Below, in pieces: positions 1-64,000 of a DNA stretch of 64,000 nt (position 1 is its first letter; each line of letters opens with the position of its first letter). The stretch spans positions 762,731-826,730 of the forward strand of contig BCKQ01000006.1 of NCBI GenBank assembly GCA_001600695.1. Reading direction: 5' to 3'. Source of the stretch: Ascoidea asiatica JCM 7603. Taxonomy: Eukaryota > Fungi > Ascomycota. The notes below the pieces were generated by a model that was not told where the DNA came from, ran no database searches, and was given only the letters and a program-made list of their open reading frames with translations. Both the position numbers and the translations under genes were made by a program.

Positions 1-95
<95 letters not shown>
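1..95. repeat. (ATT)n microsatellite encoding poly-Asn in DDL1
   Basis: Uninterrupted att repeats from position 1 to about 95; reads AAT in the minus-strand frame. Confidence 0.95.
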
Positions 96-1107
96 CATTA
101 CTATTGTTTGAATTAGTTTTAGAAGATTCTTTTCTATAACCTCTATGAATAGCTTTAACATCAGAAAATTTTGGTAAAGTTAAAGATAAAGATTTTGCAA
201 AAACAAGTTGAATTTTACTTAATAAAGATTTATCTTGTAAAATATAAGCAGTATTTGAATTTACATATAAAACATATTTACCAAAAGATTTATCATCTAA
301 TTCAATTACTAAATCTTTTAAATTATTTTGATTATTATTTAATAAATTTAAACTTAAATTATTTTCATTATTATTTTCATTATTATTTTCATTATTTATA
401 TTATCATTGATATAATCATCATTATCAGTTTTAATATTTCTAGGTAAATAAGGTTTTAATTTAATAAAACCATTTTCAATTTGTTTAGTTAAATTTTTAT
501 TTAATGGAATATTATTTGAATCATACCAAATTGCTCTTCTAACTTCATAAATTGGACCATCCCAATAAATTGGTGATAAAGTATTATTTGGTAAATTAAC
601 TAAGAATAAATTATCTTCATTAACAGGAATTTCTTTAGTTATATTTGAATTTGAATTTGAATTTAAATCATTTTTTCTCAAAAATTGATAATTTTTTTCT
701 AAATTATCATTATCATATTTTGAGAATGAAATAAATTTTTCAGGATCTTTAGTTTGTTTATACTTAAAATGTTTTGGTTTTGAGATTGGAATATCAGTCG
801 CATAAAACCATTTTGGAGTTACTTTGGGAACAGACCATTTATTTGTTTTATCTTTACTTATACTTTTAATTTCATTTTTGATTTCAGTTTTGATTTCAGT
901 TTCAATTTCTTTTTCACTTTCAATTGAACCATCTTTTGATAAATTTTTATCCTTTTTTTCAGATAATGAATTTGAAATTTTCATTTTAGAAAAAATTGAA
1001 AATTTTCTAATATTTAATAAATTTCTTTTATTTGAAATGGATTGTGATGCGAGATAATTGAAATTGAAATTAATTTTCAAGCTATAGGCTATAATCAAGA
1101 CCTTCAT
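1..1107 (-). CDS. DDL1: DDHD-domain phospholipase A1 (Ddl1/YOR022C-like), 5' part; runs off the window start
   Basis: Absent from the ORF track because there is no stop inside the window. My translation from ATG 1107 is open to position 1: MKVLIIAYSLK...PKWFYATDIPISKPKHF...PVNEDNLFLVNL...LSPIYWDGPIYEVRRAIWY... These match the WFYA.D.P and P.YW.GP.YEVRR..W motifs of fungal DDHD lipases. The N-terminus is basic/Ser-rich like a mitochondrial presequence. Confidence 0.8.
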
Positions 1108-1664
1108 TCCTTCATACCTCAAAATCAATATCAAAAAGCAAAGAGTTCAAAATATAAATAGACAATAATAACAGCAGTAAAGCATATGAATTGGCAATGG
1201 GTATCAGACTAGTTTTCTTTCCTTGTTCACATTTATAATTTTATATTTATTCACTTAAAATCCTACAATTTCTTTATGTTTCTGTCAAATATAAAAAATA
1301 AAGCTGGATATTTTTGAGTTACTGTTGAATTATTCCATCTTCAAAAGTCGAGGTCGAAAAAACATCGGTCGGAAGCTCGGTTCAGTTAGAGGCAAAACAC
1401 GTGGCTAGACGGAATATGGCGGATTGTATTTGGCGGATTTATAATGGATAATTCGGATAGCGGTTGTTTTAACCCGTTCTCGGTCTGCTCCATGCCGTCG
1501 CCGAGAATCAGAGAATAATATTTCACTTGCATTTGAATATCGTAAATATATCGTAAATACAGAGAAAGTAGTAAATAATCATAAAAGTGTATTTATAGAA
1601 AAGAGAAAGAGAAATAAAAAGAATTTTGTAAATAAAATCAATTCATTTCATTCATTTTATTCAT

Positions 1665-4433
1665 TCATAGTTTGACTTTACCAGATTCTTTTAAATTCAT
1701 GGCAGCATTACTAATTACAGCTACTTCCCTTTCAACTGACCAAGTTTCAAAAACAATTTTTCCATCTTCTTTCCAAGCTTTAATTAATAATTTTTCACCA
1801 GGAAAAACAATATTTGTAAATCGAACTTTAATTTCATTGAAAATTCCAAATTTTTCTGTTAATGCTTTAACAGTAATACCAAAACTACATAAACCATGTA
1901 AAATTGGTTTTGGAAATTTTGCACTTTTTGCAAAATTTGGATCAATATGTAAAGGATTAAGATCTGAAGTTAATCTATAAATTGAAGCTTGATTTTCATT
2001 TGTTTTAACAATAATTGAATAATCTGGTTTTCTATTTGGTGATTTATGAGGATTTATTGCAAATTCATTTCTTTTTTTATATAATTTTTCAATTTTACCT
2101 GTTGCACCTCTATTAAAAGTACTAATTTCATTATAAAAAACTAATTCATTATTTTTTTTATCTCTTGTTTCAACACCACCAACAACAACTGATGAATTAT
2201 TTTTTTTATTTGAAACTTGAACAGGATATCCTTTTGAAATAAGATTACCATTTTTTTTAATTGGCCATTTAAAAACTTTTATATATTGTTCACCATGTAA
2301 TAACATCATTGGATTAAAATCATTTAATAAATTATTTAAATCTAATCCTTCAATATTATTATTCATAAATTCATTCATAAATGGTATAACAGAAAATGAT
2401 TCAATTGGTTGAAAATTTGGTGAATTTTCATAAACATATTTTAAATCTTTTGAAGTTGCTCCAACTGAAATATTATAAAGAATAATATCACGAAATGTAT
2501 AATTATATTCACCCTTTTGTTTAGATAATGAAGATTTATTTTCATCATCATCATCATCTTCTTCTTCGTCGTCATCTTCATCTTCATTATCTTCATCATT
2601 TTTATCATTAGTACCAATTGATTCAAAAATTTTCATAGCAGCTTCATTAGTTGATTTATTTATTACTGGATTTGAATAATCAATAATTTTAGACCAATTA
2701 TCACGTATAAATTCAGGAGTACATAATTTATCATCTTTTATACAAAACCCAGTTGATCTTTGTAATCTTGTATTACCAATCCAACCAGCACCAACTTCAA
2801 ATAATTCACCAGTTGTTGGACAATTTTTTGAAGAAAGTAAAACAAACATTGGAGAAACTTGATCAGGAGAAAATAAATTAAGTTCATTATTTGATAAAAT
2901 TGATTTTGTCATTGCAGTTTCTGCATGAGGAGCAATAATATTAACTTTAATATTATTTTTTTTACCTTCAATTGCTAAAGTTTTTGAAAAACCTAAAATT
3001 GCAGCTTTTGCAGTTGAATAATTTGATTGACCAAAATTTCCATAAATTCCAGAAGTTGAAGAAATATTAATAATTCTACCATAATTTTGTTTTAAAAAAA
3101 TTGGCCAAATTAATGAACATAATTTAAAAGTTGAAATTAAATGAATATTTAAAATTAAATCCCATAAATCTTTTGACATATTTTGAAAAGATTTATCACG
3201 TAAAATTCCTGCATTATTAATTAAAACATCAATTTTACCAAATTTTTTTATACAATTTGAAATAATTTCATTTGAATTTTTATAAACATCATTTTTATCA
3301 GGATATGCATCACCACCATTTTTAATAATTTCATTAACAGTATCAAAAGGATTAATTAAATCATTAACAAAAACTTTTGCACCATATTTAGCTAATAATA
3401 AAGCATAAGATTTACCTAAACCAGAACCAGCACCAGTTATTAAAATTATTTGATTTTTTAAAGAAATTTTAATTGAAGAATCATTAATTTTATTATTTTT
3501 TTTTAAATTATTTGAAAATTTTATTAAATTATTATAATTTATCAGTTGATTTGGATAAGAAACTTTATTAAAATATTTATCATTTTTAAAATCCATAATT
3601 GAATTAAAATTATTTAAAATTAATTCTGGAGTAAAAGTTTTATCAGGTTTAAAAATTTGACCAGAAGATCTTTGCCATCTAATTTGAGAATAAAAACCAG
3701 CAGCTAATTCATAAATTTTTCCATTATCATTAATTGGATTTAAATTATTTGAAGAAAGATATAAAACTAGAGGAGAAATTTTATTTGTTGAAATTTTATT
3801 TAAAATTTCTTTTGGTAATAAATCTTGAGTCATTCTTGAATTTGCTAATGGAGCAATAGTATTTATAATAATATTATATTTATAACCTTCTTTTGCTAAA
3901 GTTTCAGTTAAACCAATTAAACCAGATTTTGCAGCAGAATAATTTGCTTGACCAAAATTACCATATAAACCTGCAGGTGAAGAAGTATTAATAATTCTAC
4001 CAAATTTTTGATTTTTAAAATATGGCCAAGAAGCTTTAATTAAATTAAAAGAACCATTAATATGAACATCAATAACGGAATAAAATTGTTTTAAATTCAT
4101 TTTTTTAAAAGTTGAATCAATTAAAATTCCAGCATTATTTATAATTATATGAATTTTACCAAAATTTTTAATAGTTTGATTAATAATTTTATCAGAATCA
4201 ATTATAATATTATTATAATTTGCAATTGCAATACCACCAAAAGATTTAATTTCTTTTACAACTAAATCAGCAGATTTTGTTGAATTTCCTTGACCTGATA
4301 AAGTACCACCTAAATCATTTACAACAACTTTTGCACCTCTTTTTGCAAAATCAATTGCATAAGTTCTACCTAAACCGCCACCAGCACCAGTTATTATAAC
4401 AACTTTATCATCAAATCTAATTGGATCAGACAT
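1665..4433 (-). CDS. FOX2: Peroxisomal multifunctional beta-oxidation enzyme (two SDR 3-hydroxyacyl-CoA dehydrogenase domains plus MaoC-type hydratase 2)
   Basis: Two TGAGxGLG...NNAGI...NYSxAK SDR domains and the hydratase motif YRLTSDLNPLHIDP...ILHGLCSFG; C-terminus -VKL. Confidence 0.97.
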   Translation of the reverse strand: MSDPIRFDDKVVIITGAGGGLGRTYAIDFAKRGAKVVVNDLGGTLSGQGNSTKSADLVVKEIKSFGGIAIANYNNIIIDSDKIINQTIKNFGKIHIIINNAGILIDSTFKKMNLKQFYSVIDVHINGSFNLIKASWPYFKNQKFGRIINTSSPAGLYGNFGQANYSAAKSGLIGLTETLAKEGYKYNIIINTIAPLANSRMTQDLLPKEILNKISTNKISPLVLYLSSNNLNPINDNGKIYELAAGFYSQIRWQRSSGQIFKPDKTFTPELILNNFNSIMDFKNDKYFNKVSYPNQLINYNNLIKFSNNLKKNNKINDSSIKISLKNQIILITGAGSGLGKSYALLLAKYGAKVFVNDLINPFDTVNEIIKNGGDAYPDKNDVYKNSNEIISNCIKKFGKIDVLINNAGILRDKSFQNMSKDLWDLILNIHLISTFKLCSLIWPIFLKQNYGRIINISSTSGIYGNFGQSNYSTAKAAILGFSKTLAIEGKKNNIKVNIIAPHAETAMTKSILSNNELNLFSPDQVSPMFVLLSSKNCPTTGELFEVGAGWIGNTRLQRSTGFCIKDDKLCTPEFIRDNWSKIIDYSNPVINKSTNEAAMKIFESIGTNDKNDEDNEDEDDDEEEDDDDDENKSSLSKQKGEYNYTFRDIILYNISVGATSKDLKYVYENSPNFQPIESFSVIPFMNEFMNNNIEGLDLNNLLNDFNPMMLLHGEQYIKVFKWPIKKNGNLISKGYPVQVSNKKNNSSVVVGGVETRDKKNNELVFYNEISTFNRGATGKIEKLYKKRNEFAINPHKSPNRKPDYSIIVKTNENQASIYRLTSDLNPLHIDPNFAKSAKFPKPILHGLCSFGITVKALTEKFGIFNEIKVRFTNIVFPGEKLLIKAWKEDGKIVFETWSVEREVAVISNAAMNLKESGKVKL

Positions 4434-5393
4434 TATGAAAAATAGATTTATTGTTTAAATTATTTTTTATTAATTGATTATTTGATTAATTGATTATTTG
4501 ATTATTTGATTTATTGATTATTTGATTGATTGATATAAGATTATTAAGATGATAAGAAATAAAAGACTCGAATAGAAATAAAAGAATAGGACAATGATGT
4601 ATATTTAAATGACTTCTTGTTCTCGTTCTTAATCTTGATCTTGATCTTGTTCTTTACCCAATTTCAAATTCAATTATCATGAATATCAAATATATCACTT
4701 AGCCATTATCATTTCAGTTTTTAATATTCTTCTTCTATCATATCATGATTGTTTTATATCTTGATCATATGCTTGCAGTTCCAGTAGAAAAGAAAGGTAA
4801 ACAGCAAACAATAACTCCAAACTGCAAACAGCAATTGGAGATCAAACAAACCAAACCAAATCAAACAAAACCATCAAATGAGAATAAATCGAATCTGGAT
4901 CTGAGTTGTCGAGTGAGATTTCCAGCGGTAAAAACTGTATTTTTGTACTGTGATCAGAGCGAGTTATCAGCTAGCTCCAGCCTGCGCATGGCAACTGTGG
5001 CAAAAGATGTGACCTTTTGCTCTGCGGGGTGCACACCGGTCACATGGGAGGTAGGAGAAGGGGTACCTGAGTTATGGTTTCAAAAATAATGAATCACGTG
5101 CTGATGTTTTTTTTTAATTTTTTCTATGAGACCATATTTATGGATCAGACTGATTATATCTTTGTTTACATTAGTTTAATTAAATTAATACAAAAACCAC
5201 AATTACAAATAAACCTTTATTTTATTTCAATTAATTTCAGTTTCTTTCAATTTTATCCAGATTCAATCAACTTATTATCCAATTCATATTCGTATTTTTC
5301 ATATTCATATTATTCAATTTGTGTTCTGTTTTGCTTTGCTAATTAATTAATCAATATTTCTATTTCCATTTGTATTTCTATTCCTTTTTCTAT

Positions 5394-5461
5394 TCATTCA
5401 TTCAATCATTCAATCATTCAATCATTCAATCATTCAATCATTCAATCATTCAATCAATCAA
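5394..5461. repeat. (TCATTCAA)n 8-bp tandem repeat upstream of RAD59
   Basis: ttcaatcattcaatcattca... read directly from sequence. Confidence 0.9.
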
Positions 5462-5577
5462 TTTTTGTTTATATTTCATTTCTTGTAAATTTCAAAAACT
5501 TTTTATCTCTTTACTTTATATTCAATTCAATTCCAATATATTATAACTTATTAAATTACATATAAACTTATTTCAAA

Positions 5578-6624
5578 ATGTCAGATTCTAATATTAATTC
5601 CAATAATAATTCTCAATCAATAAGTCGACCTTCTTCAAAACCATCAACGGATTTTTCTCAAATGACAACTACAACTACAACTACAGAATCAACAATTTCA
5701 ACAATTCAATCTTCTCAAAAGAGAAAATTACAAGATGATTTTGATGATTCAAAAAAATTAAAATTACAATCAATTCAAATCCCATATCAATCTAAATCTA
5801 GAACAGAATCTGAATTAAAATTAGAATCAAAATTAAGAAAAGAAAAATATGAAATTTTTAAAAAAAAATATGAAATTGATAATAAAAATAATCTTAAATC
5901 TACTATTAAAACAACTTTTTTCCCAAAAATTACTGATGATTTCTTTATACCAGATTCAAATGATTTACTAGATTCAAATTCAAATTCGGATTTAATATTA
6001 AAATTCCCAAATTATTTCTCTGGTTCAAATTGGTCTATTTCTACAATAAGTAAATTTGCTTCAATTTTACTTAATAATAATAAAAAAATTTCTTTAACTA
6101 AATTAATTCATTTATCAAATAATATCTTTGGTTTTAATTCTTGGTTTACTCAAATTATTTTAAATTCTTTTAAAATTATTCATTTTACTCAAACTAAATT
6201 TATAAAAGATGATTCTCTTAATAAAAAAAATTATTCAAATATTAAAGATATTAAAAATATGAATGATATTATAAATAATATTAATAATATTGATAATCAT
6301 TTATCTAAAGAAGAAATTAAAAATGAAAATATAGATAATGATGAAAATAATGATGAAAATGATAATGATGATAATTTTTATTATAAATATTCAATATCTG
6401 CTCAAATTGAAATAAAATTAATTTTAAAAGATGGTACTTATGTAATTTCAACAGGTAATTCTGTTATTACAAATGTTAATTCAAAATCAACTGCTTTAAA
6501 TAATGTTAAAAAATCTGCAATAAATAATGCAATTAAAACAAATTTTAATAATTTAATTAATTTATTATTAAATTTTCAACAAAAAAAAAATTTAAATTCT
6601 ATTAAATCAATAAATTATTATTAA
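5578..6624 (+). CDS. RAD59: Rad52-family single-strand annealing protein, Rad59-like
   Basis: LIHLSNNIFGFNSW...YSISAQIEIKLILKDGT...VKKSAINNAIK resembles the Rad52/59 core (ANxxFGxxGW, VxLKDGT, KKxAVxDALK). It lacks the long Rad52 C-terminal region. Confidence 0.75.
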   Translation: MSDSNINSNNNSQSISRPSSKPSTDFSQMTTTTTTTESTISTIQSSQKRKLQDDFDDSKKLKLQSIQIPYQSKSRTESELKLESKLRKEKYEIFKKKYEIDNKNNLKSTIKTTFFPKITDDFFIPDSNDLLDSNSNSDLILKFPNYFSGSNWSISTISKFASILLNNNKKISLTKLIHLSNNIFGFNSWFTQIILNSFKIIHFTQTKFIKDDSLNKKNYSNIKDIKNMNDIINNINNIDNHLSKEEIKNENIDNDENNDENDNDDNFYYKYSISAQIEIKLILKDGTYVISTGNSVITNVNSKSTALNNVKKSAINNAIKTNFNNLINLLLNFQQKKNLNSIKSINYY

Positions 6625-6669
6625 AAATTATATACTTCACTTAATATACTTACTATATATAAATGTATT

Positions 6670-6902
6670 TTAATTATGATGAATCATTTTATTTAATTCA
6701 TCCCAATTATCAAATGCTTGTACTGAAACATCATTATAAATATCATTCCATTTATTTATATCTTCTCCAGAAAATTTATCAAATGAACTCATATTATCAA
6801 ATGTAAATCCCATATCTCCTAATTCAAATAAATCAAAATCTATATTTATATCAATATCCATATCATTATTACCTGTATTACCACCAGTATTACCAGTATT
6901 AC

Positions 6903-6962
<60 letters not shown>

Positions 6963-9900
6963 TATTCATATTTATTAATCCATTATTTGATTCACTATTT
7001 TCAATTGAATTAACATTTAATGCCTCATTTGTATTAGAAATTGTATTATTATTATTATTATTATTATTAGCAGTGGCATTATTGTTATTATTTGAAATTA
7101 AATTACCATTATCATTACTATTTACATTACCATTTTCAATTGTATTAATATTTTTAAATGATTCCATGAAATTATTATCTGTTCTGAAAAAATCAAATAA
7201 ATTATCAAAATCAATTCCTTCTTGATTTTCTATAAAATTATCAAAATCAAATACTGGTTGATTATTATTGTTATTATTATTGACAGTATTAGTATTAATT
7301 TGAGTATTATTTGGAATATTATTATGATGACTTCTATTTCCATTCAAATCCATATTCATATTCATATTCATATTCATGTTCATATTCATATTTGGATTTA
7401 TATTAGGATTCAAATTTCCATTAATATTTTGATCTTCATTTATATTTTCACTTTCTTCTAAAATAGTATCAATTACATTAACATTATTATCCATATTATA
7501 ATTATATCCAGGATTTATTGAAACTCCATTTGCGAATTTTGGTGACATATTCTGTAATCCATTATGTAAATTTTCCATGATTGTATTTCCCATATATGAT
7601 GATCCTTCATTTTTAGAATTAATTAAATTAGAATTTGAACTCATATAAGTACTATATGCATTTCTATAATCATCATTTTCTAAACCATTTGATGATTTTT
7701 CTAAACTAAATTTATTTGAATCATTTGGATTTAAATTATTAAATAATTTTGGATCTAAATTTGAATTTTTTCTACCAAAATTATCTTTGAATTTAATTGG
7801 ATTTAAAAGATTTAATTCTTTTCTATTATTTGCAAATTCATCAATACCTGATATTCTATTTGTAGAATGTTGACTCATCATCATTTTATCAAAAAAATTA
7901 TCTTCAAATAATTTAATTCTTACAGGAATTTGTTTACTACTAATTGGATCAATAATAGTAATATCATTTTTCATAAAAAAATGATTTGTATCAAAAATTA
8001 ATTTTAAAATATTATTAAAATGTAATTTTGCAACCTTATTTTTTTTTAAAATCATTTTAATTAATAAATTTAAACATTTTTTTAAAGCAATTTGATTTTT
8101 TGTTAAAATTTTTAAATCTTTATTTAAACTTTTAATATTATCTTTACTAAATTCTAAAGTTAAAATTTCCATAATAAAAACAAGTGAAGATGATAAAATA
8201 TATTCAATATCATGAACTCCAAAAGTTGAAATTAATTCATCTTTTGATAATGAAACTAATAATTTTGTTGTTAAATGTGCTGCATTAGAACAAATTGTAA
8301 TCATTGAATTTGAAAAACTATCAATTGGTTTTATAGGATTTGATTCACCATTTTCATTTTCAATAATTTCATTTGGAGAATTTTTTGCTGATGATAAAGA
8401 ATGAACTTTAACAGATCTTAATCTTTTTTCAGTAACATGAGAAAGTGCAGGAACTGTAGTTAAATGAATATAATGACAATAATTTAAATGAATTGATCTA
8501 ATAAATCTATTTGTTTTATTTGAAATTTCTTCAAGATTTAAAGGATTTAATCTAAATTCAACAGGTAAACCATCTTTCCAAATAATTAATCTTTGAATAA
8601 TATTACCAATACTTTTTAAAAATAAATTTTTAGATTCAGTTACAGTTATTTTACTACCACAATTTGGATGACCACCCCAACATTGAGGATTTGAATAATT
8701 AACACCCTCAAAATCATTACTTTTTAAATAAATTGTATTTAAAATATCTTCAGCAATTTTATTTAATTCAATATAAACCCAAAATAATTTTGGATCAATT
8801 GGACCTTTAGTAATTGTAGGATATTTAGTTCTAACTTGTCTATAATTTAATAAAACTGGTCTACCAGATCTTGCACAAAAATTTCTATTAATACAATAAC
8901 AAGACCACCAAATTTCTCTTCTATGATTAATTTCTTCTTCAGATAAAAATTCTTGAAATACACTTTCTTTATGAAGATTATGAGCTATAGAAATATCCAT
9001 AGCTAAATTTGAATATGAAATACCTAATTGTTTTTTACCACAAGATCTAAAATAACAACAAATTAATGAATAAATTTCAATAATTTCTAAATTTCCATTA
9101 AACATATTATATAATACAGGTAAATTTGAAATACATTCTTGAACAAATTGAAAACCAGGAGGATTTAAATAAATTTGTTTATCAATATCTTTTGTTGAAG
9201 ATAATAATAAATTATCTTGTTGATCAACTTTTTGATTAAAATTTTGAATATGATTTCTATAATTTGTAAAATCATGATGAGAAATATTTCTATCATTTTC
9301 ATAATTATCATCATTTTCATTGTTATTTTGAATTAAAAATTCTTGTTCATAAACTTGACCTAAAGCAATAACTATACACATTTTATTATACCAAAATTTT
9401 TTATCAATTAAATTTTTAATATATTTTAAATCTTCATCAATATTTAAATCATTTAAATTTTCTGAATCAAAATTATCAAATCTACTTAATTGTTTTAATT
9501 GATTTAAATATTTAAAAGTTAAATTTAAATTTTTTTTAAATAAATCAATATCAAAAGAAATATAACCAGTTATAATAAATTTTACAACATTTTGAAGATA
9601 TTTTAAAGCTTGATTATAAGTTATACTTTGCATTAAACCATAATTTATTGAAATTTTAAAATGATTTGAATCTAAATACATATTTCTATTTTTATGATGA
9701 TTAAATTCTTTAAAAGAATAAGTTCTTTCAATTGAAACAGAAGCTAATTTATAAGTATTTGGATTTGAAACATCATTTGGAATTGAAATTGAATTAGATT
9801 GAGGTAATTGATTATCATTTTCTTTTAATTGATTATTATTAATATTATTAATATTATTTGGGTTATTAGAAATTTCATTTGAAGGATTAAAAGGAAAAGG

Positions 9901-10639
9901 AGAAACAGAAGAAGTTGAAGGAGACAGATTAATTGAATTTGAATTTGGTTGAAGATGAATATTACTTATAATATTTGAAATTTGTTCTTCACTTTCACTT
10001 ATATTTTGATTTTGAATTTGAATTTGAATTTGATTATCATTATCAAATTGAGATTGAGTTATTAATTTTGGAATTGAAATCGAATTTCTTGGAGAATTTA
10101 TAATTGGTTCATTAATAAAAGCTTCTAATTGACCACCAATATTTTCAACTGAACCATTTTCAAGAACTGAAGGATTTTCATCATCTTTATTTATAATATC
10201 ATTTTCATCATCAATGTTCTTGTTATTGTTATTGTTATTGTTATTATTGTTATCATTATCATCATTATCGTGATCAGAATGTGAAGTTGAATTTGAATGT
10301 GGAGTTGAATTTGAATTTTGATTTGATTGTAATTGTAATTCTAATTCTTTAATTTTATTTTTTAATTGAATTATAGTTTCTTCATTAACTCTAATTTTTT
10401 TAGCAGATTTACGATAAATACATTGAGAATTTGAAATTGAACAAGTTCTACATGGAATACCACCAGAACATTTTGTTTTTCTTTTTTTACATCTTTGACA
10501 AGCAATTTTTGCTCTTGGAATTGGATCATCATTTGAATCATTATTTTGATCTATATTTGATTTTAAATCTGAATTTATTTCAGAATTAATTTCAGTTTTA
10601 ATATTATTAAAATTTTGTAAAGAATTATTGATATTGATA

Positions 10640-10692
<53 letters not shown>

Positions 10693-11097
10693 TTCGGGTA
10701 TAATAATATCTTTAATAATAATATTATCTTTTTTTTTTGATTTATTTCTATTTTTATTATTAATTGATTGATTTTTAGATTTTTTATTTATTGAAATTAC
10801 ATTTTTTTTTAAAATTTTTGAATTTTTTGAAATTTTATTATTATTTGATTTAATATTTATAATTTTTTTACCATTTATAATATTTAAATTTGTATTATTA
10901 TTGGTATTAGTATCTGAATTTATATTGGAATTTATATTAGTATTAGTATTTGATGGAATATTATTTTCATTATTTGAATTATTTAAATTATTTAAATTAT
11001 TTAGATTATTTAAATTATTCAAATTATTTAAACTATTTGATTCTACTAAAGATGGATCAAGTTTGAAAGAATCATTTTGAAATTGAATTGCAGACAT
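6670..11097 (-). CDS. Zn(II)2Cys6 fungal transcription factor with fungal_trans middle homology region (Put3/Thi1-like)
   Basis: ACQRCKKRKTKCSGGIPCRTCSISNSQCIY followed by a linker/coiled coil (KKIRVNEETIIQLKNKIKELE); RREIWWSCY...SGRP MHR motif; acidic C-terminus. Confidence 0.9.
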
Positions 11098-11152
11098 TAT
11101 TGAAGTTCTTTTTTATATTTTAGATTTATTATTATTGATATTATATGGTATT

Positions 11153-11259
11153 AAATTATTGAAATTATTGAAATTATTGAAATTATTGAAATTATTGAAA
11201 TTATTGAAATTATTGAAATTATTGAAATTATTGAAATTATTGAAATTATTGAAATTATT
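11153..11259. repeat. (AAATTATTG)n 9-bp tandem repeat, about 12 copies, upstream of the Zn-cluster gene
   Basis: gaaattattgaaattattg... read directly from sequence. Confidence 0.92.
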
Positions 11260-12103
11260 TCTTATTATGGATGGATAATATTGAATAATATTATTTGATT
11301 AATGAGGTTTTGTTATTATTCGAATAAGAATAATAATAATAATAATAATAATAATAAGAATAAGAATTAGAATTAAGGATTAAGAATTAAGGATTAAAAT
11401 AAGAATTAATTAATTAAGAATATGATTATGAATAAGAATAAGAATATAATAAACTGTAGTTTTAGTAATAGTTGAACCAGAATATAGAAAAAAGAATAAA
11501 ATAAATTGAAAGAATAAAGAAAATATTCCCTTAGGAGTTAAATATGAATAATATATATTTTTTTTTACAGGATAATAAAGCACTAAGACATTTTTAGATA
11601 TTAATAATCGAATAATCCAAAAATGATTGAAATCTCGATCGATAGCTTTATTTTATTTGAAGTAAAACTGTTATTGTTATTATCAGCCAAGTCACTCATA
11701 TCTCGAGCTCTGCGCTTCAGCACTGCCAACGTTCACCGTTTCCCAGCACTTTTCTTACAGCTGCCGGTGAGAGCGTTTATCGAGACCTGTGAGATTTGTC
11801 GAGTTCTGTCGAGTTTCTCTCGGGGGCCACTTTCCGATCCAACTCTACCGCCACACTTGTCGCCACTGGCACCAGCACTATCTCCACCAATCAGAAACAG
11901 CGACGTCTAAAGGAGTGCTGCACACAGAATATTACTTTTTTTCACACGTAAAAACATAGACATTGTGTGTATCTGCATTAAAAAAATAAAACCCATGGGG
12001 ATGGTAGATCCACAGATTCGGTTTTAAAACTTGCACGTCTAGTTACCGTTTTGTACAGCTGCTTTGCTTTCCGCAAATTTTTTTATTTTGAGTTTGGCAA
12101 CTC

Positions 12104-12121
12104 TGAAAAATTGAAAATTTT
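12104..12121 (+). promoter_or_regulatory. Tandem RRPE elements upstream of NOG1
   Basis: TGAAAAATT overlapping TGAAAATTTT about 280 nt upstream of a ribosome-biogenesis gene; matches the RRPE consensus TGAAAAWTTTT. Confidence 0.6.
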
Positions 12122-12397
12122 TTTATTTTTTTTGTTGGAGTATCATTATTTATTAGAATAACTTTGATCAATCAATATCATTTTCAGGTAAATAAATAAA
12201 AACGATACTTCCTGTATTAATATCTTTTTCAAACTATTCAGTTTAATTTGTTTTTCTTTTTCCATTGTTTCTTCTCATTCTTTATATTAGTTACTTTATT
12301 TGTTGTGAAAATACTTTAGAACTAATTACTATATATTTAGTTTCTTTAATTCTTTAGAAGAATCTTTTTTCAAATATTATAATCAATATTATCAAAA

Positions 12398-14314
12398 ATG
12401 CAACTTACTTTTAAAGATATTCCAACTGTTTCTACAGCTAATGATCTTTTAGATATAGTTCTTAATAGAACTCAAAGAAAAACTCCAACTGTAATTCGTC
12501 CAGGTTTTAAAATTACAAGAATAAGAGCTTTTTATATGAGAAAAGTTAAATTCACTTCAGAAGGTTTTGTAGAAAAATTTAATGATTTACTTACTGGTTT
12601 TCCAAATATTAATGAAATTCATCCATTTCATAGAGATTTAATGGATACTTTATATGAAAAAAATCAATTTAAAATATCTTTAGCTGCAATTTCAAGAGCA
12701 AAAACTTTAATTGAACAAGTTTCAAGAGATTATGTAAGATTATTAAAATTTGGTCAATCTTTATTTCAATGTAAACAATTAAAAAGAGCTGCTTTAGGTA
12801 GAATGGCTACAATTGTTAAAAAATTAAAAGATCCTTTAATTTATTTAGAACAAGTTAGACAACATATGGGTAGATTACCTTCAATTGATCCAAATACAAG
12901 AACTTTATTAATTTGTGGTTATCCAAATGTTGGAAAATCTTCATTTTTAAGATCTATAACAAAAGCTGATGTTGATGTACAACCATATGCTTTTACAACT
13001 AAATCTTTATATGTTGGACATTTTGATTATAAATATTTAAGATTTCAAGCTATTGATACTCCTGGTATATTAGATAGACCAACTGAAGAAATGAATAATA
13101 TTGAAATGCAATCAATTTATGCTATTGCTCATTTAAGATCTTGTATATTATATTTTATGGATTTATCTGAACAATGTGGTTTTTCAATTGAAGCTCAAGT
13201 TAAATTATTTCATTCAATTAAACCATTATTTGCAAATAAATCTGTTATGGTAATAATAAATAAAACTGATATTATAAAACCAGAACATTTATCAATTGAA
13301 AATCAAAATTTATTAAATTCTGTAATTAATTCAAAAGGTGTAGATTCTATTCAAATTTCTTGTATTGAACAAGATAATGTTATGATTGCAAGAAATCAAG
13401 CTTGTGAAAAATTATTATCTGCAAGAATTGAACAAAAATTAAAAGGTACTTCTAGAGTTAATAATGTTTTAAATAAAATTAATGTTTCAATGCCTGAACA
13501 AAGAGATGATATAAAAAGAGAACCTTTTATTCCAGAAGCTGTAAAATTATTAAAAAAATATGATATTAATGATCCAAATAGAAGAAAATTAGCAAGAGAT
13601 ATAGAAGCTGAAAATGGTGGTGCTGGTGTTTATAGTAATAATTTAAAAGAAAAATATATTTTAGAAGATGAAGATTGGAAAAATGATATAATGCCAGAAA
13701 TTTTAAATGGTAAAAATGTTTATGATTTCTTAGATTCTGATATTGTTAGAAAATTAGAAGCTTTAGAAGTTGAAGAAGAAAATTTACAAAAAGAAGGTTT
13801 TTATGATTCTGATTCAGAAATTGAAGATGAAGAAATTGAAGATATTAGAGAAAAAGCAAATTGGATTAGAAATAAACAAAAAGTAATGATTAATGAATCA
13901 AGAAATAGAAAAGCTCTTAAAAATAGAGGTATTATGCCAAGATCAAAAGTTTCTAAATCTTTTTCAACAATGGTTAATCATTTAGAAGCTTTAGGTCATG
14001 ATACAACTACTTTAATTAATAAAAAAGATAATATTATTGATAATGATATGAATATGACTGGTGCTGATGTTGTAATGAGTGAAAATAAATCAAATTCAAG
14101 AAAAGTTGCTATACCTTTAAAACAAACTGATAGAAGATATGATGGTATTCCAGATGCTGCTTCAAGAACAAAGGTTGAAAGATTACATAAAATAACTAGA
14201 CGTAAATTTGCTAAAGAAGGTATGAAAGGTGATACTGATAGATTTAATACTGCTTCTTTACCAAAACATTTATATTCTGGTAAACGTGGTATTGGTAAAA
14301 CTGATTTCCGTTAA
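12398..14314 (+). CDS. NOG1: Nucleolar GTPase for 60S biogenesis
   Basis: RTQRKTPT, CGYPNVGKSS, DTPG, NKTD motifs and the C-terminal PKHLYSGKRGIGKTDFR. Confidence 0.98.
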   Translation: MQLTFKDIPTVSTANDLLDIVLNRTQRKTPTVIRPGFKITRIRAFYMRKVKFTSEGFVEKFNDLLTGFPNINEIHPFHRDLMDTLYEKNQFKISLAAISRAKTLIEQVSRDYVRLLKFGQSLFQCKQLKRAALGRMATIVKKLKDPLIYLEQVRQHMGRLPSIDPNTRTLLICGYPNVGKSSFLRSITKADVDVQPYAFTTKSLYVGHFDYKYLRFQAIDTPGILDRPTEEMNNIEMQSIYAIAHLRSCILYFMDLSEQCGFSIEAQVKLFHSIKPLFANKSVMVIINKTDIIKPEHLSIENQNLLNSVINSKGVDSIQISCIEQDNVMIARNQACEKLLSARIEQKLKGTSRVNNVLNKINVSMPEQRDDIKREPFIPEAVKLLKKYDINDPNRRKLARDIEAENGGAGVYSNNLKEKYILEDEDWKNDIMPEILNGKNVYDFLDSDIVRKLEALEVEEENLQKEGFYDSDSEIEDEEIEDIREKANWIRNKQKVMINESRNRKALKNRGIMPRSKVSKSFSTMVNHLEALGHDTTTLINKKDNIIDNDMNMTGADVVMSENKSNSRKVAIPLKQTDRRYDGIPDAASRTKVERLHKITRRKFAKEGMKGDTDRFNTASLPKHLYSGKRGIGKTDFR

Positions 14315-14692
14315 TTTAGCTTATTTTTTTCTATATTTTTATTTTATTTTCTTTCATATTTTTTGTATAAATATCGAGTTAAATTGAATAATATTTTTTT
14401 ATCTAATTTTTTTTCATCTATTGCCCAATTTAATTCAGCATTCAATTTTTTTTTAAAACATATATATTCAATATACTTAATTTTTTTTTTATTTGAAATG
14501 AAATTACATAATACAAGAACGAAAAAGATGATTATTATTTAAGAAAAACTTAAATTTGGAAAAAAAAAAAAAAATAAAAAAATAAAAAAAAAAAAAAAAT
14601 CTATAATCACCTCTATATAAAAACTAAGATGAAAAAAAAAAACTAAACAGTGTATAAAAATGTTATTATTATTATAATAATTATTATAATAA

Positions 14693-17116
<2,424 letters not shown>

Positions 17117-17197
17117 CTATCTAAATTCTTGTGAAGTATTTCTTCCAATATTTCATTAGCAGCTGCTGAGTTTAGAAAATCAGAATCAAAAAATGTA

Positions 17198-17207
17198 AAA
17201 AATTTCA
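17198..17207 (-). promoter_or_regulatory. RRPE-like element upstream of PRP43
   Basis: TGAAATTTTT on the minus strand about 140 nt upstream of the ATG; PRP43 is a ribosome-biogenesis regulon gene. Confidence 0.4.
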
Positions 17208-17393
17208 AAATCTGCAAAGTTTAAAATAAATAAAATTTATCCTGACGTTGTAGGACAAAATAGGCTTAATCCAGGATGGAATCGGTAATGGAAAATTATT
17301 TGAATGACTTTTTGAAGTATCATGTTGAACAGCGTTTGGTGAATTCGCATCCTCTTTCACTTTTTTTTACTTTGACTGTCTGTTCGGATTCTT

Positions 17394-17404
17394 GGTTCGA
17401 TTCC
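17394..17404 (+). promoter_or_regulatory. Isolated TFIIIC B-box (ETC-like site)
   Basis: GGTTCGATTCC is a perfect GGTTCGANTCC match; no tRNA cloverleaf can be built around it. Confidence 0.45.
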
Positions 17405-17589
17405 CTGCTTCGGTGGGTTTGGTGTTTTACTTTTTCTGCCTGTTTACTGAAGAAAATTATTATTTATTTACTATTTATTATTTATTTATCATGTATTTAA
17501 AAGAAAGATGATTTATTAACGTAAAGAGCATTTATTAATTAGTGAATGTCAAAAAAACATTAAGAATCAGATTAATTTATATTCATATT

Positions 17590-19715
17590 TCAATTAACAT
17601 TTATTACATTTCCATTACTTTTCATTTGATCTTGAATTAAATTATTGATCCTACGAATATTACCTAAATTATCAATGTCCACTCTATCATTATTCCAATT
17701 TTCTTTATTAACAATGTTCAATTCTGGAATATCTGACAAATAAAAATTTCCCAATTTACTTTTTAAATGAATTAATCTATCATTAACTAAATTTTCAGCT
17801 TCAATTTCATTGTCCTTTTCATTTTCATGTTCATTTTCATGTTCATTTTCATGTTCATTTTCATGTTCATTTTCATGTTCATTTTCGTCTCTGATTGTTA
17901 AATTATTTAAATATAATTTAAAATCTTCACATATTATATCTTTATTATCTTTTTCAAGTAAATCTATAATTTCAATTATAACATACCTAATATTCTCATT
18001 CATATAATTATATTTTTTCAAATAATCACTAATATAATATCTAATCAAATTTATAACAATTTCTTTATTCTCATTTCTATTCTCTTTCATATTCATATTT
18101 GAATTATTATTATTATCATTACTAATATTTTTTTCATTATTTACATTATTGTCTTCATTAAAATCATTTTCATATAATTTAAACCATTTAATACATAATC
18201 TAATCACTTTCTCATATATATTAAATTCATTATTATATATATTAATTTGAGAATTTTTTTTTTTAAATAATTTAAAAATTTCAAAACTTAAAATTAAATC
18301 ATTAAAATAATCTTTTTCTCTTCTACCAATACTTTTAAAAATTAATTCAATTATTTCATTAAATTTTTTAAAAATTAAATTTATTGGAGTAATTAAATAC
18401 CAATTTTTTATAACTTCATTAAATGAACAATGTTTTATAATTCCAGTTAATAAATTTAAATAAAATAATTCAATAACTTTTTCATTTTTAATATTATCAT
18501 TTATTTCTTTTATTAAATATTTAATATAATATATATTACTCATTTCTGGTTTTTTAAATGCTTTTTCAATATCATTATTATTATTATTATTGTTATTTAA
18601 GGTACTATTAGTATTGAAAATATTTTTATTAATAATATAATTTAAATTTTCAGAATCTTTAAAAATTATAATTTTATTTGAAATTTTTTGAAATTTATCA
18701 ATTTTATAAATATTACTTATAAATTCAATATCTTTTAAATTTATAATATAATTTTTTTTTTCAATAAAAAATTCAATAATTTTAAATAATTTTATAATTT
18801 CATTTAAATTTTCAATAATTATTTTATTTTTTTCATTTAAATTTTTAATTAAATAAATATTATTATTAATAATAAAATTAAAATTAAATTCTCTTGATAA
18901 AAAAGTTGGATTATTAATATTATTTAAATTTAAATTTGATTGTAAAATATATGAAATATAATAATTAAAAATATCATTTTTAAAATTAAATTTAAATTTA
19001 ATAAATTTACTTTTTATAATTTCTATAATTTTTAAAATATTTTCATTATCATTATATTTACTTAAAATTAATAAAATTTTTTCAAATTTATTAAGATTTA
19101 AAGATAAAAAATTTTTATTTAATAGATTATTTGAGATAAAAAATTTAATAATTTGATAATTTTCAAAAATTATTGAAAAATTTAAAATTTCAATTAAATT
19201 AATTTTATAAATTAATATATTATTTGAATTATTATTTAAAGATAATAAAATTTTTAAAATTTTTAAAATAGTTTTAAAATCTTTTTTTTTTAATGAATGT
19301 TTTAAAATTAAATTAATTTTTAATAATTTAATTAAATTTTTTTCATTATTTAAATTTGAATTATAATTATTAATTAAAAATTTAAAAGATTTAAAAAAAT
19401 GATCAATTAATTGATGATATTGATTTGTATGAATATAAGATTTTAAATAAGATTGAATTAAAATTATTTGAATTTTATAAATAATAATATTATTATTTAA
19501 AGAATTAATTTGAATATTATCTAAGAAATTATTTAATAAATTTTCAAAAATTTGTAAATTTATAAAAGAATATGAATTTAAAATAATTATTGAAGATTTT
19601 TGAATAATTGAAATTATTATACCTTTATCATTTAAATTTAAATAATTGAATTGATTTAAATAAAATTTAAAACTTTGATTTAATAATTGAAAATTTAATT
19701 GAGTAATTGAATTTA

Positions 19716-19752
<37 letters not shown>

Positions 19753-20367
19753 GTTATTAGAAGTTGAAATTAAATTATAATATTTTTGTAATTGATTTAA
19801 ACATGAAAATGAAATATTAAAAATATTTAGATTTAAAAGTATTGAATTGGAATTTAAATTATGAAAATTAATTAAAGAATTTAATTTTTTTAAAATTTTA
19901 AAAAATAAATTAAATTTAATTAAAATTAATTCATCATTTTCATTAATATTTTCAAAATTTTTAAAATTTTTAAAATCTATTAATTTAATTAAATCCGAAT
20001 TAATTTTTATTAAAGAATTATAAATAATATTTGATAATTTTAATAAATTTGAATTATATATTAAATTTGATAATTTATTAAATTTATTATTATTTTTATT
20101 AATATTTAAATTTAAATTAAAATTTTTAATATCATTAATGAAAAAAGAATCAAAATTTGAAGATGAAATGATTATTGAATCCTTTTTTAACTTTTTATTT
20201 GATTTTATATTTGATTTATATGTTATATTATTGATATTGATATTGATATTGTTATTGATAATATTATTATTATTGGAGAAATGAAATGAGATTGAATTAA
20301 AGAATCTTTTATTATTGAATAAGTATTTTGAATATAATGAGATTTGAACATTATTATAGTTTATCAT
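17590..20367 (-). CDS. Hypothetical protein, possibly a mitochondrial helical-repeat (PPR-like) factor
   Basis: 925-codon ORF, far too long for chance at this AT content. Presequence-like N-terminus (SKYLFNNKRFFNSISFHFS), N/I/K/L/F-dominated, head-to-head with ATP10. No motif recognised. Confidence 0.7.
17816..17886. repeat. 12-bp coding tandem repeat, (ENEH)n
   Basis: ttcattttcatg repeated about 5-6 times. Confidence 0.9.
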
Positions 20368-20823
20368 TCCAATTGATTCATTTCATAAGATTCATTCCAA
20401 TGAATTGATTGAAGTTATCGATTGATTGATTGATTGATTGATTCAATTGATTCTGATAATTATATATTTATTTTATATTCCAATCAGTTGAATAGTTGAA
20501 TATAAACAAATAAATAAATAAACAAATAAATAAATAAATAAATAAATAAAGTGATTATTTCCTTTAATTTCCTTTAATATTTGTAAATTCCTTTAAAATT
20601 TCAAAATTTGTATCGGCGGTTAATTTCATTGGCGCTTAATTTCTAAGCCTTCAGATCAGACCCACAGAGCTGGTTTTTGGGTTTGTTCTGTGGTGAGAGA
20701 AAACAGAAACAATCAAAGCAAGAAAGAAGAAGAAGAAGAGGAAGAAGAAGAGGAGTGATTGAAGAAAGAGTAATTGAAAGAAGACACAGAAGAAGAAGAG
20801 AAGACGAAGAAGAAGAGAAGATA

Positions 20824-21776
20824 ATGACACAGATTATTGGGATGATGGAGGTGATTCAAAGAAGGACCTTTGGAGTCAGAGCCATTGGTGGAGTGTATAA
20901 AAGATATTTATCATATACTAAAGTAAATAGATTCTTAAAGGATATTAATGAACCATTTGAAGTTAAAGAAATAATTAGACCAATTGGACAAATAAAGAAA
21001 CCAAGAGTTACAGATAATAGTATAAAATTTGATAAATATTCATCATCTAAGAGTAATGGAATATTTAATTTATCATGGTTTTCATGGTTTTATAATAAAG
21101 AAAGAGTTAAAAATGAAAGAAAAGAAATTGAAAGAGATATTTCTAAAGGTGGATTATATGATTTACAAATATTTCGTAAGACGAATGGAAAAATATTTAA
21201 ATCACCAAAATCATATTTTAAAAAGCAATTATCATTATTTTTTCCAAATTTAATTGGAGAAAATTTAAATAATGAAATTAAATCAACAACAGAATTATTT
21301 AATGGTAAAATTTCTATAATTAGAATTTATTCAACAATTATTGGAGAAGATTTATCAAAAACATATTTTAAATTTATAAATGATAAAATTAAAGAAGATG
21401 ATAATTTTTTAAATAAATTAACTTATGATGAAATTTTTTTAAATCAATATCCAAATTGTCAAATTATTGATATAAATATTCAAGATAATTTAATTAAAAA
21501 AATTTTTTTTAAAACTTTTAATAAAAAATTAATTAAAAATCAATTAAGTTTAAAAAGAATTAAGAATTATTTACTTATTGATAAAAAATTTATAAGTAAT
21601 GAAATTAAAGAAAATTTATTTTTAAAAAATTTAACAACTGGATATATTTATTTAGTTGATGAAGAATGTAGAATTAGATATCTTTGTTCTGGTTATCCAA
21701 GTGATAATGAATATAAAACATTGTGGAAAGCTGTTGAAGGTCTAGAAATTGAATTTAATTCAAAGCAACATTTGTA

Positions 21777-21777
<1 letters not shown>
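20824..21777 (+). CDS. ATP10: Mitochondrial F1Fo ATPase assembly factor
   Basis: RPIG, GKIFKSPKSYFK...LFFPNL.G, TGYIYLVDEECRIRYLCSG motifs. First ATG is at 20824; the track start at 20677 is a TTG. Confidence 0.9.
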
Positions 21778-21811
<34 letters not shown>

Positions 21812-22496
21812 GTTAATAAATAGCATTTAATTTAGTAGCTATACACCCCCTCTCAAGTGGGACTGGCGGTGACCCCGGTAAGGCCTCGGAACTGGCAATA
21901 GGGGCGAGGTGTTCTTCAGATTGTATTGGATTGTGTGGATACCATGGGGTTTATGGCACGTGCTAGTAGTTAATGCAAGTTGCTTACTTACTGCCTTGCC
22001 TTGACTGCCTTGCCTTGACTGCCTTCTCTCTCTCATAAAGCAAATAAATGGATTTCAATGGCTCTCTGCTCTCAAGATTAAATCAAATAAATATCCAAAA
22101 GAACCATTAAATTCATTAACCTCATCAGTTATTTATAACAACTACAACCTCATCTACAATTCCAATTCCAATTCCAATTCCAATTCCAATTCCAATTCAA
22201 TCTTAGTTCTTTTAGTATTTGGATTCATTATTGAATATTGTCTTACTACTATTGTTCTTATATCAATTTACTTTTATCTATTGATATTTATACCTACTGA
22301 ATATCACTTTCAATCTTAATCTCAATCTCAATATCAATATCAATTCAGTAATAGATTAGACTTATTATAAATAAAGTTATCATATTATTGTCTTATATCA
22401 ATGACAATTATTTAAATTATTCAATTCATATACATATAAATATCATTTTATAATTAAATTTCTCTTTTTTTTGCTTTTTTTTATCAATTACATAAA

Positions 22497-23866
22497 ATGT
22501 CCTCCTCATCAAATATCAATAATAATATAATTCAACAACCATTAACAAATCAAGAAAAAAAATTATATTCAAAAATTTTTAAATCTTTAGATCCTGAAAA
22601 TTTAGGTATTGTAACTGGTGAAATTGCAAGATCAACTTTTGAAAAAACTGGTTTACCTCCAGCAACTTTAGGTAGAATTTGGGCAATTGCTGATAAAGAT
22701 AATAATGGTTTTTTAACACAATTAAATTTTATAATTGCAATGAGATTAATTGCTCATGTTCAAAATGGTAAAAAATTAAATCAAAATTTATCAAACTTAG
22801 CTGGTCCATTACCTTTATTTAATGATCCTGTTTTACAATTATCAACTTCTAATAATCAAAATATTTTATCTCCTTCTGATACTGGAAATTCATTCTCAAA
22901 TCATAATCATAATCATAATCATAATCATAATATTAATATTAATTCAAGAAATAATTCAAGAAATAATTCATTTTCAAATAATTCATTACCTTTATCAAAT
23001 AATTTAAATAATAATAATAATAATAATAACATCAATTTCCCAAAAATTACTTTAGATCAAGTTAATTTATATTCAAAATTATTCTCAAAATATGTTAATA
23101 ATGATAATACCAATAATGACCCTTTAATATCTGGTTTACAAGCAAGAACTATATTCTTAAAATCAAATATTTCTATGCAAATCTTAGGTCAAATTTGGAA
23201 TATTGTTGATAAAGGTAATAAAGGTTCTTTATTAAAATCTGAATTTATTTTAGCAATGATTTTAATAACTGGTTTCATGAATGGTACTTTAAAAAATGTA
23301 CCTGATTCAATTCCATTATCAATTTGGAATCAAATTATTAATTTATTATCTCCAAATAATAATATTAATAATAATAATATTAATAATAATAATCCAATCG
23401 CAAACACTACTACTACTACTACTACCACTACTACCCCTAATATTCCAATTGACCAACAACAACAACAACAATATAATATACCAAATAATCAAATTCCTGT
23501 TTCAAATAAATCTTTTAATGAAAATTCTGAATGGATCTTAACTTCAATTCAAAAACAACAATTTCAAACAATTTTTAATACTTTAGATCAACAAAATTCA
23601 GGTTCTTTATCCCCTGATCAAGTTGCTTCTTTCTTAAGAAGTTCAAATTTATCAAAAGTTGATCTTGCTTTAATTTGGGATTTATCTGATTTAGAAAATA
23701 CTGGAATCTTTACAATCTTAGAACTTTCAATTGCTTTATTCTTAGTTCATAGAAGATTACGTGGTTTAGATTTACCAAAATCTGGTGTACCAAAATCTTT
23801 AATTGATAGTATTAAAAATCAATTCTTCAATAATAATTCAAATAATATTATTAATAATACTATCAC

Positions 23867-23905
<39 letters not shown>

Positions 23906-26900
23906 AACTATTCCAACTTTATCACTTTCTCAAACTGGTGGAAATTTTGCTTCAATTTCTAATAATAATTCAACTTCATTTATTCCAAATCATTCTCAAC
24001 AAAATTCTTTAATGTCTCCTCAACAACAAAATTCTCCACTTATTAATAATTCTCCTTCAAGTAATAATATTAATAATAATAATAATAGTTCTTCATTAAA
24101 TGATTTAGTTGATTTATTTGGTCCATCACCATCAAATCAAATCAAATCTCCAAATTCTCAAAGTCAAACTCAAACTTCTACTTCTTCTCCATTACAAAAT
24201 AATTTCTCTGGTCAACCTATTCAACAAACAATTCCATCTCAAAGAGCTCAAGTTGGAAGAAGTGCTTCTGTATTTTCACCAGTTTCTCAAAAAAAACCTG
24301 CTCCTCCAATTGCTAGATCTGCAAGTTCTTTTCAAAGATTTACTCCTTCTTCAAGTTTTGGTCAAAAATTAAAAATGCAATATACAAGTCCAGAACCTGA
24401 AAATGAAACTCCTCCATTATTATTAGAAGATAGTGAAGAAAGTGATGATGAAGAAGATAAATCAAAAAATATTGATTTTAATAGAAGAGCTCCACCTCCT
24501 CCACCATCTAATCTTCAACAAAGAATTCCAACTGGTCCAAATTATGAAGCTTTAAGAAATTTCACTGGTGGTTCAATTCTTAATCAAAATAATTCTCTTT
24601 CAAATCAAATGGAAATTTCATCTGATTTAAAAAATGCTCAAGATGAATTAAATTTACTTCAAGAAAAAAATAAATCAATTTCAAATGATTCTGTTCAAAA
24701 AAATTTAGAAATTGCAAATTTAACAAATCAAATTCATTCAGTTCAAAATCAAATTAAAGAATTACAAGATCTGAATGCAAAAGCTTCTGCTGATCTTGTT
24801 CAAATTAATGAACAAAAAAATCAATTTCAATCTGAAGCTGAAAAATATCGTTCAATATATTCTGATGAATTAAATAGAAATAATCAAATGAAATCTTTAT
24901 TAACTGATGCTCAAAAAGAAAAAAATGATTTAAATAATGAACTTATAACTTTACAAAGTAAATATAATTCAAATCAAATAGAATATCAAAATTTACAATC
25001 TGAATATAATGAAACATTAAAAGAAAGTAGTGTTTTTAAAGAACAATTAGAATCAATAACTTCTCAAAATCAAGAATTATCTAAAGAACTTGAAGAATTA
25101 AAAAAAAAATTAACTAAACAACAACAAATAAATTATGCTCAAGAAAGACAAATTGAAGTAAATCAAAGTAAAAATGATAGAATTAAAGATGATTTAAGTT
25201 CAGTTCAACATGATTTAGATAAAGAGATAAAAAAAAGTAATGATCTTAATAATGATTCTCCTGAAAAAAGTTCATCTAATAAGGGACTTATAGGAGGTGC
25301 TCTGGGAGCAGTGGTAGGTGCAGCAACTGCAGTAGGTTTATTTTCTTCAACTGAAGAAACTGGAAATACTTCTTTAGAAAATACTTCAAAAGATAGAGAT
25401 AATAAAAGTTCTGGAACATTACCAAGTTCTAATCCTTTCTTTGATATGATTAATTCTGCTAAAACTGAAGGAAATGATCCTGATCCAAATAATAGTTTTA
25501 TGGATAATTCTATATCAGCAAATGATTTTGGTTCTCAAGAACATGAAAATGAATTTGGAAATTTTCCCTCTCAAGCCGATTTTGAGAATCAATTTGCTGC
25601 TCTTGATGTTCAATCTAAAGAGGATTCTTCAGTTCCAAATGCTGGTTCAACAGTAACAAATACCACTTATCAAAATTCTTTGTCCACAGATGTCGATGAA
25701 TCTGTATCTTCTGCTACATCACCACTTAACTCTGATATTGTTGCAGCTAGAGCAAATCCAACCATTCAATTGCCATATCCTAGACCTGATTCTAGTAACT
25801 CTTCAATTCAAAATAATGCACCTATGTCAGTTCGTGATGATTTTGCAGAAACTGATACTCCTGGGCCAGGATCTCCTCCTTCAACAATTGAAAGAACTGC
25901 AAAAGCTATAGATGTTCTACCTGAGGAAAGATTCAAAAATATGAATGAACAAATGAATAGTTCATCACCCAAAAGTGACAATGCTAATTCTTCTAGTCCA
26001 AAGGCCAATATGTCTGATATGGGTTCATTTAGCAATGATTCTTATGAAATAGTTGCTCATAAAGATGCTAATGAGGAATTAGCAGATGCTAAAACTGCAG
26101 AGAGTGATTTGACAATTAAAGGTAATGAATATAATTTGAGTAGTTCTAATAATGGTTCAAGTAGTATTCCAAATAGTGGCTATCAGACAGCTCCAACAAG
26201 TACTGTTTCTGAACCAATTAAACATGGAAGTAAAGCACCTTTAAAATCTCAAGGTTTTGATGATGAATTTCCTCCAATAGAAGAAATTAATCATGACGAA
26301 TCTTCAGATTTTTCTCTGGGTGATGAAAATGACTTTAAAACTCCTACAATGGATAAATTTGAACATAGAAAAAATACAGTTTCTCAGTTGCCAAAATTAG
26401 AGGAAAATCCTAAAAAAAAATTGGATTTCAATTCAGCCTTTGATGATTTAATTCCAGCAAATGATATAAAAACTTCAGATACTACTTATAAAGAACCTTC
26501 AAGCAATTTTGATTTTAGTAATGCCTTTAGTGGAATGGGAAAAACTGCAGAAACACATGGTCAAACATCGAAATATCAAGATGAATTTGATTTTGATAAT
26601 GCTTTTGCTGATATAAAACCTGCAAAAATTGCAGAACCAGTAAATAATAATGATGATTTTGATTTTGATTCTGTATTTGCTGATATTAAGCCTACTCAAA
26701 TTGATAAATCAAATACTAATAATAATATTGCTGATGATCATAAATTTTTCTATTCTGGTCCTACTTCTGGAACAGATCTTAATAATAACCCACAGGTTCG
26801 AAGATCTGAAACTACATCAACAGAATTTTTAGATGCATTTAGTGAAATGCCAAGTGGTAGTAGTAGTAAAGATAAAGTAAAAAGTACAAATAATGATTTA

Positions 26901-27479
26901 TTTCAGGATGAATTCAGTGGTTTAGAACAAACAAAAGTTGTTAATGATGATGATGATGAGTTTGTGAGTAAATTAGATCCTATAGCCGGAAATGATTTTT
27001 CTGATTTTTCTAATAATGTTTTTTTTAGTAGATCAATGAATGATTTATCGAAAATTACAGAAAGCCAAAAACAGAATCCAAATCCAAATCCAAATCAAAA
27101 TCAAAATCAAAATCAACAAGTTGATATACCTAGTCAGAATATATCTGAACCTTTGAAAAATGATGAATGGGATCAATTATTTGCAGGTTTTGGAAATGAT
27201 CCTTCATTAGGTAATTCTAATGCTGCAATTAGTCCAATTTCAAATATACATGTTAGTGAAAACTCAATGAATAGTAATAATGGTGGATTTGCAAATTCAC
27301 TGAATACTAATCCAAATAAATCAATGGTTCCCAAAAAAATTGGTAATTCTCAAGAAAACTTAGCAGTCAGTGAATTAATTGGAATGGGATTCCCCGAAAA
27401 GGATGCAATAACTGCTTTAGATCAATTCAAAGGAGATTTAGAAGCAGCCACTAATTATTTATTGGATAAAGCAATCTAA
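22497..27479 (+). CDS. EDE1: Endocytic scaffold with three EH domains, coiled coil and C-terminal UBA
   Basis: LGRIWAIAD, LGQIWNIVD and LALIWDLSD EH cores; proline-rich region; coiled coil; NPF motif; UBA (ELIGMGFPE...LEAATNYLLD). Confidence 0.95.
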
Positions 27480-28923
27480 ATAGTTTTATGTTTATCTACA
27501 GTATATCTTGTCTTATTTAAAAAATAACCTTCAATCAACCTTTTGTCTATATTGATATTTTTTTTTCTTATATATTTGTTTTTAAGTTTTTATAATATTT
27601 ATTTTCTATTATTTTATGCTCTGTGCTCTATTAATTTTTCTTTCTTCAGATTATTTTGTTTTTTTTTCAAATTTAATTAATTTTAATGCTATATTGAAGC
27701 TATCGTTACATACTGTAATGTGAAGATAGGTAAAAGAAGAATAAGAAGACCCGTACTTTTGGCGACACTAAAAAAAAACAAAATAGAACATCCACAAAAC
27801 TGGTCTCATTTTTAAATATAAACCAGCTTTGTGGATCCGGGAAATAAACATCCCAAACCTTAATCGCCTACCAAAGCTAAATTAAAAAATGTCTCTGAAA
27901 AATGGAAACTGAGATTTGCAAAGTTTTCATTCAAATTCCAGAACTTTTTGGTTCTTTACAGGAATTTATTTTTTATTAAAATTGGCTTGTGAAAGTGAAA
28001 GTGAACATAAACGTGAAATTAAATCTGATAAATGTAGTAAAACATGTTTGATTAACAAAATCTAAAGAAATAAGAATACGAAAAGGAATATGGTTGTAAG
28101 AATCAGTTTTAGTGCTCCAGGTGTTTTTGTAACGTTAAATGGATAAAAAGAAGAGCCAGTGCCAATGTTACATATTTTGATATTTTAAAATAAAAGTAAA
28201 AATAAAAAAAAAAAAAAAAAGGTGTAACTTTTGACATGTGAAAATAGTTTTGAAAGAGGTTTTTTGCCAAAAGAATAAAAGACTGAATCATAAAAAGGGC
28301 TTGAATGAGAATTCAGATCAGTCAAAATTCAAAACAGTTTAAATTTTTCCAGACTTCAGGAAAATTGTTTTTCATCTTAGAAATGAATAGACTAAACTTC
28401 AATAAACTTGTGATTAAATTTCTTTAAGGCATTTTTATTCAAGTTAGCTGGAATAAATATTACTAATTGTAATAAATGAATTAGTCGACATTAATTGACA
28501 AATTATGGGTGTACAAAATGTTAAGTAAACTACAGAAATATTATTTTTATAATTTTTATTAATTATAGAATTTAATTGTATATTAGTTTAAATGAAATGA
28601 AATATATTAAAAAAATTGAAAAAAATTAAAGAAAATTGTATCTATTTCATTGATAATGATATAAAATAATTATACAATAAATTGAAACAAAATTTTAAAG
28701 AGTATACCGAATTTGAATTATAGATTTAAAAGAATCTAACCAAGATAAAAGGATTTTCAAACCGAATATCATAAAGAAACAAAATCATTACTAATTTTAT
28801 TAATATTAAACTTATTATTATTATTATGAAAGACCATACTTTCATAATAATTGAAAAAAAATCATTACACAACAACGAATCTTTTTATACTAATTACTAA
28901 TGAAGTATAAAAAGCAAAAAGAT

Positions 28924-29296
28924 TTAAAATAATGAATCAAAACCAGAATTAAATCTTTCTGGATTAAAATCCCAATCTGGTAAAGATTTATTTTGATTTT
29001 TAAAATTATTTAAATTATTTAAATTATTTAAATTATTTAAATTTAAATTTTTATTAATTAAAATTCTTGAATGATTTGAATTATTTTGAAAATTAGATGT
29101 ATAATATTTTGAATAATACATAAAATAAACCATTGTTAAAAAAGTAAAAAGAGTATGAATTTTTAAGAAATTATTTAAAAATATTTGAAAATTTTGATTT
29201 TTTAAATAAACTTCATTATCATGATAAAATTTAATAAATATCATATAAATACTTAAAATATAATAAGATATACAAATAATAAAAAATGAATTACTA

Positions 29297-29340
<44 letters not shown>

Positions 29341-29517
29341 TAAATGTAAATTTATTTTAGATTTTTTAAATAATTGATAAAATATTGAAATTGAAATTAT
29401 TGAAATTAATAAATAATTAGTTATATTTGAAGGAGTAAAAATATAATTTTTAAGTAAATCTTCATATTTATTATATAAATTATAGATTGAATTAAAAGAT
29501 AAATAACCTTCTGACAT
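28924..29517 (-). CDS. Hypothetical small membrane protein
   Basis: ATG preceded by an A-run, 197 codons, 2-3 hydrophobic segments, poly-N insert, and a complex C-terminal tail PDWDFNPERFNSGFDSLF; no family recognised. Confidence 0.6.
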
Positions 29518-30619
29518 TTTTTTTTTTTAATAAATTAATTAAATATTAAAAGAAAACTTGATATGATTTGATATGATTTGATATGACTTGATAAGATATA
29601 ATATAATATGATACAATATAATTTAATATAGTATAATAAAGTATAGTATAAGATAAAGTAAAGTGAAGTAAAGAATATAAACATATATTGAATGTGAAAG
29701 AAATTTAAAAAAACTAAAGGAAATTTCAAGGGACTTTTATATGCAAAAAAATAAATATTGAATAATTGGATATAATTGAAAAGATAGTATTTGTAACAAT
29801 GGTTGTATATTTTAGAGCATGATAAATAAATAAAATGATATAATAGTATACTGTAGTGTAGTTGTAGTAACAGTAATTTTAGTTTAAAGCTATTCATACT
29901 TTGAAAAATTATTCATATAAATGGTAAAAATGGAATAATTATAATATAAGAACTAGATTTATTTAAGCCAAAGATTTATTTCTTTTTAGTTAAATATCTG
30001 AATCGTATCCATGGTACAGAGTAAATGAGACTAAAATATAATTTAAATCCTGGAAAGTGAGTAATTTTGAATCATTAAGGAATAATAAAAAAAATTATAA
30101 ATATAATAAAGAAAGACACATGAAAATTAAAAGATTTTGATTTCAATGAAATATAAGTTCTAGTTCGAGAATATAATCCAGTAACATAATGTTAACTCTT
30201 GACGATTTGATCAGTTTTCATTTAAATTAGGAAATTAAAATTTTAAAGGAATGATAAGGTTTTGATTAGTTCTACTTGATGAAAATAATACATTTTACAT
30301 AACTTATAATTATTTACTGATACAATTATCTTTTAGTGAAAGTTAAAGGAAGTCATTGAATAGCTGGATGAAAAGGAGTTGATTTTATAATATTACGAAG
30401 TTTCACAGGTTCTTCTCAATTAGAATGCTGGATCTGATGAACCATTTGATTATATTCTGTCTGTAATAATTATGATTCTTGTTCTTCTACTTTGTTGTTT
30501 TACTGTTTATATCCTTTTTGATTATTTGGTTATTAAATTCACTGAGCTCAATTTCATATATTTGAATATTCGAAGATTGAAACCCTGAAACCCTGGCAAT
30601 TAAAGTTTTACAAATAAGA

Positions 30620-30673
30620 AGTACCACAAAACTGGCCAGTACCACAATCCTGGAGAGTGCCACAAAACTGGCG
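30620..30673. repeat. 18-bp x3 tandem repeat carrying CCACAAAA (Ndt80 MSE-like) cores
   Basis: agtaccacaaaactggcc / agtaccacaatcctggag / agtgccacaaaactggcg. Confidence 0.8.
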
Positions 30674-30996
30674 ACTGCTGACGTAATTTAAAAGAAGATC
30701 CGTGTTTCTGGCGTCACTGTTTCCGTTTTGGGATGCTAGCTGAATGTTGGATGCACCACTTTTCAATTTAATGTTTAATTTATTGTTTATTTACCTTTTT
30801 TTAGATCTTTTTTTTATTAATCAGAAATCAAATTATTTAATTTTTGATTTTTTAATTGACCATCTGCAATCAGTTTATTGGATTCATTCAAACAAGACCA
30901 AAAAAAGGGTGCAAATGCTGGTGATTCATCATAGTTTTATTTAAGTTATTGTTTGAAGTGAAGAGTGGAACTTTGAAGGATTTTAATTTGTTTTCA

Positions 30997-31426
30997 ATGA
31001 TGGTCAATAACAGCGCTAACCCAGTCATTGATATCAGCACTGACTCTGAGAATGATCCCCAGAAAGATGATGCTTTCATTGATATAGATGAATATATTGA
31101 TATGGAAAATAGACTTCAGAATGCTGAAGAAGACGATGATGATGAAGATGAAGAGGATGAAGATGATGAGAACAGTGATAATCTCTTCAATAATCAATTC
31201 AGTATCAAAACTGCTAAATCTAATAAACAAAATGTATCTTTAAATGATCATCTAAATGAATTTGAAATAGATAATGATAATGAAAGTGATTTTGAAAGTG
31301 ATGATGATCAAGGATCTGATCAAGAATATGAAGATTTAAGAAATGCTCAAAAGACTTCTTATATAATTTATCCGAAATCAAAATCTGAAAAATTGAAATT
31401 TTTTAAAGAATTTAAAAAAAATTATG

Positions 31427-31476
<50 letters not shown>

Positions 31477-34467
31477 CAAAATAGTAAGAAAAAAAATAAA
31501 AATAAGAAAAGTAAAAAAAACAATAACAATAACAATAATAATAAAATCTCAAAATCTAACTCTCAACCAAGATTTTTAAAAAATAATAAAAATAATATAA
31601 AAAAATTAATTTATCCATTAAATTATCAAATTTCAAATTTAATTGATAATCCAATTCCTTTTTTACCTTTATTAATTAATATTAATTCAAATTCTAATTC
31701 AAATTCTAATTCAAATTCTAATCCAAACTCTAATTCAAAATCAAAATCGAATATGAAAAATCCAATTCTAGAATTTGAATCACTCCATCAATCAAATTTA
31801 AGATATAATCTATTTATAAATTATTGGGATTCAAAACAATTAATAATTAATAATATCTTATTGAATTATAATAATTCTTTATTCACTCAAATTATTTCTA
31901 TATTATCGAATTCTAAAACTATTTTAAATAATAAATTATTAACTTTATTTCTATCTTCTTCAGATATAAATATAAATAATAATGATAATAATAATCTTTT
32001 AAATAATTTAATTAATCCATTATCAAATAAATTTGATAAAATTAATTTTAAATTAATCCATTTAAATTCTTTATCTTCAAATTCTATAAAAAATTTATTA
32101 AAATATCTAATTTTAAATCTATTACCAAATAATAATATCAATAATAATAATAGTAATGATAATTCTATATCAAAACTCAATTTTAAAAATTATGATTTCA
32201 ATGATTTTATGAAAATTGTAAATCATTCTTCAAAAAAGTATAATAAAATTATTCTTTTTTTTAATGATTTTCAAAATTTTAATCAATCTATTCTATTAGT
32301 ATTTTTAAAATTTGTAATCAATAAAATTAATTTAAATTTAAATTTAAATTTATCCTTTAATTTAATTTTAAATATTAATTCAAATTTAAATTTATTTAAT
32401 CAATCAATTAATTCTAAAATTTTGAATTTATTTAATCCAATTTATTTAGATGCAAATAAAATTAATAAAAAAAATTCTTTATTCATAAAAATTTCAAATC
32501 AAATTTTATTATCTTCAATAAATGATAATAATTTAATATATTTTGGTCCAAATTTAATAAAATTATTATTATCAAGATATAATTTCAAAATTAATTCAAT
32601 TCTTTCATTTATTTCAACTATAAAATTTTCAATTTTATCTCATTTTTATAATCAACCTCTTTCTATATTTTTTAATTCAAATTTTAACTCAAATATTATT
32701 TCAATTAATCATATAAAATTATTGAAATTATTACCTTCTTTTAAAAAGTTTATTGAAAATTCTTTAGATAATATCAATCTCTTAAAAGATAATAACGCAA
32801 AAAAAAAAATTTTAAATTTAATTAAAAATATTTCTTCTTCAAATTATATTGTTAAAAATAATAGTAATAATGAAAATAATAGCGAAAATCACATCGATGA
32901 AACTCAATTTTTCGTAAATGAATTTATGCCTCTTGCGTTTAAAAAATCAAAATTATATATGAAAAACTTTATGAGTATTTTAGACTTTATAATAATGGCT
33001 CAAGATATAATTGAAGAAAATGAGTCTTTTTTGAAAAAATTAGCATCCATTAAATCAAAAGCTTATCAAAAGACAAATATAGATTTAAATCTTAATAATA
33101 GCAAAATTCCTTCTCCATTAACTTATAAACTTCAAACTCCTGCTTCTTCAGTTATTAATTCAAATTCTTCTCAAACTTCTTCTTTCAAACCTTTCTCCAA
33201 GTTAGATTTGTATTCAAAGGCAATTAATAACTCTTTGTTGAATACAAAATTTATCAATTTGTTTTTATCGTCCTTGAAGAAACTATTACCTCATTTTTTG
33301 GTGAAATTTTATAAGCTAATCAAGGATTATTCAAATAAATTACTTTCAAATTATAAAAATGACCCGATTTTTAAATCTAACCTTATTATAGATATATTCA
33401 TTAATAAATTCGATTCGGAATCAAAATCCCAAGGTAATGATTTAAATAATTTTGATAAAGGTGGAATTCATTATAGAGAAATTGAAATTATGGAGATTAA
33501 TGATATTGACTTTAATGATCCCATCCTTGTTAAGAAATGTTTAAATGATGGTTTACATGATCTTCATTATCCAATTATAGTTTCATATGAACATATTTTG
33601 TCTAAATTAATTTCACTTGTCACTGATTTATTTTCGGAACCATTCAATAAATTTTTGATAAATAGTAAAAGCGATGAAGATCTCATTTTCTTATTACATG
33701 AGCATATGATTAATAGAAGCTATTTATCTGATTATACAGAAAATGTACTATTTAGTGAAATTTATACAACTAATAATTATAATGCAGTTAAATTTGGATT
33801 TTTCCCTTCATTGAGAAATTCTATTGAAGATGCTTTCATCAACCCTTCAAATTATATATTTGATACAACTGAAGAAAATAAAAAAAAAAAACTTACTGAC
33901 ACTATTCATGATCCACAGGAAAATAGTGAGTTTACATATTTTTCTTCTGATGAGGAAGATTTACGTAACAGTCCCTTTAAAAAGAATAAGCATCCCAGTT
34001 CTAATCAAAAAAGAAAAAATAGTAAAATACCGAGTGACCCATTACAAGAACTATCTCTTTATCCAGAACCACTTATTTGTGAAATATATCGTTTGTATAG
34101 AGAAGCTCCTATTAGCATTAATATCTACGATTTTTATCAATCTTTCAAATCTCGTTTTGATGGAGATAAAATTATAACCAATTTAATTAAAATATTGAAA
34201 GATCCAAATTCTTACAAAAAGGTTTTCAAAAATGAAGCAGAAGTTACCGAACTTCTTTCATTTTTAGAAAACAATTCAAGCTTAAAAAATAATGAGATTT
34301 CAAATGAAGATGATGAAGAAGAGAATGATGATAAATTTTCTCAATGGGATAAAATTTCATTGGCTTGGTTTCTTCAAGATCTTGCTGAATTTCAACGAAT
34401 GGGATTTGTTGGACCAGATCGAAGAAAAACAGAGTTTGTTCGAAAACTAATTTGGAAGGATCTCTGA
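30997..34467 (+). CDS. ORC3: Origin recognition complex subunit 3 (expanded)
   Basis: LSHFYNQPLS, LLPSFKKFIE, FFPSLRNSIEDAF.NP..Y, winged-helix EIYRLYREAPISINIYDFYQSF, and WDKISLAWFLQ..AEF..MG...KLIWKDL. First ATG is at 30997. Confidence 0.88.
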
Positions 34468-34790
34468 TTACCATTTGATCGAACGTGGTTATGGATATGA
34501 AATAAACATTTATTGAAGTTGTAATCAACAGTGATTATAAGAATAGAATGAAATTTTAAATTGTCCAGGGTTATTAACTTTTACAGAATTGAAAGAAATT
34601 GTTTTTAGAAAAAAACTGAATGCTAATTTTTGGCAGAAAAATGTGAATTTTCATGATAGCCAGTTAGAAAAATGCATGTACAATTCTTACACAAAAAATT
34701 GTTATAAATTTCCTAACATGACTTAAAATACTTTTGGACATTTTTAGTAATACAGGTAAATAGTAAGATGAAATTATGATTTTAAATTAT

Positions 34791-37700
34791 TCAGTAACCA
34801 AATTTCGTTCGCAATGAAGAAATTTTTCCTTCGATTTCGTCTATCGGCCTATCCATTTCTTGAGATATTATTGTTTTCAGCTTTTCTGACAAATTTACAA
34901 AACACTCACAAAGATCACCATCTATTATATGCTTGATTGGACTATAATAACTTCGAAATTTTAAATGATTTCTTTCAGTCAAGAAAAAAAAATGCATCCT
35001 CATTTTCTCTGTTAGTTCTTGAAAAAATTCTATGTCTGATTTTAAAGTTAATGGAGCTAATGCACCTACTGATCCCTCTAAACATGTATATATTATGGAT
35101 TCATTCAATCCTGTCAAATCTAAAGATTTCTTATCAAAAGAAACCGGTATATCTTCAATGAAAGTATTACAAATTGATTCCAATCTATAGGGAGTACCAC
35201 TCAAAAATGAATCTTGGTTAATTAAGTAATTTCCATGAGTATCTTCATCCGATAATTTTGAAATATCCTTAGGGCATCTTAAAGCCCAGATATTTCCAAA
35301 TTTATCCCCTCCTATCACAGTATCATAATCAAGAACTGTAAAACTTGTGGTATGCCTTTTTACAATATCTTGAGCAAAAGGAATGAATATATTTTCCTTT
35401 TCTTTGAATACCACAAAAATGATTGATTCTTTAATATCTGCAACATATATTCTATATGCTTGTGCTGTAACTTTCAAAATTTTAGAACATCCTAGAATAA
35501 CTTCAGCCTTTCTTAGTAATTGTTTTTGACCTATATCATACAATCGTAGAACATTGTCAATTCCAACTAGTAATTTTCCAGAAAACTCAGACAATGCAAT
35601 GGGACCCCCAGAAATACTAGTTCTATGAAGTAATTTTAATTTTTGATTTTCGGTTATTTCAAAAGTTCGAAGAAAAAAAGAATTAGTATTTTCCTCCACT
35701 TGACAAGTTCCAACAACTATAAAAGTCTTATTTTTAGATTTAAAAAAACATGAACAAATACTGATAGGGTATTCCTTACTTGAAAATTCTAAGTGCTGAA
35801 GCATTTCATGAGAATTCATATCAAACGATTGAATACAAGATGAATATTTTCCTTTTTCTTTAGGATAGCCAAATTGTTCAATTCCTTCTTCCTCTTCGAT
35901 TTCCTCAAATTCTTTCAAAGTTTCTGCTTCATTTGCATCAGTTGGCAAAATAAAATTTCTGGAAGATACTACATCTTTATCATGCTCTATTATATAAAAA
36001 ACTGATTTGTTTTCTTTTGAATATGCTAATCTCCTTGGTGTGTAGCTTAAAGTTATACTATCTACATTAAATTCATCTGTTAATCTTTCTATAGTAAAAA
36101 TCATCAAATTATTTTTGTACACACCAACAATACCATTTTCTGAACATTCTTCACTGGTAAAGTTAGACCCATGATCCAAATTGAATTTATAATCTATAGG
36201 TATTAATTTAAAATTATTATCCAACATAAAACCAATATATGTTTTGAAGGACATCGCTAGAATACAATCCGTTTCATCAATTCTTACTTTACATAATTTT
36301 ACAGGTTTTGGTCCTAGATATCTAATTGTAGTTTCGGATAATTGACCAGCTATAGGATCAAGAACAGTTTTAACATAAACTCCATTTTCCATACCAACAT
36401 GAACATAAAGTATATCACGTTTAAAACCAACAGAATTGGTTGAAGTTTGCATTGGCATTATTACTAAACTTGAAGCATTACTACTTAAGGCTTGAATAGA
36501 TAAAAGTTCTAATGTATTTGAAGGGTCAACTGATAAAACTCTTATTGTTTGATCATTACAACCCACGGCTAGAAAAGGTGATCTCAATTTACCTTCAGGA
36601 ATATCACCTAAAGATAAAGAAGTTATTTGTCCTGGCATTTCTTTTCTTTCAGTATATTCTATTAATTGTTCATCATCATCAATTTCAAAATATACAAGAT
36701 CCCTATTAGATAATCCAATTGCAACTTGGTAATTTGTGGAAGATGCTGATGTAATTTTAATTCCTGCAGGAGGAAACCACTCTACTATTTTAGGATCTTC
36801 TTCATTATTTTTATTATCGGAATATGAAAGATGCTTTATACCATCAGTATGAATTTGAATTAAAGAATTTAGACCTAATTGTTGAACAGCTATAGTTGGA
36901 GAATCTGTCACAAACCCAGAATTTGAAACTTCTTCAACATTTTCACCAATTGTTAAAACCAAAGTGGATTCCAAAAATGATATTATTAAATATTTATCAA
37001 ACTGATCTCTGGAAGATAATTTTGTAGTCCATACAGATATTGCATTTTGTGGAAGTTCAGAAGCAACAAGTTCATTAGCTGTCAAAGAATTTTCTAGAAT
37101 TTTTAAAGATGATCTAGAATTTGTACCACATAAAGAATAAATTTTTGGTAATTCTGTTAAAGAAGATGTTTGAGAAATGAATTTTGAACCAAGTATTGGA
37201 TTTAAAGAGTTTAAAACATCTACAAGTGATAAATTATCTAAAGATTTTGGATTAAATGATATTGAATCAAAATCATCTATTTCTTCACTTGTATTATAAT
37301 AATCTGTTGAACTAATAACTTTTTCATTATCTTCATCACCAAGTTTTTCAAATTGAAAAAATAATTTATCTGAATTTTCTGAATCAACAAACAAAAATCC
37401 AGATTTAAATATTAAAAGTGAAGTTGCAATTGGAACAGTATCAAAATATTTAATTTCCATTAATTTTACATTAAAATCTTCATTAGAAAATTTTATTGTT
37501 AATTTAAATAAATCTCCATAATTTGATTGTAAGAGAAAAAAAAAATCATGTTTCATTTTATGACATACACCAGATATTATATAATAATCATTATTAAAAT
37601 TTTGAGTTTTTCTTCTTGGAATTGGAACTGTTAAAATATTTTTTATTTTTTGAGAATGAAAATGTCTAAATTGAATGAAATTTTTACAACCTATTATTAC

Positions 37701-38594
37701 ACCACCTGGACCATCATTTCCACCTGGAACACTGAGTAAAAAATTAGAAGAATAATCGATTAATTGAGTTGATTTTTTTATTATATGATTTAAACCAAGA
37801 TCAAATTCATAAAAAGTTAATTGCTTTTTATTATTAGTATTATTATCTGTTGAACCGTAATCAAATTCAATAGCTGCAAATAAAGGGTTATCATAACCGA
37901 CATCTAAACCAACTAATTTAAAAGTTAAAACTTTAGAACGATTTGCTTCTAATGGTGAAGATATAACTAATTTATTATTTGAAGAATCTCTATTAATAAC
38001 ATAAAGTAAATTATTTTTTTCTATAGAAGAAAGCATGATTGCTCTACCTTTCGAATCTGAATCTAACATAAAACCTGGAGATAATCTTCTAATACCAGTT
38101 TTAGAAAATGGTTCATTAAATAAAGGTACGAATTTCTTTTGGGAAGATGAATCTAGTTCTAATATTGAAAAATTTCCAGAATCTGAAGTTAGAGCTAAGT
38201 AATCTTTTGAAGAGTTATTTACAATTCTAAAGGATATTATTGATCTAATTATACTAAAAACATTTTGTTGAAATAATCTAATTAATTTTCCAGTTGTTTG
38301 ATCAGGTCTAAAAAATTCTAAAAAAGTTGAATTTGCAATAACAATTTCTTGAACTTTTTTACCAGAAAATTGACCAATAACAGATTTTATTGAAGCTGAT
38401 GGTTTTTGTAAAGTTAAATTATATAAAACCAATAAATTTTTCGAGTTATTTTGAATTTGATTATCATTTTCATCTTGATTATCACTATCATTATCATCAA
38501 TTTCAGATTTATTTACTAGCTTTTTATTTTCAAACTTATCATTGTTATTATTATTTTCTAATTTATAGTTAGCGCCACCATAATTTGTTGACAT
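34791..38594 (-). CDS. RSE1: U2 snRNP SF3b subunit (SF3B3/SAP130 beta-propeller protein)
   Basis: LYNLTLQKPS, LALTSDSG, FSKTGIRRLSPG, ISSPLEAN, YEFDLGLNH, GGDKFGN, FRSYYSPIKHIIDGDLCE. Confidence 0.96.
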   Translation of the reverse strand: MSTNYGGANYKLENNNNNDKFENKKLVNKSEIDDNDSDNQDENDNQIQNNSKNLLVLYNLTLQKPSASIKSVIGQFSGKKVQEIVIANSTFLEFFRPDQTTGKLIRLFQQNVFSIIRSIISFRIVNNSSKDYLALTSDSGNFSILELDSSSQKKFVPLFNEPFSKTGIRRLSPGFMLDSDSKGRAIMLSSIEKNNLLYVINRDSSNNKLVISSPLEANRSKVLTFKLVGLDVGYDNPLFAAIEFDYGSTDNNTNNKKQLTFYEFDLGLNHIIKKSTQLIDYSSNFLLSVPGGNDGPGGVIIGCKNFIQFRHFHSQKIKNILTVPIPRRKTQNFNNDYYIISGVCHKMKHDFFFLLQSNYGDLFKLTIKFSNEDFNVKLMEIKYFDTVPIATSLLIFKSGFLFVDSENSDKLFFQFEKLGDEDNEKVISSTDYYNTSEEIDDFDSISFNPKSLDNLSLVDVLNSLNPILGSKFISQTSSLTELPKIYSLCGTNSRSSLKILENSLTANELVASELPQNAISVWTTKLSSRDQFDKYLIISFLESTLVLTIGENVEEVSNSGFVTDSPTIAVQQLGLNSLIQIHTDGIKHLSYSDNKNNEEDPKIVEWFPPAGIKITSASSTNYQVAIGLSNRDLVYFEIDDDEQLIEYTERKEMPGQITSLSLGDIPEGKLRSPFLAVGCNDQTIRVLSVDPSNTLELLSIQALSSNASSLVIMPMQTSTNSVGFKRDILYVHVGMENGVYVKTVLDPIAGQLSETTIRYLGPKPVKLCKVRIDETDCILAMSFKTYIGFMLDNNFKLIPIDYKFNLDHGSNFTSEECSENGIVGVYKNNLMIFTIERLTDEFNVDSITLSYTPRRLAYSKENKSVFYIIEHDKDVVSSRNFILPTDANEAETLKEFEEIEEEEGIEQFGYPKEKGKYSSCIQSFDMNSHEMLQHLEFSSKEYPISICSCFFKSKNKTFIVVGTCQVEENTNSFFLRTFEITENQKLKLLHRTSISGGPIALSEFSGKLLVGIDNVLRLYDIGQKQLLRKAEVILGCSKILKVTAQAYRIYVADIKESIIFVVFKEKENIFIPFAQDIVKRHTTSFTVLDYDTVIGGDKFGNIWALRCPKDISKLSDEDTHGNYLINQDSFLSGTPYRLESICNTFIEDIPVSFDKKSLDLTGLNESIIYTCLEGSVGALAPLTLKSDIEFFQELTEKMRMHFFFLTERNHLKFRSYYSPIKHIIDGDLCECFVNLSEKLKTIISQEMDRPIDEIEGKISSLRTKFGY

Positions 38595-38646
38595 TGCTTG
38601 AAATAAAATTCAATACAAATTTTTTTTAAGATGAAATAGTACTTAC
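38558..38646 (-). other. Putative 89-nt spliceosomal intron overlapping the RSE1 start codon
   Basis: Minus strand: AAG/GTAAGTA donor at 38646, branch CGCTAAC at 38574-38568, TAG acceptor ending at 38558. Confidence 0.5.
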
Positions 38647-38827
38647 CTTTGAGATGAAAGTGAAATATCAAACAAAAAAGGGATCAAAAGAAATTATATA
38701 TCTATTTATTTATCTTTTTATTCATTTGATTACTTTTATAATTTCAATAAATGAAAGATATTTTAGAACGAAAAGATAAAAGATAAAATAAATAAATAAA
38801 TAAAAATAAAAGTAGAAAATGGAGGGC

Positions 38828-38835
38828 TCACGTGA
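38828..38835. promoter_or_regulatory. Cbf1-type E-box in the RSE1/MSK1 divergent promoter
   Basis: Palindromic TCACGTGA, the only GC-rich spot in the 386-bp intergenic region. Confidence 0.6.
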
Positions 38836-38980
38836 TTGATATATGTGAAAAAATGTAAAAATTAGAAAATATTGAAATAAATAAAGAATATTCATTCAAT
38901 TGAGAACAAAAGCATCATTTAATTGATTGAATGAAGTGATAGAATAGAAAAATTGAATGAATCAATGGAATAAGAAGTAG

Positions 38981-40780
38981 ATGAAAATGTCAAATCAATT
39001 ATTTAGAAGTTTCAGAAATTCAATTTTAATAAAACAAAAGATAAATGTAAATACCAAATCATTATCGTTACTTAGATATAATTATAATAACAATAATATT
39101 AATAATGTAAGATTTATAAGTTTAAAAAAAAGTATTCAAATGGATACAGAATATTTTAATAATAAGAAATTATTAATTGAGAAGAATTCTTTTGAATATT
39201 ATCCAAGAATAGATACAGTTCATAATAATCTTAAAAATAATTTAGAAAATGAAGGAGATTTTGAAATTATTAGAATACCAGAATTTATTGAAAAATTTAA
39301 AGAAATTAAATTTGAAGATAATGAAGAAAATGATTTGAAAAAAAAATTATTTATTATTGAAGGTAAAATTAAAACAATTAGAAAATCAGGTAAAAGTTTA
39401 ATTTTTATTGATTTAATTCAAGATAATTTAAGTTTACAAATAATTGTATATTATGATAAAATTAATGAAATTTTCATTAAAAATGATAATAATAATAATA
39501 ATAATAATAATGTATATGAAAAAGAAGAATTTTTTAAATATCATAATAATTTTAAAAAAGGAGATATAATTTCAACAATTGGTAAACCAATAAGAACAAA
39601 ATCTGGAGAATTATCATTAAAATTAATAAAACCAATTTTAATTGTTTCACCAACTTTACAACCATTACCACCAATTTTAAATAATGAAAAAAAAAAAATT
39701 AATAGAGTTATAAATTATTTAATTGATAATAAAAGTAAAGATATAATAATTGGTAGAAGTAAGATTATAGAATTAATTAGAGAATTTTTTATTAAAAAAA
39801 AAAATTTTTTAGAAGTTGAAACACCAATTATTGGAAATTCATCAAAAGGAGCAAATGCTAAACCATTTATTACAAAAAGTAAATCAAATTGTAGAAATAA
39901 TAAATTACAATTAAGAGTTGCACCAGAATTATGGTTAAAAAGATTAATAATTTCTGGATTTGATAAAATTTTTGAAATTGGAAAAGTATTTAGAAATGAA
40001 GGTATTGATAATATACATAATTGTGAATTTACAACATGTGAATTTTATCAAAGTTTTATAAATTTAGAAGAATTAATGAATATTACTGAAGAATTTTTAA
40101 AATTTATAATTATTGAATTTTATAATTATAATGAAATTTTTTTAAAAAATGAATTTTTTAAAGAAAATTTATTAAAATTAAAAGAAGAAATTAATAATAA
40201 AAGTTTTAATAAATTTGAATTTATTGAAACTATTGAAAAAGAAAGTGGAGAATTATTACCAATTGAATTAAATAATAATGAAGAATTAATAAAATATTTT
40301 AATAAATTAGATTTAAAATTACCAAATATTCAATCATCAGTAAATTTATTAAATGAATTATCAAAAATTTATATTGAACCAAAATGTGAAAAAATGTCAT
40401 TTATTTATAATCAACCATCAATTTTATCACCATTAGCAAAAAGTGAAATTAAAGAATATAAAAATAATAGAAATTTTGAAATTTCTAAAAGGTTTGAATT
40501 TTATATAAATAAAAAAGAAATTATAAATTCATATGAAGAAGAAAATAATCCATTTAAACAAAATTTAAATTTTAGAAAACAATTTAAAGATAAAAATAAA
40601 TTTAAAGATGAAGAAAGTTTAATACCAGATTATAAATATGTTTCAGTTATGGAATATGGTATGCCACCAACAGGTGGATGGGGTATTGGTATTGATAGAT
40701 TAGTTATGATATTATTAAATAATAAAGATATTGAAAATGTTTTAACATTTGGACAATTAAATGATGTATTTAGACAATGA
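38981..40780 (+). CDS. MSK1: Mitochondrial lysyl-tRNA synthetase
   Basis: OB-fold; FLEVETP, GANAKPF, LRVAPELWLKRL, FRNEGID..HN.EFT, YGMPPTGGWGIGIDRL; presequence-like N-terminus. Confidence 0.95.
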   Translation: MKMSNQLFRSFRNSILIKQKINVNTKSLSLLRYNYNNNNINNVRFISLKKSIQMDTEYFNNKKLLIEKNSFEYYPRIDTVHNNLKNNLENEGDFEIIRIPEFIEKFKEIKFEDNEENDLKKKLFIIEGKIKTIRKSGKSLIFIDLIQDNLSLQIIVYYDKINEIFIKNDNNNNNNNNVYEKEEFFKYHNNFKKGDIISTIGKPIRTKSGELSLKLIKPILIVSPTLQPLPPILNNEKKKINRVINYLIDNKSKDIIIGRSKIIELIREFFIKKKNFLEVETPIIGNSSKGANAKPFITKSKSNCRNNKLQLRVAPELWLKRLIISGFDKIFEIGKVFRNEGIDNIHNCEFTTCEFYQSFINLEELMNITEEFLKFIIIEFYNYNEIFLKNEFFKENLLKLKEEINNKSFNKFEFIETIEKESGELLPIELNNNEELIKYFNKLDLKLPNIQSSVNLLNELSKIYIEPKCEKMSFIYNQPSILSPLAKSEIKEYKNNRNFEISKRFEFYINKKEIINSYEEENNPFKQNLNFRKQFKDKNKFKDEESLIPDYKYVSVMEYGMPPTGGWGIGIDRLVMILLNNKDIENVLTFGQLNDVFRQ

Positions 40781-41167
40781 ATAGCTATAGATATAGGTAC
40801 GTATAAATAATCACAAACAATATTTTGTATATAGAGTAATGAAATGAACAGCTGAAGAAGAAGAAGCAAAAGAAGCAGAATCTGCTGCCTGTGCTTCTGA
40901 AGCAATTTCCGAGGCAAGAATATAATCCGAGGTAAGTTTCTGATGACGTAATCCGTAGCATGGATACAAGCGGAGTTACGGATAAAGTTACAAGCACGGT
41001 CAGATCTTATCAGCCAATAAGAGATGGTTCCGGGGTGCTTTCTGCCGATGTGCTTATTTTTCAGTCTGCATGGGTAATTCAAAGAACCCCCATTTTTTTC
41101 AAGTGTTTGCGGTCCGAGAAGGTGACTTTTTCACTACTACTCGGTCCGGGCGCGTTCCGAGGCCGGG

Positions 41168-41190
41168 ATGGCTGTGGCTGGTGTGGCTGT
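41168..41190 (+). promoter_or_regulatory. Cluster of Crz1 CDRE-like sites upstream of RCH1
   Basis: ATGGCTG, GTGGCTG, GTGGCTG in tandem; RCH1 is a known Crz1 target in S. cerevisiae and C. albicans. Confidence 0.55.
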
Positions 41191-41633
41191 CATTGATTTC
41201 GCTAATTTCTCTGTGTTTGGGTCTTCTTGGGACTGTTTCTGCTGCTATTACTGCTATTACTGTTATTACTGCTACTTTTATGGACTGAGATAATTTGATT
41301 GGAAGAAGAGTGCTTAGGTTGGTTTATTGTAATAGATATATTATTTTATATTATTATATTAATTTGATATATTTTGATCATTTTCAATAACTTTTGAATA
41401 TAGAGAAAGAATATCAACCATTAGTTTGAAGATATTCATTTATTGTGTTTATTATTTATCATATTCATATATTATTCCATTTTTTTCCATTTTAAATGAT
41501 TTTTTCATTATTTATTAACTTTCTCAATTTCCATAAGTTTTTCAATTAATCAAAAAAAAATAATGTAAATTATAATCACATAGAATCTCAATACTCATTA
41601 CAATCATAATATATATATATTCACATACACAAA

Positions 41634-43103
41634 ATGATAAAGAATTTTAAAGAAAATAATAAAGATAAAAAATTTTATAAAATTATATCCTCAATTTTAT
41701 CTTTTTTATTAAAACAATGGTTTTTCATAGGTTTAGCAATATTTATAATTTTAGCTAATTTTTTCCCAAATTTTGCAAGAAATGGTGGTTTAATTAGAGG
41801 TCAATATTCTATAGGTTATGGTGCTGTAATTGTAATTTTTTTACAATCTGGTCTTTCAATGAAAACTTCAAAATTATTAATTAATATGGCTAATTATAAA
41901 GCTCATATAATTTTATTAATTTTACAATTTTTAATAACTCCTTCAATAACTTTTGCTTTTGCAAATGCTATAAAAGCTTCAAATAATAATCAAATTGATA
42001 ATTGGATCTTAGTTGGAATGATTGTAACTTCAACTTGTCCAACAACTGTTGCTTCAAATGTTGTAATGACAAAACAAGCTCATGGTAATGATTTATTATC
42101 TTTATGTGAAGTTTTTATTGGTAATGTCTTAGGAACTTTCATAACTCCAGCTTTATCACAAATGTTTTTCTCAAATTCTTGGAATTTCGCAAATCCAGCT
42201 TCTGAAAGTTCTGTTTCAAAATTATATAAAGATGTTATGAAACAATTAGGTTTATCTGTTTTTATACCATTATTTGTTGGTCAAGTTTTTCAAAATATTT
42301 TTCCAAATTTTACTTTAAAATTTATAACTAAAATTAAAATGAATAAATTAGGTCAATTTTGTCTTTTATTAATAATGTTTAGTTCTTTTTCAACTGCTTT
42401 TCATCAAAATGCTTTTAAAGATGCTTCAACTTCTTCAATTATTTTATTAGTTTTTTTTAATATTGGTATTTATTTATTTAATACTTTTATAACTTATTTA
42501 TTAGTTAGAAATCCAATAATTGGTTCAATAATTAAAAAATCAAAAGAAAATAATGAAAATTTAAATAATGAAATAATTGAAAATAAAAAAAAAAATTTAT
42601 TCATAAGATTTATTTCTTTTACTTTTTATAATAATAAAAAAGATACAGTTTCAATGTTATTTTGTGGTCCTGCAAAAACTGCTGCTTTAGGTGTTTCTTT
42701 AATTACTTCTCAATATGGTAATGATTTTCCTCAATTAGGTAAATTATTAGTTCCTTTAGTTTTATATCAATCTGAACAAATTGTTGTTGCTCAATGTTTA
42801 GTTCATTTCTTAAAAGTTTGGGTTGATAAAGGTGATGATTTTGATAATGATATTAATAGTGAAGATGATGACAATAATGATGATAAAAATAATAATAACT
42901 TTAATAACAATAAAAATGATAATATCTCAATTAATAATAATAATAATCATTTGCTTAATGATGAAGAAAATCAAATTAAAGATATTGATCAATCAAATTC
43001 TTCAAATGAAAAAAATAAAATTGATAAAAATTTTGATAATATTAATGATTCATTAAATGAAAATCAAATACCAGTCAGATCTTCTTCATCTTATAATAAA
43101 TAA
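41634..43103 (+). CDS. RCH1: SLC10A7-family plasma-membrane regulator of Ca2+ homeostasis
   Basis: QWFFI, FLQSGLSM, CPTTVASNVVMT, FCGPAKTAALG, VPLVLYQSEQ. Confidence 0.9.
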   Translation: MIKNFKENNKDKKFYKIISSILSFLLKQWFFIGLAIFIILANFFPNFARNGGLIRGQYSIGYGAVIVIFLQSGLSMKTSKLLINMANYKAHIILLILQFLITPSITFAFANAIKASNNNQIDNWILVGMIVTSTCPTTVASNVVMTKQAHGNDLLSLCEVFIGNVLGTFITPALSQMFFSNSWNFANPASESSVSKLYKDVMKQLGLSVFIPLFVGQVFQNIFPNFTLKFITKIKMNKLGQFCLLLIMFSSFSTAFHQNAFKDASTSSIILLVFFNIGIYLFNTFITYLLVRNPIIGSIIKKSKENNENLNNEIIENKKKNLFIRFISFTFYNNKKDTVSMLFCGPAKTAALGVSLITSQYGNDFPQLGKLLVPLVLYQSEQIVVAQCLVHFLKVWVDKGDDFDNDINSEDDDNNDDKNNNNFNNNKNDNISINNNNNHLLNDEENQIKDIDQSNSSNEKNKIDKNFDNINDSLNENQIPVRSSSSYNK

Positions 43104-44276
43104 TTTCAATTTCAAAAGTATTGATAATCATTTTACCATCATCATTAATTTCGTTGTCATTAGTATTCGCATTAGCTAAATTTTTTTTTTTCTCTTAGTT
43201 TTTTATATTTTATTTCATCTATATTTACATTTGCTTTAAAGTATTTCAGTTTTTAGTTGTTTCAATCTATTCACTATTTCATTTTTACTTTCAATCTTAA
43301 TATCATGAATATAATTTTTCATAGATATATAAATAATATTCATGATTTATGATTCATGATCATGATAAATTTGATCATTTTTTAATCCGGTTTTTATATA
43401 CGCTTTCATACATATTATAATTTCATAAAATTTTACAGAAAAATAAAATTACAGTAACCACAACTTTTAAAAATATTTTTAATCATCAATGGTAGTATCA
43501 GTGGTTTATTAATAAATATTATTATAGAAAAAAGAAAACTTTAAATTGAATTTCTTTGAGCAAAAAATCTAGGTCGTAAGATTATTCCTATTTTTCTTCA
43601 ACCAGCAAAATTCGGGTTAATGATAATTCCATTTATCATTTATTTCAATAATCTAATTCTTTTATTCTAATATTCTAATAAAAACAAAGGTCATTTTAGA
43701 AAAATATTCAGAAAAAAAGCCCAGAATTGAATATCTAAATTATCTATTTCCACCACAAAAAAACATCTTCTCCATGGGGAGCAAACGCAGCTGTAAGTGA
43801 TTCAAAACAATGAAAAAAATGTTACATTTATTAATAAAATATGTTGCTACAAGATGGTTAACTATTTCTTTAAAATGGTTAAGAAATCTTTTATACTAAA
43901 AAGATTAAAAAATGGAAATCTTACGAATATTAAATATTTTGGGGTTTGAATCATACAAAAACAAAAGGTATTCTATAACATTAAAATCTTGGAGATAAAA
44001 AAAACGTATTAAAAAGAATCTATGTAAAAGAAGAGAATTAAATAAAAGTTTGAAAAAATTGGCTGATTTAATTGAATTTTAAATGCCTATTATAAACCTT
44101 ACCAAAAAATGAATAAATCTATTAAGAATTAAAGTAAAAAAGAGAGAAAAAAAGAGAAAAAATTGATAAAAATGAATATAATAAATATAATAATCATACA
44201 GGCGTGATGAAATGAAATGGAATTGAGTTACTTTTATCGAATAAATCATCATTTTATTTTTAAATTTTAATAAAAT

Positions 44277-45506
44277 TCAATTTAAAAGATCTGATAAATG
44301 AGGAAGTGAAACTCTTTGATTTGAACTTTGACGTAAAAAAGGTAATTTATTTTCATTTTTTTCATCTAAACCATCAATTAAAGATCTTAATGGTGGAAGA
44401 GTTACTGTATTTCCATTATTTGATGTTAATTTAGGAGATTGAATTGGAGTAACTTGACTTGGAGTATTAACTGGAGAAAAATATTTTTTTGAAGCATTAT
44501 TATTATTATTATTATTAATATTATTATTGAAAGCATTTCCAAAACGGAAAACATTTTGTTGATCATCTTGGTTTGGAGAATGAGGAACTGAAAAAGTTTG
44601 ATTTCTTGAAATAAGTTTATTTTCAAAAACTTCAGTTAAAGATGGTAAAGTTAATGTAGATTGTGCATTTCTATTCATATTTAAAGAAGTTGTGGTATTT
44701 GGAGTATAGTTTAGAGATTGTAAAGAAGTTGCAGAACTTGAAGAAGATAAAGAAAAATTTGGCTTTATATTTTCATATGGAGAAGCTGCAGTAATTGCTT
44801 GTTGACCTTGAGCATATAAATTTGAAGAACTTGTATTTGGTGTATTTGAAAGAGATTGAATATTAGATGATGTGGCAGAGCTAATATTTGAATTTGAGAA
44901 AAAATTATTTAAAGAATTTGAAGATTTAGTTGATTGAAAAGAAGGTGAATTTCTAGAAAGCAGCTTTGAAATAGATACTGAAGAATCCATCTGTGAAAGA
45001 GGTTGTTGTTGTTGTTGAAATGCCTGGCTAAAATATTGCATTTGATTTGGAGATTGAGCTAGTTGTTGCTGTTGACCAAAATTAGAAATTGAATTTTGTT
45101 GAGTCATGAAAGTTTGAGGAAGATTATTATAATTCATATTTTGCATATTAGTTTGAGGTGTGAAAGTTGGAAATGGAAATTGATATATTGGATTACCTTG
45201 TAAATCAAAACCAACTGGAGGAGGCATATTTGGATCAATATTTGTAATATAATAATTAGTTCCTTTCTTTTTTCTTGAACCTGGATTTGTATGAATTCTA
45301 GCATGTCTTGTTAATTCATCACTTCTTGAAAATCTTTTACCACAACCTGGAAAACTACAAGCATGTGGTTTTTCACCTGTATGTGTTCTTATATGTCTTG
45401 TTTGATGTTCAAGTCTATGAAATGCTTTTTCACAAATTGGACATTTGTAAGGACGATCATTTGGGTCTTTAGCTGCTTTTTTCTTGGATTTTGGAGGTAC
45501 ACACAT
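44277..45506 (-). CDS. MIG1: C2H2 glucose-repression transcription factor
   Basis: [55 protein letters not shown] plus the C-terminal LPPLRSL effector motif. Confidence 0.93.
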
Positions 45507-48500
45507 TTTTTGAATTTTATTCTTATTTATAATTATTTTAATTTTGATATTGATATAATTTTTCTATTCTTTATATTATATTAAATTAAATTATTATTAT
45601 TATAAAGATACTTTATATAATTATAACTTGTAATTTAATTTTAATATAAAAACTCTTATAGTTAAACGAAATAAAATAAAAATTGTGAAGTTAACTTCTC
45701 AATTACAGTGTAAAAAATTGGTTATAATATTATTGTTAGGAATTATATATAGTATGTAATTTATTAAATGGCAGTATTTTATTGAATAGATAATAATAAT
45801 TGTTTTATAATTGAAAAGGAAGAAGAAAGAAAGAAAGAAAAAAAAAAAAAAGAGAGAAATTAAAAGTTGAGAATAAAATATAAAAAGACAGGAGGATATA
45901 GCATGCTTAAAAGGTATTTTTTTTCTCTGGGTCTTATAATCAGTTATCAATAAATTAGGTGAAATAAAGAAAAAACGAATTGTAATAATTTACCAGTGTT
46001 GATCCCAGTGCGTATAAGTCTTACGAAAAAAAAAGGAAAAAAAAAAAAAGTTTAAAGAGAAAAGCATTGGCTCGCAGTTAAACTTCACTGAACTCTGTCA
46101 ACTGATTGTGTTTTTAGTCTGTTTTAATTTGTGCAAATAAATTCAAATTCTTTTGATAAAATTTCCTGAGTACAGTGTAGACCTGAACCTAAGATTATAA
46201 AAAAAAAAAATTAGGGAGAGAATCATCTCAGAACACTAATCATCATTTTCAGTCAGTTTTCTATGGTAATAAAAACGAATAAAAAATAATTTAATAATAT
46301 ACGTAATAATATTAACAATAGTATTAATAACATTATTAATAATATAATAATCCCAGAGTGTAGCTAGCTATCAGGTTAATCAAACTTCAGGCCATTTTCT
46401 CTTTAGGAAGAAAGCCGGAGGCACCTGCGCAAACGGGAGACCCAAACCGACCGCGGGAGCCTCCGCTGGCTTTTCAAAATAGCAGGTTATCGCCACGTTA
46501 CGGTCGCGGGAGCAACAAGGATTAACTCAACGGTATCTCGGAAAAACCATCCACAGTTTATCCGGGTTACCCAGATTATGCTTAGATCATTTAACGTGCA
46601 AAGTTTGAATAGCGTAAAAAGACTTGCAGTCATTGCTTGGAGTAAATGTCACCGAGATTGATTAGTACTAGTATACGGTACAGCTATTCCCCATTGCACG
46701 ATGATTCAATATTCTTATTCACTTCTTGATCCGAATAATATGGAACTGAAACCCTCAATAGAAGAAAATATCGCAGTTTTGTTTTACTTTATTAGTCCTT
46801 GAATTGAAATAATTGTTTGTTCAAAGAGAAGAATAATACTTATTATAAAATATTTTTTCTTATCAATACAAAAAAAAAAAAAGAACAGCAGCATTTGTAA
46901 AGAAATAAAAGCAAATGATGAAAATGGTGAGAAAAAAAATATTCAAAGACTCAAAATTTAAACATTTGGATTGAAACTCACACACTGAGACAAATAGATA
47001 TTCAGTTATGGAAGGGGTCCTGAAACCGTATTTCAATGCGTGTTTCACTCTGCCTGGTCCTGCTTTAGCCCCACGTTGTATGTAGACATTTCTGGTTAAA
47101 AGGCTGTAAATGATATCGGATTTTCATTTCGTCTTTACTGTTCGATTAAATAAGAAAAGCGGATATTGGTATTAATTATTGTTTTCTGGTATAGAATAGT
47201 TTTATATAAAAGTATCAGAGGTCAAAAAAACTATTTAAAAATATAGAAAATCTGGTGTCTTAAGAAAGAGAAAAAAAATTCTACGTTAACTTCCCTTAGT
47301 TTAATTAATATTTCCACCATACATATTCTTTTTTTCTTGAGTATAGATGTTAACTTAATAATTGAATAAAAATAAAAAGAAATCATTTGTAAGATTCTTT
47401 GTACTTTCAAAACAGGACAAACGTTAATGTTAATGAATGTACTTTATCTCTCTTTAAGTAATATAAAGTGTAAACTGTGTGGAAAAAACAAAAAAAAAAT
47501 TCTTTTGAATATTATTTCAGAAAATATAATTCCATATTCAGTAATTTAAAAAAAAATCGAACTACTATTTTAAAAAGCTTTTCTTTATTTTAGGTTTTCT
47601 TGGAAACGCATTCTCTTATTGAATGATATTAAAAAAAAAGTAATAAAATTTATTATAAAGTTCAAAATAGTTTTTCCGAAACTTGTTTAAGTTTTGACCC
47701 CAAGAAAGTATGCAAATAGATGGAATTTCATCCTTGTTTAAAAAGAAATTGTTTTAAATTTATAAACATAAACTCTTAAGAAAGGCCTTTCTAAAGAAAT
47801 AAAATAAGAAAAGTATTATCAAGAAGATATTTAGTGATCACAAACAAAAATATGCATACTACTAAATACGACTGTATTTATTCTGTGAATTTAAAAAATC
47901 AACATACCACGAGCAATTTAGTTTACACCAACTCCTTTCTTTGCTATCCTCGAATAATCAACAAGGTACAAAAATAAATATTTCTAAACGATGCTGCTTT
48001 TGAAAATTTAAAAAAAATATAATTAATAAAAACCATTTATTACTTTTCCATAAGCTGATGGTTGACAAACTAATTTTTTTTCGAAGTTTACTGCCACTAC
48101 TTTTCGGAATATCCAAAAAAAAAGAAGTTTTCTTGAACGCATGAAACCCCATGGGATTTCTATAAAGTCCACTTCAAATAATAAAAGTTATTCAGTTTGT
48201 CAGGAGTTTTTCCGAGTGGTTTCATTAAATATCATGAAGTGATTAATCATTGATACAAAACCAAGTATAGAAATATTTTTTAATTAGTCATTTTTCATAA
48301 TAAAAACTTATCTACAATTTGTTTTGCAATAAAAGTCATGATGATAAACTCAAAAGCCATAAAAAATATGTTACTCTATGTAGTTGTTGCAAGTTTTTTA
48401 TATAGATTTTTCTCACAAAAAGAAAAAAAAAGAGAAAAAGAGAAAATAAAAAGACAAGGGGAATTACGGAAATTAAAATCTAGATATTTTTTTGCCACTT

Positions 48501-49501
48501 GAATTTTCAAGTAACTCACGAGGTTCGGAAAAACATGATGTGCAAAAATGCACACCACATTGGAGTAATCTATAAGTTTTTCCGGCGCACTCTTAAGGTT
48601 GAGAAAGCTGTCCGGGTTTGAGAAAATCAGGATATTTAAATAACGGGATGCGGGAAAACTGTGATTTCAGGACGTCGGAACAACTGGGTGATGATGCTGG
48701 ATGGCAGTGGGTTGTTGACTGCCTGTTTCGCGTATTTTACTCCGAAGTGCGTTGGGGTCTTTTGCGGAGGTGGGGTATGTTCGGCCCTCTGAGAATCTGG
48801 CTTTTAATTGGTCCTTGCGTTTGTTTTGAATATAACATCTACTTTTTGATCATAGACCTAAACAGAGAATTAGTAATAGTTTTATGGGTTATTTTTTTTA
48901 AAATTGAAATATCTATTCTAGTAGATATTTTCATTTCCCATAAAACTTGACCATTGTTTACTTCATATAAATGTTCTTTAGCATACAAATGAATTTTATG
49001 ATTTTCAGTTAAAATTATTAAAAACATACAAATATTCATGATAATTAATTTTGTAATACTTTCTCTCAAAACTACTTTCAATGGAATTCAATAACCAATT
49101 TTGATTATAAGAATAAATTATTGAGTCTATTTAAGGATAGAAACTTTTCAACTTAATGCACATAGACCTCTTAACTTAATATATTTTAAATATTGCCTCA
49201 ATTCTTTACCGGTGAATTAATAGCATATAACTAAAAAAGCTTATGCATTTTTTTAAAAAATTAAATGACATTATGTCTTGATTATGAGAAATTAAACAGA
49301 AACTACGGGGAAATATTTTTTTTAAGGATAAAACAAAGCAAATATAAATAAATTTTAATTATGAATGAAAACAGAAAAAGTCGTTTGTTAAAAAAAAAAA
49401 ACCGAATAATGAAACAAAGAATAAAAAATGTAACAAAACAATACCGAGTAAGCCAGCTTACTAAATAAACAAAACAATAAATATTAAAAAAAAAACTATC
49501 A

Positions 49502-51782
49502 TTACACATCTTCTTTCATTCTCCTTTTAATTAATTGTAAAAGATTTTCTATTAATTTTTGATTAGTATTTCTACTTTGAATACTTGTTAAAATTCCAAA
49601 ACATTGCAATAAACATAATCTTTTTGAATAATTCTCTTGTTTTTTATCTTTATTTATACATTCATTATTATCATTATTCTTATTACTATTGATATACTTT
49701 GAAGAGATTTGTAAACCTAAACCACTTCCATCATTTAAAATATTGTATCCTTTATTTTTGGAAGATTCTTCCATTTCAATCATATGTTCATAATTTGGTA
49801 TTATAATGACATCTCTAAAATAAGTTAATAATAATTTCTTTATTGATAAGTTTTCTATGGATTCGAATAAAACATCACCCCAAAATTTTGAAGCTAGTTT
49901 TGGTGTTAATATTTTACCAAATCCTTCAAATTCTAATTGAATTGGTAAAAAAATAGCTTCAAGATATGATAGAACATCATTAAAGAAAAATTCCCATAAA
50001 GTTGCTAATTTATTTTCTAAATTTTCTAAACTTTCATTATTTTCATTTCCAAATTGATTTTTCTTAGAATTATTAAATGATTTTAAAGAACTTGGTGAAG
50101 TTATATTAAATTTATTTAATTTTGTTTTTTGCATTGTTTTATTATCAATATTTGATTGATTTTCCATAACTGATAAACCCATTTTAATAAATTCTTGAAA
50201 ATCATTAATAATTATATTTGCAGAAGAATTTGGGATTAAATTTTTTAAAGATGAAGTTGAATCAAATCCTATAGTTGAAGAATTACTACTATTATTATTA
50301 CTGATATTGTTCATGATATTATTCTTACTATCACCAGTATTACTATTATTATTATTACTCTCACTTATATTCGAATTTTTGAAACTTTTCAAAAGGCTTC
50401 CATTTATTTTACTACTATTGTTACTAGTATTAGAATTGTTATTAATATTATTTATACTATTATTATTAATAATTTTTTTTTTGAAAATACTTTCATCAAT
50501 TCTTAAAGATAAATAAAATTGTATTAATTTATTCAAATCTTCAATAGTTACTTTTAAAGAATGACCTTTAAATAAAGGTAAAACAGTTTCATTTAAAAGA
50601 TCTAAAATTTGTAAAGATAAATAATTTTGATCAATTTTTGATAATTTACTTAAATTATTTGCATTATTTAAATTTAAAGAATTTTCAAAATTTGATAAAT
50701 TTTTTAAAAAATCATTTGAAAAAGTATTATTATTATTCGAAATTGAATTTGAAGTTGAAGGATTGAAATTATATAAAGTTGTACCATTATTAGTTTTAAT
50801 TTTTGAATTTGAAGCATTTGAAGAAAAAGTATTTGAATTATTTGGATGTAAAATATCCTTTCTTGATTTTAGATTTAAAATATGATGATTGTTATGACTA
50901 TTAAGGTTATTTATAAGATTGTGGTTATGATTATGATTATGATTATGATTATGATTATGAGAAGAAATATTTAAAATTTTTGAACTGTTGATTGAGTTAT
51001 TATTATTGTTATTATTTAAGTTATTAATATTATTAATATTAATTGAAGAATTTGAATTTGATTTTAAATTTGAATTTAAATTTAGATTTGAATTTGAAGT
51101 TGAAGTGTTTCTTTTTGATAAAGATTTTAAAGATAAAGAAGAACCTGAATGTATATGAATTGAAGGAGGTCTTATAATATTTGAAATTGAATTTGAAGTT
51201 GAATGTATACTTGAATTATCAGAATAATTTTGATTATCAGAAGATAAAGATAATGATAAAGGTAATGAATTTTTTCTTTTTGTAATTAAATGAGTTGAAT
51301 TTTTAGTTGCTTTTTGAGCAAATTTTTTTGCTTTTTTAAGAGAAGATAATTTTTTTTTTGAATTTATATTAATTGTAGAAGTATTTGAAGTATTTGAATT
51401 TATTGAATTTGATGAATTATTTGATTTTATTGAATATAAAGATTTCAAATTTGGTTTTAAATTTTGTTTTAATTTAGATTGTTTTGATTGTATTGATTGT
51501 ATTGAATTTGATATTGAATTTGAATGATTAGATTGATGAGAATGATGAGAATGAGAGTGAGCATGAGCATGAGTATGAGAATGAGATTTTTGTAGAGGAT
51601 TAAAACCAACATTTGAAATAATTTTAGTTAAATTTGATTGAGTATTATTGATTTGTAAATTTGATATTACAGTTTGAATTGAATTTGTTGAATCATTTGA
51701 ACCAAGATTATATAAATTTGAAGTATTATTATTTAAGTTATTTATTGTTGGAGGTTGTTTTAATAGATCATTTATATTTATA

Positions 51783-51821
<39 letters not shown>

Positions 51822-52345
51822 GTAATAGTTTTCATATTATTTGAATTGTTTTTATTGTTATTATTATTGAAAGTATAATTTGAATTTGAATTTGATATTG
51901 GTAGAGTTATTGTGTTATAATGATTAATTTTTTTAATTTTTGGAGTTATATTCGAATTTAAGATATCATTATTCTTATCATTTATATTATTATTATTATT
52001 TATATTATCATTATCATTTGAAGAATTTATTGAATTTATTGAATTTTTAGAATATATACTTGATCTTTGATTTGAATTTGTAAAAGATTTATAATCTTTA
52101 TAATCTTTTTGAATAAAATCTTTTTGATTATAATCTTTTTGATTGTAATCTTTTGGAGTTATAGGAGAATCAAGACTTGTTGATCTTGAATGTGTAAAAG
52201 TTACAGAAGATAAAGTTGTTTGAGCTCTTTGTCTTGAATCTGATTTTTTATTTGATAATTTTGGATTAAATAGTAAAGAATTGTTTGAAGAAGCAACATT
52301 ATTGGAATTTGAAAGAGGAATTTGAGAGATTGTAGATCTGTTCAT
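49502..52345 (-). CDS. BIT61: TORC2 subunit with HbrB domain (Bit61/Bit2/Protor family)
   Basis: VLPLFKGHSLKVTIEDLNKLI, LWEFFF.DVLSYLEAIFLP, LLQCFGILTSIQS; long S/N/H-rich N-terminus. Confidence 0.85.
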
Positions 52346-53527
52346 AATGACAGCTTCATGATCAATAGAAAGATAAATGTTTATATATATGAATATAAAG
52401 AAGCAATTGATTGTATATTTAAATATTAGGTAATTATTCTTTATTCTTTATTCAGATTCCTGATTCATGATTCTTTAATATTATATTCTCTATTTTTAAT
52501 TTCATTCTTTTTATTTCGTTACTGCATGGTTTTAGAATCAAGATTCAACAGAGCCACAAGCGCCACTGTATTACTTCTTTAGTTTTGTAGGGTGGCGGTG
52601 CTGCTGGTTTTAGATTTCATTTACGAATCTCGCCTGTCAACCCCTAAAATCAAGTCATGTGACGTATACACAGTCCGGGTAGTGCTGTCTCCTTTACAAT
52701 TTCCACATGAAAGTTAGGCAGCGTTTTCCGAGGAGAACACTGCCCAAGTGCCTGGAGTGCCTGGAGTCTCTGGAGCAACACCATGGGCGGGTGCATTCAG
52801 CACTGAGGGAAGTCACGCAGCGGTTATTGCCATGCGTGCTGTGAAGTAGAACAGTCAGCAGGTCACGTGGCCATGTTGGCACTCTCGGCACACTCCCCAA
52901 CCAGACCTGGCCTGGGTGCTCTTTGCACTGCACCAGCACTGCTCTTTGTACTGCCCGTGCTCTGCTTTTGCTCTATTCTCCATGTCTTGCTTGAAATACT
53001 GCCTAAAGTACTGCTTAAAGTACTGCTTAAAGTACTGCGTCTGATATATTTAATACCTATTAACTACTGTATTACTCTAGTTAACTATCAATCAAAGAAT
53101 AGTGTATCAAATGTATCAGAAAATATTGCTTTCATGAATATATATGAAATTTTGAACTATCTAATTCAAGAAATTACTTTTAATATCGATATATATTGCA
53201 ATATCAATTAGAATTGTATCATATTTGTTACTACGTAATATATATCAACAATATCTTAGATCATAGATCTTATCTATCAATTTAAATAAAGGAGCTTGCT
53301 ACTTGCTTATGAAATTTTGCTAACTCAATTACGAGGAGCCTATTATATCTTATCTTATATCCCATATATTGTATATTATATCACTTACATATCACTAACT
53401 ATATCAAAGATTATATCAAAAACTAAATATAACAATATTATATATTATTTTATATTATAACTAATATATTAAATACATATATGCTATATATATATATATA
53501 TATATTTACATATATATATTATATTCA

Positions 53528-54796
53528 ATGGAAGCTCAAATAGTAAATCAAGAAATACCTAGATCTTATGATCAAATGAATCAAATTCCAATTGATCAAT
53601 TAAATCAATTAGATCAATTGGATCAAATAGATCAATTGAATAATATAGATCAAATGAGTAATCAAATTAATACTCAAATGAATAATCAATTAAATAATCA
53701 AGTTAATCAATCTTCAATTGATAATGATAATGAAACTAACAATAATAATAATAATAATGATAATAATAATAATAACGATAATAATAATAACTTATCTGTA
53801 TCAAGTAAATTACCTAAAAAAAATTCAATAACAAAAGGTAAATATTCTTTAAATGATTTTCAAATTTTAAGAACTTTAGGTACTGGTTCTTTTGGTAGAG
53901 TTCATCTTGTTAGATCTGTTCATAATGGTAGATTTTATGCTATGAAAGTTTTAAAAAAATCTCAAGTTTATAAAATGAAACAAGTTGAACATACTAATGA
54001 TGAAAGAAGAATGCTTAAATTAGTTGATCACCCTTTTATAATTAGAATGTGGGGTACTTTTCAAGATATTAGAAATGTTTTTATGGTTATGGATTATATA
54101 GAAGGTGGTGAATTATTTTCTTTATTAAGAAAATCTGGTAGATTTCCAAATCCTGTTGCTAAATTTTATGCTGCTGAAGTTTGTTTAGCTTTAGAATATT
54201 TACATCATCATAATATTATTTATAGAGATTTAAAACCTGAAAATATACTTTTAGATAAAAATGGTCATATAAAATTAACTGATTTTGGTTTTGCAAAAGA
54301 AGTACCTGATGTAACTTATACTTTATGTGGTACTCCTGATTATATTGCTCCTGAAGTTGTGGCAACAAAACCATATAATAAAAGTGTTGATTGGTGGTCT
54401 TTTGGTATATTAATATTTGAAATGTTAGCAGGTTATACTCCATTTTGTCATCCAAATCAAATGAGAACTTATGAAAATATTTTAGCTGGTAATGTAAATT
54501 ATCCAAGAGATTTTCATCCTGATGTTTTAAACCTTTTACAAAATTTAATAACAAAAGATTTATCAAAAAGATTAGGTAATTTACAAAGTGGTGCTCAAGA
54601 TGTTAAAAATCATCCTTGGTTTAGTGAAGTAAATTGGGAAAGATTATTAAATAGAGATATTGAAACTCCATATGAACCTCCAATTCAAAGTGGTATAGGT
54701 GATACTTCTCAATTTGAAAGGTATCCTGAAGAAGAATTAGATTATGGTGTATATCAAGGTGATGATCCTTTTAATAAATTATTTGATGATTTTTAA
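53528..54796 (+). CDS. TPK1: cAMP-dependent protein kinase catalytic subunit (most like the Tpk1-type paralogue)
   Basis: [44 protein letters not shown]-terminal FDDF. The paralogue number is tentative. Confidence 0.9.
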
Positions 54797-55773
54797 TACT
54801 TTTTATTCAATCAAATACAATCAAATAAATACAAATAGTCCATCTAATCCATATAATCCATATAATCCATATAATCCATATAATCTATATGATCTATGTG
54901 ATATTTTCATTTAAACTTCATCATAAATTATTTAATTAATATTCAATTTATCTTTCATTATTTAACTAAATAATCCAAAATAATCCAAAATAATCCAAAA
55001 TAATCCATCAATTCAGTATTCCTTAACTAACTCACCAATTATTTATTTATATCTCTTTTTATCACTTACTTATTTTTTTTCGTTATATTTTTTCTCAATA
55101 AACTTTTTAATTTGAAAATTATTATTCTTCTCTTCCAAAAACTTAAACAAATTTTTTTATTTTATTGTTTTACTTTATTTTATTTTTTTTTCATTTATCA
55201 TTATATATCTATATCTATATACTATATATAATGATTTCTATTCTATTTTATAGATCTTTGCTATATTATCATGGTCTTATATTATATCAAATCATGATAA
55301 TATTTTAATGATTTATCTTGTTTTTTAGTAAAATATTTTTATTTTATTCTACTTTTTTTAGCTTTCTTCTTTCTTCTCTTCTTTCTTCTTCTCTTCTTTT
55401 TTTCTTTCTCTTTTTTTTATCAAATTAATTAGTTTATTTGTTTAATACAGTTGTCAATTACCTTGTAACATGAATTCTACTGAATATTTCACAACATTTA
55501 CCAAAATAATCTAAAATATACAGTAAAATATTGGTGTATAACCAAATCAACTCAGTTCAGTTAGCCGAGAGCCGAAACCAACAAAACAAAATATTACCGT
55601 GGCGCTTAACAAAGAACAGAAATTGTTGAATAAATTTATAAATTCATATAAATTCATATAAATTGAAGTAAAAGAAGTTATTCATTTTATTTATTCATTC
55701 ATTGGAATTATAATTATTTTAAATAATCTATTTAATATTTTTAATAGATTGAATTGTCTTGTAATTCAAGATT

Positions 55774-56787
55774 ATGGATGAAGTGGTTTTAACTCAAGAT
55801 ATAAATCAAAGGAAAAAACATGCTAAATTGAATAATAAAATAACTAAAATGAATATTAATATCAATGATAATCCTAATAAACTATGTAATTATGATGAAT
55901 TACCAGAATGGCAAAAGGATAATAAATATATTTTAACTGGTTATGTTAGAGAAACATTAAATTATCTTGATTGTATTAAATCACTTTTTTATATTCATAA
56001 TGAATCAATTAATATTTATTCACATTTATTACCAGGTTTAATTTTTTTCAATAGTTTTTTAATTTTAAATTATTTAAGTTATTGGTATTATGGAGAAATT
56101 AAAAATATTGATAATAATTATTTATTTAAATTATTTAATATTCCAATTTATGAAACTACAACTGTTAAAGATTATCTAAATTTTTCAATTTTTTTAATTG
56201 GATGTTCATCATGTTTAAATTTATCATCATTTTTTCATTGTTTAAAATCTCATTCAATTAATACTTCAGTTTTTACAAATAAATTAGATTATCTTGGTAT
56301 AAATATTCTAATAATGACTTCAATGATAAGTATAATAAAATTTGCATTAGTTGATAAAATTTATTTAAATTTTTTCTTAAATTTTTTTATAATAATTCTT
56401 GGATTAATTTGTATAATTTTAAGTTTTAGTGATAAATTTCGTAATAAAAATTATATAAAAATTAGATCATATATTTTTATTTTATTTGGTTTAAGTGGTA
56501 TATTACCAATTTTTATAAGTTTTTTAAAATTTGGTATAATTGAAACAAATAGAAGATGTAAATTAAAATTTATAATCCTTGAAGGAATTTTTTATATATT
56601 TGGAGCTTTATTATATTCATTTAGAATTCCAGAAAAATATTATATTGGAAAATTTGATATTATTGGTAATTCACATCAAATATTTCATTTATTTGTTGTT
56701 ATTGCAGCATGTTGTCATGGTAAAGCATTAATTGAATCATATAAATATATTCATGAATCTGGGATTATTACCAAAATGAATGAATAA
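55774..56787 (+). CDS. PAQR/hemolysin-III family membrane protein (Izh1/Izh2-like)
   Basis: LPEWQKDN.YI.TGY, HNESINIYSH, SSFFHCLKSHS, KLDYLGI, RIPE...G.FD..G.SHQIFH. Confidence 0.93.
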   Translation: MDEVVLTQDINQRKKHAKLNNKITKMNININDNPNKLCNYDELPEWQKDNKYILTGYVRETLNYLDCIKSLFYIHNESINIYSHLLPGLIFFNSFLILNYLSYWYYGEIKNIDNNYLFKLFNIPIYETTTVKDYLNFSIFLIGCSSCLNLSSFFHCLKSHSINTSVFTNKLDYLGINILIMTSMISIIKFALVDKIYLNFFLNFFIIILGLICIILSFSDKFRNKNYIKIRSYIFILFGLSGILPIFISFLKFGIIETNRRCKLKFIILEGIFYIFGALLYSFRIPEKYYIGKFDIIGNSHQIFHLFVVIAACCHGKALIESYKYIHESGIITKMNE

Positions 56788-56890
56788 ATAGATAATTTAC
56801 TTTTTATATATACTGTATAGATTATATAGAGTAGAGAAAGAGTAAATAGAGAAAAAAAATAATATATTATAATTTTAGAAATTAAATTGA

Positions 56891-57685
56891 TTATTTTACA
56901 CCTAAAGAACATATACTTAAATCAGACATTTTAGTTAATAAATCATTAATGTTATCATCTAATTTACCATTTGAATAATCATCTCTTAATTGAGGATCTA
57001 AATATTGTTGAACTTGAGCTAATCTTGAATAACCTTCAGTACAAAATTTCATTTGAATTTTAACAAGAGCTTCAAAAGAAGGATCAAAATAAGGTACTCT
57101 AATATCAACTAATTGAGGTAATTCATTTTTTAATTGATCATTTAATTCATCAAATAATTCTTTTGCTAAAGATAATTCTTTTTCAGCTCTTGGTAATTTT
57201 GAAGCATCTTTTGCAGGTTTATCAATTAATCTTCTAACTTTACTTTTACATTGTTCATAATCAGTTTTTTTATGAGATCTTTTTTTTATAGCTTCATCAA
57301 CTTCAATAAAATAAGTTGCAAATTTATTTATTGGATCTAAAACAGTTTCTCTAAATGGACCATCTAAATTTTTAACAGTTTCTTGATCAAATTCTTGTAC
57401 ACAAGTTAAATAATAATCACCAGAAGTTGAATAATTTACATTTGATTTTGTATCACTATATAAATTAGAAATAACTTCAGCTATTGCAACTTGACTTGCA
57501 GTCATTGCTCTTAAAGAATCTAAATAACCTTTTGTATCAACTTGTAATTGTTTACCAGCTTTTTCTAAAGTTTTATATCTACGTTCTTCCATATCATAAT
57601 CTTTATCTATAACTTTATCAGTTGCTTTAACAAATACAGAATTTGTACCTCTATTAACAGCTTTTTTAAAACCATCCCAACTCAT
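56891..57685 (-). CDS. RVS161: Amphiphysin-like N-BAR protein
   Basis: MSWDGFKKAVNR...KLPRAEKEL...RVPYFDPSFEALVKIQ; 264 aa with no SH3 domain. Confidence 0.96.
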   Translation of the reverse strand: MSWDGFKKAVNRGTNSVFVKATDKVIDKDYDMEERRYKTLEKAGKQLQVDTKGYLDSLRAMTASQVAIAEVISNLYSDTKSNVNYSTSGDYYLTCVQEFDQETVKNLDGPFRETVLDPINKFATYFIEVDEAIKKRSHKKTDYEQCKSKVRRLIDKPAKDASKLPRAEKELSLAKELFDELNDQLKNELPQLVDIRVPYFDPSFEALVKIQMKFCTEGYSRLAQVQQYLDPQLRDDYSNGKLDDNINDLLTKMSDLSICSLGVK

Positions 57686-58563
57686 TTTGATAATATTTTA
57701 TGATTATTTTATTTTATTTTACTTTATTTTACTTTATTTTATGTTTAATATACAGTATTATTGTTACTGAAATATGATGAGCAGTAGTTACTGGTAGAAT
57801 TAGAATCCTAAATTAAATATACCCTTTGGATAGATAAACACAGCTTCTTCAATGCTTTACTAAGTCTACAGTACTGTAGGCTGTTTGCTCCTATTGATCA
57901 CTTTTCTATGCCGATGAACAGAGAACTGAATTTACTGAATTCATTGACAGCTTTTGGTTTTTGATGGCTTATGAAAAGGAAAAAAAAGAACCAAGCAGCT
58001 GGTAGATCCACAGTTGCGGGGTTATGTTGAAAGTACAGCATCAGACACTAATGTACATACTACTACAGCAGATGACGCTTGACACGGAAGAAAATATATC
58101 CGGAAGTTCCGAGAATTACGTAATTCTCCAAGACTATATCCTGCTCTATCCGGACCATCCGCGGCGTCTGCGTCTCATCTAGTAGAGGTCATGTGACTGT
58201 ATTCCCGGATCTGAAGGAAAGGCTTTTTACCACCAACGGGCGTAAATATCTCAGTTTTGAATAATCACTGAATAATCACTGAATAATTAAAAAAAAAGCA
58301 GTGATTAATCAATGAATAATCAAAGATTCAATAACAATTGATTATTGAATAATTATCAATAATAGGTATATTCTTTCTTAAATCCAATTATTTCATTTTT
58401 GTTCATTTGAATCTTATCTTCAATTTCAATTATCACTCTAAAATTCCTGGTATGAGTATCATGGATGAAATCTGAAATATTTCCAATCCAAACAATCAAC
58501 ATCATTTCTAAATAAACATTTTCGCAATATTTTAATATATAGTATAAATAAAATATACTTAAA

Positions 58564-59963
58564 ATGACTATCAACTACGATTCAAATAATAATTCCAATT
58601 CTGATGATTTATATGATCCAACAACTTTTCCATTTCCTATACCAAGAGGTACAATTTTAAATTTAAATCATGATCAAGAAATTCTTTTAAAAAAAACTTG
58701 GATTGAAATTTTAAAATTATGGAAAATTAATATTAATATAGATCAAAATAATTTAAATTCTTTAGTTTCTTCTTCAAAACAAATTTATCTTAAACAAAAA
58801 AAAGATTCTGAATTTCAATCTCAATTAAATTCAAAAATTATTCAATCTAATCAATCTATTAAAAATTCTGTTAAAAACTCTTTTAAAGGTTCTGTCAACG
58901 ACTCTGTCAAAGAAAATTTCAATCAAAATATAATTGAAAATAAAACTGAAGATAAAATTGATTCTAGTAATGAAAACCTCAAAAAGAAGCTTGATTCAAA
59001 AGACTCAAAAGATTCCAAAGATTCCAAAGATTCAAAAGATTCAAAAGATTCAAAAGATTCAAAAGATTCATTACATATAAAAGATTTAAATCAATTAAAT
59101 CATAATTCTCAAAATTCTCAAAATTCTCAAAATTCCCAAAAACTTTCAAATTCTCTGTTTTTAAATCCACAATCAACTATTTCTACAAATGCTAATAATA
59201 CCACTACTACTATCAATAATAATTCAATTCCACCTCAATCTTCTCATTCTTTTGCCTTATATTCTCAAAATTCAATAGTTTCTTCAATTCAACCCTCAAT
59301 CAAAATTAATAATACTTCAACCACCACCACTGCCACCACCTCCATCAATAATAATAATAGTAATAATAATAAAAGTGAATTGAATTCAGAAAAAAAACAA
59401 AATATTGATAATATTAAAAATAATTCAAATTTAAAGAAAAATAAAACTTTTAAAAAGTTTAAAAATATTTTAAATTCAAAAAATCATAATCTTTATTCAA
59501 ATTCTTCTCATTCTTCTCATTCTTCTCATTCTTTTGAAAATTTAAATAATTTAATTAAAAAAAGAAGAAAAAATTATAAAAATAATCATAAAAATAATCA
59601 TAAAAATCTTTTAAGTTTTAATAATAATGATAATAAGAATAATAGTAGTAGTAGTAGTATAAAAGAAATAAAAGAAAGTAAAAACAAAATTAAAGATAAA
59701 CATTCAAAAAATATTTTAACCAGATCAATGTCAATTTTATCTTTAAATAAACTTCAACATTCTCTTAATTCAAATCAATCAAAAAATAATTCATCTACTT
59801 CAAATTTATCAAATTCATCAAAACAACATGTTTCAAATAATCTTAAAAAAAATTCAATTCCAACATCTTCTTCTTCATCTTCTTTTAATTCCCGATCGGT
59901 TTCTACTCCTAATTCATCTTCTTCAACTTCTTCTACTTCTAATTTAACTTCAAATTCTGTACT

Positions 59964-60027
<64 letters not shown>

Positions 60028-61419
60028 ACTAAAACCAATCCAATTAAAACTAATGGAGATACCAATAAAAATCTTATTGGAAATTTAAATGGAAATGATA
60101 AATCTAAATCTTTTAAAAAATCTCCTTTATCTAAGCAAATATCTATGTCTAATGATTCATCTACAAGTCCAACTCCAGAACCAGTAGATTCAACTAATTC
60201 ATCAAACCCACCTTTATCAACTTCTTTAAATAATATTTCCAATAATCCAAATGAAAATGATAATAAAAATGAAAAAGAAGTAAATAAATTTAATGATTTT
60301 TCAGATATTTCGGAAGATTCAGATTCAGATTCAGATATTAATGAAGATGATTTTCAAGATGCTTTATCAAAAATTCCAACAAATCCATTAATTGAAGCTA
60401 AATATTCACGGCAATTAACTCAACAAACTTTATTAGATTTAAGTTCTAATACATATTATGATGATTTTTGGAAATTTTTAAGAAAAGATTTACCAGATAA
60501 TTTAATTTTAAGATTTTTAAGAGCAAGAAAATGGAATGTTGATAAATGTATTGCAATGATTACTGATACAATTCATTGGAGATCAAAAGAATCAAAAGTT
60601 GAAGAAATTTTAAAAGGTGGAGATTTATTACCTTTAATTAATAATGAAAAAGGTTTTTTAAAAAATTATCAATTATCTAAAGCATTTTTACATGGTATTG
60701 ATAAAAAGGGTAGAATTATTGTTGTTGTTAGACCAAAATTTCATCATTCTTCAGATCAAAATGATACAGAAATGGAAAAATATGTTATTCAAGTTATTGA
60801 AACTGCAAGATTATTTTTAGAAGAACCAATGGATAGTGCAAGTATAATATTTGATTTAACAGATTTTACAATGAGTAATATGGATTATGCACCTGTTAAG
60901 TTTATGATAAAAGTATTTGAAGCACACTATCCAGAATGTTTAGGAGTTTTATTAATTCATAGAGCACCATGGATATTTGGTGGAATTTGGAGTATTGTTA
61001 AAAGATGGTTAGATCCAGTTGTTGCAAGTAAAATTAATTTTACAAAAGATACAAAAGGATTAAAAAAATTTATTGAAGAAGAAAATATACCAAAATATTT
61101 AGGTGGTAAATCAGATTTTGAATTGAAATATATCGAACCAAAATCAAATGAAAATGATTTACAAAAAGATATTATAACAAGAGATAAAATAAATGAAATT
61201 CGAAAAGAAATAATTAGCAAATTTGTATCATGTACAATAGATTGGATTGAAAGTAAAGATGAAGGAGAAAGTTACAAATTTTTACAAGAAAAAATTAAAA
61301 TTGGATATGAATTAGGTAATAATTATGTTGAACTAGATCCATATATTAGAGGAAGGATAATTTATGATAGACTTGGACTATTAAAATTGAGAAAATATAA
61401 GATTCCAGAGAATTTATAA
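58564..61419 (+). CDS. CSR1: Sec14-like CRAL-TRIO phosphatidylinositol transfer protein with a large low-complexity insertion
   Basis: PDNLILRFLRARKW, FDLTDFTMSNMDYAPVKF...FEAHYPECLG, WLDPVVASKI, LDPYIRGR. Confidence 0.9.
58995..59070. repeat. 9-bp coding repeat (SKD)n in CSR1
   Basis: tcaaaagat / tccaaagat about 8 times. Confidence 0.9.
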
Positions 61420-61825
61420 TGTTTTTTTTATTATCTACTATTCAAATTCTATTAATTTTATTGTTATTTATTAAATATTTTATTTTATGTTTTGCTTTTC
61501 GTTTTATTTCAAATTTCTTTTTTTTCCAGTTTTTCTTTCATTTAGGTAATTTTGATTTTCAGTTTAAGATAAATAAAAAAAATTAGGTTCTTCTTGTTTT
61601 TTTTTTTTTTTTTTTTTTCTCAAAATCTCCACTTTATTAATATAACTAATTCAAATGTATTAAAAGGCTTCTTAAAGTTTCAATGATTCAATAATTTACT
61701 AATACTTCTTTGTAGTGTGATTTTTTGTTTTTTTTATAAGTAAAATAAACGTTATATAAAGTTTTTATGAAAAAAATAGGATGAAATGAATGTGAGATTA
61801 ATAAATATCAATTAATAAGGAATTA

Positions 61826-62533
61826 TTATAATTGAACTTTATGATCACCAGTTGGAGGATTTGAAATTGGATTAGGATTTGAAGAAGAAGAAGCTATTGC
61901 ATCAGTATAAGTTGGAGGTAAAGATACTGAATTTATTGATTGAGCTTGTAAAGTTGAATTTGATTTAAAAGCTTGTGGCACAATAGCAGGACGTCTATTT
62001 TTATTACTTTTATCATTGTTATTGTTTTGATTTAAAAGATTATCAGGAATATCATTATAACCTTGATTTGGATAATTGTTTTGGTAATCTTGTTGATTAA
62101 TTGATTGATTATTTGATTGAAAATAATTACCACTTGGAGGTTGTTGTTGAATATCTGGAATAGTTGAATCTGGAATTTGTTCATAATTTTGATTAGATTG
62201 GCTATTAGTATTATGATTATTAAAAGAAGAAGTAATATTATTAATTCTTGAAACTAAAGAATTTGGAGGATCAAAATTTCCTGGAAATTGAATATTACTA
62301 ATATTTTGATTTTCTAAATCATTTTCTGAATTTGAAAAATCAGAAGTTTTATAAATAAACCAAATTGAATGTAAAATTGCAATAAAATATAAACCAATTA
62401 AACATAAAAATACATTTATTAATAAATGTTTATTCCAAATTGAATTATTAATTCTAACAAATATTACAATTGGAGGCAAAAAAAAGGATAATAAATATAA
62501 TGGAAGATCTTGATTTTTATAATGAGGAGACAT
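61826..62533 (-). CDS. SNA3: Pmp3/Sna-family membrane protein with a PPxY Rsp5-binding motif
   Basis: LLSFFLPPIVIFVR...LLINVFL...AILHSIWFIY, DLENQ, LPPTY and terminal DHKVQ (compare Sna3 DLEAH, PPAY, DNKQQ). An alternative ATG lies at 62581. Confidence 0.75.
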   Translation of the reverse strand: MSPHYKNQDLPLYLLSFFLPPIVIFVRINNSIWNKHLLINVFLCLIGLYFIAILHSIWFIYKTSDFSNSENDLENQNISNIQFPGNFDPPNSLVSRINNITSSFNNHNTNSQSNQNYEQIPDSTIPDIQQQPPSGNYFQSNNQSINQQDYQNNYPNQGYNDIPDNLLNQNNNNDKSNKNRRPAIVPQAFKSNSTLQAQSINSVSLPPTYTDAIASSSSNPNPISNPPTGDHKVQL

Positions 62534-63532
62534 CTTTTTAAGTAAGATTATTGTAACCGCAATGAATAGATAAAATATCATGAAATAAGGTACCTAGAAA
62601 GAAATATAAATGTAGTTCAACTTAACTGATTAATTGAAGTAAGAGATTATTAGAATATAATTGAATTTATATAATTGTTTAGGATTATTTGTATTTATAT
62701 TTATACTCTTAATAGTTATTTATTTATTACATTTATTCTTCTATTGTAGTCTCTCAGAATTGAATGTATTAAAAACATTGACGAGATAAATATCACCATC
62801 TGCACAGTGTGTGTAGTAACTGCACTAATGATACTGCGCAAAGACATGTCACTAAGGAGCACCACCTCCAGCACCGCCGCACCACCGCACCGCCACAGAA
62901 GTGCCTTTATGTGACCGGTTTGTGATCCGTCTTTTGTTTATTATTCCGTGGACCAGTCTCCGCATGGCATCCGGTAGGCCTTCTTCATCGGTTTGCCGTC
63001 GGATTTGCAAAAAAGACACCATTTGTGTGGGTCGCCTTCTTATATGGAATTACCTACCATTTTGGGTCTGATAATAGGTATTCCGGATAGCACAGATCCG
63101 GTATCTCTTGCTTTTCTGGAATTCTGAGCTTTCTGTTTGTGATTGTGATGATTGTGGTGGTTTTGGTGAGTGAATAGATTTTTCAGGTCATTTTTCTGTT
63201 TGTTCAGCAAAATCATCTTCTTCTACTTCTTTTCCTTCTTCTCTTTTTTTTGTTTCCCCATTTGCAGTCTTTCTCTTCAACTATTCATATAATTATTGTT
63301 CTGGTTATTCTGTTACCGATTCCCTTTCTATTGTTTTCCTTATTACTCCCACATGTTCAAACTACCGGTACTAAATTAACCTAAATTTATCCAGAGCTTT
63401 ATTTATATTAAACGAAATTATTCTATTCAGGTTTTTATATATTTCAAACATTTTCATCTAATTCTTTTTATCTATTTTTTTGTCCTCTCATTTTCATTAT
63501 CATAAAACTTATTTAAATATCATATAAAAAAC

Positions 63533-64000
63533 ATGTCTTCAAATTCAATTGATGAAACTTCTCCTCTTTTAGCAGTTCCAAAAACAAATAATAATATACA
63601 AAATAACTTAAATGACAATATAAGTGATAACAATAACATTAATAGTACTAATGATGATGACGATGATATAAACTGTAATCCAACAACTTTAAAAGAAATA
63701 CTAGGTTGGTGTCTTTATGGATGGGCTGCTGAACCATTTATTGTAAGTGCTGTTGCAACTTATGTACCTCTATTACTTGAACAATTTGCAAGAGATAATG
63801 GTGTTTTATCAAATAATCATCTGATAAAGTGTAATAATGATAATAATCCTGATCCAAATCCTATTCCATTTCCTCCAATTGATAATAATAATCTATTCCA
63901 AGTAAATAGTTCTCAACAATGTGTTATAAAAATTTTTAATCATTATATCGATACTTCTTCATTTCCACTTTATACATTTTCATTCTCAGTATTCATACAA
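63533..64000 (+). CDS. ATG22: Vacuolar amino-acid efflux protein, 5' part; runs off the window end
   Basis: Not in the ORF track. My translation: MSSNSIDETSPLL (dileucine sorting signal)...EILGWCLYGWAAEPFIVSAVATYVPLLLEQFARDNGV...IDTSSFPLYTFSFSVFIQ. Confidence 0.9.
   Translation, partial: MSSNSIDETSPLLAVPKTNNNIQNNLNDNISDNNNINSTNDDDDDINCNPTTLKEILGWCLYGWAAEPFIVSAVATYVPLLLEQFARDNGVLSNNHLIKCNNDNNPDPNPIPFPPIDNNNLFQVNSSQQCVIKIFNHYIDTSSFPLYTFSFSVFIQ

What the first reader, a model, noticed from the sequence alone, without database searches (positions are those of the whole stretch)
38558..38646. Start-codon-deleting intron in the spliceosome gene RSE1: candidate splicing-based negative-feedback loop
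Seen: on the minus strand a donor with 9 nt of perfect U1 complementarity (AG/GTAAGTA, intron starting at 38646) lies 52 nt upstream of the RSE1 ATG (38594). A branch-like CGCTAAC (38574-38568) and a TAG acceptor (38560-38558) lie inside codons 7-13. The branch is spelled by GGC-GCT-AAC, and C-ending codons are rare in this AT-saturated 5' coding DNA, which hints at selection at the nucleotide level. Splicing removes the ATG. The upstream exon has no in-frame ATG (in-frame TGA at 38686; only a TTG at 38671). The next ATG is out of frame and terminates within about 9 codons, and the next in-frame Met is near residue 186. Knowledge: Rse1/SF3B3 is part of SF3b, which engages the branch site, and unproductive splicing or spliceosome-mediated decay is known for some yeast mRNAs (e.g. 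BDF2). Inference: only the unspliced mRNA (or one using the weak AAG acceptor at 38597, which keeps the ATG) makes Rse1. High U2/SF3b activity would then lower its own subunit.
Basis: partly seen in the sequence, partly recalled or inferred. Interest (0 to 1): 0.85.

Follow-up and report, generated by a model that had tools for sequence, protein, structure and literature searches.

The report
Candidate start-codon-removing intron in RSE1
A complete set of yeast splicing signals straddles the start codon of the spliceosome gene RSE1, and its donor and branch-like site recur in the only sequenced sister species, so it may be a second example of the known PRP5-type "splice your own start codon away" control, but no RNA data could be obtained to show that it is spliced.

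Summary
On the minus strand, AG|GTAAGTA (donor G at 38646) lies 52 nt upstream of the RSE1 ATG (38594). CGCTAAC (38574-38568) and TAG (38560-38558) lie in codons 7-13. Splicing would remove 89 nt including the ATG, and no acceptor choice gives a productive mRNA.

Taken alone, the trio is weak evidence. About one start-codon-spanning trio per genome is expected by chance, and GCTAAC branches are not enriched after GTAAGT.

The closest relative, Ascoidea rubescens (66% identical Rse1, same neighbouring gene), adds support:
- It has GTAAGTA 24 nt upstream of its ATG. That heptamer occurs once in 23.8 kb.
- It has CGATAAC at the same codon offset.
- Both Ascoidea proteins carry an N-terminal extension that houses these signals.
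- Six more distant yeasts have none of these features.

My conservative joint chance estimate for the A. rubescens match is about 6e-4.

The mechanism is not new in kind. PRP5 has a conserved start-codon-removing feedback intron. No RNA run was listed, so the TSS, splicing itself and any feedback remain untested.

Verdict: a plausible new member of a known kind (about 0.45), with chance or neutral cryptic splicing as the main rivals. The scan had not noted this before on other DNA.

The parts
38640..38648 (-). Donor-like site AG|GTAAGTA (intron would start at 38646), 52 nt upstream of the ATG
   Evidence: It is the only AGGTAAGTA in 528 kb of strand sampled. It is the only GTAAGT within 150 nt upstream of any of 74 ORFs of at least 200 aa.
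38558..38646 (-). Candidate 89-nt intron spanning the 5' leader and codons 1-13 of RSE1
   Evidence: The length and the branch-to-acceptor distance (11 nt) lie within the range of real introns in this genome (lengths 91-573 nt, distances 6-43 nt).
38592..38594 (-). RSE1 start codon, inside the candidate intron
   Evidence: The 54 codons downstream stay open in 22% GC DNA (chance about 0.2%), so the unspliced form is the coding one.
38568..38574 (-). Branch-like CGCTAAC (branch A at 38569), spelled by the rare codons GGC and AAC
   Evidence: A. rubescens has CGATAAC at nearly the same offset from its ATG (+17 versus +20).
38558..38560 (-). TAG acceptor, 11 nt after the branch A
38516..38542 (-). 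First AUG of the hypothetical spliced mRNA: out of frame, 8 codons then TAG
   Evidence: Read. Frames were computed.
34791..38594 (-). RSE1/SF3B3 ORF, 1267 aa, uninterrupted
   Evidence: It is 66% identical to A. rubescens RSE1.
38702..38725 (-). 7-codon uORF upstream of the donor. It sets a likely upper limit for the leader if uAUGs are avoided. A. rubescens has a 7-codon uORF in the same relative place.
   Evidence: The functional meaning is inferred only.
38693..38740 (-). TATA-like elements (TATAAAAG at 38740-38733, TATATAAT at 38700-38693), 47-94 nt upstream of the donor
   Evidence: The TSS position is an inference from the general yeast TATA-to-TSS spacing and was not measured.

Best explanation
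The RSE1 leader carries a real but deliberately weak spliceosomal intron: a strong GTAAGTA donor, a sub-consensus CGCTAAC branch, and a TAG acceptor. Its 3' half lies inside the first 13 codons. The unspliced mRNA is the productive one and encodes Rse1 with an Ascoidea-specific N-terminal extension. Splicing removes the AUG and leaves an mRNA whose first AUG opens an 8-codon ORF, so no Rse1 is made and the RNA is probably unstable. This is the architecture already described for PRP5. What is shown: the signals, their geometry, the unproductive outcome, and the recurrence of the donor and branch-like site in A. rubescens. What is inferred: that transcription starts upstream of 38648, that the intron is spliced, and that it is maintained by selection. 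The further step, that the splicing rate reports U2/SF3b activity and so closes a negative feedback loop on Rse1, is more speculative (about 0.2).
For: (1) The trio is complete, with local-norm spacing. In the 264-kb sample, 8 of 11 such trios are bona fide introns. (2) A. rubescens RSE1 is syntenic (divergent class II aaRS upstream). It has AA|GTAAGTA at L001:2977-2983, 24 nt upstream of its ATG. That is the only GTAAGTA in 23.8 kb on both strands, and P(any GTA[AT]GT in a 100-nt leader) is about 2%. The intergenic DNA is otherwise unalignable. (3) A. rubescens has CGATAAC at ATG+17 versus CGCTAAC at ATG+20. The two codon changes, Gly to Ser and Ala to Asp, are both non-synonymous, and all three third positions are kept, including two rare C's. 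P(at most 1 mismatch within 60 nt) is 2.9%. The conservative joint chance is about 6e-4. (4) In both species every acceptor option removes the ATG, and no upstream in-frame ATG exists. (5) Six other yeasts have no consensus donor within 120 nt of the ATG and have short N-termini of 5-9 aa before the LYNLTLQ motif. The Ascoidea proteins have 55 and 24 aa there. (6) Precedent: the PRP5 start-codon-removing feedback intron, conserved across Saccharomycotina (PMC7491326; PMC6726248).
Against: There is no RNA evidence of any kind: no RNA run was listed and no transcript contigs were found. The TSS is unknown, and a leader shorter than about 55 nt would exclude the donor in this genome. About one such start-spanning trio per genome is expected by chance, and this one was picked from a genome-wide scan. 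GCTAAC is not enriched downstream of GTAAGT genome-wide (17 and 27 hits versus 21 and 29 for the reversed pattern). 7 of 9 real introns in the sample use TACTAAC. In A. rubescens the branch-like site carries C to A at a U2-pairing position, and the nearest acceptors are poor (GAG, AAG), with TAG 45 nt away. The donor sits at a different distance from the ATG (-24 versus -52). Part of the branch-like similarity may simply reflect coding homology just after the ATG (alignment p about 0.03). Only one relative is available.
Confidence: 0.45

Rival explanations
1. Chance match with no biological activity. The three motifs arose by drift in AT-rich DNA, the donor is outside or at the very edge of the transcript, and the A. 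rubescens GTAAGTA and CGATAAC are coincidences.
For: The Markov expectation is 1.8 +/- 1.2 trios per 264 kb, which scales to about one start-spanning trio per genome. The exact extended pattern occurs 2 times in the genome versus 6 for the reversed pattern. There is no GCTAAC enrichment. The acceptor is not conserved and the leaders are unalignable. The finding came from a scan with thousands of notes.
Against: The independent test in A. rubescens gives about 2% for the donor and about 3% for the branch-like site, about 6e-4 jointly on conservative definitions. 0 of 6 other yeasts show a leader donor. The branch is spelled with codons used at 1% and 4%.
Confidence: 0.27
2. A protointron, meaning cryptic splicing. 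The leader is transcribed and a small fraction is spliced because the signals happen to be good enough, but this is neutral noise with no regulatory role.
For: [quoted passage not shown] The branch here is sub-consensus, as is typical of such events.
Against: Protointrons are typically not conserved between species (PMC6726248). Here the donor heptamer and the branch-like site recur in a species whose Rse1 is only 66% identical and whose intergenic DNA does not align.
Confidence: 0.13
3. The conserved GTAAGTA and CGNTAAC act in some other way. Possibilities include a promoter or leader protein-binding site, U1 binding without splicing, first-step-only spliceosome-mediated decay as for BDF2, or relics of an ancestral 5' intron whose 3' part was exonised into the N-terminal extension.
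For: The donor is conserved but the acceptor is not. The N-terminal extension is lineage-specific and of low complexity. BDF2-type decay needs no 3' splice site (PMC3792478; PMC6726248).
Against: No known yeast factor motif was matched. A decaying relic should not survive this divergence in both lineages. There is no Rfam match on either strand, including U1 on the opposite strand.
Confidence: 0.15

Closest known systems
PRP5 start-codon-removing intron (negative feedback; Karaduman et al. 2017 as cited in PMC7491326 and PMC6726248)
   Same: The intron spans the 5' leader and the first codons. Splicing deletes the AUG and gives a non-productive mRNA, so the unspliced RNA is the coding form. 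The gene encodes a factor acting at U2/branch-site recognition. Splicing has to be inefficient for the gene to work.
   Different: The gene is different: RSE1/SF3B3, a scaffold subunit of SF3b, rather than an ATPase. The arrangement was seen only in the genus Ascoidea and not in 6 other Saccharomycotina, whereas the PRP5 intron is reported as conserved back to Aspergillus. No RNA or genetic evidence exists here. The weak element here is the branch site, paired with a perfect donor.
Protointrons of Saccharomyces (Talkish et al. 2019, PMC6726248)
   Same: The location is 5'UTR-into-coding, the AUG is removed, and the branch is sub-consensus.
   Different: Protointrons are species-specific. Here the donor and branch-like site recur in a deeply diverged congener.
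Spliceosome-mediated decay of BDF2 (Volanakis et al. 2013, PMC3792478)
   Same: The spliceosome acts on an mRNA whose coding form is the uncut one, lowering expression.
   Different: For BDF2 the first catalytic step is enough and the regulator is its paralogue Bdf1. Here a full intron with a usable acceptor is present, and the proposed regulator is the spliceosome itself.
Autoregulatory unproductive splicing of metazoan and plant splicing factors (e.g. PMC9262138)
   Same: A splicing factor is proposed to limit its own level by directing a non-productive splice of its own pre-mRNA.
   Different: Those cases use poison exons or alternative sites coupled to EJC-dependent NMD, and mostly involve sequence-specific RNA-binding regulators. 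Here a core U2 snRNP subunit and simple loss of the AUG are involved.

Membership tests
Spliceosomal intron of the local (Ascoidea) type | 5' splice site GTAAGT, GTATGT or GTACGT | tested here: met
   GTAAGTA at 38646-38640. Real introns in the 200-kb sample use the same hexamers.
Spliceosomal intron of the local (Ascoidea) type | Branch site TACTAAC or a tolerated variant | tested here: inconclusive
   CGCTAAC keeps the CTAAC core but differs at positions 1-2. The real introns have TACTAAC in 7 of 9, CACTAAC in 1 and AGCTAAC in 1. There is no genome-wide enrichment of GCTAAC after GTAAGT.
Spliceosomal intron of the local (Ascoidea) type | YAG acceptor 6-45 nt after the branch, and an intron length in the local range | tested here: met
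   TAG lies 11 nt after the branch A and the length is 89 nt. Real introns have 6-43 nt and 91-573 nt, and donor-to-branch spacings of 20-80 nt are common.
Spliceosomal intron of the local (Ascoidea) type | Exon-exon junction or lariat seen in RNA | not testable with these tools
   No RNA run was listed. No transcript contigs were found.
PRP5-type start-codon-removing regulatory intron | The intron spans the leader and CDS and removes the AUG, and the spliced RNA has no productive ORF | tested here: met
   Frame analysis of all acceptors in both species finds no upstream in-frame ATG. The first AUG after the junction opens an 8-codon ORF.
PRP5-type start-codon-removing regulatory intron | Conservation of the arrangement in related species | tested here: inconclusive
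   The A. rubescens donor is exact and its branch-like site matches 6 of 7 at the same offset, but the acceptor is not conserved. Only one congener is available. The arrangement is absent in 6 more distant yeasts.
PRP5-type start-codon-removing regulatory intron | Inefficient splicing that responds to the activity of the encoded factor | not testable with these tools
   This needs RNA-seq or RT-PCR under altered Rse1/U2 dosage.
Protointron (Talkish et al. 2019) | Splicing signals not conserved in related species | tested here: not met
   The donor heptamer and the branch-like heptamer recur in A. rubescens, with joint chance about 6e-4.
Protointron (Talkish et al. 2019) | Low-efficiency splicing detectable in RNA-seq | not testable with these tools
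   No RNA data.

The most novel reading that the evidence does not exclude
Ascoidea evolved a second homeostatic loop of the PRP5 kind. A perfect donor in the RSE1 leader is paired with a deliberately weak branch site written into rare codons of a lineage-specific N-terminal extension. The probability of deleting the RSE1 start codon would then rise with U2 snRNP/SF3b branch-site activity. On this reading the N-terminal extension of Rse1 exists mainly to house the 3' half of the sensor intron.
Probability: 0.2. Interest if true: 0.7.

Novelty: new member of a known kind. Interest (0 to 1): 0.55.

Why it matters
If the intron is real, it would be the second documented case in budding yeasts of a core branch-site-recognition factor that controls its own level by splicing away its start codon. 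It would also be the first for an SF3b subunit. That would suggest this control has been invented more than once, and it would give a natural reporter of U2/SF3b activity with a strong donor and a weak branch. It would also show how a regulatory intron can shape a protein's N-terminus. If it is not real, it is a useful calibration: in a 23% GC genome a perfect-looking trio around a start codon is expected about once per genome.

Tried and rejected
(1) RNA evidence. The look-up of sequencing runs listed no RNA run, so read laying could not be used. Exact-protein look-ups for transcript contigs of this gene and of the A. rubescens ORF found nothing.

(2) A productive upstream exon. This is rejected for every acceptor in both species, because there is no in-frame ATG.

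(3) A 50-nt leader intron ending at AAG 38597. It has no CTAAC, TTAAC or CTAAT in it and is shorter than any real intron in the sample.

(4) A U1 snRNA gene on the opposite strand, since TACTTACC is the complement of the donor. There is no Rfam match at E up to 10, and the intergenic space in A. rubescens is too small.

(5) General alignment of the two intergenic regions. It is not better than shuffles.

(6) The built-in reversed-pattern control of the genome search. It is not neutral for these words (203 versus 97 for GTAAGT...ACTAAC), so I used k-mer rates and Markov simulation instead.

(7) More genome sampling.

(8) An Rfam U1 search of the genome. It failed twice, so the canonical U1 5' end is assumed from general knowledge. 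Two ATACTTACCT sites exist in the genome.

Only junction codons and frames were computed.

Full report
WHAT IS THERE

On the minus strand the sequence reads ...CTCAAAG|GTAAGTAC..., with the donor G at 38646. The RSE1 ATG is at 38594-38592. Codons 7-9 (GGC GCT AAC) spell CGCTAAC at 38574-38568. TAG is at 38560-38558.

The ORF 34791-38594 is 1267 aa and carries all three RSE1/DDB1/CPSF1 domains. Its best match is Ascoidea rubescens RSE1 at 66% identity; the next best matches are at 50% or less.

The window is 23% GC. The genome is 20.3 Mb in 71 contigs.

CONSEQUENCE OF SPLICING

The candidate intron is 89 nt and includes the ATG.
- For this acceptor and every other AG within about 200 nt downstream of the donor, the upstream exon has no in-frame ATG.
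- The first AUG after the junction (38542) is out of frame and stops after 8 codons.
- The next in-frame Met is residue 176, inside the first beta-propeller.
- The 54 codons after the ATG are open in very AT-rich DNA (chance about 0.2%). The unspliced RNA is therefore the coding form.
- I did not build or search any joined spliced sequence. Only frames and junction codons were computed.

WHAT REAL INTRONS LOOK LIKE IN THIS GENOME

In that sample, about 9 introns fit productive gene models, most with short first exons.
- Donors: GTAAGT, GTATGT or GTACGT.
- Branch sites: TACTAAC in 7, CACTAAC in 1, AGCTAAC in 1.
- Branch-to-acceptor distance: 6-43 nt.
- Length: 91-573 nt.

Whole-genome pattern lists show many short GTAAGT...TACTAAC introns. 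The candidate fits in donor, length and acceptor distance, but its branch site is sub-consensus.

IS THE TRIO BEYOND CHANCE?

- GTA[AT]GT + CTAAC (25-150 nt) + YAG occurs 11 times in 264 kb on both strands, and about 8 of these are productive introns. A 3rd-order Markov model predicts 1.8 +/- 1.2.
- Scaled to start codons, about one start-spanning chance trio is expected per genome.
- The extended pattern AGGTAAGTA-N40-70-CTAAC-N5-30-YAG occurs twice in the genome, against 6 for the reversed control.
- GTAAGT followed by GCTAAC is not enriched: 17 and 27 hits versus 21 and 29 for the control.
- The reversed control is not neutral for these words, because the ACTAAC version gives 97 forward against 203 reversed. 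I therefore rely mainly on the k-mer rates and the simulation.
- Of 74 ORFs of at least 200 aa, only RSE1 has GTAAGT within 150 nt upstream of its ATG.

On this genome alone, chance cannot be excluded.

THE INDEPENDENT TEST: A. RUBESCENS

The A. rubescens locus is syntenic, with a divergent class II aminoacyl-tRNA synthetase upstream. The intergenic DNA does not align. Even so:
- **Donor.** GTAAGTA stands at L001:2977-2983, 24 nt before the ATG. It is the only GTAAGTA in 23.8 kb on both strands. Any GTA[AT]GT has about a 2% chance of falling in a 100-nt leader.
- **Branch-like site.** Codons 6-8 (AGC GAT AAC) spell CGATAAC at ATG+17, against CGCTAAC at ATG+20 here. The two differences are non-synonymous (Gly to Ser, Ala to Asp). 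All three third positions are kept, including two C's that are rare in both genomes. A heptamer within one mismatch of CGCTAAC has a 2.9% chance of falling in the first 60 nt.
- **Outcome.** Every acceptor option again removes the ATG, with no upstream in-frame ATG.
- **Distribution.** Six other Saccharomycotina have no consensus donor within 120 nt of the ATG, and their N-termini run only 5-9 aa before the conserved LYNLTLQ. These are Saccharomycopsis, Pachysolen, Kuraishia, Wickerhamomyces and two unnamed species. The two Ascoidea proteins have 55 and 24 extra residues, which is exactly where the branch and acceptor sit.

The conservative joint chance of donor plus branch-like site is about 6e-4. 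Four caveats apply:
- The start of the CDS aligns weakly anyway (p about 0.03), so part of the branch similarity may be descent.
- The A. rubescens variant weakens U2 pairing.
- Its nearest AGs are GAG and AAG, with TAG 45 nt downstream.
- Only one congener exists in the databases.

COMPARISON WITH WHAT IS KNOWN

The proposed logic is already documented for PRP5. Splicing of its first intron removes the start codon, is inefficient, responds to Prp5 activity, and is conserved across Saccharomycotina and in Aspergillus (PMC7491326, citing Karaduman et al. 2017; also PMC6726248).

In S. cerevisiae, 16% of protointrons also remove the AUG, but these are not conserved (PMC6726248). BDF2 illustrates first-step-only spliceosome-mediated decay (PMC3792478). 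A literature search found no report of such an intron in RSE1/SF3B3.

ALTERNATIVES EXAMINED

- A U1 snRNA gene on the opposite strand: no Rfam match.
- A 50-nt intron ending at AAG 38597: no branch motif.
- A productive upstream exon: excluded.

WHAT COULD NOT BE DONE

- No RNA run was listed, so the TSS, junctions and lariats are unknown.
- TATA-like elements at 38740 and 38700 and a uORF at 38725-38702 suggest a leader of up to about 100-125 nt that could include the donor. This is inference only.
- PRP5 of this genome could not be read as a positive control.

VERDICT

The kind of mechanism is known. My probabilities:
- Evolutionarily maintained start-codon-removing intron: about 0.45. The specific SF3b-sensing feedback is about 0.2.
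- Chance: about 0.27.
- Neutral cryptic splicing: about 0.13.
- Another role for the conserved motifs: about 0.15.

Noticed in passing
window 38430-38594 (-); L001:3001-3072: Rse1 of both Ascoidea species has a low-complexity N-terminal extension before the conserved LYNLTLQ motif (55 aa here, 24 aa in A. rubescens). Six other Saccharomycotina have only 5-9 residues there.
   Followed up: partly
L001:5053 onward (A. rubescens RSE1): The public A. rubescens protein (1221 aa) lacks 46 residues relative to the uninterrupted 1267-aa ORF. The gene model appears to have removed in-frame Ser-rich and Gly/Asn-rich low-complexity stretches as introns, which is probably an annotation artefact.
   Followed up: partly
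window 38702-38725 (-); L001:2926-2949: Both species have a 7-codon uORF upstream of the leader donor (55 nt upstream here, 28 nt in A. rubescens). This could be coincidence in AT-rich DNA.
   Followed up: no
window 38652-38659 and 38629-38636 (-): The octamer TTTCATCT occurs twice, once just before the donor and once 23 nt downstream, the second followed by a decayed GTATTG. It may be a small local duplication of the donor region.
   Followed up: no
whole window versus G000:C1:100001-300000: The 64-kb window has no TACTAAC on either strand and no convincing productive intron. The 200-kb C1 sample has about 9 introns (1 per 22 kb), which would mean several hundred introns genome-wide, a high number for a budding yeast.
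   Followed up: partly
L028:6207-7168 (A. rubescens RPL16): This ribosomal-protein intron of about 960 nt uses the branch variant TACTAAT, 16 nt before its TAG. A. rubescens therefore tolerates a non-C final branch-site position.
   Followed up: no
window ORFs (16 genes): Codon usage is extreme. C-ending codons make up 2.8% of all codons, GGC is 1% of Gly codons and AAC is 4% of Asn codons.
   Followed up: no
L002:2471-2488: In an unnamed yeast (47% identical Rse1, assembly GCA_000960405.1), GTAAGTA followed by GTAAGC lies about 200 nt upstream of the RSE1 ATG, with an AATTAAC...CAG about 130 nt further on. This could be an ordinary 5'UTR intron.
   Followed up: no
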